DNA from: Paracoccaceae bacterium
Lineage (GTDB): Bacteria; Pseudomonadota; Alphaproteobacteria; Rhodobacterales; Rhodobacteraceae
Assembly: GCA_003511785.1 (NCBI GenBank)
Contig: DOIS01000154.1
Span: forward strand, 1-36,279
Length of the DNA stretch: 36,279 bases
Reading direction: 5' to 3'
This document shows positions 1-36,279 of this stretch, in pieces. Made by a program: the position numbers and the translations under genes. The notes beneath the pieces are model-generated. The model was not told where the DNA came from, did no database searches, and saw only the letters and a program-made list of their open reading frames with translations. The first letter of the stretch is position 1. Every line of letters begins with the position of its first letter.

Positions 1-690
1 GGATCACATGCGGGTTCTGCGACGTGGTATATAATGTGTGATCGCCCGATGCGCGGTCGTATTCGCCAATCGCCACGCGCGGCTCCATCGGATTGGCGAA
101 AAGCCGGTTGTTCACCAGTTCCAGCGTGGTGACATGGGCAGCATCCTTGAACGCCTGCGTCACCGCATCCTTGTTTTCCTCGACATAGCCCCAGTCGTAA
201 CACAGGTTGCCGGTCAGATCGTCATGTACCTTGGTCGATCCCTCGGCCAGCGCCGCCTTCATGTCGACAACGGCGGGCAGTTCTTCGATATCAAGATCGA
301 TCGCCTCGGCCGCGTCGCGCGCCTGTTCCAGCGTGTCGGCCACCACGGCGCAGATCGGATCGCCCACGTGACGCACCTTGCCCTGGACCAGGATCGGGTG
401 CGGCGGCTCCTGCATCGGCTGCCCGTGCCGGTCCGTCACCTGCCAGCCGCAGGGCATGCCGCCCACGCCCTCGAAATCCCTGCCGGTGAAGATGCGACCA
501 CCCCGGGCATCGCCTCCGCCGCGCTGGTGTCGAGCCCTGTGATCCGCGCATGGGCCACGTCCGAGCGCAGGAAATGCACATGGGCCTGGCCCCGCAGGTT
601 GATGTCGTCGGTGTAATTCCCGGCCCCGGTCAGGAACCGCACGTCCTCGCGCCGCTTCGGGCTGGCGCCGATACCATGGTCTTTCGGCAT
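1..690 (-). pseudogene. coxL: Molybdopterin-binding large subunit of a CoxL/xanthine-dehydrogenase-family enzyme (form-II CODH-like). Only the 5' part is in the window, and the frame is broken near 494-497.
   Basis: ATG at 690 gives [66 protein letters not shown]. That frame then terminates at 436. Another frame continues [26 protein letters not shown]...NRLFANPMEPRVAIGEYDRASGDHTLYTTSQNPHVI open to position 1. This is typical CoxL N-terminal sequence, and joining the two parts needs one extra base. Confidence 0.8.
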
Positions 691-791
691 GTCCTTGTCT
701 CCTCCCTGATGTCCCGCAGCCGCTCCTCAACCCTCACGGGCTTCCTCGCGAGAAAGGCCCGCACCGGGCCTGACGAGCGCGCGGGCGGCCG

Positions 792-1276
792 TCATTCTGC
801 GGCGATGGTCTCCACGTCCTGGCCCGATGCGGCCATGATCGCCTTGACGATGTTGTGATACCCGGTGCAGCGGCACAGGTTGCCGCTGAGATAGCTGCGC
901 ACCTCGTCTTCGCTGGGCTTGGGGTTCTCCTTGAGCAGCGCGGCGGCGCTCATCACCATGCCCGGCGTGCAGAAGCCGCATGCAGCCCGTGATGGTCCTG
1001 GAACGCCTGCTGGATCACGTTGAGCGACCCGTCGGCACCGGCCTGGCCCTCGATCGTGTCCACGCTCGCACCCTCGGCCTCGGCGGCCAGCATGTTGCAG
1101 GACTTCACCGCCACACCGTCCACATGCACCACGCAGGCGCCGCATTGGCCGGTGTCGCAACCCACATGGGTGCCGGTCAGCCCCAGCCCGTCGCGCAGGA
1201 ACGTGGAGAGCAGCGTCCGCCCCTCGACCTCGCCCGACGCAGGCTTGCCGTTCACGGTCATCTTGACCTGTGCCAT
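792..1276 (-). pseudogene. coxS: (2Fe-2S)-binding small subunit, CoxS-like; frame broken near 980-983
   Basis: GGAGG lies 7 nt upstream of the ATG at 1276. The N-terminal half [11 protein letters not shown]...[22 protein letters not shown] carries the first Fe-S Cys motif and stops after QDHHGL. The C-terminal half (Q)[16 protein letters not shown]...[18 protein letters not shown] carries the second Fe-S motif and is in another frame, ending at 792. Observed ctgcatgcggc versus expected ctgca(g/a)tgcggc. Confidence 0.85.
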
Positions 1277-1355
1277 TCATTTCCTCCCGGTTGGTTTTTT
1301 CTCCCTTGCCGTGGAGTTAAGCAGGTCGGAGCGGGCTTGAGAACCCGGAATCTCG

Positions 1356-1378
1356 TCCGCTCACGCCGCCCGTGAGCG
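1356..1378 (-). other. 9-bp-stem hairpin (ccgctcacg / cgtgagcgg, 5-nt loop) directly after the MoeA-like stop and upstream of coxS
   Basis: Perfect inverted repeat read in the sequence. No U-tract follows, so it is more likely an intercistronic stabiliser or processing hairpin than a terminator. Confidence 0.3.
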
Positions 1379-1382
1379 GGCC

Positions 1383-2387
1383 TCAGCGGGCAGTGCGCCC
1401 GGCGCGCGGCTGTGGTCGTGTGGGAATCTCCTTGAGCAGCCCGCCCACGCCCATGCCCGCGATGTCCTCGGCGCGAACTGGCAGCCCGCAGAGCACGCGT
1501 CCCAGAACCCAGTCGGCCCCGTTGAGCGCGGGCGAGCGGGCGCAGCCCGGCAGGCCGATCACCGGACGCCCGTCCAGATCGCCCAGAAACAGCAGGTTGC
1601 CCGGATCGACCGGCATCCCGAACCGCTCGACCCGTCCGCCGGCGGCGCGCAGGGCGGCGGGCGCCACGTCCTGCGGGTCCGAGGTGGCCGAGCCGGTGAG
1701 GATCAGCACCGCCTCGCCCGCCACCTCGCCCAACGCGCCCGACAGGGCGTCCCGCTCATGGGCGACGGTCCGCGTCTCGACAAGGGCGCCGCCCAGCGCC
1801 TCCACCCGCCCGGCAATGGCCGCGATCGCCTTGTCGTCCTTTGGACCGCCCGGGATGCGTGTCACCACCAGCCCCACATCGGCGAGGGTCGGCCGGGCGA
1901 AGCCGATCGCCCCCGCCCCGGCCCGCGCGGCGCGCATCACATCCGCTTCGGGCACGGCGTAGGAGATCACCTTGATCGTGGCCACCATGCCGCCCGCGCC
2001 CATCTGCTGGAAGGGCGGCACCGTGGCCACGGTGATCATCGGGTTCACCCGGTTGAACGCTTCCACCGCCGCCACGTCGAGCCGCACCAGCCCCGGCCCC
2101 TCGGCGATCACGTTGACCCGGCCGGTAAACGGCGCGGTCAGGCGCAGGCCCACCGCCGCCGGATCGGGCACCAGCGCGCGCGGCAGCGCCTCGGCGGCGT
2201 CGTTCTCGTGCAGGTCGCCAGGCTCGAGCCGGGCCACGATCACGCTCTCGTGCCCCTCGGCGCCCAGCCGGGCGATGGCCTCCCCGTCCAGCGTCATGCC
2301 CTTGCGCAGCTTGCCGCTGGCCAGACCGACCGAATGGGCCAGGATCGCGCCCTCGGCCTCTGCCAGCGCGACCGGTCCGAATCTCAC
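1383..2387 (-). CDS. Molybdopterin-binding accessory protein with a MoeA/CinA-type MoCF-biosynthesis domain
   Basis: Intact 334-aa ORF. Its GTG start overlaps the upstream XdhC-family stop (GTGA). It has a C-terminal LILTGSATSDPQDV...GMPVDPGNLLFLG...GLPGCARSP pattern typical of MoCF-biosynthesis-domain proteins in cox/xdh clusters. Confidence 0.6.
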   Translation of the reverse strand: MRFGPVALAEAEGAILAHSVGLASGKLRKGMTLDGEAIARLGAEGHESVIVARLEPGDLHENDAAEALPRALVPDPAAVGLRLTAPFTGRVNVIAEGPGLVRLDVAAVEAFNRVNPMITVATVPPFQQMGAGGMVATIKVISYAVPEADVMRAARAGAGAIGFARPTLADVGLVVTRIPGGPKDDKAIAAIAGRVEALGGALVETRTVAHERDALSGALGEVAGEAVLILTGSATSDPQDVAPAALRAAGGRVERFGMPVDPGNLLFLGDLDGRPVIGLPGCARSPALNGADWVLGRVLCGLPVRAEDIAGMGVGGLLKEIPTRPQPRAGRTAR

Positions 2388-3360
2388 GCCCGTTTCCCGC
2401 GCAGCACGGCGTTCATCTCGGCCAGGATCGCCACCGCGATCTCGGCCGGCCCCGCTGCGCCGATGTCGAGGCCGACGGGTCCGTGAATGCGCCCGATCTG
2501 CGCCTCGGTGAAGCCCGCCGCGCGCAGCCGGTCCACCCGCTTGGCATGGGTCCGGGTCGAGCCCAGCGCGCCGATATAGAACACCTCGCCCGCCAGCGCC
2601 GCGTGCAACGCAGGGTCGTCCAGCTTGGGGTCGTGGGTCAGCAGCACCAGCGCCGTGCGCCCGTCCAGCTCCAGCCCCTCCAGCGCCGCGTCGGGCCAGT
2701 CGTCCAGCACCGTCTCGCCGGGAAAGCGGTCGGGCGCGGCGAAGGCGGGGCGCGGGTCGATCAGCACCGGGTCATAGCCCGCGATCCGCGCCATGGGCAC
2801 CAGGGCCTGCGCGATATGCACCGCCCCCACCACCGCTAGCCGCAGCGGCGGGTTGTGCACGGCGACGAAGAGTTCGCCCTCCTCCTCGAAGCCCGACCGG
2901 TCCATACGCATCCGCTCCGGGTAGGCCCCGTGCAGCAGCCGCCGCGTCCCGTCGCTCAGCCGCAGCTCGTAGGCCACCGCCTGCCGTTTTGCGCGTGCCG
3001 CCACGAGCTCGGCCAGCAGGTCCTCGGGGATCGCCGCGCCCACCGGCTCGACCAGCACCCGTATGGTGCCGCCGCAGGCCAGGCCCACGGCGAAGGCGTC
3101 GGCATCGCTCACCCCGAATTCCAGCAGCCGGTGCTCGCCCGTCTCCAGCGCCTCCAGCGCCTCGACGATCACCGCCCCCTCGACGCAGCCGCCCGAGACC
3201 GAGCCCGCGATGCGCCCGTCGCCCGCGATGGCCAGCTGCGCCCCAACCCGGCGCGGCGCGCTGCCCCAGGTCTCGACCACCGTGGCCAGATGGTGCCTGC
3301 ACCGGCGCGGTGCCAGTCGAGCGCGGTCTCGGGAATGGCGTCGAACGGCGCCTGGGTCAT
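2384..3360 (-). pseudogene. XdhC/CoxI-family Mo-cofactor insertion chaperone; frame broken near 3288-3291
   Basis: ATG at 3360 gives MTQAPFDAIPETALDWHRAGAGTI, after which the frame degenerates. The rest of the protein is in another frame: LATVVETWGSAPRRVGAQLAI...SVSGGCVEG...LAVVGAVHIAQAL...GPVGLDIGAAGPAEIAVAILAE. Observed accatctggcc versus expected accatcCtggcc. Confidence 0.75.
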
Positions 3361-3446
3361 TGGGGCACACTCCTCGGGGTTTGCCCCAGAATTGAGCCCG
3401 GCGCCCACGGCGTCAAGCCGGGACGCCTGCGGTCCGCTGCGCAGGC

Positions 3447-3488
3447 GAAAACGCGGCCCGGGGGGGAACACGAAGGCCCCGGACCGCG
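3447..3488 (-). terminator. Candidate intrinsic terminator downstream of the YeeE/YedE pair
   Basis: On the minus-strand RNA, an 11-bp stem GCGGUCCGGGG / CCCCGGGCCGC (one G-U pair) with a 13-nt loop is followed by UUUU. It sits about 50 nt after the stop at 3538. Confidence 0.4.
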
Positions 3489-3537
3489 CAGACGGGGACG
3501 AGTGGTACCCCCCGCCCCAGGGGCTTGGCCCCCGTCC

Positions 3538-4131
3538 CTATTCGGCCGGATGCCGCTGCCCCTGCGGCGCGCCCAGCAGCCGCTCGGGCAGCGCGAAGGC
3601 CACGGCGACGAAGCCCAGCCCCAGCACGATGCCCAGCAGATCGCCCGGCAGCCCGGTCAGGCCCGGGTAGTCGGCGCCGGGGACCATGCCCAGGGTGGTC
3701 TTGCCGCCGGCGATGTTCTCCAGCAGCCCCGAGGCCACCCAGGCCGGGTACGTCACCATGTAGGCGGCCGCGCCCAAGAGCCCGCCGGCGATGAAGAACA
3801 GCGCGTCATGGCGCCCCGAGGCGGCGGCGACCACGCCGGTGCCCGGGCAGAACCCGGCCAGCGCCCAGCCCGCGCCCAGCATCACGCCGCCGATGAAGAC
3901 GCCGATATAGGCCGCCTTGACCGACATGTGCCCCACATCCACGAGGCCGATCATCTGGCCCGCGAACATCAGCACCGAGCCCACGCCGATGGCCAGCAGG
4001 ATGGTCTTGGCCAGGCCCAGCGCCTTGAGGCTGAGCATCCACCCGATGATCGAGGGGTCCGAGGCACCGATCCGGTCCAGCACGGCGCCGAAGGCCATGC
4101 CGATGACGATGGCGAGAAGAATGGTGGTCAT
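3538..4131 (-). CDS. YeeE/YedE-family (sulfur-compound transport-like) membrane protein
   Basis: Intact 197-aa, highly hydrophobic ORF with a GFCPGTG motif. It starts 3 nt after the paralogous upstream gene. Confidence 0.8.
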   Translation of the reverse strand: MTTILLAIVIGMAFGAVLDRIGASDPSIIGWMLSLKALGLAKTILLAIGVGSVLMFAGQMIGLVDVGHMSVKAAYIGVFIGGVMLGAGWALAGFCPGTGVVAAASGRHDALFFIAGGLLGAAAYMVTYPAWVASGLLENIAGGKTTLGMVPGADYPGLTGLPGDLLGIVLGLGFVAVAFALPERLLGAPQGQRHPAE

Positions 4132-4134
4132 GGC

Positions 4135-4686
4135 TCAGCCCTCCTTGCGATACAGCATCAAGGCCACCGGGACCGCCGCCCCGAAGGCACCCAGCGCGAA
4201 GATGTAGCCCGACACGGCGGTCTGCATCATTCCCGACATCATGTGCCCCGAGGTGCAGCCCCCCGCGAGACGCGCGCCGTAGAGGACGATGAACCCGCCC
4301 AGGAAGGCGGCGGCGTGGCGCCTCAAAGGGCTGTCGCCGAAATTGGCGCGCCAGAGCGCCGGGACGCGGCGATCCGGCTTCGGGATGCCGCCGCGCGTCA
4401 TCGCCGACAGGAACCCGCCGGCGGCCATGGCCAGCACGAAGACGAAGCTGTAATTCAGCGGGTTGGCGGCGTTGCCGGCGTATTTCCCGCCCGACTTGGC
4501 GAGATAGGCATTGGTGGAGGTGTATCCCTCCTCGGTCTCGGTGATCAGGCCGGGATTGACCGCGTCTCCGATGATCGCGTCGAGGATGACGAACTGCGTT
4601 GAGACGCCGATCGGTTTGACCAGCAGCACGGCGGCAAAGAACACCAGCCCCAGCAGCAGCCCCCCGGTTTTCCAGTTGAGTGGCAT
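4135..4686 (-). CDS. YeeE/YedE-family membrane protein
   Basis: Intact 183-aa ORF with GARLAGGCTSGH, the characteristic conserved Cys loop of YeeE/YedE proteins. It is paired with 3538..4131. Confidence 0.8.
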   Translation of the reverse strand: MPLNWKTGGLLLGLVFFAAVLLVKPIGVSTQFVILDAIIGDAVNPGLITETEEGYTSTNAYLAKSGGKYAGNAANPLNYSFVFVLAMAAGGFLSAMTRGGIPKPDRRVPALWRANFGDSPLRRHAAAFLGGFIVLYGARLAGGCTSGHMMSGMMQTAVSGYIFALGAFGAAVPVALMLYRKEG

Positions 4687-4857
4687 GACACTCCCCCTCC
4701 GGCTGGTTCACATTCTAAGGCCAGAATACGACTCACATTCGCCTGCCGGAATGATTCAGATCAAGTTCACGACTCGCTGGACGGGGCGCGCGCGGCGCCT
4801 AAACTCCGCATCGCGGCCGCAGGGGCCGTAGATTTTTTTCGCAAGGAATACTCCGCC

Positions 4858-5370
4858 ATGAATATCCCGTTTGCACGCCGGATTACCGGCCCGCTTGCCG
4901 CCGCCCTGCTGACCCTGCCGCTGACCGCCCAGGCCGAACCCTTCACCCTTTTCGGCGAGGTCGAGGGCTGGAAGGTCTTTGCCGATGCAGAGAAGACCTC
5001 CTGCTTGATCGAACAGATGGACCCGGCCGGCAACGTGGTCCAGATGGGCCTGACCGAGGATCGCGCCGTGGGCTATGTGGGCCTGTTCACCCTGGCCGAA
5101 ACCGATTTCAAGCGCGGCGAGACCGGGGCCGTCGCCATCCTGCTGGGCGAGAATCTCTATCTGGGCGAGGCCACCGGGATGCGCGGCAACATCACCAAGG
5201 GGTATTCGGGCGGCTACGTGCTTTCGGACGATCCGCAATTCGTCACCGACATCGCCCAGCAATACGAGATGGTGATCTTTCCCGAGCAGCCCTATGCCGT
5301 GGTGGTCGACCTGACCGGCACGAAGAAGGCCATCGAGATGGCGCGGGAGTGCAACGCGGCGCAGATGTGA
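4858..5370 (+). CDS. Secreted hypothetical protein
   Basis: 170-aa ORF with a Sec-type signal peptide (MNIPFARRITGPLAAALLTLPLTAQA|EP), high GC3 and AAGGA upstream. I recognised no family. Confidence 0.6.
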   Translation: MNIPFARRITGPLAAALLTLPLTAQAEPFTLFGEVEGWKVFADAEKTSCLIEQMDPAGNVVQMGLTEDRAVGYVGLFTLAETDFKRGETGAVAILLGENLYLGEATGMRGNITKGYSGGYVLSDDPQFVTDIAQQYEMVIFPEQPYAVVVDLTGTKKAIEMARECNAAQM

Positions 5371-5405
5371 GCCGCTGCCCCGCCGCCCGGCACGGGCCGA
5401 CGGGG

Positions 5406-5453
5406 CAAAATTCTTCGAAGAATTTTGGTCCAGGAGTTTTCGAAAACTCCTGG
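5406..5453. repeat. Tandem double-palindrome intergenic element, copy A
   Basis: Perfect 22-nt palindrome caaaattcttcgaagaattttg (5406-5427) plus perfect 24-nt palindrome ccaggagttttcgaaaactcctgg (5430-5453), between convergent gene ends. Confidence 0.8.
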
Positions 5454-5460
5454 GCCGGCC

Positions 5461-6733
5461 TCAGCCGGACAGCGCCGCCATCAGCCGGACCTTTTCGCCC
5501 GTATCCGAAGGCTGCGAAATCGCCAGGGCCAGATCCTCGATCGCGGCGATGGAATGGCCCGCGCGAAAACTGTCCACATGGGGCAGCATCGCGCGGATGC
5601 CCTGCGCGCGGGGCGCGAACCCGTCCCAGCGCAGGAGCGGGTTGAGCCAGATCAACCGGCGTGCCGAAAGATGCAGCCGCTCCATCTCGTGGGCCAGCCG
5701 GTCGGGGTCGTCGCGGTCCAGCCCGTCGGTGATGAGCAGCACCACCGCCCCCTGCCCCATCACCCGGCGCGACCAGTCGCGGTTGAAGGCGTGCAGGCAG
5801 TCGCCGATCCGCGTGCCCCCCCTCCCAGTCCTGCGCCTGCGCCCCGGCAGCGGCCAGCGCCGCGTCCACGTCGCGCTGCGCCAGATGCCGGGTGATGTTG
5901 GTCAGCCGCGTGCCGAAGGTGAAGGCGTGCACCCGGGCCCAGCCCTGCCCCTTGGCATTCGAGACGGTATGGAGGAAATGCAGGATGACCCGGCTGTATT
6001 GGCTCATCGAGCCGGAAATGTCGCAAAGCACCACAAGGTTGGGCCAGCGCGGTTTCGGCCTGGCCCAGGCGATGTCGCGCAGCTCGCCCCCCTGGCGTTG
6101 CGCCGCGCGCAAAGTGCGGCGGCGGTCGATGCGCCGGCCCAGCGCGCTGGCCTCGGCGCGGCGCGAAGGGATCGGCGTCACCGGCAGTGCCAGCCGCTCG
6201 AGCATCCGCTTGGCGCGGGCCATCTCCTGCGTGCTCATCTGCTCGAAATCGAGGCTGCGCAGGCGTTCCTCGGCGGACATGGTCACCGTCGAGTCCACCT
6301 CGATCTCGATCCCCTCATCGGTCCCGTCCCGGCCCTCTTCGGGACGCTCGGCCCCTGCCCCGTCCAGCAGCGCCTCGGCCGCGCGTTTCTCTGCCGATTG
6401 TGCGGTGCGATCCTCCTGCACGCCGCGGATGGCGGGCAGCATCATCGCCATCATGTGCTCCATGTAGCGCGGGTCGCGCCAGTAGAGGCGGAACACCTGG
6501 GAAAAGACCAGCCGGTGCTCGGGGCGCGAGACGAAACAGGCGTGCAGCGTCCAGTAGAAATCCCGCTTCTCGGTGAAGCCCGCCACCGCCACCGCGCGGA
6601 TCGCATCGGCCACCCGGCCCGGTCCGATGGGCAGCCCGGCGCGGCGTAGGGCGCGGCGTAGGGCGCGGGCGAAATGGGTGATGTTGTGGACCAGCTTGGG
6701 GCGGTCGGGGATGTCGAGGGGGAGGCCTTCCAA
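5461..6733 (-). pseudogene. VWA-domain protein (CoxE-like); frame broken in a C7/G7 homopolymer at 5816-5822
   Basis: The N-terminal 300 aa include the MIDAS motif LCDISGSM and run to AQDWEGG. The conserved continuation (G)TRIGDCLHAFNRDWSRRVMGQGAVVLLITDGLDRDDP...LNPLLRWDGF... ending at 5461 is in another frame. Removing one G from the run gagGGGGGGGcac restores GGTRIG. The apparent start is TTG at 6733, with GAGG 5 nt upstream. Confidence 0.8.
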
Positions 6734-6734
6734 C

Positions 6735-6792
6735 TAAACCTCGTGGGGGCTCTGCCCCCACACCCCCGAAGTATTTCTCGCAAGAGGAAGCA
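6735..6792 (-). repeat. G5/C5-hairpin intergenic element, copy 1 (inverted relative to copy 2)
   Basis: It fills the gap between the MoxR stop and the VWA start. Hairpin gtgggggc-tct-gcccccac lies at 6743-6761. Its reverse complement shares the blocks TGCTTC..AAATA..CGGGGG..GGGGGCAG.GCCCCC..CG..TTT with 18224-18285. Confidence 0.65.
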
Positions 6793-7716
6793 TCAGGCCG
6801 GCTCGAGCCCCGCGCGCGCCTCGTCGAGCAGGCGTTTCGCCTCCGAGCCCTGAAGCCGGGCGATGTCGTCCTGGTATTTCAGGATCGCGCCCAGCGTGTC
6901 GGCGATCACCTCGGGGCTGAGGTCGATCACGTCGAGCGCCAGCAGGCATTTCGCCCAGTCGATGGTCTCGGCCACGCCGGGTTTCTTGAACAGGTCCTCG
7001 GTGCGCAGCTTCTGGACGAAGGCCACGATCTCGCGCGAGAGGGTCTCGGAGGCCTCCGGCGCGCGGGCGGCGAGGATCTCGATCTCGCGGTCGAAATCCG
7101 GGCAATCGACCCAGTGATAGAGGCAGCGCCGCTTGAGCGCGTCATGCACCTCGCGCGTGCGGTTCGAGGTCAGGATCACGATGGGCGGCTCGGGCCCGCG
7201 GATCGTGCCCAGCTCGGGGATCGTGACCTGGAAATCCGACAGCGCCTCCAACAGGAAGGCCTCGAAGGGCTCGTCGGTGCGGTCCAGCTCGTCGATCAGC
7301 AGCACCGGGGCGCCACGCTCGTCGGGGCGCATCGCCTGCAACAAGGGCCGCTCGATCAGGTAGTCCGGCCCGAACAGCTCGCGTTGCAGGATGTCGCGGT
7401 CCGCGTCGCCTTGCGCCTCGGCGGTGCGGATAGCGATCATCTGGGCGGGAAAGTTCCATTCATAGACCGCCGACCCCGCGTCCAGCCCCTCGTAGCATTG
7501 CAGCCGGATCAGCCGCCGGTTCAGCCCGGCGGCCAAGGCCTTGGCGATCTCGGTCTTGCCGGTGCCGGCCTCGCCCTCGAGAAACAGCGGCCGGCCCAGT
7601 TTCAGGGCCAAGAACGCCACCGTCGCCAACGCGCGACCACAGACATAGTCCTGGCCGGCCAGCAGGGCCTGGGTGGCGTCGATGCTTGCGGGGAGGCTCA
7701 CCGGATCGTCTCGCAT
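6793..7716 (-). CDS. MoxR-family AAA+ ATPase (CoxD-like)
   Basis: Intact 307-aa ORF with Walker A GEAGTGKT and Walker B VLLIDELDR. It lies immediately upstream of the VWA gene, the classic MoxR-VWA pairing. Confidence 0.9.
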   Translation of the reverse strand: MRDDPVSLPASIDATQALLAGQDYVCGRALATVAFLALKLGRPLFLEGEAGTGKTEIAKALAAGLNRRLIRLQCYEGLDAGSAVYEWNFPAQMIAIRTAEAQGDADRDILQRELFGPDYLIERPLLQAMRPDERGAPVLLIDELDRTDEPFEAFLLEALSDFQVTIPELGTIRGPEPPIVILTSNRTREVHDALKRRCLYHWVDCPDFDREIEILAARAPEASETLSREIVAFVQKLRTEDLFKKPGVAETIDWAKCLLALDVIDLSPEVIADTLGAILKYQDDIARLQGSEAKRLLDEARAGLEPA

Positions 7717-7793
7717 GGGACACAGAAAGTCACGCGCTCGGCCCCCGCGTCAAGACGACATCTGACCGCGCGCCCGACCCGAGGGCCGAAATG

Positions 7794-7822
7794 TTGACGC
7801 TTCCCCGGCAAACTGTCATTCT
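7794..7822 (+). promoter_or_regulatory. Possible sigma70-type promoter for the glycosyltransferase cluster
   Basis: TTGACG-N17-CATTCT about 95 nt upstream of the ATG at 7917. Pattern match only. Confidence 0.2.
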
Positions 7823-7916
7823 TTAGGAAACAATAAAGGGGTCGCGGGCACACTCCGCGACCGGAGGCGGACAGCACGATGCAGAGCGGCGAGGCCCGGG
7901 GCCCGGGCGGTCAACC

Positions 7917-8948
7917 ATGCGGATAACCGCGGTCACATGCGTGAAGAACGAAGGGCCCTTCCTGCTGGAATGGATCGCCTTCAACCGTTTGATCGGGGTG
8001 AGCGATCACCTGTTCTATTCCAACGACTGCACCGACGGGACCGACACGCTGCTCGATGCGCTGGCGGCGCGCGGGCTGGTCACGCATCTTCCGAACCCCG
8101 CGCAGGGGCGCAACTACCAGATGGAGGCGCTCAAGGCTGCCAAGGACCACGCGCTGGTGACCCAGGCGGAGTGGGTCTGGATCGCCGATGTGGACGAGTT
8201 CCTCAACATCCATGTGGGAGATCACACCATCCCGGCCCTGATCGAGGCCTGCGGCGACCCGCAGGCGATCTCGGTCAACTTCCAGTTCTTCGCCAATGAC
8301 GGGATAGACCGGTTCGAAGACCGCCCGGTGATCGCGCAATTCACCCGCAGCCACAATCCCGACCTGTGGTGCGGCGAACAGGCGGTCGAGGTCAAGTCGC
8401 TGATGCGGCGGGATTTTCCGCTCCAGTATTTCGGTGCGCACCGGCCCTTCTTCAAGGCGAAACTGCCGCCCAAGAAGCGCCCCGCCTGGACCGATGCCTC
8501 GGGGCGCCCGGTCCAGCACAAGTTTCTCGTGGCCGCCAATCCGCGCCGCATCCGGCGCTTCCCGGCGCGGGGCGCGCGCGACTTCGCCACGCTCAACCAC
8601 TACGCGCTGCGCTCGCTCGACAGCTACCTGGTCAAGAACGACCGCGGCGACGTCAACCGCGAGAACCGCGCCTTCGACGACAGCTATTGGCGCGAACGCA
8701 ACGACCCGGCCTGGCAGGACCGCTCGATCCATCGCTATCTGCCGGCGCTGAACGCGGCGCTGAAAGAGCTGAAATCCGACCCCCAGATCGGCCGCCTGCA
8801 CGCCGCCTGCGTGGCCGCGCACGAGGCCCGGCGCGACGCGCTGCTGGCGCAGCCCGACTACCGGGCCATGCAGGCGCAGCTGCGCGCCGCCTCTACCCTG
8901 CCGCCGCAGGAAGAGGCGATGCTGGCCGAGCTGGGGCTGGCCCCATGA
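7917..8948 (+). CDS. Glycosyltransferase (GT2/GT92-like, DxD type), paralog 1
   Basis: 343-aa ORF with the motifs VKNEGPFLLEWIAFNRLIGV, DVDEFLNIH and LNHYALRS. The same motifs occur in 12064..13140 and in the C-terminal domain of 9580..12048. Confidence 0.75.
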   Translation: MRITAVTCVKNEGPFLLEWIAFNRLIGVSDHLFYSNDCTDGTDTLLDALAARGLVTHLPNPAQGRNYQMEALKAAKDHALVTQAEWVWIADVDEFLNIHVGDHTIPALIEACGDPQAISVNFQFFANDGIDRFEDRPVIAQFTRSHNPDLWCGEQAVEVKSLMRRDFPLQYFGAHRPFFKAKLPPKKRPAWTDASGRPVQHKFLVAANPRRIRRFPARGARDFATLNHYALRSLDSYLVKNDRGDVNRENRAFDDSYWRERNDPAWQDRSIHRYLPALNAALKELKSDPQIGRLHAACVAAHEARRDALLAQPDYRAMQAQLRAASTLPPQEEAMLAELGLAP

Positions 8949-9580
8949 CGCTCGAAGTCGTCAATCTCGGCCTGCCGAAATCCGGCACCACCACGCTGGC
9001 CCGCGCCTTGCGCCGGGCCGGGTTCTCGGTGGCCGATCACCGCATCCGCGTCAGCCAGACCGACGACGAGAGCCTGCACCGCGCCTATGTGGGCGACTTG
9101 CTCTACCAGGGACTTTACGAGACCGGCGACCCGGGCGCACGGCTCGGCCCGTTCACTGCGATCTCGGAGATGAGCGTGCTGCGCGCCGGTCGTTCGCTCT
9201 GGCCGCAGATGGATTTCGCGCTGATCCTGGCGATCCGGGCGCGCAACCCCGGCGTCAGGTTCCTCGCCTCGCGCCGCGCGCCTTTCGAGATGAGCCAGTC
9301 GATGCTGGCCTGGTCCGACCTGGGCACCGCGCGCCTGCCCAAAAGCGCCGTGCCCGGCCTGCCGCCCGGCTATGGCGAGACCAGCAAACAGCGCGAACAG
9401 TGGATCGAGGGACACCACGCCGCGCTGCGCCAGTTCTTCGACGGCGCGCACGATTTCCTGGAATACGACACCGCCGACCCCGAGGCCCCCGGCAAGATCG
9501 GCGCCTTTCTCGGCCGCGAGCTGCCCTGGTGGGGGCGCAGCAATGCCAACCCCATCCGCAACGAAAGCGAGACCGTGTGA
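8945..9580 (+). CDS. Sulfotransferase-family protein
   Basis: Its ATG overlaps the upstream stop (ATGA). The 211-aa product has LPKSGTTTL near the N-terminus, a PAPS 5'-phosphosulfate-binding-loop-like PKxGTT motif. Confidence 0.65.
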   Translation: MTLEVVNLGLPKSGTTTLARALRRAGFSVADHRIRVSQTDDESLHRAYVGDLLYQGLYETGDPGARLGPFTAISEMSVLRAGRSLWPQMDFALILAIRARNPGVRFLASRRAPFEMSQSMLAWSDLGTARLPKSAVPGLPPGYGETSKQREQWIEGHHAALRQFFDGAHDFLEYDTADPEAPGKIGAFLGRELPWWGRSNANPIRNESETV

Positions 9581-12048
9581 TGCGCATCATCCTGCATATC
9601 GGCGTGGAACAGACCGGCGCCGACCGGCTGCAACGGCTGCTGGCCGACCGGCGCGCCGACCTGGCGGCGCAGGGGGTGCTGTATCCCAAGAGCCCCGGCA
9701 ACCGGAATCACACGCGGCTTTACATGGCGGCGACCGATCCCGACCATATCGACCCGCTGCGCTTCAACCGGGGCCATATCGCGCCCGAGAAGCAGGCCGC
9801 GCTGCGCGACGAGGTGATGGCGGGACTGGCCGCCGAGGTGGCCGAGGCGCGGCCCGACCTGCTGATCCTGTCGGCGGCGCAGCTCTGCACGCTGTGGCGG
9901 GTCTCCGAACTGGAGCGGCTGCGCGGGATGCTCGCGCCGCTCTCGGACGACATCCGCGTGCTGGCCCATGTGGACGGCCAGGCGCGCGTGCTGGCCCGGC
10001 ACTACGCCACGCAGGTCATGGAGGGGCGCGGCAGCACGCTCGAGCGCGAGTTGGCGCTGGCGCAGGCGCCGGACTGGTGGGACGCCTGCCTGGCCGGGAT
10101 GCCCGCGCCCGACCCCGCCGCCGGCCAGTTCGAGGAGACCCAGGCGCCGCCCTTCTGGCTGGATTACACCCGGCTGGTCGCGCATTGGGAGGGCGTGTTC
10201 GGCACGGGCTCGGTCACGCTCTGCCCGCATGATGAGGCGACATTCGCCGGCCCGCAGGTGATGGACGCGCTGCGCGCCGCCTTCGACCTGTCCGGCCCCC
10301 TGCCCGAGGCCGTGCCCGGCACGGCCCCGGCCCAGCCCTCCGCCGCCTGGCTGGCGCGCGGACGGCAGTTCAACGCGCTGGTGCTGCACCTGCTGTCCCG
10401 GCACGAGAAGATCCTGCCGCGTCAACTCTGGCGCAGCTTCCTGTCCGAAATGGAGATCGGCGGCGTGCCGATCGCGCCCGGCGCGCTCTCTCCCATCGCC
10501 GACCGCTTCGCCGAGGACAACCGCGCGCTGGTCAAGGCGCACCCCGCGCTGACCGCCGCGACCTTCCGCAAGGACCGCAAGCGCAAGCTCTGGGCCGAGG
10601 CCGACCCCGAGCGCGGTTTCCGCGCCTCGCAATACCTGCTGGCCTTCATGTTCCGCATCGACAAGGCCACGCGGGCCGAGCGCAAGGCCAAGAAGGCCGA
10701 TCTCGCGGCGCTGGCTGCACAACCCGCTCCGGCCGCCGCCGCGCCCGTGAACGGCGAGGCTTCCCCCGACACCCGACCCGCGCCCACACCCACGCCGGAG
10801 GCGCCCCGCAAGATCGAGGTGGCCCGTCCCGCCAAGGCCAAAGCCCCCGACCGCCAGCAGGTGCTGAGCGAGACCGGGCGCGCGCTGCTGCCGCCGCTGG
10901 CGGTGGAGAAGTTCGAGGATTTGCGCACCTCGCCCTTTGCGCCGCATAATCGCCTGGGCGCGGTGAACGAGGAAGAACTGGCCGCCGCCTATACCCCCGC
11001 CCCCCCGCGCGACCTGCCCGAGGGCAATTCGGGCAATGTCATCGTCGGCTGCATGAAGAACGAGGCGCCTTACATCCTGGAATGGGTCGCCTATCACCGC
11101 GCCATCGGCGTGGACAATTTCCTGATCTACACCAATGGGTGCGAGGACGGCACCTCCGAGATTCTCGACCGGCTGCAAGAGCTGGGCGTGCTCCAGCACC
11201 GCAACAACGACGACTGGAAGGGCAACTCGCCCCAGCAATACGCCCTGAACCAGTCGCTGAAGGAGCCGGTGATCCGCAACGCGGAATGGATCATCCATAT
11301 CGACGTGGACGAGTTCATGAACGTGCGTTGCGGCAACGGCACGCTACCCGATTTCTTCGAACGCGTGCCGGATGCCACCAACGTGGCGATGACCTGGCGG
11401 CTCTTTGGCCATAACGGCGTCACCCGGCTGGAGGACCGGCTGGTGATCGACCAGTTCGAGACCTGCGCGCCCAAGTTCTGTCCCAAGCCGCACACCGCCT
11501 GGGGCTTCAAGACCATGTTCCGCAATATCGGCGCCTACGAGAAGATCTCCTGCCACCGGCCCAACAAGCTGTCCGAGGCGTTCCGCGACAAGGTGAAATG
11601 GGTCAACGGCTCGGGCCGGGACATGACCAAGGAGGCCGCCGACAACGGCTGGCGCAATTCCAAGAAATCCATCGGCTACGACCTGCTGCAACTCAACCAC
11701 TATGCCCTGCGCAGCGCCGAGAGTTTCCTCATCAAGCGCCAGCGCGGGCGCGCGCTGCATGTGGACCGCTCGATCGGGCTGAACTACTGGATCCGCATGG
11801 ACTGGTCGGATTACCGCGACATCACGATCAAGCGGAACCTGCCGCGCGTGCGGGCGGAATACGACCGGCTGCTGGCCGACGCGCGGCTGGGCGCGTTGCA
11901 CCAGGGCGGCCTGGACTGGCACCGCGCCAAGGCGCGCGAGTTGCACGCCATACCCGAGTTCGAGGAGCTGTATCAGCAGGCGCTCAAGGTCAAGCTGACC
12001 GAGACCGAGCGCGCGGCCTATGCGCTGGCGCTGGATCTCGAAAGTTGA
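9580..12048 (+). CDS. Fusion protein: N-terminal sulfotransferase-like domain with a degenerate P-loop, a Pro/Ala-rich linker, and a C-terminal DxD glycosyltransferase domain (paralog 2)
   Basis: TGATG start/stop overlap with the upstream gene; 822 aa. The N-terminus reads MRIILHIGVEQTGADRLQ. The linker reads AAQPAPAAAAPVNGEASPDTRPAPTPTPEAPRK. The C-terminal domain carries MKNEAPYILEWVAYHRAIGV, DVDEFMNV and LNHYALRS. Confidence 0.7.
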   Translation: MRIILHIGVEQTGADRLQRLLADRRADLAAQGVLYPKSPGNRNHTRLYMAATDPDHIDPLRFNRGHIAPEKQAALRDEVMAGLAAEVAEARPDLLILSAAQLCTLWRVSELERLRGMLAPLSDDIRVLAHVDGQARVLARHYATQVMEGRGSTLERELALAQAPDWWDACLAGMPAPDPAAGQFEETQAPPFWLDYTRLVAHWEGVFGTGSVTLCPHDEATFAGPQVMDALRAAFDLSGPLPEAVPGTAPAQPSAAWLARGRQFNALVLHLLSRHEKILPRQLWRSFLSEMEIGGVPIAPGALSPIADRFAEDNRALVKAHPALTAATFRKDRKRKLWAEADPERGFRASQYLLAFMFRIDKATRAERKAKKADLAALAAQPAPAAAAPVNGEASPDTRPAPTPTPEAPRKIEVARPAKAKAPDRQQVLSETGRALLPPLAVEKFEDLRTSPFAPHNRLGAVNEEELAAAYTPAPPRDLPEGNSGNVIVGCMKNEAPYILEWVAYHRAIGVDNFLIYTNGCEDGTSEILDRLQELGVLQHRNNDDWKGNSPQQYALNQSLKEPVIRNAEWIIHIDVDEFMNVRCGNGTLPDFFERVPDATNVAMTWRLFGHNGVTRLEDRLVIDQFETCAPKFCPKPHTAWGFKTMFRNIGAYEKISCHRPNKLSEAFRDKVKWVNGSGRDMTKEAADNGWRNSKKSIGYDLLQLNHYALRSAESFLIKRQRGRALHVDRSIGLNYWIRMDWSDYRDITIKRNLPRVRAEYDRLLADARLGALHQGGLDWHRAKARELHAIPEFEELYQQALKVKLTETERAAYALALDLES

Positions 12049-12063
12049 TGTATCGCTTTAACT

Positions 12064-13140
12064 ATGGGAGATAAACCGCTGAAATTACTCGCGGTTCTCT
12101 GCGTCCGCAACGAGGGGGCCTTCCTTCTGGAATGGCTGGCCCACCACCGCGCCGTGGGCTTCACCGATATCCTGGTGTTCTCGAACGATTGCCAGGACGG
12201 CACCGATGCCATGCTCGACCGGCTCGACAAGCTGGGCTGGGTCAAGCATGTGCGCAACGACGGGCCGCATGACCGGGGCGGCATCCAGTTCACCGCGCTC
12301 AAACGTGCCGACGGCATGGAACTGACCCGCCGCGCCGACTGGATCCTGCCGCTCGACGTGGACGAGTTCGTCAACATCCATGCCGGAGACGGCACCCTGC
12401 CCGACCTGCTGGCCGCCCTGCCCGAGGCGACCGCCATCACCCTGACCTGGCGACTTTTCGGAAATGACGACAAGGTGGAGTATGACGACATCCCCGTGAC
12501 CGAGGGCTTCACCCGCTGCGCGCCGGAGGTGCTCTACTGGCCTTGGCGGGCCTCGATGTTCAAGACGCTCTACCGCAATGACGGTATCTACCGCAAACTG
12601 GGCGTGCACCGGCCCCGGGCGCCCGTGCGCGAGAGGCTGGCGCAGGCGCGCTGGTTCGACGGCGAGGGGCGCGCTTTGCCCGAGCAGTTCATGACCCAGC
12701 GCATCTTCTCGAATTACGGGCGCTCGAATTACGGGCTGGTGCAGCTCAACCACTATGCCCTGGGGTCGATGCAGAGTTTCGTGCTCAAGGCCGACCGGGG
12801 CCGCGCGGTGCATTCCGATCACATGCTGGACGTGGATTACTGGGTCGAGCGCAATTTCAACCAGGCCGAGGACCGCTCGATCCAGCGGATGCGCCCGCTG
12901 AGCGCGCCGCTGCGCCAGGAGTTGCTGGCCGACCCCGAACTGGCCCGCCTGCACGCCGAGGCCGTGGACTGGCGCCACGCCCGCTTTGCCGAACTGCTCG
13001 AACAGGAACCCTTCCGCGCGCTCTTCGCACGGTTGCTGATGACGCCGCCCTCGCGCCCCGTCAGCGCCGCCACCGCGCGCCAGCTCACCCGCGCCGCCCT
13101 GCGCGGGCGACGCCGGGACGCAAAACCGCCCAGCGGGTAG
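12064..13140 (+). CDS. Glycosyltransferase (GT2/GT92-like, DxD type), paralog 3
   Basis: 358-aa ORF with VRNEGAFLLEWLAHHRAVGF, DVDEFVNIH and LNHYALGS. It starts 15 nt after the previous gene. Confidence 0.75.
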   Translation: MGDKPLKLLAVLCVRNEGAFLLEWLAHHRAVGFTDILVFSNDCQDGTDAMLDRLDKLGWVKHVRNDGPHDRGGIQFTALKRADGMELTRRADWILPLDVDEFVNIHAGDGTLPDLLAALPEATAITLTWRLFGNDDKVEYDDIPVTEGFTRCAPEVLYWPWRASMFKTLYRNDGIYRKLGVHRPRAPVRERLAQARWFDGEGRALPEQFMTQRIFSNYGRSNYGLVQLNHYALGSMQSFVLKADRGRAVHSDHMLDVDYWVERNFNQAEDRSIQRMRPLSAPLRQELLADPELARLHAEAVDWRHARFAELLEQEPFRALFARLLMTPPSRPVSAATARQLTRAALRGRRRDAKPPSG

Positions 13141-13244
13141 CATGGAAGCACCACGACATTTTCCCAATTCCGCCATAATCCCGGACTAGGACTCAACACT
13201 GTAACCGGCCCGTCAAAGCGGCCGGGATTTCGAGGACGAGTGCG

Positions 13245-14198
13245 ATGCAGGATACAGCCCAGAGCATAGACCAGTCGCTGAGCAGTCTGGAGCCCGACGA
13301 GTGGCGCGCCCGGCTGGAAGAGATCGCCACGCAGAACGGGTGGTTCCAGGCCCTGGGCAACCGGCATTTCGCCACCTTCATCAACGAGAAGCCCACGCTG
13401 CTGGTCACGTTCGAGACCGTGCAGGGCATCCGCGCCCTGTCGCGCACCGCCACCCCCTTCGGCTTCGAGATGGTCAAGGCGCAGGGCTGGTCGCATCTCT
13501 GCCTCGTCTCGGACGGCGACACCTGGTTCCGCGATCCGCTGATCTACGGCTTTTTCGACCGGCTGATCGACGACGGCTTCTTCGAGGAGTTCGACCGCGT
13601 GGTGTTCTACGGCGCGGGCCCCTGCGGCTATGCGGCGGCGGCCTTCTCGGTGGCCAGCCCCGGCGCCACCGTGGTGGCGGTGCAGCCGCAGGCCACGCTG
13701 GACGCGCGCCTGACCGAATGGGACGACCGCTTTACCGAGATGCGCCGCACCTCCTTCACCGACCGCTATGGCTATGCCCCCGACATGCTGGATGCGGCCG
13801 ATCACGCCTTCATCCTCTATGATCCGCGCCAGGAACTGGACGCGATGCACGCCACGCTGTTCGAACGCGCCAACGTCACCCGGCTGCGGATGCCCAACAT
13901 GGGCGCCACGCTGCAGACCAATCTCGACGAGATGAAACTGCTCTACCGGATGCTCAGCCTGGCCGGAGAGGGCAAGCTGAGCGAGAAGGCGTTCTACCGC
14001 CTCTACCGCGCGCGGCGCGACCACCCGCCCTACCTGCGCAACCTGATGAGCCGGCTGGACGCAGAGGAGCGGCCGGCGCTCAACATGATGCTGTGCCGCA
14101 ATGTGATCGGGCGGATGAATGCGCCCAAGTTCCGCCGCCGCCTGTCGGACCTTCAGAAACAGGCCGAGGAAGGGCTGTTCGCGCCGCCCGAGGACTGA
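13245..14198 (+). CDS. Hypothetical protein, no family recognised
   Basis: 317-aa ORF with high GC3 and GAGGA 8 nt upstream of the [20 protein letters not shown] segment suggests a nucleotide-binding or alpha/beta fold, but that is only a guess. Confidence 0.6.
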
Positions 14199-14256
14199 GC
14201 GCCGGCGCGGCGCCTTGCCTCTGGGCAACCGCCCGGCGCCATGCTATCGCCCGGCA

Positions 14257-15300
14257 ATGACCGAGCGCCTGACCATCCCCCGCCCCGACGACTGGCATCT
14301 GCACCTGCGCGACGGCGCCATGCTCGAGGCGGTGCTGCCCGAGACCGCGCGCCATTTCGCCCGCGCCATCGTCATGCCCAACCTGGTGCCCCCGGTGGTG
14401 ACCGGCGCCGACGCCCGGGCCTACCGCGACCGCATCCTGGCCGCCCTGCCCGAGGGGGCCGATTTCACGCCGCTGATGACCCTCTACCTGACCGAGCAGA
14501 CCGACCCCGAGGACGTGGCCCGCGCCGCCGCCTCGGGTCTGGTGACGGCGGTCAAGCTCTACCCGGCGGGCGCCACCACCAACTCGGCCTCGGGCGTGCG
14601 CGATTTCGACAAGGTCCGCCCGGTGCTCGAGAAAATGGCCGAGATCGGCCTGCCGCTCTGCGTGCATGGCGAGGTGACAGATGCGGAGATCGACATCTTC
14701 GACCGCGAGGCGGTGTTCATCGACCGCGTGCTCGACCCGATCCGGCGGGCCACGCCGGGGCTGCGCGTGGTGATGGAGCATATCACCACCGCCGACGGGG
14801 TGGACTACGTCAAAAGCCAGGACCGCGACATGGGCGGCACCATCACCACCCATCACCTCATCATCAACCGCAACCACATCCTGGCGGGCGGAATCCGGCC
14901 GCATTACTACTGCCTGCCCGTGGCCAAGCGCGAAACCCACCGCCTGGCCCTGCGCGCCGCCGTCACCGGGGGCGACGCGCGCTTCTTTCTGGGCACCGAC
15001 AGTGCGCCGCATGTGGACGCGGCCAAGGAAACCGGCTGCGGCTGCGCCGGCTGCTTCACCGCGACCAACACGATGAGCCTTCTCGCGCATGTGTTCGAGG
15101 AGGAAGGCGCGCTCGACCGGCTGGAGGGGTTCGCCGCGCGGCACGGGCCGGCCTTCTACGGGCTGCCGGTGAACGAGGCGACCCTCACGCTGGAAAAACA
15201 GGCCGACCCGGTGCGCTTCCCCGAGAAGATCGAGAGCGGCGACGGCCCGGTCACCGTTTTCGACCCGGGCTTCCCCGTCCACTGGCGCGTCGCCCAATGA
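14257..15300 (+). CDS. pyrC: Dihydroorotase (homodimeric class II type)
   Basis: [20 protein letters not shown] carries the HxH metal ligands. Also present: [20 protein letters not shown] and GTDSAPH. Confidence 0.92.
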
Positions 15301-15307
15301 CCACGCC

Positions 15308-15354
15308 CCGTTTTCTTTGAAAGAAAACGGCCCGGAATTTTTGAAAAATTCCGG
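15308..15354. repeat. Tandem double-palindrome intergenic element, copy B (inverted orientation)
   Basis: ccgttttcttt-g-aaagaaaacgg (15308-15330) plus ccggaattttt-g-aaaaattccgg (15332-15354), lying between pyrC and pyrE. Confidence 0.8.
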
Positions 15355-15379
15355 CCCCTGCCGGAACGGAGTTAACGAT

Positions 15380-16060
15380 ATGATCCCCTCCTCCTACCCC
15401 CCTGCGAACGAGATCGCCCGCCTGACAGCAAGGATGCTGCTCGAGATCGAGGCGGTGCATTTCAACGCCCGCGAGCCCTTCACCCTGGCCTCGGGCCTGC
15501 CCAGCCCGACCTATATCGACTGTCGCAGGCTGATCTCCTTCCCCCGCATCCGCGCCACATGCATGGATTTCCTCACTGTCACCGTGATGCGCAATGCCGG
15601 GTTCGAGGCCTTCGACAATATCGCCGGCGGCGAGACCGCGGGCATCCCCTTCGCCGCGCTGGTGGCCGAGCGCATGGCCCTGCCCATGAGCTATGTCCGC
15701 AAGAAGCCGAAAGGCTACGGCCGCAATGCCCGAATCGAGGGCGAGATGCACGAGGGCGACCGCGTGCTCCTGGTCGAGGACCTGACCACCGACGGCGGAT
15801 CGAAACTCTCCTTCGTGGACGCGATTCGCGACACCGGGGCCGCTTGCGCGCATACCGCCGTGATCTTCTCCTACGGCATCTTCCCCGAAACCGAAAAAAC
15901 GCTGGGCGATCATGGGGTCAGCCTGCATCACCTGTGCACCTGGTGGGACGTGCTGGCCGAGGCGCGCGCCTCCGGGGCCTTCGACGCCGAGACGCTCCAG
16001 GGCGTCGAGAGCTTCCTCGAAGACCCCCGCGCCTGGCAGGAGGCGCGGCGCGGCGGATAA
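15380..16060 (+). CDS. pyrE: Orotate phosphoribosyltransferase
   Basis: PRPP-binding motif [13 protein letters not shown], and GGAG 8 nt upstream of the ATG at 15380. Confidence 0.9.
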
Positions 16061-16154
16061 ATCGCGGCTGACGCCTTCCGGCAACAACCCGCGCGTCGGC
16101 CCACCGGATATTGACCCCGCGCCCGTCTCTGACGCAAGATGATGGGGCGGGCGC

Positions 16155-16163
16155 TTATCCACA
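16155..16163 (+). promoter_or_regulatory. Perfect DnaA-box 9-mer TTATCCACA upstream of dnaB
   Basis: Exact match to the E. coli-type consensus, about 63 nt upstream of the dnaB start. Confidence 0.45.
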
Positions 16164-16225
16164 GAGATATACAATTTGCGCCGACGCCCGGCCCTGGCCT
16201 AGACTCCGGGGCCTGAGGGGAGCCC

Positions 16226-17731
16226 GTGAGAGACATGAACGAAATCGCACCGTTTCAGCCGCAGACCGACCAGAGCGCCGAGTCCGGCGCCATGCCGCAT
16301 TCCATCGAGGCCGAACAGCAATTGCTGGGCGCGCTTCTGACCAATAACGAGATCTACGACCGGGTGGCCGACATCATCGGCCCGCAGCATTTCTATGACC
16401 CGGTCCATGCCCGCATCTACGAGATCGCCACCGCGCGCATCGCCAAGAACGCCCTGGCCTCGCCGGTGACGCTCAAGGCGTTCATGGACGATGACGAGGG
16501 GCTGAAAGAGCTGGGCGGCCCGGCCTATCTCGCCCGTCTCGCCGGCGCGGCGATCTCGGCCTTCGCGGTGCGCGACTATGCCCAGATGATCTATGACCTG
16601 GCAATCCGGCGCGAGCTGATCGGGCTGGGTCAGTCGATCTCCGACAAGGCCGGCCGGGTCGAGGTCTCCTCCGAGCCGAAGGACCAGATCATCGAGGCCG
16701 AGCAGGCGCTTTACCGGCTGTCCGAACAGGGCAAGACGGAGAGCGGATTTCAAAGCTTTCTCAAGGCGATAACCGACGCAGTTAATGTGGCCAACGAGGC
16801 CTACAAGCGCGATGGCGGCATGTCCGGCGTCTCCACCGGCCTGATCGACATGGACCGCAAGCTGGGCGGGCTGCACCGCTCGGACCTCTTGATCCTGGCC
16901 GGGCGGCCCTCGATGGGCAAGACCTCGCTGGCCACCAACATCGCCTTCAACATCGCCAAGGCCTACAAGAAGGGCCGCCGCGACGACGGCACCGAGGGCG
17001 CGGTGGATGGCGGCGTCGTGGGCTTCTACAGCCTCGAGATGAGCGCCGAGCAACTCGCCACGCGGATCCTGTCCGAGGCCTCCGAGGTGCCCAGCGAACA
17101 GATCCGCCGCGGCGACATGACCGAGGCCGAGTTCCGCCGCTTCGTCGATGCCGCCAAGTCGCTGGAATCCTGCCCTCTTTTCATCGACGACACACCCGCG
17201 CTGCCGATCAGCCAGCTCGCCGCCCGCGCCCGGCGGCTCAAACGCACCCACGGGCTCGACGTGCTGATGGTGGACTACCTGCAACTGGTGCGCGGCAGCG
17301 GGCGGTCCGAGAACCGCGTCAACGAGATCTCCGAGATCACCATGGGGCTCAAGGCCATCGCCAAGGAACTCGACATCCCCGTGATCGCGCTCTCGCAGCT
17401 CTCGCGCCAGGTCGAGTCCCGCGACGACAAGCGCCCGCAGCTCTCGGACCTGCGCGAATCCGGCTCGATCGAGCAGGACGCCGACGTGGTGATGTTCGTC
17501 TTCCGCGAGGAATACTATGTCGAGCGGGAGAAACCCTCCGACGACAGGCTCGACGAGATGGCCGCCTGGCAGGAGCGCATGGAGCGGCTGCACGGCAAGG
17601 CCGAGGTCATCATCGGCAAGCAGCGCCACGGTCCGATCGGCACGGTCGAGCTGAGCTTCGAGGGCCGCTTCACACGCTTCGGCAACCTGGTCAAGCCGTG
17701 GCAGCAGGGCGGCGGCGCACAGGAGTTCTGA
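16226..17731 (+). CDS. dnaB: Replicative DNA helicase
   Basis: 501 aa. The N-terminal PHSIEAEQQLLGALL is the DnaB N-domain signature. Walker A is GRPSMGKTS, and VDYLQL and SGSIEQDADVV are also present. GTG start at 16226 with a GAGGGG SD; an in-frame ATG at 16235 is an alternative. Confidence 0.95.
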   Translation: MRDMNEIAPFQPQTDQSAESGAMPHSIEAEQQLLGALLTNNEIYDRVADIIGPQHFYDPVHARIYEIATARIAKNALASPVTLKAFMDDDEGLKELGGPAYLARLAGAAISAFAVRDYAQMIYDLAIRRELIGLGQSISDKAGRVEVSSEPKDQIIEAEQALYRLSEQGKTESGFQSFLKAITDAVNVANEAYKRDGGMSGVSTGLIDMDRKLGGLHRSDLLILAGRPSMGKTSLATNIAFNIAKAYKKGRRDDGTEGAVDGGVVGFYSLEMSAEQLATRILSEASEVPSEQIRRGDMTEAEFRRFVDAAKSLESCPLFIDDTPALPISQLAARARRLKRTHGLDVLMVDYLQLVRGSGRSENRVNEISEITMGLKAIAKELDIPVIALSQLSRQVESRDDKRPQLSDLRESGSIEQDADVVMFVFREEYYVEREKPSDDRLDEMAAWQERMERLHGKAEVIIGKQRHGPIGTVELSFEGRFTRFGNLVKPWQQGGGAQEF

Positions 17732-17734
17732 GCC

Positions 17735-18173
17735 ATGGGCATTCACGCCTTCATGGCCGCCTATAAACAGGTTTGGGAGGGGCGCGACCCGGCCGGTTTC
17801 GCCGCGCTGTTCACCCCAGGCGGACGGTATCACAACACGCCCTTCCAGGTGCAGACCGGCCCCGGGGAATTGGCCGCCTACTGGGAACGCACCCTGCTCC
17901 AGGATGATATTTCATTGAAATACAACGTTCTGCAGGCCGAAGCTCATGCAGGTCTGGCGCATTGGAACGTCACCTAACCAGGTGCAATCCGAAGAGCTGT
18001 TCGCGATCTGGGCAAAATCCGCCGGCACCGGCCTGCCCGACCGCGCGCCGGGCGATCCGCTGCCGCGCATGGAACTGGACGGGATGCTCCAGGCCCGGTT
18101 CGACCCCGAGAGCGGCCTGGCCGAGGAGGTGCGCATCTGGTGGCATTCGATGGCCCGACCCGCCGACGGGTGA
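17735..18173 (+). pseudogene. SnoaL-like/NTF2-fold protein; frame broken at about 17975
   Basis: MGIHAFMAAYKQVWEGRDPAGFAALFTPGGRYHNTPF...GLAHWNVT stops at 17977. The continuation NQVQSEELFAIWAKSAGTGL...VRIWWHSMARPADG is in the next frame. A single t at 17975 separates the two frames. Confidence 0.65.
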
Positions 18174-18223
18174 GACCGACCGACCCCGCCACGCGTCCCG
18201 GCGACCGCGCGCGCCAGCGCCCC

Positions 18224-18285
18224 TGCTTCTTCTCTTTTTCAAATATCTCCGGGGGAGCGCGAGGGGGCAGCGCCCCCTCGTTTCC
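18224..18285 (+). repeat. G5/C5-hairpin intergenic element, copy 2
   Basis: tgcttcttctctttttcaaatatctccggggg..cgagggggc-agc-gccccctcg (hairpin 18260-18280) followed by ttt. It aligns block-wise to the reverse complement of 6735-6792, with compensatory stem changes. Confidence 0.65.
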
Positions 18286-18375
18286 GACAGCGGCCATGGA
18301 CCCCGCCACCGGACACAAGACCGCGCCGCTCCGCTTTCCACTTGACGCCCCGCGCCCCCGTGGCATGAACGGCCC

Positions 18376-19410
18376 ATGAGCACCGCAGACCTGACCATCG
18401 ACCTTGGCGCCCTGGCCCAGAATTGGCGCGCGCTGGACGCCATGAGCCGGGCCGAGACAGGCGCCGTGGTCAAGGCCAACGGCTACGGGCTGGGCGTGGA
18501 ACGCGTGGCAAAGGTGCTGGCGCAGGCCGGCGCGCGGCGCTTCTTTGTGGCGGTGGCCGAAGAGGGCGCGGCGCTGCGTCAGGCGCTGGGTCCGGGCCCC
18601 GAGATCAACGTCTTCTCCGGCCATATGGAGGGCGACACCGCGCTGATCCGCGACCATGCGCTGGTGCCGATGCTGAACTCCATCGACCAGATGCTGCGCC
18701 ATGTCGAGGCGCTGCCCGGCCACGCTTTCGGCGTGCAGCTCGATTCGGGCATGAACCGGCTGGGCATGGAGCCCGCCGAATGGGCCGCCCTGCGCGACAT
18801 CGCGCTGGGGCAGGGCCCGCGCCTGATCATGTCGCATCTCGCCTGCGCGGATGAGCCCGACCACCCGATGAACGCGCAACAACTGCGCGTTTTCAAGGAG
18901 ATGACGGCCGATCTTGATGTGCCCCTGTCGCTCGCCTCGACCGGGGGCATCCTGCTGGGGCCGGCGTATCACTTCGACGTGACGCGCCCCGGCATCGGTG
19001 TCTACGGCGGTCGTCCCTTCGCCGAGGCGCGCCCGGTGGTGCATCTCGACGTGCCGGTGATCCAGATCCGCGAGTTGGAGCCCGGCGAGACCGTGGGCTA
19101 TGGCAACACCTGGGGTGCGCAGCGGCGCACCCGCCTGGCCACCATCGCCGCGGGCTATGGCGACGGGCTGATCCGGGCCATGGGGCCGCGCGCCCAGGTC
19201 TTCGCCGACGGCCGGCGCTGCCCCGTCGTGGGGCGCGTGTCGATGGACCTGATCACCGTGGACATCACCGACCTGGACCACGACCCCGCCGATGTGCAGC
19301 TTCTCGGCGCGGATCAGGGCGTGGACGACCTGGCCGACGCGGCGGGCACCATCGGCTACGAGATCCTGACCTCGCTGGGCGCGCGCCATGCGCGCCGCTT
19401 CATCGAATGA
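18376..19410 (+). CDS. alr: Alanine racemase
   Basis: PLP-lysine motif [10 protein letters not shown], a C-terminal [12 protein letters not shown] motif, 344 aa. Confidence 0.92.
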
Positions 19411-20189
19411 GCGCATTGGCCCCCCTGGGCCGGCTGGGACGTGCCGTCCTGGTCGCGCTGGCCCATGTGGGCCGGGTGACGCTCTTCGCGCTCTCCGCGC
19501 TCGGCCACATGGTCCGCCCGCCCTTCTACCCGCGCGAGATTGGCCATGCATTGATGAACGTGGGCTGGCTGTCGCTGCCGGTGGTGGGGCTCACGGCGAT
19601 CTTCACCGGCGGCGCGCTGGCCTTGCAGATCTACGCCGGCGGGGCGCGGTTCAACGCCGAGGCGGTGGTGCCGCAGATCGTGGCCATCGGCATGGTGCGC
19701 GAACTGGGTCCGGTGCTGGTCGGGCTGATGATCGCGGCGCGCGTGACCTCGTCGATCGCGGCCGAGATCGCCACGATGAAGGTCACGGAACAGATCGACG
19801 CGCTGGTGACGCTCTCGACCCACCCGATGAAATACCTGGCAGCCCCCCGGGTGCTGGCCGCGCTGATCACCGTGCCGCTGCTGGTGGGGGTGGGCGACGT
19901 GATCGGCATCGCCGGCGGCTATGCGGTGGCGGTGCAGAACCTGGGCTTCAACCCGGCGGCCTATCTCAAGAACACGGTGGATTTCCTGGAACCGCTCGAC
20001 CTGATCTCGAGCCTTGTCAAGGGCGCGGCCTTCGGCCTGATCGCGGCGGTGATGGGGTGTTACTTCGGCATGAACTCGGGGCGCGGCGCGCAAGGCGTGG
20101 GCCGGGCCACCAAGGGCTCGGTCGAGGCGGCGGCGGTGCTGATCCTGGCGGCGAACTTCATCCTGACGGGGGTGTTCTTCTCGGTATGA
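19407..20189 (+). CDS. mlaE: MlaE-family ABC transporter permease
   Basis: 260-aa polytopic ORF with an ATGA overlap with alr. It has REL(G)PVL and TEQIDAL motifs typical of MlaE/Ttg2B permeases. Confidence 0.85.
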
Positions 20190-20980
20190 CCTTGCCACCC
20201 GATCCCGGCCCCGACACGGCACCCATGATCCGGCTGGAGGGCGTGCGCAAGTCCTTCGGGCCCAAGCACGTGCTGCGCGGCGTCGATCTGGCGATCCCGC
20301 GCGGCTCGTCCATGGTCATCATCGGCGGCTCGGGCACCGGCAAGTCGGTGGCGCTGAAATGCATCCTGGGTCTGATCACGCCCGACGCGGGCCGCATCGA
20401 GGTGGACGGCCAGGAGACGGGGACCGCCCGCGGGGCCGAGCGCGACGCCTTCCTCGCCCGCTTCGGGATGCTGTTCCAGGGCGGCGCGCTGTTCGATTCG
20501 CTGCCGGTCTGGCAGAACGTGGCCTTCCGCCTGCTGCGCGGCGCGCTCAAGCGCCCGCAGGCCGAGGCCCGCGAGATCGCCATCAAGAAGCTGCGCCGCG
20601 TGGGGCTGAGCCCCGACGTCGCCGATCTTTTCCCGGCCGAGCTGTCGGGGGGCATGCAGAAGCGCGTGGGGCTGGCGCGCGCCATCGCCGCCGAGCCCGA
20701 GATCATCTTCTTCGACGAGCCCACCACCGGGCTCGACCCGATCATGGCCGGAGTCATCAACGAGCTGATCCGCGAGATCGTGGTCGAGATGGGCGCCACC
20801 GCGATGACCATCACCCATGACATGACCTCGGTGCGCGCCATCGCCGACGACGTGGCCATGCTGCATGACGGGGTGATCCAGTGGACCGGGCCGGTGGCGA
20901 AGATGGACGAGAGCGGCGATCCCTATCTCGACCAGTTCATCCACGGCCGCGCCGAGGGCCCGATCGAGGCGGTGCGGTGA
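20186..20980 (+). CDS. mlaF: MlaF-like ABC transporter ATP-binding protein
   Basis: ATGA overlap with the permease gene. Walker A GGSGTGKS, signature LSGGMQKR, Walker B IIFFDEPT. Confidence 0.88.
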   Translation: MTLPPDPGPDTAPMIRLEGVRKSFGPKHVLRGVDLAIPRGSSMVIIGGSGTGKSVALKCILGLITPDAGRIEVDGQETGTARGAERDAFLARFGMLFQGGALFDSLPVWQNVAFRLLRGALKRPQAEAREIAIKKLRRVGLSPDVADLFPAELSGGMQKRVGLARAIAAEPEIIFFDEPTTGLDPIMAGVINELIREIVVEMGATAMTITHDMTSVRAIADDVAMLHDGVIQWTGPVAKMDESGDPYLDQFIHGRAEGPIEAVR

Positions 20981-20994
20981 GACGGACGCGCGGG

Positions 20995-21043
20995 GCAAAT
21001 CCTCGCCGAGGATTTGCGGCCAGACTTTCGCGAAAGTCTGGCC
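20995..21043. repeat. Tandem double-palindrome intergenic element, copy C
   Basis: gcaaatcctcg-c-cgaggatttgc (20995-21017) plus ggccagactttcgcgaaagtctggcc (21018-21043), directly after the mlaF stop. The flanks cggggcaaa...ctggccgg match copy A. Confidence 0.8.
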
Positions 21044-21056
21044 GGACGGGCCGGGC

Positions 21057-21497
21057 ATGATCCTGCGTCTCGCCAATCTCGCCCTGCTGGTGCTCTACCC
21101 GGTGGCCTGGTTCGCACCGATGCTGCGCGCGGGGCTGTTGCCGCTCTTCGGGTTGTCCGAGATCAGCGTCGTCACCGGGCTGCAATCGCTCTGGCGCAGC
21201 GATGTGTTTCTCGCCCTGGTGGTCACCGCCTTCGCCCTTTTCGCGCCCTATCTCAAGACCATCGGCCTGGCGCTCGTGCAGTTCGGCCTGCTCGACACCC
21301 GCGCCCTGCCCGCGCTGCGGACTCTCGGCAAGCTGGCCATGGCCGACATCTTCCTCATTGCCATCTACATCACCGTGGCCAAGGGGATCGGGCTGGGCCA
21401 TGTGGAGACCGCCTGGGGGCTTTACCTGTTCACCGGCTGCATCCTGGCCTCGCTGGGCATCGGGCTGGCGACGGGGCGGTCCGGCGCCGCCCGGTGA
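21057..21497 (+). CDS. PqiA-like (paraquat-inducible protein A family) small membrane protein
   Basis: 146-aa ORF with 4 hydrophobic segments. The motif GKLAMADIFLIAIYI resembles the PqiA core. Confidence 0.6.
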   Translation: MILRLANLALLVLYPVAWFAPMLRAGLLPLFGLSEISVVTGLQSLWRSDVFLALVVTAFALFAPYLKTIGLALVQFGLLDTRALPALRTLGKLAMADIFLIAIYITVAKGIGLGHVETAWGLYLFTGCILASLGIGLATGRSGAAR

Positions 21498-21579
21498 GCG
21501 CCTGCGGGAACCAATCGCCCGGTTCGGGGTTGTCTCGGCAGTTTTCCGCCGAAAGAGCGGGATCACCAGGGAGAGTTCC

Positions 21580-22356
21580 ATGCCGAAACGGTTCCGTTCC
21601 ACCCTGCGCGCCCTGCGCACCATCGCCCAGGTCTGCGCGCTGGCGTTGATCTGCCTGGCCGCTTTGGCCGCGACCGCCAGCACCGCGCTGGCCGCCGCCG
21701 GGGTGCTGCCCTGGCTCACGCTCGAGGCGGGCGCCGGGGGCGCCGCCTGGCCCGGCGCGGGCGTCGCGGCACAGCTCGGCCTGACCGGTCTGCTCGTGGC
21801 GCTGTGTTTCTTCCTGCCCAGCAACGGGCGCATCCTGGCGCTCGAGACCAGCCACAGGAAGTTCGAGATGCAGATGCAGGACGTGGCGCGGGCCTATCAC
21901 GCGGCCCATGCCGCCGATCGGGCCGGCACCTTCCGCCTGTCCTCCGAGTTCGACGCGGTCAAGGAGCGCCTGGCCTGGCTGCGCGGCCATCCCGACCTGG
22001 AACGGCTCGAGCCGGGCGTGCTGGAACTGGCCGCGCAGATGAGCCATGTCTCGCGTGAGTTGGCGGAGACCTATTCCGACGAGGCCGTCACCCGCGCCCG
22101 CGATTTCCTGGTGCAGCGCCAGCACGAGATCGACCGGTTCGAAAGCCGCATCGAGGAAGCCACGCTGATCGTCAACGATCTGCGGCGCTGGCAAGAGGCG
22201 GTCGAGTTGGACGAAGCCGGGGCGCAGGCGCGGCTCGACCGGCTGCGCGAGACCCTGGGCGAGGTGCTGCCCGAGATCCTGGCCGGCCCCGCCGCCGCGG
22301 CCACGCCCCGCGACAACGTCCAGAGCTTTCCCCCGGCCCTGCACGCCGCGGAATGA
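21580..22356 (+). CDS. Hypothetical membrane protein with a helical or coiled-coil C-terminal domain
   Basis: AGGGAGAG SD upstream of the ATG at 21580; 258 aa. Two N-terminal TM segments are followed by a charged helical region. No family recognised. Confidence 0.55.
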   Translation: MPKRFRSTLRALRTIAQVCALALICLAALAATASTALAAAGVLPWLTLEAGAGGAAWPGAGVAAQLGLTGLLVALCFFLPSNGRILALETSHRKFEMQMQDVARAYHAAHAADRAGTFRLSSEFDAVKERLAWLRGHPDLERLEPGVLELAAQMSHVSRELAETYSDEAVTRARDFLVQRQHEIDRFESRIEEATLIVNDLRRWQEAVELDEAGAQARLDRLRETLGEVLPEILAGPAAAATPRDNVQSFPPALHAAE

Positions 22357-22378
22357 CGCGAAACGACGTGGCGGGGTT

Positions 22379-22407
22379 TGACGGCGGCGCGGCCCTGTTG
22401 CATTGAA
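22379..22407 (+). promoter_or_regulatory. Possible promoter giving a near-leaderless radA mRNA
   Basis: TTGACG-N17-CATTGA ends 5 nt before the radA ATG, and no SD is visible. Pattern match only. Confidence 0.15.
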
Positions 22408-22412
22408 CCGGC

Positions 22413-23777
22413 ATGGCGAAACCCAAGTCCTTCACCTGCGCCGAGTGCGGCGCCGCCCATTCCAAGTGGTCCGGGCGCTGCGACGCCTGCGGGGCGTGGA
22501 ACTCCATCGTCGAGGAGGTCCCTGCCACCGCCGGGCCGCCCTCGAAGAGCCTGGGCGCCCGGGGCGGTCGGGCCATCGCGCTCATGGATCTCGCCACCGA
22601 GGAGACCCCGCCGCCGCGCTGCCTGAGCCGCATGGACGAACTGGACCGCGTGCTGGGCGGCGGGCTGGTGCCGGGCTCGGCCATCCTGGTGGGGGGCGAT
22701 CCGGGGATCGGCAAGTCGACGCTTCTCCTGCAGGCCGCCGCGCGCTTTGCCGGGGCGGGGCTGGAGACGGTCTATGTCTCGGGCGAGGAGGCCAGCGCCC
22801 AGGTGCGGATGCGCGCCCAGCGGCTGGGGCTGGGCGAGGCGCCGGTGAAACTGGCGGCCGAGACCAACCTGCGCGACATCCTGACCACGTTGGAGGCCGA
22901 GCGCCCGGGGCTGGTCATCATCGATTCGATCCAGACCATGTGGTCGGACATGGTCGACAGCGCGCCGGGCTCGGTCAGCCAGGTGCGGGCGGCGGCGCAC
23001 GAGTTGACCAGTTTCGCCAAGCGGCGTGGCGTGTCGGTGATCCTGGTGGGCCATGTGACCAAGGAGGGCCAGATCGCCGGCCCCCGCGTGGTCGAGCACA
23101 TGGTCGACACGGTGCTTTACTTCGAGGGCGAGCGCGGCCACCAGTTTCGCATCCTGCGCGCGGTCAAGAACCGCTTCGGCCCCGCCGACGAGATCGGCGT
23201 CTTCGAGATGACCGGGCGCGGGCTGGCCGAAGTGGCCAACCCCTCGGCGCTTTTCATGGGCGCGCGCGGCCAGCCAGCCCCCGGCTCGGTCGTGTTCGCG
23301 GGGATCGAGGGCACGCGCCCGGTGCTGGTCGAGTTGCAGGCGCTGGTCGCCCCCTCGCCCCATTCGCAGCCGCGCCGCACGGTGGTGGGCTGGGACGGCG
23401 GGCGGCTGGCAATGATCCTCGCCGTGCTCGAGGCGCGCTGCGCCATCCCGTTTGCCGGGCTCGACGTCTATCTCAACGTGGCGGGCGGGCTGAAGATCGG
23501 CGAGCCCGCCGCCGACCTGGCGGTGGCCGCCGCGCTGCTCTCTGCGCGGGAAGATGCCGCCCTGCCCGCCGACACGGTGGTCTTCGGCGAAATCAGCCTC
23601 TCGGGCGCGCTGCGCCCGGCGCCGCAGACGGAAAACAGGTTGAAAGAGGCCTCGAAACTTGGTTTCACCAGCGCCATCGCCCCTCCGGGCGGCAAGAATA
23701 CCGAAATTTCCGGCCTGCGCCTTGTCAGCGCCACGGATCTGACGGGTTTTGTTGGCGATATCTTCGGGGCCGGGTAG
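22413..23777 (+). CDS. radA: DNA repair protein RadA/Sms
   Basis: N-terminal zinc finger CAECGAAHSKWSGRCDACGAWNS, Walker A GDPGIGKST, the KNRFG motif and a Lon-like C-terminal domain. Confidence 0.95.
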   Translation: MAKPKSFTCAECGAAHSKWSGRCDACGAWNSIVEEVPATAGPPSKSLGARGGRAIALMDLATEETPPPRCLSRMDELDRVLGGGLVPGSAILVGGDPGIGKSTLLLQAAARFAGAGLETVYVSGEEASAQVRMRAQRLGLGEAPVKLAAETNLRDILTTLEAERPGLVIIDSIQTMWSDMVDSAPGSVSQVRAAAHELTSFAKRRGVSVILVGHVTKEGQIAGPRVVEHMVDTVLYFEGERGHQFRILRAVKNRFGPADEIGVFEMTGRGLAEVANPSALFMGARGQPAPGSVVFAGIEGTRPVLVELQALVAPSPHSQPRRTVVGWDGGRLAMILAVLEARCAIPFAGLDVYLNVAGGLKIGEPAADLAVAAALLSAREDAALPADTVVFGEISLSGALRPAPQTENRLKEASKLGFTSAIAPPGGKNTEISGLRLVSATDLTGFVGDIFGAG

Positions 23778-23810
23778 GCTCCGGCCAGGCAGAGGACACG
23801 GGCGAAACAT

Positions 23811-24362
23811 ATGGAAGGCTTCACCATCATCGACGGCGTCGTGGCGCTGATCATCGTGTTGTCGGCGCTCTTGGCCTATTCGCGGGGCCTGGTGCGCGAG
23901 GTCATGGCCATCGCGGGCTGGGTCGCGGCGGCGGTGCTGGCCTTCATCTTCGCCCCCCAGGCCGAGCCGCTGATCAAGGAGATCCCGGTACTGGGCGATT
24001 TCATCGCCGACAGCTGCCAGCTGTCGATCATCGCCGCCTTCTCGGCGGTCTTCGCGCTGGCGCTGATCGTGATGAGCTTCTTCACGCCGCTGTTCTCCTC
24101 GCTGGTGCAACGTTCGGTTCTGGGCGGTGTGGACCAGGGGCTGGGCTTCTTCTTCGGCGTCGCGCGCGGCATCCTGCTGATCGCCATCGCCTTCTTCATC
24201 TATGAGACCGTGATGACCGCGCAGCAATTCACCGTGGTGGACGAAAGCCGGTCGGCGCAGGTGTTCTCGCAGCTCACCGCCACCATCGCCGAGCGCGACC
24301 CGGAACAGGTGCTGGGCTGGGTCACGCGGCAATACGAGGAACTGGTGGGCGTCTGCGAATGA
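23811..24362 (+). CDS. cvpA: CvpA-family (colicin V production) membrane protein
   Basis: 183-aa ORF with 4 TM segments. The conserved alphaproteobacterial order radA-cvpA-purF is present. Confidence 0.8.
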   Translation: MEGFTIIDGVVALIIVLSALLAYSRGLVREVMAIAGWVAAAVLAFIFAPQAEPLIKEIPVLGDFIADSCQLSIIAAFSAVFALALIVMSFFTPLFSSLVQRSVLGGVDQGLGFFFGVARGILLIAIAFFIYETVMTAQQFTVVDESRSAQVFSQLTATIAERDPEQVLGWVTRQYEELVGVCE

Positions 24363-24513
24363 GGCACACCGGACGCGCGCCGGGCGTGCCGGACCCGCGC
24401 CTTGGCGCGGGGGCGCAAAATATGTGATCCTTTGATGACATGGGCGCGCCAACCCACTATGTGGGGGCTGTCGCCCGAGTCTGACCCCGGAGCCGCCCTT
24501 GCCCGCGCCGCTT

Positions 24514-25974
24514 ATGCCCCCCGCCCATCCCTTCGACGACGACAAGCTGCGCGAGGAATGCGGCGTGTTCGGCGTGGTCGGCGTCACCGACGCCGCCAAT
24601 TTCGTGGCCCTCGGCCTGCACGCGCTGCAACATCGCGGCCAGGAGGCGGGCGGGATCGTCACCTATGACGCCGAACACGGGTTCAACAGCGCCCGGCGCT
24701 TCGGCTATGTGCGCGACAACTTCACCTCGTCCAGCGTGATGGACACCCTGCCCGGCGCGCTGGGCATCGGGCATGTGCGCTATTCCACCGCCGGGTCCAA
24801 GGGGCCGACGCAGATCCGCGACGTGCAGCCCTTCTTCGGCGAGTTCTCGATGGGTGGCGCGGCGATTGCCCATAACGGCAACATCACCAATGCCGAGGCG
24901 CTGCGCCGCGAGTTGATCGAGCGCGGTTCGATCTTTCAATCCTCCAGCGACAGCGAATGCATCATCCACCTGATGGCGCGTTCGCTGCAACGCAACATCC
25001 CCGAGCGGATGGAGGACGCGCTGCGCCGGGTCGAGGGGGCGTTTTCCGTGGTCGCCATGACCCGCACCAAGCTGATCGGCGTGCGCGACCCGATGGGGGT
25101 GCGGCCGCTGGTGCTGGGCCAGCTGGGCGATGGCTGGGTGCTGTCGTCCGAGACCTGCGCGCTCGACATCATCGGGGCCGAGTTCCTGCGCGAGATCGCG
25201 CCCGGCGAGATGGTGGTGATCACCGCCGAGAAGGGCGTCGAGAGCCTGTTTCCCTTCCGCCCGCAGCCCTCGAAATTCTGCGTCTTCGAACATGTCTATT
25301 TCTCGCGTCCCGATTCGATCCTGGGCGGGCGGTCGGTTTACGAGACGCGCGAGAATATCGGTCGCGAGCTGGCCAAGGAGGCCCCGGTCGAGGCCGACCT
25401 GGTCTGCCCCGTGCCCGACAGCGGCACGCCCGCGGCGATCGGCTATTCGCTGGAGAGTGGCATTCCCTATGCCATGGGGATCATCCGCAACCAGTATATG
25501 GGCCGCACCTTCATCGAGCCGACCGAGCAGATCCGCAACATGGGCGTGCGGCTGAAACTGAACGTGAACCGCGCGCTCATCCGCGGCAAGCGGGTGATCC
25601 TGGTGGACGATTCGGTGGTGCGCGGCACCACCTCGCGCAAGATCAAGGAGATGATCCTGGACGCGGGCGCCAAGGAAGTGCATTTCCGCATCGCCTCTCC
25701 GCCCACGGCCTGGCCGTGCTTTTACGGCGTGGACACGCCGCAGCGCGAGAAACTGCTGGCCGCCACCATGTCCGAGGACGAGATGCGCGAACACCTCGCG
25801 GTGGACAGCTTGAAATTCATCTCGCTCGAAGGGCTCTATCGCGCCGTGGGCGAGGCGCAGGGCCGCGATGCCAAATGCCCGCAATACTGCGACGCCTGCT
25901 TCTCGGGCGAGTATCCGGTGGCGCCCTCGGACCAGATCCACAAGGGCTTCCAACTCAAGACCGCCGCCGAATAG
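24514..25974 (+). CDS. purF: Amidophosphoribosyltransferase
   Basis: Ntn catalytic Cys context ECGVFGV and PRPP motif VILVDDSVVRGTT. The C-terminal Cys cluster CxxxxxxCDAC suggests a 4Fe-4S type. ATG at 24514; an in-frame TTG at 24499 is an alternative start. Confidence 0.93.
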   Translation: MPPAHPFDDDKLREECGVFGVVGVTDAANFVALGLHALQHRGQEAGGIVTYDAEHGFNSARRFGYVRDNFTSSSVMDTLPGALGIGHVRYSTAGSKGPTQIRDVQPFFGEFSMGGAAIAHNGNITNAEALRRELIERGSIFQSSSDSECIIHLMARSLQRNIPERMEDALRRVEGAFSVVAMTRTKLIGVRDPMGVRPLVLGQLGDGWVLSSETCALDIIGAEFLREIAPGEMVVITAEKGVESLFPFRPQPSKFCVFEHVYFSRPDSILGGRSVYETRENIGRELAKEAPVEADLVCPVPDSGTPAAIGYSLESGIPYAMGIIRNQYMGRTFIEPTEQIRNMGVRLKLNVNRALIRGKRVILVDDSVVRGTTSRKIKEMILDAGAKEVHFRIASPPTAWPCFYGVDTPQREKLLAATMSEDEMREHLAVDSLKFISLEGLYRAVGEAQGRDAKCPQYCDACFSGEYPVAPSDQIHKGFQLKTAAE

Positions 25975-26099
25975 GCGGCCCACCGCCGGCCATCGGCGCC
26001 CCGCCGCGCAGGCCCGCGCCGCGCGCGGCGAGAGCCTTTCGCAGACGCGGCATCCCTGTTAGCGGGCGGGCGCCAAGACCAACGCGAACAGGGTTCAAC

Positions 26100-26351
26100 A
26101 TGAGTGCCAAGACCAACCGGACCGTGGCCCGCCACGCCACCACCCGTGCCGAAAGCGGCAATTTCACCGTGCTGGGCGTGTTCGGCGCCGAGACAGACAT
26201 GCGCGCGCTGGTGCGCGACCGCGGCGGACGCGTGGAAAAGGTCGCCCCCGGCGACCGCATCTCCGAGGGCCGCGTGCTGGCCATCGACGCCGAGGGCATC
26301 ATGGTCGAACGCTGGGGCAAGTCGGAACGCATCCCCGTGGCGGGCGGCTGA
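26100..26351 (+). CDS. Small hypothetical protein (83 aa)
   Basis: AGGG SD 6 nt upstream of the ATG, with strongly GC-rich third codon positions. No family recognised. Confidence 0.5.
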   Translation: MSAKTNRTVARHATTRAESGNFTVLGVFGAETDMRALVRDRGGRVEKVAPGDRISEGRVLAIDAEGIMVERWGKSERIPVAGG

Positions 26352-26392
26352 GGGCCCTTGACGGCGCGCGCCGCAACGCGCAAACCGCGCCC

Positions 26393-27034
26393 ATGACCGA
26401 GACCAAGATCGCCCTCATCACCGGCGCCTCGCGCGGCCTGGGCTTTGCCCTGGCCGAGGCGCTCAGCGCCACCCATCACGTCGTGGCCGTGGCTCGCACC
26501 ACCGGCGCGCTCGAAGAGCTGGACGACCGGATCAAGGCCAAGGGCGGCAGCGCCACGCTGGCGCCGATGGACATCACCGTGACCGACGCCATGGCCACGC
26601 TTTGCCGGGGCATCCACGACCGCTGGGGCAAGGTCGATCTCTGGGCGCATACCGCGATCCATGCCGCACCGCTGGCGCCGGCCAATTTCATCGACGCCAA
26701 GGACTGGGGCAAGTCGGTGGCGATCAACGCCAACGCGGTCTCGGTGCTGATCCCCTTCGTGGCGCCGCTGCTGGGCAGCGAGGGGCGCGCGCTGTTCTTC
26801 GACGACCCGCGCGCCGGGCAGAAGTTCTTCGGCGCCTATGGGGCGACCAAGGCCGCGCAGATGGCGTTGGCGCGCAGCTGGGCGGAAGAGACCCGCAAGA
26901 CCGGACCGCGCGTCGAGATCATGGAGCCGCGCCCGATGCGCGGCGCCACCCGCGCGTGCTTCTTCCCCGGCGAACACCGCGACGAACTGGCCGGCCCGCA
27001 TGACGAGGCCGCGCGCCTGCTGGCGTTGCTCTAG
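26393..27034 (+). CDS. Short-chain dehydrogenase/reductase (SDR) family oxidoreductase
   Basis: TGASRGLG cofactor motif and YGATKAA (YxxxK catalytic motif). Confidence 0.85.
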   Translation: MTETKIALITGASRGLGFALAEALSATHHVVAVARTTGALEELDDRIKAKGGSATLAPMDITVTDAMATLCRGIHDRWGKVDLWAHTAIHAAPLAPANFIDAKDWGKSVAINANAVSVLIPFVAPLLGSEGRALFFDDPRAGQKFFGAYGATKAAQMALARSWAEETRKTGPRVEIMEPRPMRGATRACFFPGEHRDELAGPHDEAARLLALL

Positions 27035-28206
27035 CGCGCGCCCAGCCCCGCCGCCCAGGCCCCGGCCTCGCCGCCCAGCAGGCGGCTGTGCTCTTGCAGC
27101 GCGAAACGGTCGGTCATCCCGGCGATATAGTCCGAGACGATCCGCGCCAGCGCGGTCTCGTCCTTTGCTGCGGCGACATCGGCCTGCCAGCGCCGGGGCA
27201 GCAGCTCGGGGTTGGCCAGGAAATGCGGGAACAGCTCCTCGACCACGCGGGCGACCTGGGCGCGCATCTCCATCACCGGGGCGGCGCGATACATCCGCCG
27301 GAACAGGAAGGTGCGGATCTCGCGCAGGTCGGACCAGACCGCGTCGGAAAAGCGGATCACCGGCTGGCCCAGATGGCGCAGCGCGGCCGCATCCTCCGGG
27401 GCCGCCGCCTCCAGCGCCGCGCGGCTTTCGTCGATCACGTCGCCCACCATCACGCCGAAGACCCGGCGCAGCGCCTCGTGCCGGCGGCGGTCGGGGTCGA
27501 GCCCCGGGTATCGGCGGTCCACGTCCCGGTAGGCCGGGCCGACGATGGGCAGGGTCGCGATCTCGTCATCGCTGAACAGCCCCGCCCGCAGCCCGTCATG
27601 CAGGTCGTGATTGTTGTAGGCGATGTCGTCCGACAGCGCCGCCACCTGCGCCTCGGCGCTGGCGTGGGTGTGCAGTTCCAGGTCGAAGGCCGCGTTGCAC
27701 TCGGCCAGCGCCCAAGGCAACGGTCCGACGACCGGACCGTTATGCTTGGCGATGCCCTCCAGGCTCTCCCAGGTCAGGTTCAGACCGTCGAACTCGGCAT
27801 AGTGCCGTTCCAGGTGGGTGACGATGCGAATGGCCTGGGCGTTGTGGTCGAACCCGCCATAGGGCGCCATCAGCGCGTGCAGCGCGTCCTCGCCGGTATG
27901 GCCGAAGGGCGTGTGGCCCAGATCGTGGGCCAGCGCCACCGCCTCGGTCAACTCGGTGTTCAGCCCCAGCGCGCCGGCGATCGTGCGCGCCACCTGCGCC
28001 ACCTCGATGGAATGGGTCAGGCGGGTGCGGAAATAATCGCCCTCGTGCTCGACGAAGACCTGGGTCTTGTGCTTGAGTCGGCGAAAGGCGCTGGCATGGA
28101 TGATCCGGTCGCGGTCGCGCTGGAAACACGAGCGGAAGCTGCTGTCCTCCTCGGCCACCAGCCGGCTGCGGCTGGCGCCCGGGTCCGAAGCATATGGGGC
28201 GCGCAT
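27031..28206 (-). CDS. dgt: Deoxyguanosinetriphosphate triphosphohydrolase-like HD-domain protein
   Basis: FQRDRDRIIHASAFRRLKHKTQVF, RLTHSIEVAQV and HDLGHTPFGH, the dGTPase/HD signature. Confidence 0.9.
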   Translation of the reverse strand: MRAPYASDPGASRSRLVAEEDSSFRSCFQRDRDRIIHASAFRRLKHKTQVFVEHEGDYFRTRLTHSIEVAQVARTIAGALGLNTELTEAVALAHDLGHTPFGHTGEDALHALMAPYGGFDHNAQAIRIVTHLERHYAEFDGLNLTWESLEGIAKHNGPVVGPLPWALAECNAAFDLELHTHASAEAQVAALSDDIAYNNHDLHDGLRAGLFSDDEIATLPIVGPAYRDVDRRYPGLDPDRRRHEALRRVFGVMVGDVIDESRAALEAAAPEDAAALRHLGQPVIRFSDAVWSDLREIRTFLFRRMYRAAPVMEMRAQVARVVEELFPHFLANPELLPRRWQADVAAAKDETALARIVSDYIAGMTDRFALQEHSRLLGGEAGAWAAGLGAR

Positions 28207-28282
28207 CTCCGCTCCTAGTCTTGTCGCCTGTCCTTGGCATCTCTATATTGCAGGGGCGAACGGAAGAAAACCGCCGGAGACC

Positions 28283-28609
28283 ATGATGCAACTGCCGCCC
28301 AAAGTCACTGACCGGGCCTTTGCCCGCCTGTCCGAGATCGGCGCCGCAAGCCAAGGACAGGCCCTGCGCGTGGCCGTCGAAGGGGGCGGGTGCTCGGGCT
28401 TCCAATACGAGATCGCGCTCGACACGCCCAAGGAGGACGACCTCGTGCTCGAGGGTCAGGGCCAGAAGGTTGTGGTGGACTCGGTCTCGCTGCCGTTTCT
28501 CGAGAACGCGGTGATCGACTTCTCCGAGGAACTGATCGGCGCGCGGTTCGTGATCGACAATCCCAACGCGTCATCTTCCTGCGGCTGCGGCACGTCCTTC
28601 TCGATGTGA
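28283..28609 (+). CDS. erpA: Iron-sulfur cluster insertion protein (HesB/IscA/ErpA family)
   Basis: GGGCSGFQY and C-terminal SSCGCGTSF motifs; 108 aa. Confidence 0.88.
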   Translation: MMQLPPKVTDRAFARLSEIGAASQGQALRVAVEGGGCSGFQYEIALDTPKEDDLVLEGQGQKVVVDSVSLPFLENAVIDFSEELIGARFVIDNPNASSSCGCGTSFSM

Positions 28610-28643
28610 GACGAAAGGCCGACCCCGCAGGCGGGCACCGCGC

Positions 28644-29582
28644 TCAGGCGCGGGTGCGACGCAGGGCCATGAAAGGGAGCGCGGGGGCGGCCTCCTCGTC
28701 CTCCGTCCCGGTGCTGCGCCCGAACTGGTCCCAGAGCAGAACCAGCCCGCTTGAGATCACGATGGTCACACCCAGATAGGTGGCCGCGCCGGGATATTCC
28801 CCGAAGCCCACCGCGCCGATCACCACCATCCAGACGAATTGCAGGTTCATCAGCGGCGTGACCGCATAGGCCGCCAGAAGCCGCAGCGCCACCACCACCA
28901 GCCAGCGCGCCAGGAACAGCAGACCGGCATAGGCCGCGACCCAGCCCAGGTCCGCCAGCGGCATCGGTTTCCACACGAAAGGCAGCGCGCAAGCCATGGT
29001 CAGGCACAACGCCAGGTTGGGATAGAACACCTGCGCCAGCGAATTGTTTTCGACCCGCCCGATATAGCGCGATGCAATCATGGAGAGAGTGCCCGTCACC
29101 GCCGCCGCGAAGGCGAAAAGGTGCCCGATCTGGATCGACCGGATGCCGGCGGGAAACAGGAAGGCGACGCCCACGAACCCCGCCACCAGCGCCAGCCAGG
29201 CCATCGGGCGCACATGCTCGTCCAGGATCAGCCCCGAGAAGATCCCCGCCAGGATCGGGATCATGCCGATGAACAGGAACACCTCGGCAAAGGGGAGATA
29301 GCGAAAGGCGTAGAAAAAGCAGATCGCCGCCATCACCGTGAACAGGCTGCGCAGCGCCATCGCCTTGGGACAGCGCGTTTTCAGCCCCCGGCGCTGGCCC
29401 GGATACCGGTCGGTGAGGGCGGCCAGCGTAAGCACGATCAGCCCCGACAGCGCATAAAGCTGCGGCGCCGCATAGCCGCCTGCGATCAGCTTGGTGATCG
29501 CATCGGCCGAGGAAATGAACACCGTGTAAAGCACGGCCAGCCCCGCGCCCAAGCCCGCCGTGCGAATACCGCTCGTGATCAT
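28644..29582 (-). CDS. EamA/DMT-superfamily transporter, last gene of the repeat-peptide operon
   Basis: 312-aa ORF with about 10 hydrophobic segments in two halves. Its ATG overlaps the stop of the upstream 358-aa gene (ATGA at 29579-29582). Confidence 0.8.
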   Translation of the reverse strand: MITSGIRTAGLGAGLAVLYTVFISSADAITKLIAGGYAAPQLYALSGLIVLTLAALTDRYPGQRRGLKTRCPKAMALRSLFTVMAAICFFYAFRYLPFAEVFLFIGMIPILAGIFSGLILDEHVRPMAWLALVAGFVGVAFLFPAGIRSIQIGHLFAFAAAVTGTLSMIASRYIGRVENNSLAQVFYPNLALCLTMACALPFVWKPMPLADLGWVAAYAGLLFLARWLVVVALRLLAAYAVTPLMNLQFVWMVVIGAVGFGEYPGAATYLGVTIVISSGLVLLWDQFGRSTGTEDEEAAPALPFMALRRTRA

Positions 29583-30655
29583 AGTGCAACCCCCCGCAAC
29601 CCGGTCCGGGCGAAGCCTGCGAAGAAGGCGTCGAAAAGATCGGTGCTTTGTTCCGCTTCGGTCAAAATGTCATTTCCGATTTCACTCAGAGATTGTTTTA
29701 TCACCGTTCTCATCGCCTGCCAATCCCCGCTCCGGTTGTCTTCCATGCGGAACATACACTCGGACATCTCGCGCAGCGGCGCGGCATAGGGATCGGCGCG
29801 GAAGAAGCCCATGCGCTCGGGCGCGGCCTCCTTGACGAAGGCATCGCGCCCCGCCGTGGCCATCAGCCAGTTGCACACGAAATAGTCGTGGTAGTCGTCC
29901 TGGGTCGAGACCTGCGGCCCTGTCTGCACCTGGAAACGATGCGTCTCGCGCTCCAGCCAGCCTTCCCAGATCACCGACGGCTCGGCCCCGGCATAGCGCA
30001 GCGCGATGCAGATCTCGGCCAGGAGGTCGGAATTCTGGTCGAGATAGGCCAGGATCCCCGCGAATTCGAGGCTGCGGATCGCCGCCGGCGACAGGCCCGG
30101 GTCGCGCCGGCCGTATTCGGAAAGGTAGAAGACGATATGGGTCAGCTCATAGGCCGCCTTCTTGTTGGGCATGGCGAAGGTCTCCGAGCGGTCCATGAAC
30201 CCGTGCAGCCGCTCGGTCAGCCCGGTATCCTCGGGCAGCGGATCGACGCCCCGGCGCAACATCAGCCGCCGCGCCTCGGCCCGTTGCAGGTCGCTGAGTT
30301 CCGCATCGGCCAGCCCCTCGCGGGCGATCCAATGCGCCAGCGCCTCACCCTTCGCGCCCGGCATCCCCAGATCCTCGAGGTCGAGGCAGATCGACAGCAG
30401 GAAGCGGTAGTATTGCGGGAAGAAGCCCAGGCGTTTCTCGATCTGGGCATAGAACCCCTCATGCACCGACAGCGCGCCATCGTCGAGCGCCAGCCCGGTG
30501 CATTCCAGGATGTTGAGCAGTTCGGCATTCTCCTTGAGCCAGAACACGTCGTCGCCGAAGCGGCGGGACTGCGCGAAACTGGCCATCAGGGCCGCGCGCC
30601 GGGCCGGGTGGCCCAGGCGGTGGGACGGAACGTTCAGATGAATGACATTCGACAT
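29579..30655 (-). CDS. Uncharacterised 358-aa cytoplasmic protein; candidate maturation enzyme for the adjacent SSCS-repeat peptide
   Basis: Intact ORF with high GC3 and an AAGGG SD. It starts 67 nt downstream of the repeat-peptide stop. No signal peptide or TM segment. His/Asp/Glu-containing patches SVHEGFY, AYELTHIVFYLSEYG and DDYHDYFVCNW are present. I recognised no family. Confidence 0.7.
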   Translation of the reverse strand: MSNVIHLNVPSHRLGHPARRAALMASFAQSRRFGDDVFWLKENAELLNILECTGLALDDGALSVHEGFYAQIEKRLGFFPQYYRFLLSICLDLEDLGMPGAKGEALAHWIAREGLADAELSDLQRAEARRLMLRRGVDPLPEDTGLTERLHGFMDRSETFAMPNKKAAYELTHIVFYLSEYGRRDPGLSPAAIRSLEFAGILAYLDQNSDLLAEICIALRYAGAEPSVIWEGWLERETHRFQVQTGPQVSTQDDYHDYFVCNWLMATAGRDAFVKEAAPERMGFFRADPYAAPLREMSECMFRMEDNRSGDWQAMRTVIKQSLSEIGNDILTEAEQSTDLFDAFFAGFARTGLRGVAL

Positions 30656-30722
30656 GGGTGTGCCCTTTCAAATGGCGCCTTCTGAACGCCCCGTATCCAA
30701 CTTCAGCCGCGAGAGGGCCGGA

Positions 30723-31388
30723 TCAGCTGCACGAGCTGACCATCTGGGTGCCGTCGCCCTTCAGGATCGCCTGGCCCGAGGGGGTCGAGCAGGACGACAC
30801 CATCTGCACGCCCTCGCCGGTGGCCGCGTCGCTTCCGCCGGTGACCGAGCAGGACGAGAACAGCTCGACCGAGCAGGACGAGAACATTTCGGTCGCCTCA
30901 CCGCTGGCGGTGGCGGTGCCGGCCGGGGTCGAGCAGGAGGACACCATGTGCACGCCGTCGCCCGTGGCCGCGTCGCCGCCCCCGGTGACCGAGCATGAGG
31001 AGAACAGCTCGACCGAGCAGGACGAGAACATCTCGGTCGCCTCGCCCGCCGTCGTGGCGGTCCCGGCCGGGGTCGAGCAGGACGAGAACATCTGCACCAG
31101 CTCGCCGCGCATCGCCGTGGTCTCCCGCGAGGGCGTCGAACAGGACGAGAACATCTCGACCCCGCCGCCGGTCATGCCATCGGCACCCGCCGTGGTCGAG
31201 CAGGAGGAGAACAGTTCCACCGAGCAGGACGAGAACATCTCGGACGCGTCGCCTGAATGAGCATCGAACAGGGCCTGGGGCTGCGAGCAGGAGGAAAACA
31301 TGGCCGTGCCCTCGCCGTCGAACAGGCTGGCGGCGCCGTTGCTGGTGGCGGTTGCGGCGATGTCGTAAACTTTGCGTTGAGCGTTCAT
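30723..31388 (-). CDS. Repeat peptide with 12 copies of [M/L][F/V]SSCS; candidate multi-core precursor peptide
   Basis: ATG at 31388 with a GGGAAAG SD 6 nt upstream; 221 aa. A 29-aa Cys-free N-terminal region is followed by 6 MFSSCS, 3 LFSSCS and 3 MVSSCS copies. Spacers are VE (3 times) or 14-15 aa rich in G/T/A/D/E (8 times). The stop follows the last copy directly. The motif is kept across different Ser codon families (TCN versus AGC). Confidence 0.75.
   Translation of the reverse strand: MNAQRKVYDIAATATSNGAASLFDGEGTAMFSSCSQPQALFDAHSGDASEMFSSCSVELFSSCSTTAGADGMTGGGVEMFSSCSTPSRETTAMRGELVQMFSSCSTPAGTATTAGEATEMFSSCSVELFSSCSVTGGGDAATGDGVHMVSSCSTPAGTATASGEATEMFSSCSVELFSSCSVTGGSDAATGEGVQMVSSCSTPSGQAILKGDGTQMVSSCS
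30726..31301 (-). repeat. Array of twelve 18-nt coding repeats (mostly atgttctcgtcctgctcg)
   Basis: Read directly in the sequence. On the plus strand it appears as cgagcaggacgagaacat. Confidence 0.9.
30789..31076 (-). repeat. Two tandem 144-bp (48-aa) higher-order units inside the repeat-peptide gene
   Basis: TPAGTATTAGEATEMFSSCSVELFSSCSVTGGGDAATGDGVHMVSSCS versus TPAGTATASGEATEMFSSCSVELFSSCSVTGGSDAATGEGVQMVSSCS. A third, more diverged 49-aa unit lies upstream. Confidence 0.85.
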
Positions 31389-31466
31389 GGCAGTCTTTCC
31401 CGTTGTGAAGTTGATCGCCCCATCACGCTTGCACCCATAAGATGAGTTGCAAAGATTTTTTTCGTG

Positions 31467-31481
31467 TTAAGGGGGTATTAA
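31467..31481. promoter_or_regulatory. Perfect TTAA-N7-TTAA (CtrA-type) motif upstream of the repeat-peptide operon
   Basis: ttaa-gggggta-ttaa, centred about 86 nt upstream of the ATG at 31388, in an AT-richer 353-bp intergenic region. Confidence 0.45.
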
Positions 31482-31488
31482 TGGGTAG

Positions 31489-31497
31489 TTATCCACA
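31489..31497 (+). promoter_or_regulatory. Perfect DnaA-box 9-mer TTATCCACA
   Basis: Exact consensus, 7 nt from the TTAA-N7-TTAA motif. Confidence 0.45.
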
Positions 31498-31564
31498 TGA
31501 ACTACGGCTTGCAAAAATTTGATGCCGAACCGGAAGATCATCGGCGCAGCCCGGGAAAAAAAAC

Positions 31565-31573
31565 TTATCCACA
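31565..31573 (+). promoter_or_regulatory. Perfect DnaA-box 9-mer TTATCCACA (second copy, same orientation)
   Basis: Exact consensus, 76 nt from the first copy and preceded by an A8 tract. Confidence 0.45.
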
Positions 31574-31741
31574 GCGCCTGCAACGCCTGAAAACCGCCTG
31601 TCGAGACTACAACCTATCCGCGAATCACACCCATCATCGGGCCCCGCGATTCGACCCTCCCCCCGGCATCGGCTTGCCCCTTGCGGCGCGATCGGCGATA
31701 GATCGGCCACCCTCTGCCCCAGTCACCCCCGGGAGCCGCCC

Positions 31742-32521
31742 ATGAAAATCGCCAGTTTCAACATCAACGGCATCAAGGCCCGCGCCCAGGCGCTGACCGA
31801 CTGGCTGGCCGAGGCGCAGCCCGACGTGGCGCTGCTGCAAGAGATCAAGTCGGTGGACGAAAACTTCCCCCGCGAGATCTTCGAGGACATGGGCTACAAC
31901 GTGGAAACCCACGGGCAGAAGGGGTTCAACGGGGTGGCGATCCTGTCAAAACTGCCGCTCGAGGATGTGCGCCGCGGCCTGCCCGGCGACGCCGACGACA
32001 CCCAGGCGCGCTGGATCGAGGCCACGGTGGTGGGCGATCGCGCGCTCCGGCTCTGCGGGCTCTACCTGCCCAATGGCAACCCGGTGCCGGGGCCGAAATA
32101 CGACTACAAGCTCGCCTGGATGGAGCGCCTGCGCGCCCGTGCCGCCGATCTGCTGGCGGCCGAGGAGCCCGCGCTGATGGCGGGCGACTACAACGTGATC
32201 CCGCAGCCCGAGGACGCCAAGCACCCCGAGAAATGGACGAAGGACGCGCTGTTCCTGCCCGACAGCCGCGCCGCCTTCCAGCGCATCGTCAATCTCGGCT
32301 TCACCGACGCCTTCCGCGCCCGTGTGCAGGGGCCGGGGCATTACACCTTCTGGGATTACCAGGCCGGGTCGTGGAACCGCAATAACGGCATCCGCATCGA
32401 CCATTTCCTGCTCACGCCGCAATGCGCCGACCTGCTGGTGGATGTGGGCATCGACGCCGAGATCCGGGGCCGAGAGAAACCCTCAGATCACGTCCCCATC
32501 TGGGTCGAACTGGACATCTAG
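31742..32521 (+). CDS. xthA: Exodeoxyribonuclease III
   Basis: MKIASFNINGI, LLQEIK and C-terminal SDHVPIWVELD motifs of the ExoIII/APE family; 259 aa. Confidence 0.93.
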   Translation: MKIASFNINGIKARAQALTDWLAEAQPDVALLQEIKSVDENFPREIFEDMGYNVETHGQKGFNGVAILSKLPLEDVRRGLPGDADDTQARWIEATVVGDRALRLCGLYLPNGNPVPGPKYDYKLAWMERLRARAADLLAAEEPALMAGDYNVIPQPEDAKHPEKWTKDALFLPDSRAAFQRIVNLGFTDAFRARVQGPGHYTFWDYQAGSWNRNNGIRIDHFLLTPQCADLLVDVGIDAEIRGREKPSDHVPIWVELDI

Positions 32522-32581
32522 CGCGCCTCGCCCTCGGCCGGGTGTGCGCCTCTCCCCTCCCGCGTCACGCGTAGGGTGGGT

Positions 32582-32878
32582 TTACAACCCGCCACACCCC
32601 GCCGTCCGCCGCACCAGCGCCGCCAACACCGTCTCGAAACAGGCGCAATAGTCCAGGTCGTCGAAGCCCGGCTCGGGCGGCAAGGCCCGCTTGCGCGCCG
32701 CCCCCATGAGCGAGCCGTTGCCCCAGAGCGGATGCGGCCGCCCGGTGCGGTCCATGTGCCGATGCGCGGCCTCTGCCTCCGCCAGCATCCGCGCGCAGAG
32801 CCTCTCGCGCTGGTCCGGAGCGGCGCGCAGCAACACCCGCGCCGCGCTGCTCACGTCGCCATACAGCAGCCGCCGCAT
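32582..32878 (-). CDS. Small hypothetical protein (98 aa) translationally coupled to the GTA orfg15-like gene
   Basis: Its ATG overlaps the upstream stop (TGATG at 32876-32880). High GC3. Sequence begins MRRLLYGDVSSAARVLLRAAPDQRERL. No family recognised. Confidence 0.55.
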   Translation of the reverse strand: MRRLLYGDVSSAARVLLRAAPDQRERLCARMLAEAEAAHRHMDRTGRPHPLWGNGSLMGAARKRALPPEPGFDDLDYCACFETVLAALVRRTAGCGGL

Positions 32879-35800
32879 CACGCGCCCGCAGGCCAGTCGA
32901 GCCGCGCGAAAGGCCCCGGCCCATAGCGCGCCGAGACCTGCGCCACCTCGATCACGCAGCCCGGGCCCGCCCCGTCGCCCCCCTGCGCGCCCGCGCCATA
33001 GCTCCATTCCGGCGCCTCCACGTAGGCCTCGCGCAGCACCCGCGCCCCCTCGCGCACCCGCACCAGATAGCGTTCGCGCTCCTCGCCCAGCGGCACCTCG
33101 TCCAGATCCCAGCTGTCCCCGTCGATCCGCGTGCGCCGGACCCAGCTCAGCGCCAGGTCGCCGCCCTGATCCTGCGCGCGCAGGTGACAGGGCGCATAGG
33201 GGCGCAGCCCGTTGCCGTCGAAGGCCGCCACCAGATGCGTATAGGATGGATCGCTCACCGCCCTCCGCGCCGGGCCGATCCGGTAGTGCCGCGCCACCCG
33301 CCGCTGCGCCGGGCTCAGCCCGATCTGCTCCGGCACCCCGTCGAGCAGGACGAAGAACGACCCCTCCGGCCAGACCGGCGGCATGATCCCGTCGCTGCCC
33401 GCCTGCCCGCGCAGGCGCTCCGAGATCAGGTAGGTATCGGGCGCCACCAGTTCCGCCTGCCGGAATTGGATCAGCTCCCAGTTGCCCGGGCTGCCGTCGC
33501 CCACGGCGGCCAGGTTGGCCCCGTTCAGCACCGCCGCGCGCGGCCGACTCTCCAACGCCCCCGACAGCATCCGCACCTGCACCGGCCCGCCCGCGTCCCA
33601 GCGCCCCGCCGGGGCGGCGGCCAACGGCGTCTCAAGCACCCCGACCGTCGCCCGCGCCGCGATCACCTCGGTCAGAGCATAATCCGAATCCGTGTTCGAT
33701 CCGTAAACAGCCACCGATCCGGGCCAGGGCGTGCCCGTCACCGCCAGGTGCGGCGCGTGCGCCACCTCGTCCCCGCGCATCAACGGCAGGTCCAGGAACA
33801 ACGGCAGCACCGGCACCGGCGCAGCGAAGGCACGCGGGCTGGGCGCGTCCTCGGGCCCCTCCGAGGGCACATAGACCGCCGGTTCGATCCGCACCGCCTC
33901 GACCAGTTGCAGATCGGCCTGGTCCACCCGGTCGATGCGATAGCGCGTCTCGCCCCCCTCGCCCGGCAGCGCCACAACGTCGCCCGCGCCCAGCCCCATC
34001 GCCGAGGGCGGCAGGGCAAAGCGCGCCGTGTCGCGCGCCACCCGCGCCTCGGTCAGCCAGCGTTCGGCCACCGCGCGCCCCTCGCCCCGGCTCAGCGCCA
34101 GGGGCAACTCGCTGGTGGCCACCGCGTGGGTGGCATCCGAGGCCAGCACCGCCTCCTCGGCCACCGCCGCGTGATCGGCCTCCGCCTCGACGAAGCGCAG
34201 CCGTACCCGCCCCGAGCTTTCCGCCTCCGCCGCGCGCGACCGCTCCACGCGCCCCTCGGTCTCGCCCGAGACCGCCAGGCAGTCCGGGTCCAGCCGCACC
34301 GTCCCGCGCCCGTCGCGCGGGACGAAGCGCAACAACCCGTCGCGCTCCACCGCGTCGAAGCCATGCGCCAGCATCAGGGGCTGCAACGCCGCGCGCGCCT
34401 CGGCCACGTCTTCGACCGCATAGCCGCGCACCACCCCCGTCAACGCGCCGGTGTCGATCGCCTCCACGCCCGCCCGGCGGCAGATCTCGCCCACCACCGA
34501 GGCCAGCGCCCGCGTCCCCGTGCGCCCGTTGATCCAGTGACCGCGCGCGAAATTGGCCCCGTCGCTCCACAGGCCGCGATTGTTGGGAAACCACGGAAAC
34601 GGCCGCGCGTCCCAGGCCCAGACATAGGCGTTCTCCATGTCCACCATCGGCCCCTCGTAGACATCCGAGACCGGGTTGCGACCCGGGTCCCGCCAATAAC
34701 TCAGCATCACCTCCAGGTAACGCCGCTGGATCAGGTCGTCGCGCCGCCCGGTGGAATAGCGCGGCAGGGCCGATTCCGAGGATTTGGCGTCGAGGAACTT
34801 GTTGGGCTGGTTGGTGCCCTTGTCCACGGCGGCACAACCCAGCTCGGTGAACCAGATCGGTTTCGAGCGCGGCTCCCAGGCCGTCGGCACCGCCTGCCGC
34901 ACCCCGTCGATGCGCTCGTGATGGCGGTTCTCCCACCAGCCGCGCAGGTCCTTGAACCGCCAGACCCAGGGCTCGCCGTGCTCTCCGTCGGTGATCGGTT
35001 CGCGCCGCTGGACCGCCCGCGCCTCTCCACTGGGGTAATACCAATCGAACCCCTCGCCACCCTCGATATTGGCGGCGAGATAGGCGGGATCGTGGATCGC
35101 ACCCCAACCGGCATCCGCGTGGTCCTCCCCCTCGCGCCAATCCGACAGCGGCATGTAATTGTCGATCCCCACGAAGTCGATCTCGTCATCCGCCCAGAGC
35201 GGATCGAGATGGAAAAACCGGTCCCCCGGCACATCCACCGGCTGATAGCCGAAATACTCGCTCCAGTCGGCGGCATAGCCGATCTTCACATCCGGCCCCA
35301 GAAGTGCGCGCACCTCGCCCGCCAGCGCCCGCAACGCCTCGACCGCCGGGAACCCCGCCACCCCCCGGATCTGCGTGAGCCCCCGCATCTCGGAGCCGAT
35401 ACAGAAGGAGTCCACGCCCCCCGCAGCCGCGCAGAGCGCCGCGTAATGCAGGATGAAGCGCCGCATCCCCCATTCATTCGGCCCGTGGTAGCTCACCACC
35501 CCGTCGCCCACGGTGAAATCCGCTGCCCGCGCGGTGCCGAAAAACGCCGCCACCTGCGTGGCGGCCTCATCCGTGCCGTCGGGCGTGCCTGCGACCCCGG
35601 GCGCGAGCGAAGTGGTGATCCGCCCCCGCCAGGGCAGCGCCGGCTGGCCCGCCTCGCCGGTCCAGGGGTTCACCAACCCGTTGCCCGCCATCTGGTCCAT
35701 CAGGATGAAGGGATAGAACATCACCCGCTTGCCCGCCGCCGCCATGTGCCGGATCGCCTCGACCACCGCCGCGTCGGCCGGCGTGCCGCCATAGATCGGC

Positions 35801-36279
35801 CGCCCGTCCGCGTCCTCCTCGATCTGGTCGGCGCCCGCCCGCGTCAGCCCCGCGACCGACCAGGGCATGTTGGACCCTTCCACATCGTGCTTTTCCATCT
35901 TGGGCACCAGCAGGCACTGCCCGCAGCGCAGATCGCCCCCGAACCACGACACCACCAGCGAGACCGCCTCGCAGGACGGCAACTCCCCCTCCAGCGCCTC
36001 GAAGGAGGTGACGAAATCGCTCTTGCCCGAGGGCGAATTGACATTGGCCGCCCAGCGGCTGCCGACCCCGTCAGTGAGGTAAACCGGCGTCGTGGCCAGG
36101 CTGTATTCGCCGGTGCCGGGCATCAACGCCACGCCGCGCACCGCCTGGGCCAGGTCGTGCGCATGATCCGGCGCGCCGGGCTGGGCCGCGCGCACCACCT
36201 CGAAGGAGAATTGCGGCACCCGGTTGCCATAGGGTTCCAGCGACAGGGTCTCCATCACCACATAGGCCGTGCCGCGATA
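32878..36279 (-). CDS. GTA (gene transfer agent) host-specificity/tail protein, orfg15-like; N-terminus lies outside the window
   Basis: The frame is open to the window edge (..YRGTAYVVMETLSLEPYGNRVPQFSFEVVR..). GNRVPQFxFEV, followed by a TIM-barrel-like region and a long C-terminal tail domain, is characteristic of the about 1300-aa last gene of RcGTA-type clusters. Confidence 0.8.
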   Translation of the reverse strand, partial: YRGTAYVVMETLSLEPYGNRVPQFSFEVVRAAQPGAPDHAHDLAQAVRGVALMPGTGEYSLATTPVYLTDGVGSRWAANVNSPSGKSDFVTSFEALEGELPSCEAVSLVVSWFGGDLRCGQCLLVPKMEKHDVEGSNMPWSVAGLTRAGADQIEEDADGRPIYGGTPADAAVVEAIRHMAAAGKRVMFYPFILMDQMAGNGLVNPWTGEAGQPALPWRGRITTSLAPGVAGTPDGTDEAATQVAAFFGTARAADFTVGDGVVSYHGPNEWGMRRFILHYAALCAAAGGVDSFCIGSEMRGLTQIRGVAGFPAVEALRALAGEVRALLGPDVKIGYAADWSEYFGYQPVDVPGDRFFHLDPLWADDEIDFVGIDNYMPLSDWREGEDHADAGWGAIHDPAYLAANIEGGEGFDWYYPSGEARAVQRREPITDGEHGEPWVWRFKDLRGWWENRHHERIDGVRQAVPTAWEPRSKPIWFTELGCAAVDKGTNQPNKFLDAKSSESALPRYSTGRRDDLIQRRYLEVMLSYWRDPGRNPVSDVYEGPMVDMENAYVWAWDARPFPWFPNNRGLWSDGANFARGHWINGRTGTRALASVVGEICRRAGVEAIDTGALTGVVRGYAVEDVAEARAALQPLMLAHGFDAVERDGLLRFVPRDGRGTVRLDPDCLAVSGETEGRVERSRAAEAESSGRVRLRFVEAEADHAAVAEEAVLASDATHAVATSELPLALSRGEGRAVAERWLTEARVARDTARFALPPSAMGLGAGDVVALPGEGGETRYRIDRVDQADLQLVEAVRIEPAVYVPSEGPEDAPSPRAFAAPVPVLPLFLDLPLMRGDEVAHAPHLAVTGTPWPGSVAVYGSNTDSDYALTEVIAARATVGVLETPLAAAPAGRWDAGGPVQVRMLSGALESRPRAAVLNGANLAAVGDGSPGNWELIQFRQAELVAPDTYLISERLRGQAGSDGIMPPVWPEGSFFVLLDGVPEQIGLSPAQRRVARHYRIGPARRAVSDPSYTHLVAAFDGNGLRPYAPCHLRAQDQGGDLALSWVRRTRIDGDSWDLDEVPLGEERERYLVRVREGARVLREAYVEAPEWSYGAGAQGGDGAGPGCVIEVAQVSARYGPGPFARLDWPAGA

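Follow-up and report, generated by a model that had tools for sequence, protein, structure and literature searches.

In a 36,279-nucleotide stretch of a Paracoccaceae bacterium (assembly GCA_003511785.1, contig DOIS01000154.1; here called the window), three open reading frames lie on the minus strand in the order repeat protein, 358-aa DUF6902 protein and EamA permease. This arrangement is far beyond chance: the same gene order was found again in ∼160 independent loci, and a 4-nt stop/start overlap between the DUF6902 and EamA genes is kept in ∼62 of the 70 loci of our first set. Comparison among these loci argues strongly for a functional cassette, and we give about an even chance to the reading that its genes suffice to make a peptide-derived product of ribosomal origin and form a new RiPP-like pathway. 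The features discussed below are as follows.

28644..29582, (-) strand: EamA/DMT permease gene, 312 aa, candidate exporter of the product
29579..30655, (-) strand: DUF6902 gene, 358 aa, candidate peptide-modifying enzyme
30674..30706, (-) strand: intergenic element between the repeat and enzyme genes, from an alignment of 74 loci and individual folds
30723..31388, (-) strand: repeat gene, 221 aa, candidate multi-core precursor
31405..31434, (-) strand: promoter-like block, GTGCAAGCG-N7-GCGATCAAC-TTCAC, from an alignment of 71 upstream regions
31489-31497 and 31565-31573, (-) strand: perfect DnaA boxes (TGTGGATAA), both in one orientation, with a spacing of 76 bp

The three-gene unit and its surroundings

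The TGA stop of the repeat gene (30725-30723) is separated by 67 nt from the ATG of the 358-aa ORF (30655-30653), the stop of which overlaps the EamA start codon in the tetranucleotide ATGA (29582-29579). An earlier sequence-only reading of this DNA had described the gap, the overlap, a 358-aa protein free of TM segments and signal peptide, and a 10-TM EamA protein, all of which were confirmed, and its picture of a conserved, co-directional, tightly spaced unit is borne out by the recurrence given above. The interval in which it placed the unit, 28644-30655, covers the enzyme and the exporter, but the repeat gene lies outside it, at 30723-31388. Its statement that no protease, rSAM, YcaO, LanC or MNIO gene is present also holds: the three proteins, scanned with Pfam and NCBIfam, showed no RRE or class-defining RiPP enzyme (YcaO, LanB/C/M, rSAM, MNIO, ATP-grasp, P450), and lasso cyclase, leader peptidase and RRE genes were found neither in the window nor in any of ∼170 loci. 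Nothing useful came from searching the three genes and their region with NCBIfam, PADLOC and Rfam.

The DUF6902 enzyme occurs in at least 579 species. Of 82 genome loci, 81 have an ORF carrying the repeat motif 36-130 nt upstream of DUF6902, and such an ORF also precedes DUF6902 in all metagenome loci whose upstream sequence reaches 300 nt or more; the sole exception among loci of this type with enough upstream DNA is one decayed DUF6902 copy. The neighbourhood check that the sequence-only reading had proposed, namely whether homologs stand beside repeat ORFs, thus came out in its favor. In Donghicola sp. (L085), from which the repeat gene and EamA are absent, DUF6902 lacks LKENAE, FPQYYR, YELTH, DLLAE and DDYH. 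A second informative locus, L092, carries a 45-aa single-core ORF (ending in …GEGTGLFISTSES and the stop), DUF6902, and EamA with the 4-nt overlap, all in an unrelated neighbourhood between TetR/homogentisate genes and FAD-oxidase genes. At all 5 places examined (six loci, with L081 and L082 counted as one place), distant DUF6902 genes also come directly after the gene of a small protein. The flanking xth, hesB/iscA-like and dgt genes are equally syntenic in most loci, and the cassette is mostly vertically inherited within this conserved core neighbourhood (xth ... hesB, dgt), so that co-occurrence counts are inflated.

Between the repeat and enzyme genes, the conserved element consists of a block CTGAAGTTGGATACGG, a short hairpin (GGCGTTC-loop-GGCGCC) and ATTTGAAAGGG (Shine-Dalgarno sequence, 30663-30669). 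Some compensatory changes were observed in the hairpin (e.g., GACGT/ACGTC in L017). Because RNAalifold gave no consensus structure for it and its MFE z-scores were not significant, we only infer that the element may serve as a leaky terminator, a processing site or a translational control. The promoter-like block is conserved, lies ∼20-45 nt upstream of the repeat gene ATG and may correspond to an alphaproteobacterial -35/-10 pair; no sigma-70 consensus was found at the locus by an E. coli-type scan, and no canonical terminator was found there. The two DnaA boxes are placed in the divergent intergenic region between xth and the repeat gene. The window contains 3 matches to the box where 0 would be expected; of 130 syntenic loci, 82 have one or more perfect boxes and 41 have two at a spacing of 75-77 bp, whereas none accompanies the non-syntenic L092 cassette. 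An oriC at this position was rejected, as there is no GC-skew sign change there. Also rejected, as a regulatory feature, was a perfect CtrA-type site upstream of the repeat gene (TTAA-N7-TTAAC, 31466-31481), which lacks conservation (1 of 70 loci).

Properties of the three proteins

The 221-aa repeat protein is acidic (22 D+E versus 5 K+R) and matched no Pfam or NCBIfam family. An N-terminal leader of ∼29 aa (MNAQRKVYDIA...SLFDGEGTA) is followed by 12 copies of [ML][FV]SSCS in units of 8 or ∼20-21 aa, and the protein ends exactly at the last copy. A long antisense ORF (30658..31260, (+) strand) overlaps the gene, and since the wobble positions are common to both, GC3 is unable to separate them; the frame was instead assigned by cross-species protein conservation and serine codon classes. 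Conserved serine positions in the repeat ORFs are coded by both TCN and AGY, a mixture that indicates selection on the repeat-protein frame, and the antisense ORF was rejected as a GC3 artefact. Gene finders mostly miss the repeat gene or place it on the wrong strand.

Across loci, the upstream ORFs contain 1-16 copies of G[DE]x[TV]x-[ML]F[ST]SG[SL] and are homologous, with a shared start, leader (MxAQxK...LxDG), flanks and stop at the motif; in 74 of 82 repeat proteins the stop follows directly after motif position 6. Around each core 13 residues are conserved, units have a fixed length of 21, 20 or 8 aa, and the flanks include a Gly at -5 in 90% of units and AP at +1/+2. With its conserved leader, its flanks and its termination at the motif, the upstream ORF behaves like a ribosomal precursor, which bears out the earlier proposal of a substrate peptide. 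The weight that this proposal placed on a Cys-containing E-MFSSCS core did not survive comparison: motif position 5 is Gly in 86% of 637 units, and the closest relative (92% identical) has MFSSGS where the window has undergone a Gly-to-Cys change in all 12 copies. The Cys of SSCS is lineage-specific. Eighteen motif variants exist among the 82 loci, and ∼40 once metagenomes are added, yet motif positions 3-6 are 99.7% identical among the copies within one protein. Between L003 and L006, for example, a Ser-to-Thr codon change has occurred in every copy while the flanks are ∼93% identical.

The 358-aa protein, to which the sequence-only reading could assign no family, matches Pfam DUF6902 over its full profile (PF21843; E 3.6e-171; 569 bits versus a 27-bit cutoff; residues 1-351, profile positions 1-351 of 351). 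It also matches DUF6895 (PF21836; 84.3 bits versus a 23.8-bit cutoff; E 1.3e-23; residues 28-229), a far weaker match that covers only profile positions 19-233 of 289, and it is a relative of DUF6895 rather than a member proper. The protein has no TM segment or signal peptide, with no 19-residue Kyte-Doolittle window above 1.22, and is cytoplasmic. Its AF2 model is confident and all-alpha (pLDDT 82.9, pTM 0.83), and Foldseek found no match to it in PDB or BFVD at E≤0.001. The best PDB match (E 0.16, TM 0.2-0.3) was to solenoid proteins, the weak structural neighbours being helical-repeat binders (importin, TPR, ARM), and a PDB sequence-profile search with the DUF6902 alignment returned noise only (NUG1, E 1). 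The oxidase-type or di-metal fold that had been suggested for this protein thus finds no support, in that no heme-oxygenase-like, ferritin-like or other significant match was obtained.

Residues conserved throughout the family are K41, E45, P80, R84, D122, R149, H173, G182, D210, E214, W230 and H256. Close relatives share H65, H173 and H256 without exception; of the patches YELTH and DDYH, however, only H173 and H256 are kept family-wide, E170 and D253 not being conserved in distant members, which speaks against the earlier view of the His/Glu/Asp patches as metal ligands. Some members have V, G or I in place of C216, leaving DUF6902 with no conserved Ser/Cys nucleophile, and no peptidase family or fold resembling it came up in searches with Pfam, NCBIfam, a PDB profile and Foldseek. 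Co-variation between DUF6902 and the motif was no better than that of flanking-gene controls, bar one clade-specific event; N48G and N262G occur together with the Ser-to-Thr change at motif position 4, but in essentially a single clade.

The usual cargo of DMT permeases is small metabolites. The 312-aa permease of the window matches Pfam EamA in two stretches (PF00892, E 6.9e-14) and has 10 hydrophobic segments; its best scores to named NCBIfam transporters are sub-threshold (2A78, 39 bits versus a cutoff of 230; YddG, 32 versus 300), and it matched no PDB sequence. Of 138 loci, 95 have the exporter after DUF6902, with the 4-nt overlap in almost all of them, and 43 (31%) lack it. The proposed order of precursor, enzyme and exporter is thus conserved as a unit, but its third member is not universal. 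Where present, the permease tracks the last residue of the motif: residue 85 is A or S in 67 of 67 loci with a small last residue and G in 23 of 27 loci with L, M or I, and residue 156 is F or W in 57 of 67 of the former and V, I, L or A in 26 of 27 of the latter. Symmetric uncertainty with the last motif residue is 0.68 for EamA and at most 0.31 for the controls xth, dgt and hesB, a co-variation that rests on about three independent lineages.

Proposed pathway and its alternatives

We propose that the repeat protein, whose conservation and co-occurrence are described above, is a precursor with a leader and 1-16 short cores of the form G-[DE]-x-[TV]-x followed by [ML]-F-[ST]-[S/T/C]-[small]-[S/L/A/M]. 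DUF6902 would recognise what is invariant in each unit (flank, Phe and the position-4 Ser/Thr/Cys) and then modify the unit; by analogy with DUF6895, the chemistry would most likely be C-alpha epimerisation or another proton-abstraction reaction. Since no protease is encoded, release would fall to general peptidases trimming the variable linkers, or to DUF6902 itself cutting after motif position 6. Where present, the EamA/DMT permease may export a small product that retains the C-terminal residues of the motif, as its co-variation suggests. That the motif turns over quickly between close relatives, and in all copies at once, hints, speculatively, at a specificity-bearing molecule such as a signal or antagonist.

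As in a RiPP cluster, a coding precursor with a leader and core(s) adjoins a candidate modifying enzyme. Counted for the pathway were the co-occurrence of motif ORF and enzyme, the precursor-like build of the repeat protein, the uniformity of the motif within a protein, the relation to DUF6895, the small gene beside distant DUF6902 genes, the overlap and co-variation that link the exporter to the other two genes, the independence of the L092 cassette from synteny and the decay of DUF6902 without its partners in L085. Counted against it were the absence of a protease, RRE domain or known RiPP enzyme, the usual cargo of DMT permeases and the 43 of 138 loci without one, vertical core-genome inheritance (unusual for secondary metabolism), the small number of lineages behind the exporter co-variation, the unconvincing co-variation of DUF6902 with the motif, and the helical-repeat binders near the model, which also fit a non-catalytic role.

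Those structural neighbours are the starting point of the most serious alternative, that the repeat protein is never processed and is an acidic, disordered protein with a multivalent motif, DUF6902 being its helical binder, chaperone or regulator, EamA an accessory or functionally separate gene, and the DnaA boxes a tie between expression and replication status. The fixed unit length and disordered composition, the exporter missing in 31% of loci, and the vertical inheritance of the pair in the core genome with conserved DnaA boxes all suit this reading. We nonetheless consider it rather unlikely, because the 45-aa single-core version in L092 has no multivalency, 74 of 82 proteins end exactly at the motif, the overlap with the exporter gene is kept, residues of the exporter change together with the final residue of the motif, and the ∼12 near-invariant DUF6902 residues are polar, include two His and are typical of an active site; the related DUF6895 is moreover reported, by title, to be an enzyme. 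Somewhat less probable again is that DUF6902 is an endopeptidase or cyclase of new fold, cutting behind motif position 6, and perhaps also ahead of the core, to yield short peptides that are unmodified or cyclised and not epimerised. Both conserved flanks would be expected of cleavage sites, the cassette has no other protease, and, with position 6 as the end of the proteins, no C-terminal cut is required at the last core; however, DUF6902 shows neither peptidase similarity nor a conserved nucleophile, and the one function reported in the related family is, by title, epimerisation.

Two further explanations appear very improbable. The sequence-only reading had envisaged a metal-dependent oxidase of the di-iron or heme-oxygenase-like type that tailors the Cys/Ser of the E-MFSSCS core, in keeping with the ExxH-like YELTH, the DxxH-like DDYH and the three histidines invariant among close relatives. 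Against this stand the restriction of the position-5 Cys to the window lineage, the lack of conservation of E170 and D253 in distant members, and a confident model that nevertheless has no ferritin-like or heme-oxygenase-like match. Just as improbable is that unrelated neighbours are held together by Roseobacter-group synteny alone. Equal synteny of xth, the hesB/iscA-like gene and dgt in most loci would agree with this, but non-syntenic L092 retains all three genes, the 4-nt overlap is conserved, the EamA-motif co-variation is far above that of the flanking genes, and DUF6902 is decayed where its partner genes are missing.

Relation to known systems and significance

PQQ (PqqA), pantocin A (PaaP) and mycofactocin show that a ribosomal peptide stretch can be turned into a small diffusible product by a compact gene set; each of these acts on a core present in one copy, by way of radical SAM or other known enzymes. 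For a product of this sort, a transporter of the small-molecule type would be suitable. Pfam and NCBIfam scans found no homology to components of these pathways in the cassette. The permease resembles EamA/DMT exporters of the YddG and RhtA type in its two EamA repeats and 10 TM segments, but differs in its weak, sub-threshold similarity to the named NCBIfam transporters.

A DUF6895 member is a lasso-peptide epimerase according to the title of Shi et al. (ACS Catal. 2026, 16:1757; cited in PMC13352647 and PMC13453073), and this title, on the modification of a RiPP, is the sole functional lead for relatives of DUF6902. The two families are significantly related in sequence (84.3 bits), and both are encoded beside a ribosomal peptide gene, are cytoplasmic and carry no recognisable cofactor motif. 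The window protein differs in having a C-terminal third outside the DUF6895 match and a far better score to DUF6902, and its locus differs from the lasso system named in the title in having no lasso cyclase, leader peptidase or RRE and a linear repeat protein as the predicted substrate. Many copies of a short core, conserved recognition flanks and variable spacers are likewise found in the precursors of cyanobactins (PatE), multi-core microviridins and fungal dikaritins/ustiloxins, the last with Kex2-processed repeats (e.g., PMC5934393, PMC7329392); in these systems, as here, core copy number differs between strains. Unlike them, the window cassette has no PatA/PatG proteases, ATP-grasp ligases or DUF3328/UstYa oxidases, its cores are almost perfectly uniform within a protein, it is vertically inherited as part of the core genome, and its exporter is a DMT permease rather than an ABC or MFS transporter.

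A search of one literature library found nothing on DUF6902, the motif or a Roseobacter repeat precursor, and a cassette present in at least 579 species is annotated with a DUF number only. Members of the Roseobacter group are among the most abundant and best-studied marine heterotrophs, and what we describe looks like an unstudied cassette of this group that resembles a new pathway to a peptide-derived product. In its most ambitious form, which we regard as doubtful, the cassette would be a Roseobacter-wide minimal pathway of a new kind, with a tandem-core precursor, a single enzyme of unsolved fold (DUF6902) and a DMT permease whose pocket co-evolves with the last residue of the core; its ∼40 variants, switched in all copies, would be a diversifying, pherotype-like signal or antagonist in abundant marine Gram-negatives, maybe tied to replication through the DnaA boxes. 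For questions of DMT-transporter specificity the permeases provide a natural series, in which A85/F156 go with small last residues and G85/V156 with bulky ones. If the proposed pathway is correct, it would constitute a new RiPP-like class built on one enzyme of uncharacterised fold and chemistry, it would supply a substrate hypothesis for DUF6902, and its product would be a strain-specific peptide-derived molecule of relevance to bacterial-bacterial or bacterial-algal interactions.

Layout and surroundings of the cassette

The earlier sequence-only reading had described three co-directional genes, which lie on the minus strand, and the coordinates confirm both the 67 nt that separate the repeat-gene TGA (30725-30723) from the DUF6902 ATG (30655) and the ATGA at 29582-29579 that is common to the DUF6902 stop and the EamA start. 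The transporter was correctly read as a 10-TM protein: it matches EamA in two stretches and shows 10 segments that are hydrophobic. The 358-aa protein has no such segment.

Genes and open reading frames of the cassette region
30723-31388, minus strand: repeat protein, 221 aa, ORF co-directional with the two other cassette genes
29579-30655, minus strand: DUF6902 protein, 358 aa, ORF, middle gene of the cassette
28644-29582, minus strand: EamA permease, 312 aa, ORF, last gene of the cassette
31742-32521, plus strand: exonuclease III (xth), ordinary neighbour gene
28283-28609, plus strand: HesB/IscA-like protein, ordinary neighbour gene
27031-28206, minus strand: HD-domain dGTPase-like protein (dgt), ordinary neighbour gene
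32878-36261, minus strand: GTA tail/host-specificity gene g15 (GTA_TIM, Phage-tail_3 and Rcc01698_C domains), adjoining xth
30658-31260, plus strand: antisense ORF, 200 aa, overlapping the repeat gene with shared wobble positions

We rejected the antisense ORF as a gene; it is a high-GC artefact, and long antisense ORFs lie over the repeat gene (also in locus L084, 4393-4719, minus strand) because wobble positions are common to both strands. At least one public record has the gene called on the wrong strand. The junction between xth and the GTA cluster appears to be specific to the window genome, since tblastn found no match to the tail protein in the 6-kb upstream flank of 80 related genome loci.

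Regulatory candidates of the region
31405-31434, minus strand: block GTGCAAGCG-N7-GCGATCAAC, strongly conserved upstream of the repeat gene
31489-31497 and 31565-31573, minus strand: perfect DnaA boxes (TGTGGATAA), 76 bp apart in the divergent xth/repeat-gene intergenic region
16155-16163, minus strand: third perfect DnaA box (TGTGGATAA), elsewhere in the window
31466-31481, minus strand: perfect CtrA-type site, TTAA-N7-TTAAC
30674-30706, minus strand: conserved block (CTGAAGTTGGAnACGG) and short GC hairpin in the repeat gene/DUF6902 gap, followed by a Shine-Dalgarno sequence

The window holds three perfect DnaA boxes where none is expected. At least one occurs at the xth/repeat-gene site in 82 of 130 syntenic loci, 41 loci have two at a spacing of 75-77 bp, and the boxes are kept in many genera. 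The site is not a replication origin (oriC), because GC skew keeps its sign there, and the boxes may serve DnaA-dependent regulation or DnaA titration. The CtrA-type site is probably due to chance or lineage-specific, as only 1 of 70 related loci carries a match. The hairpin had no statistical support as a structure; CTGAA could also pair with TTCAG in its 5' arm, so that alternative RNA structures are a possibility. The Rfam scan of the region returned no family, and neither a promoter of E. coli type nor a canonical terminator was found in the cassette region.

The repeat protein and its motif

The repeat protein of the window is acidic (22 D+E vs. 5 K+R) and contains 12 copies of [ML][FV]SSCS, the last of which forms its C-terminus. 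We found DUF6902 relatives in at least 579 species (scan of one genome per species), the named carriers all belonging to the Roseobacter group (Sedimentitalea, Phaeobacter, Ruegeria, Shimia, Roseovarius, Seohaeicola, and others). An ORF with at least two motif copies lies just upstream of DUF6902 in 81 of the 82 loci of the window type with upstream DNA, and among 80 further metagenome loci the same was true of each that had at least 300 nt upstream, two of these ORFs having been missed by the search pattern and confirmed by eye. The neighbourhood relation anticipated by the sequence-only reading is thus upheld, but its SSCS form is not general: the consensus drawn from 637 units reads G(-5, 90%)-[DE]-[GA]-[TV]-[EQ]-M/L-F(95%)-T/S-S(91%; else C or T)-G(86%)-S/L, then A-P. 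Units are most often 21 (360 cases), 20 (128), or 8 (61) residues long, the stop directly follows motif position 6 in 74 of 82 repeat proteins, and the leader is conserved (MxAQxK ... LxDG). Because the conserved Ser positions are encoded by both TCN and AGY, this reading frame is the coding one. The family has no Pfam or NCBIfam model and is rarely predicted, with only 23 database proteins, all "hypothetical".

Positions 3-6 of the motif occur in 18 variants among the genome loci, a number that rises to about 40 once metagenomes are counted (e.g., SSGS, TSGS, TSGL, TSSL/M/I, TTSL, TTSC, TCGL, CSAS, PSGS, ISGS, ICCS, and TSWS). The emphasis of the sequence-only reading on a Cys-containing E-MFSSCS core did not hold up, since the closest relative of the window enzyme (92% identity) accompanies a repeat protein with MFSSGS x10 and a relative at 87% has MFCSGS. 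Copies inside one repeat protein are nonetheless 99.7% uniform, and motif change is concerted across them: the repeat genes of two loci, L003 and L006, have flanks that are ∼93% identical, and position 3 is a Ser codon (TCN) in every L003 copy and a Thr codon (ACN) in every L006 copy. Cys is encoded by TGC or TGT in all 12 copies of the window, the last included; this last copy carries AGC Ser codons and so was not simply homogenised with the others. Something must therefore keep the copies of one protein alike and yet permit or favour fast motif change from lineage to lineage. How far the core can drift is marked by unusual metagenome variants (upstream ORFs of loci L136 and L156; L139/L170; L160): [FY]ICCS, in which two Cys adjoin; FTSWS, whose position 5 is Trp; and MMCAS, from which the otherwise near-invariant Phe is absent.

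The candidate DUF6902 enzyme and the permease

The 358-aa protein, which the sequence-only reading could not place, gives a full-length match to Pfam DUF6902 (E 3.6e-171) and a second match, to DUF6895, over residues 28-229 (E 1.3e-23); nothing was found in NCBIfam or PADLOC. The superfamily is small, with only 179 clusters (50% identity) at E<=1e-3 among 1.8 billion representatives, and all distant members tested were still DUF6902. Its AlphaFold2 model is confident (pLDDT 82.9, pTM 0.83) and all-helical, with ∼19 helices and a tiny hairpin. Foldseek gave no significant match to this model in BFVD or in the PDB (best E 0.16, TM 0.2-0.3, importin/TPR/ARM-type solenoids), and a sequence-profile search found no solved relative. 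Twelve residues are conserved family-wide (K41, E45, P80, R84, D122, R149, H173, G182, D210, E214, W230, and H256) and look like an active site. Neither DUF6902 nor the motif is mentioned in any paper of the literature library searched, where the sole functional lead is a title, that of Shi et al. (ACS Catal.), naming DUF6895 in connection with a lasso-peptide epimerase; the window enzyme belongs instead to DUF6902, a relative of that family.

EamA directly follows DUF6902 in 95 of the 138 loci with enough downstream DNA, with an [AGT]TGA stop/start overlap in ∼62 of 70 loci of the first set. Because a HesB-like gene takes its place directly after DUF6902 in the remaining loci, we regard precursor and DUF6902 as the module core and the permease as a frequent, tightly coupled accessory. 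The proposed order of substrate, enzyme and exporter recurs almost throughout these loci for its first two members but not for the third. The permease, a generic DMT member with no named orthologue, co-varies with the last motif residue.

EamA residues according to the last motif residue
Residue 85 (third hydrophobic segment), small (S/A/C/G): A or S, 67/67
Residue 85, bulky (L/M/I): G, 23/27
Residue 156 (sixth hydrophobic segment), small (S/A/C/G): F or W, 57/67
Residue 156, bulky (L/M/I): V/I/L/A, 26/27

Symmetric uncertainty for this association was 0.68, 0.51, and 0.50, as compared to at most 0.31 for the best column of xth, dgt, and hesB and at most 0.34 for DUF6902. The only notable DUF6902 signal (N48G, N262G, and E51A with Ser-to-Thr at motif position 4) is an event essentially confined to one clade. 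A tree of the flanking proteins divides the bulky state among about three lineages (Shimia, Roseovarius-like, and the TTSL group). The association is suggestive, short of proof, of EamA residues 85 and 156 complementing the size of the last motif residue; the transported species would then still contain motif position 6.

Independence from synteny and a candidate pathway

The order xth / precursor, DUF6902, (EamA) / hesB, dgt is common to most loci through vertical descent, so raw co-occurrence counts are inflated. Mere synteny of the cassette genes is nevertheless very improbable. One locus, L092, keeps all three genes between TetR/homogentisate-pathway genes and FAD-oxidase genes: a 45-aa ORF (MKSNLKVATTTTRETAAKTAQVKARPVVDMLTGEGTGLFISTSES), a DUF6902 of 37% identity, and EamA with a 4-nt overlap. 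The ORF looks like a classical precursor, a leader with one core, and its surroundings are unrelated to those of the other loci. Neither the repeat gene nor EamA is present at the syntenic locus of Donghicola sp. XS_ASV15 (L085, 4673-6005), where the DUF6902 copy retains none of the family-wide motifs and appears to be decaying. A distant DUF6902 clade (∼30% identity), moreover, always directly follows another small protein (85-94 aa, signal-peptide-like N-terminus, conserved C-terminus FYxGDF...DLYxGxGGAEVPxxR), itself preceded by a protein of ∼540 aa that matches no Pfam family and has a winged-helix-like region at its N-terminus, one TM segment, and a helical C-terminal part. This second module occurs in five unrelated neighbourhoods (L081/L082 2937-6044; L083 3018-6062; L086 2902-6083; L087 2935-5987; L088 854-3862), and DUF6902 beside a small protein gene is thus a recurring theme.

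The best explanation, to which we give an even chance, is a self-contained precursor-enzyme(-exporter) cassette. The order of its genes and their coupling are observed, as are conservation, uniformity, and co-variation; beyond these, the repeat protein would supply 1-16 identical cores, and DUF6902 would act on every core, at the invariant Phe-x-Ser/Thr/Cys or close to it. The product would end at motif position 6, and either housekeeping peptidases or DUF6902 itself would remove the linkers. It would leave as a small molecule via the DMT permease where one is present, perhaps as a signal or antagonist. A further step of this reading, of fairly low probability when taken by itself, is that the chemistry resembles epimerisation. 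An unprocessed, disordered repeat protein bound by DUF6902 is a rather unlikely alternative, and DUF6902 itself being a peptidase or cyclase is slightly less likely still. As for the oxidase-type fold of the sequence-only reading, the heme-oxygenase-like or di-metal idea is unsupported because neither Foldseek nor the profile search gave a significant match, despite a confident model; E170 and D253, which would complete ExxH/DxxH motifs, vary across the family, and a metal oxidase acting on Cys seems highly improbable.

The precursor-enzyme(-exporter) cassette would work like a multi-core RiPP or small-molecule RiPP-like pathway. It falls in no known RiPP class, because the cassette proteins were searched for each of the class-defining enzymes and contain none, in agreement with the earlier remark that no protease, rSAM, YcaO, LanC or MNIO signature is visible. 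The comparative evidence strongly argues that the cassette is a real, widespread, and unstudied module.

Follow-up and report, generated by a model that had tools for sequence, protein, structure and literature searches.

A repeat peptide encoded beside a DUF6902 protein is a candidate ribosomal peptide natural-product precursor in Rhodobacterales

Several families of RiPPs (PatE-type cyanobactins, microviridins, thiovarsolins, dikaritins/ustiloxins, lyciumins/burpitides) derive from precursors in which a leader is followed by near-identical short cores with conserved flanks, and the copy number in such multi-core precursors differs between strains. Many RiPP classes, though not all, use a winged-helix, PqqD-like recognition element (RRE). 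Methanobactins and bufferins are Cys-containing, copper-binding RiPPs made by MNIO/DUF692 enzymes, the bufferin precursors having a Sec-type signal peptide, and in the pathways to PQQ (PqqA), mycofactocin and the pearlins (3-thiaglutamate) a single-copy precursor peptide acts as carrier of a few residues.

The window analysed here is a stretch of 36,279 nucleotides from a Paracoccaceae bacterium (GenBank assembly GCA_003511785.1, contig DOIS01000154.1). The locus under study consists of the following features:

30723..31388, minus strand: repeat-peptide gene, candidate multi-core precursor, ATG start, 221 aa
30726..31301, minus strand: core array, 12 units, with spacers of 14-15 aa or 2 aa (VE)
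31302..31388, minus strand: candidate leader, N-terminal 29 residues MNAQRKVYDIAATATSNGAASLFDGEGTA
30674..30690, minus strand: intergenic hairpin GGCGTT-CAGAA-GGCGCC, then ATTTGAAA; 4 G-C and 2 G-U pairs, weak in the window
29579..30655, minus strand: DUF6902 protein, 358 aa, candidate peptide-modifying enzyme, cytoplasmic, all-alpha
28644..29582, minus strand: EamA/DMT-family transporter (Pfam EamA), 312 aa, candidate exporter of a small product

Like the multi-core RiPP precursors, the peptide family to which the 221-aa protein belongs combines a leader with repeated, flanked cores in variable copy number; it differs from them in that its core sequence is unrelated to theirs and in that the cassette is a vertically inherited chromosomal locus, not a sporadic cluster. 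PatA/PatG proteases, ATP-grasp ligases, YcaO/TfuA, UstYa/DUF3328 and BURP were absent among the neighbours scanned with Pfam/NCBIfam, and LanB/C/M/KC, PatA/G and YcaO were absent from the ORFs scanned between 22071 and 36261 and from the called genes of the related loci L081-L094. The likeness to peptide-derived cofactors is that the ribosomal peptide would merely carry a few residues of a small exported or diffusible molecule, and the transporter attached to the locus is of the small-molecule EamA/DMT type, not a peptide ABC exporter; unlike in those pathways, the locus is without a radical-SAM, PEARL/LanB-like or other known tailoring enzyme, and the precursor is multi-core.

The initial annotation had described the repeat ORF as carrying 12 copies of [ML][FV]SSCS, and its counts and composition were reproduced (MFSSCS 6, LFSSCS 3, MVSSCS 3). 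As read from the translation, the spacers are VE or 14-15 residues long, all 12 Cys of the peptide lie within the motif, the N-terminal 29 residues are free of Cys and of any signal-peptide-like hydrophobic stretch, and the stop codon directly follows the final SSCS, each in agreement with that description. The final ~9 residues of the leader resemble the flank of a repeat unit (DGEGTA). The last motif is encoded by ATG GTC AGC TCG TGC AGC and the others mostly by ATG TTC TCG TCC TGC TCG, so the reported switch in Ser codon family (AGC vs TCG/TCC) is present as claimed.

The window has a GC content of ~68%, and both its strands carry long shadow ORFs; some of the array arose by a recent 144-nt duplication (Tandem Repeats Finder: period 144 nt, 2.2 copies, 88% matches), and a protein-database search with the repeat peptide returned no match at E <= 1e-3. 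These observations would fit a chance ORF over GC-rich tandem repeat DNA, and because the repetition is partly recent DNA duplication, repetition alone is weak evidence for selection. Such a non-gene is nevertheless refuted by the sequence evidence from related loci. Over 655 motif instances from 83 loci, the entropy at third positions of motif codons 3-5 was 1.6-1.8 bits, as against 0.04-0.5 bits at the first and second positions of motif codons 2, 4 and 5; motif codon 3, where Ser and Thr alternate, had a first-position entropy of 1.08 bits, and 211 identical MFSSGS peptides were encoded with both TCN and AGY Ser codons. This pattern of free third positions and a constrained peptide indicates that the minus-strand frame is truly coding and under peptide-level selection, which bears out what had been proposed from the codons of the window. 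Moreover, start, leader and stop position are conserved across genera, and gene callers annotated the ORF in two of the related loci (L081, L094). The opposite-strand ORFs, such as 30658..31260 on the plus strand, are best described as shadows.

Partner genes encoding DUF6902 were matched in at least 307 species representatives, and the best 80 of these 307 were inspected for the repeat ORF. In 78 of 78 loci with enough flank, 50-77 nt separate this ORF from the DUF6902 gene that follows it on the same strand, two of the 80 being left out of the count because their upstream flank was missing; the association with the 358-aa protein, which had been suggested as a check, thus holds in every assessable locus of the best 80 of 307. 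Divergent Rhodobacterales loci with cores LFTSAS (L090) and MFTTSI (L094) also carry a repeat ORF upstream of DUF6902.

Across the family the core is [ML]-F-[ST]-S-G-[SL], with MFSSGS commonest and 2-20 copies per ORF, and the ORF is 76-420 aa long. The unit logo of 83 loci reads A-P-x4-D-A-x2-G-[DE]-[GA]-[TV]-[EQ]-[ML]-F-[ST]-S-G-[SL] over ~20 residues (examples: GEATEMFSSCSVE, GEGTQMFSSGSAP), conservation being 93% for G at -5, 87% for D/E at -4, and 96%, 91% and 86% for the F, S and G of the core. The start of the leader, M-x-A-[QL]-x-K, recurs across genera (MNAQRK, MTALRK, MSAQLK; MLAQKS in Shimia). Cores are mostly uniform within a genome and different among genomes (MFSSGS, MFTSGS, MFTSGL, MFTSAA, MFCSAS, MFTCGL, LFTTSL); in a few cases, such as L021 and L080, one locus contains two core types. 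The leader or recognition part and the core segments that characterise a RiPP precursor are thus present as a conserved N-terminus and conserved core flanks, and the leader-plus-repeated-cores architecture, first noted in the window, is found family-wide, with the codon-position pattern showing selection on the peptide. From this architecture, the repeated segments probably function as cores.

The composition of the family peptides (A, S, G and T 12-16% each, acidic, K/R almost absent) would also suit a full-length disordered polymer that acts as scaffold, stress protectant or binding platform and yields no small product, with DUF6902 as partner, chaperone or modifier of the repeat protein. 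The chromosomal, vertically inherited cassette within housekeeping synteny agrees with such a role, as does the dispensability of EamA in some genomes. Pfam/NCBIfam scans of the neighbouring genes turned up no protease, which favours the polymer and counts against the RiPP reading. On the other hand, a sharp 6-residue core set between free spacers in 2-20 copies fits recognition or modification sites better, the ORF ends exactly behind the last core in 77 of 83 loci, doublets spaced by 2 aa retain the core and drop the remainder of the unit (83 loci), and most genomes couple the translation of EamA to that of DUF6902. We consider the polymer unlikely.

In the window, core position 5 is Cys in 12 of 12 copies and the usual A-P after the core is lost. 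The closest relative, L081, has a DUF6902 protein 92% identical to that of the window, the same leader (the first 16 residues being identical) and MFSSGS cores. The units of the two loci pair one-to-one, ADGMTGGGVEMFSSCS with ADGMTGNGVEMFSSGS and TTAMRGELVQMFSSCS with TTALTGELVQMFSSGS. By this comparison, MFSSCS is peculiar to the lineage of the window, every unit having exchanged the Gly (GGC) at position 5 for Cys (TGC). In the family, position 5 is Gly in 86% of units, Cys makes up ~1-5% of any motif position and 0.7% of overall content, and ~25% of units carry Leu or Ala instead of Met at motif position 1; the weight that the initial annotation gave to Cys and to Met...Cys pairs is therefore misplaced. 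The exact SSCS motif did not occur outside the window in the searches run, and the metagenome scan with an MFSSCS-encoding 21-mer gave one chance match, in an unrelated gene. In other lineages Cys has arisen independently at other core positions (MFCSGS, MFCSAS, MFTCGL, MFSTSC).

These independent Cys, together with the regular spacing of 12 Cys and 9 motif Met in the window peptide, would speak for a peptide binding a thiophilic metal such as Cu(I), or for a metallophore precursor, as had been suggested at first. Such a function cannot explain the family: most members are without Cys, Met is often substituted, and the closest relative has MFSSGS without core Cys behind the same leader, which undercuts metal binding. 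Nor were MNIO/DUF692, a copper chaperone or other metal-related genes found among the scanned neighbours, and a signal peptide is absent. Compared with the MNIO-made copper RiPPs, the window peptide is likewise a Cys-containing ribosomal peptide, and the small partner of a distant DUF6902 subfamily has, like bufferins, a Sec-type signal peptide; the differences are that neither MNIO/DUF692 nor its partner was found among the scanned neighbours, that Cys is not conserved in the family and that the roseobacter precursors have no signal peptide. Metal binding is thus very improbable.

The 358-aa protein matched Pfam DUF6902 over its full length (E 3.6e-171, 569 bits) and DUF6895 over residues 28-229 (profile positions 19-233 of 289; E 1.3e-23, 84.3 bits against a gathering cut-off of 23.8); the much better fit of the DUF6902 model places the protein in a sister family of DUF6895. 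Going by the title of the paper, a lasso-peptide epimerase has been reported from DUF6895 (Shi et al., ACS Catal. 2026, 16:1757, doi 10.1021/acscatal.5c08590; listed among the references of PMC13352647 and PMC13453073). As far as the title conveys that system, the two are alike in the DUF6895 match and in being encoded beside a ribosomal-peptide gene; they differ in that the best, full-length family of the window protein is DUF6902 and that its candidate substrate is a multi-core repeat protein, not a single lasso core. A lasso cyclase (Asn-synthetase-like) and leader peptidase (transglutaminase-like) were absent among the scanned neighbours. The only gene nearby with a GATase domain is purF at 24499..25974 (TIGR01134, E 1.9e-148).

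An AlphaFold2 model of the DUF6902 protein (mean pLDDT 85) is all-helical with just two short strands. Foldseek found no match at E < 0.001 in PDB or BFVD, and PDB searches by sequence and by profile found no relative; as the fold matches nothing solved, even the enzymatic role is a prediction. A likeness to alpha/alpha-toroids, seen in the top PDB matches (complement thioester domain, RabGGTase, transcobalamin), was discarded as too weak (TM ~0.3). Residues K41, E45, R84, Y169, H173, D210, E214, W230, Y255 and H256 are invariant in the alignments of both close and distant members, the correspondence between the two alignments being our own mapping; T172 never varies in the distant members and hardly does in the close ones. 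The protein had no Pfam match to PqqD/RRE, so that a recognition element of this kind was not seen. The dedicated enzyme that a RiPP pathway calls for would be sought in DUF6902, which directly follows the repeat gene in 78 of 78 loci and shares homology with DUF6895, its activity being predicted.

The cassette is chromosomal and has the order repeat peptide, DUF6902 and usually EamA, placed between xth and erpA, a position kept in nearly all of the 80 loci inspected (best 80 of 307). The synteny block comprises xth, erpA, dGTPase and purF, the neighbours in the window also including an SDR gene; erpA, the gene for an Fe-S insertion protein, runs convergently and belongs to the conserved synteny. 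EamA directly follows DUF6902 in 71 of the 80 loci (best 80 of 307), and in all three loci checked (the window, L081 and L082) there is a 4-nt overlap between its ATG and the stop codon of DUF6902. About 7 loci are without EamA and have erpA straight after DUF6902, so EamA is not essential to the peptide/DUF6902 pair, and with housekeeping synteny this conserved, inherited gene order could account for part of the adjacency of EamA. A connection with the adjacent GTA genes was rejected, since 0 of 80 related loci had a relative of GTA g15 within 4 kb on either side of DUF6902.

Located between the genes for precursor and enzyme, the intergenic hairpin may act as a partial terminator or stabilise the mRNA. 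In 58 of 73 related loci the equivalent site has a hairpin of 5 bp or more, with differing stems (GGCGTTC/GAACGCC, GGGGCGCG/CGCGCCCC, GGGCC/GGCCC); it lies 30-35 nt past the stop codon of the repeat ORF, with ATTTG behind it. Statistical support is modest (mean z -0.67 vs shuffles), the intergenic fold of the window itself being no better than shuffles and the hairpin apparent only by comparison with relatives; scans around the locus for sigma-70 and terminator consensus sequences were uninformative.

The conserved hairpin, with ATTTG behind it, between the ORF and DUF6902 would agree with the repeat ORF being a regulatory leader, in which translation of Met, Phe and Ser codons controls read-through into DUF6902-EamA. 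The EamA family includes amino-acid exporters, and the window EamA protein had weak matches to YddG, which would likewise speak for an attenuator. Known leaders are, however, short with single-codon runs, as opposed to the long ORFs of this family, and conservation extends over the whole unit, with Gly and Asp/Glu conserved well away from the core. Synonymous codons vary freely, which means that the peptide is selected and not the codon content. The hairpin is single and lies beyond the stop, and no alternative pairing was found. Attenuation therefore has only the slightest chance of being correct.

We thus regard a RiPP-like multi-core precursor as the best reading, on the strength of the architecture, the co-occurrence in 78 of 78 loci and the match of the partner to the DUF6895 family with its titled epimerase; this part of the initial proposal stands, and the part that rested on Cys does not, Cys being no feature of the family. 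The peptide/DUF6902 pair is a strong candidate for a new ribosomal peptide natural-product pathway. That a multi-core precursor is modified by DUF6902 and a small product exported we hold, from the sequences, to be as probable as its opposite; the fuller proposal of a new RiPP class, in which DUF6902 would modify each of up to 20 M-F-S/T-S-G-S/L cores and EamA would export the product, is offered tentatively, at somewhat under even chance.

In the proposed sequence of events, a multi-core precursor with a short leader (M-x-A-Q/L-x-K...) and 2-20 units, whose architecture and selection are documented above, would be made first. DUF6902 would then bind the units and modify a residue in or beside the core, a step suggested by the invariable adjacency and the homology to the DUF6895 family. 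By analogy, the reaction may be an acid/base epimerisation at C-alpha, possibly of the almost invariant Phe or of Ser; alternatively, it may be other chemistry on the Ser/Thr/Cys-rich core. A MIO/GFP-like backbone cyclisation of the X-Ser-Gly triad was considered and rejected, as several lineages have Ser, Ala or Cys in place of the Gly and no other evidence for such a cyclisation was found. General peptidases would trim the spacers, the locus containing no protease gene, and EamA would export the small modified peptide, or a product derived from it, in many copies, as suggested by the 4-nt gene overlap and the transporter class. The hairpin would permit an excess of precursor.

Outside Rhodobacterales, the distant members of DUF6902 (25-38% identity) are likewise preceded directly by a small ORF, and all but one of the distant DUF6902 proteins scanned also match DUF6895. 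In L085, L087, L091 and L093 the upstream ORF encodes signal-peptide proteins of 89-94 aa with ...[DE]-[LM]-Y-T-G..., which resembles the roseobacter core E-M-F/Y-T-S-G; in L086, L088 and L089 it encodes peptides of 61-64 aa. No homology could be demonstrated among the upstream small ORFs of the three DUF6902 subfamilies. In L086 (Scandinavium) the pair sits between the tail genes gpS and gpV of a P2-like prophage, and in L088/L089 it adjoins a retron-type reverse transcriptase and a resolvase. These settings would be expected of a two-gene conflict module (toxin/immunity, bacteriocin-like or phage defence) with the peptide as effector or trigger and DUF6902 as activator or neutraliser. Against this, the Rhodobacterales cassette is non-mobile and holds its xth/erpA site in almost every one of the best 80 of 307 loci, DUF6902 had no match to PADLOC or PHROGs models and no relatives in the phage and plasmid collections, and the peptide lacks toxin-like features (hydrophobic or cationic stretches); the upstream peptides of the enterobacterial members likewise had no PADLOC or PHROGs match. 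A conflict module is, on balance, improbable.

Scanned against Pfam and NCBIfam, the window peptide and three canonical relatives gave sub-threshold noise only, and no family model in either database, paper or solved structure was found for the peptide, nor any explaining the function of DUF6902. Literature searches on the motif strings, on DUF6902 and on RiPPs with Rhodobacterales returned nothing relevant beyond the DUF6895 epimerase title. An exact look-up of 8 family members in the protein collection found none present; the repeat proteins seem to be missing from the collection or suppressed by composition filters, so that the empty search is no measure of the rarity of the family. Many contigs end within repeat genes, and L090 has a run of Ns there; these assembly breaks, together with the invisibility in protein searches, mean that homology-based mining misses such genes.

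Few groups of marine bacteria are as abundant or as well studied as the Roseobacter group, yet in this important clade the family has gone undescribed and its enzyme has no name beyond its DUF number. The RiPP reading, if true, would give DUF6902 a function, widen the role of the DUF6895/DUF6902 superfamily and add a new family of precursors. Given vertical inheritance at a fixed housekeeping site in many genera, a role as physiological signal or cofactor would be likelier for the product than one as sporadic antibiotic, and the molecule may be widely conserved. The same enzyme family would then act on unrelated small proteins in other Proteobacteria, prophage-borne ones included, and lineages such as that of the window would have re-tuned their product by exchanging Gly for Cys in every core. 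Carriers of the cassette include the genetically tractable Phaeobacter, Ruegeria and Shimia.

Translation of the minus strand gave a 221-aa peptide with 12 copies of [M/L][F/V]SSCS, exactly as claimed in the initial annotation, and the gene lies in a cassette next to xth:

30723..31388, minus strand: repeat peptide gene, 221 aa, read from the ORF translation
29579..30655, minus strand: DUF6902 gene, 358 aa, matching Pfam DUF6902 over the full length (E 3.6e-171)
28644..29582: EamA/DMT transporter gene, its start overlapping the DUF6902 stop codon by 4 nt
31742..32521: xth, divergent to the cassette

The first 29 residues of the repeat peptide are Cys-free and are followed by 12 hexapeptide cores (MFSSCS n=6, LFSSCS n=3, MVSSCS n=3), spaced by VE or by 14-15 residues, with the stop codon immediately 3' of the last core. 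Ser codons are AGC in this last core and TCN in the other copies; leader, spacing, stop and codon-family switch had all been described correctly. Tandem Repeats Finder reported a period of 144 nt, 2.2 copies and 88% matches for the array. Part of it is a recent DNA duplication, and repetition within this single gene is therefore no proof of selection.

For comparison, one genome per species was scanned for relatives of the 358-aa protein, yielding 307 loci, the best 80 of which encode proteins 59-79% identical to the window's DUF6902 and are almost all labelled Rhodobacterales. The co-occurrence of repeat ORF and DUF6902, which the initial annotation had suggested as a check, proved invariable: a same-strand ORF of like repeats, ending 50-77 nt before DUF6902, was present in 78/78 of these best loci with upstream flank. 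L090 (LFTSAS) and L094 (MFTTSI), which are more divergent but share the xth/erpA synteny, likewise have a repeat ORF before DUF6902. The family unit spans ~20 residues, with the consensus A-P-x4-D-A-x2-G-[DE]-[GA]-[TV]-[EQ]-[ML]-F-[ST]-S-G-[SL] and conservation of 93% for G at -5, 87% for D/E at -4, 96% for F, 91% for S and 86% for G. Spacers comprise 14-15 residues in 517 cases and 2 residues in 47 cases; the doublet MFTSGL-VQ-MFTSGL of Shimia has its window counterpart in MFSSCS-VE-LFSSCS. Repeat ORFs contain 2 to 20 cores (median 8), keep a short N-terminal motif (M-x-A-[QL]-x-K) and stop directly after the last core in 77/83 loci. A minority of repeat ORFs (L010, L015, L024, L026 and L007) ends in a short basic tail (e.g. 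...LYTTSL-TPAVK, ...MFSSGL-ARTKG, ...MFCSAS-TPSSTVKGA); L007 also has an unusually long gap to DUF6902 (343 nt). In Sedimentitalea sp. HM32M-2 (L072:3669-3971), which is without EamA, two cores only are followed by unrelated sequence; the cassette may be decaying there.

Across 655 core instances, entropy was 1.6-1.8 bits at third positions of core codons 3-5, versus 0.04-0.5 bits at first and second positions of codons 2, 4 and 5; codon 3, where Ser and Thr alternate, had a first-position entropy of 1.08 bits. The 211 identical MFSSGS peptides are encoded with all TCN and also with AGY codons. The minus-strand repeat frame is thus real and selected as a peptide, as originally proposed, and we regard the chance that it is no gene at all as next to negligible. 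Three repetitive ORFs of up to 200 aa (...EQDENIS...) overlie the gene on the opposite strand:

30658..31260, plus strand
30642..30998, plus strand
30995..31408, plus strand

Since the codon-position variation fits the minus-strand frame only, these are shadow ORFs of a GC-rich repeat.

The regularly spaced Met...Cys pairs had also been thought to suit a peptide that binds thiophilic metals. The comparison does not support this reading. In the closest relative found (L081), whose DUF6902 is 92% identical to the window's and whose repeat peptide has the same leader, MNAQRKVYDIAATATS, the cores are canonical MFSSGS-AP. Its units match those of the window one-to-one (ADGMTGNGVEMFSSGS with ADGMTGGGVEMFSSCS, TTALTGELVQMFSSGS with TTAMRGELVQMFSSCS). 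Gly (GGC) was replaced by Cys (TGC) in 12/12 units of the window's lineage, including units that retained their individual spacers, which points to homogenisation or to selection for uniform cores. The exact SSC[ST] motif occurred in 0/80 loci searched (best 80 of 307), and a metagenome scan for the 21-mer coding it returned a chance match only. Core Cys is found at other positions in MFCSGS (L082-84, DUF6902 87% identical), MFCSAS (Sedimentitalea arenosa), MFTCGL (Litorivita) and MFSTSC (Ruegeria aquimaris). Within one genome the cores are mostly alike, and they vary from genome to genome; a few loci (e.g. L021 and L080) have two core types. The Cys of the window's cores is a local peculiarity of its lineage, and Met...Cys metal binding can therefore not account for the family; a metal-binding peptide is very unlikely.

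The 358-aa protein, which has no name in the sources beyond "DUF6902 family protein" or "hypothetical protein", also matches Pfam DUF6895 (E 1.3e-23, 84 bits versus a cut-off of 23.8), which a 2026 title in two reference lists (PMC13352647, PMC13453073) names as the family of a lasso-peptide epimerase. NCBIfam holds no DUF6902 model, and DUF6902 makes up just 179 clusters at 50% identity among 1.84 billion representatives, a small family. The AlphaFold2 model of the 358-aa protein is confident (mean pLDDT 85, pTM 0.86) and all-helical, and had no fold match in PDB and BFVD at E < 0.001; searches against solved structures by sequence and by profile found no relative. In alignments of close and distant members, with residues mapped between the two by ourselves, K41, E45, R84, Y169, H173, D210, E214, W230, Y255 and H256 are invariant, and T172 is invariant in distant and almost invariant in close members. 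Such a residue set would suit acid/base catalysis.

EamA directly follows DUF6902 in 71/80 loci (best 80 of 307), and the 4-nt overlap recurs in both other loci checked, L081 and L082. As EamA is missing in ~7 loci, where erpA directly follows DUF6902, the minimal unit is peptide plus DUF6902. Housekeeping genes lie on both sides of the cassette, with divergent xth on one side and convergent erpA, then dGTPase, SDR, purF and radA on the other; among the window neighbours scanned, neither a protease nor a known RiPP enzyme nor a gene for metal handling was found. Further features are:

32878..36261, minus strand: gene transfer agent (GTA) g15-type gene, beyond xth, 1127 aa, Pfam domains GTA_TIM, Phage-tail_3 and Rcc01698_C
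32582..33007, minus strand: DUF7742 gene, following the g15-type gene, beyond xth
30674..30690: intergenic hairpin, window version, weak

A g15 relative was found in 0/80 related loci within 4 kb either side of DUF6902 (best 80 of 307), and the GTA/xth/cassette junction therefore seems peculiar to the lineage of the window. Between peptide and DUF6902, a GC-rich hairpin with a stem of 5 bp or more occupies the same place in 58/73 loci, with varying stems (GGCGTTC/GAACGCC, GGGGCGCG/CGCGCCCC, GGGCC/GGCCC), often followed by ATTTGAAA; its statistics are modest (mean z -0.67). A reasonable reading would be a partial terminator or stabiliser raising the precursor-to-enzyme ratio. That the repeat ORF is itself a regulatory leader seems highly improbable.

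We give about an even chance to the best-supported scheme, in which the repeat peptide would be a multi-core precursor and DUF6902 would modify its cores (by homology, possibly by epimerisation); general peptidases would then trim them, and EamA would export the small products. Architecture, peptide-level selection, invariable pairing, DUF6895 homology and gene overlap are established, whereas an enzymatic action of DUF6902 on the peptide, the type of reaction, cleavage and export are inferred. A rather doubtful alternative is that the peptide acts as a disordered full-length protein and DUF6902 is its partner. The locus would work like a multi-core RiPP locus but fits no described class: the repeat peptide family is matched by none of the Pfam and NCBIfam models, the window locus lacks the hallmarks of lasso, lanthipeptide, cyanobactin, YcaO and MNIO systems, and a literature search outside subscription journals found the motif strings and "DUF6902" in no paper. 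The cassette is a candidate for a new class of RiPPs, with a new family of enzymes.

Distant DUF6902 members fall into two subfamilies, the first on low-GC marine contigs (L085, L087, L091, L093):

L085:3018-6062, L087:2937-6044, L091:1902-5083, L093:935-3987: ~550-aa protein, then 89-94-aa signal-peptide protein, then DUF6902
L086:4791-6029 (Scandinavium sp. GCA_044900545.1): DUF6902 P0302, immediately preceded by a 61-aa peptide
L088:2229-5747, L089:3577-5095: DUF6902 P0237, overlapping the end of a 64-aa peptide gene

The ~550-aa protein has no Pfam match; judged by eye, its N-terminal segment is winged-helix-like and it carries a hydrophobic stretch. Two segments are conserved among the small proteins of subfamily 1, ...F-Y-[QR]-G-[DH]-[FY]... 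and ...[DE]-[LM]-Y-[TNK]-G..., the latter seemingly resembling the roseobacter core E-[ML]-[FY]-T-S-G. In subfamily 2, a 61-64-aa peptide (DLLKLFVDAGVF...TPS....D...Y.F..K) lies directly before or overlaps DUF6902, and in L089 a further peptide gene, a paralogue of 61 aa, lies upstream. With small upstream ORFs in distant members too, "small ORF then DUF6902" is a family-wide rule, which fits an enzyme-substrate pair or another obligate two-component relationship. The L086 pair is cargo of a P2-like prophage, where the tail genes gpS and gpV flank it, and its DUF6902 had 0 matches in a phage collection, PHROGs and PADLOC; the L088/L089 pairs are flanked by a retron-type reverse transcriptase (best PADLOC match RT_I-B) and two unknown genes, with a resolvase on the opposite side, a setting reminiscent of a mobile element or defence island. 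These prophage and retron contexts would suit a conflict or defence-type two-gene module, but the fixed housekeeping position of the cassette in roseobacters speaks against it, and we consider it unlikely.

Contigs end inside the repeat gene in L001, L017, L019, L033, L052, L073 and L082-L084, and L090 has a run of N (assembly gap) there at ~3700-3800; evidently, the repeats break short-read assemblies. As a 15-billion-protein collection moreover contained neither matches to the repeat peptide nor exact family sequences, the family is under-represented in protein databases. A few DUF6902 loci or proteins bear the labels Granulosicoccus, Microbulbifer sp. S227A or Acidimicrobiales, yet share 74-78% identity with roseobacter proteins and have the same synteny; mis-binning or contamination seems more likely than lateral transfer.
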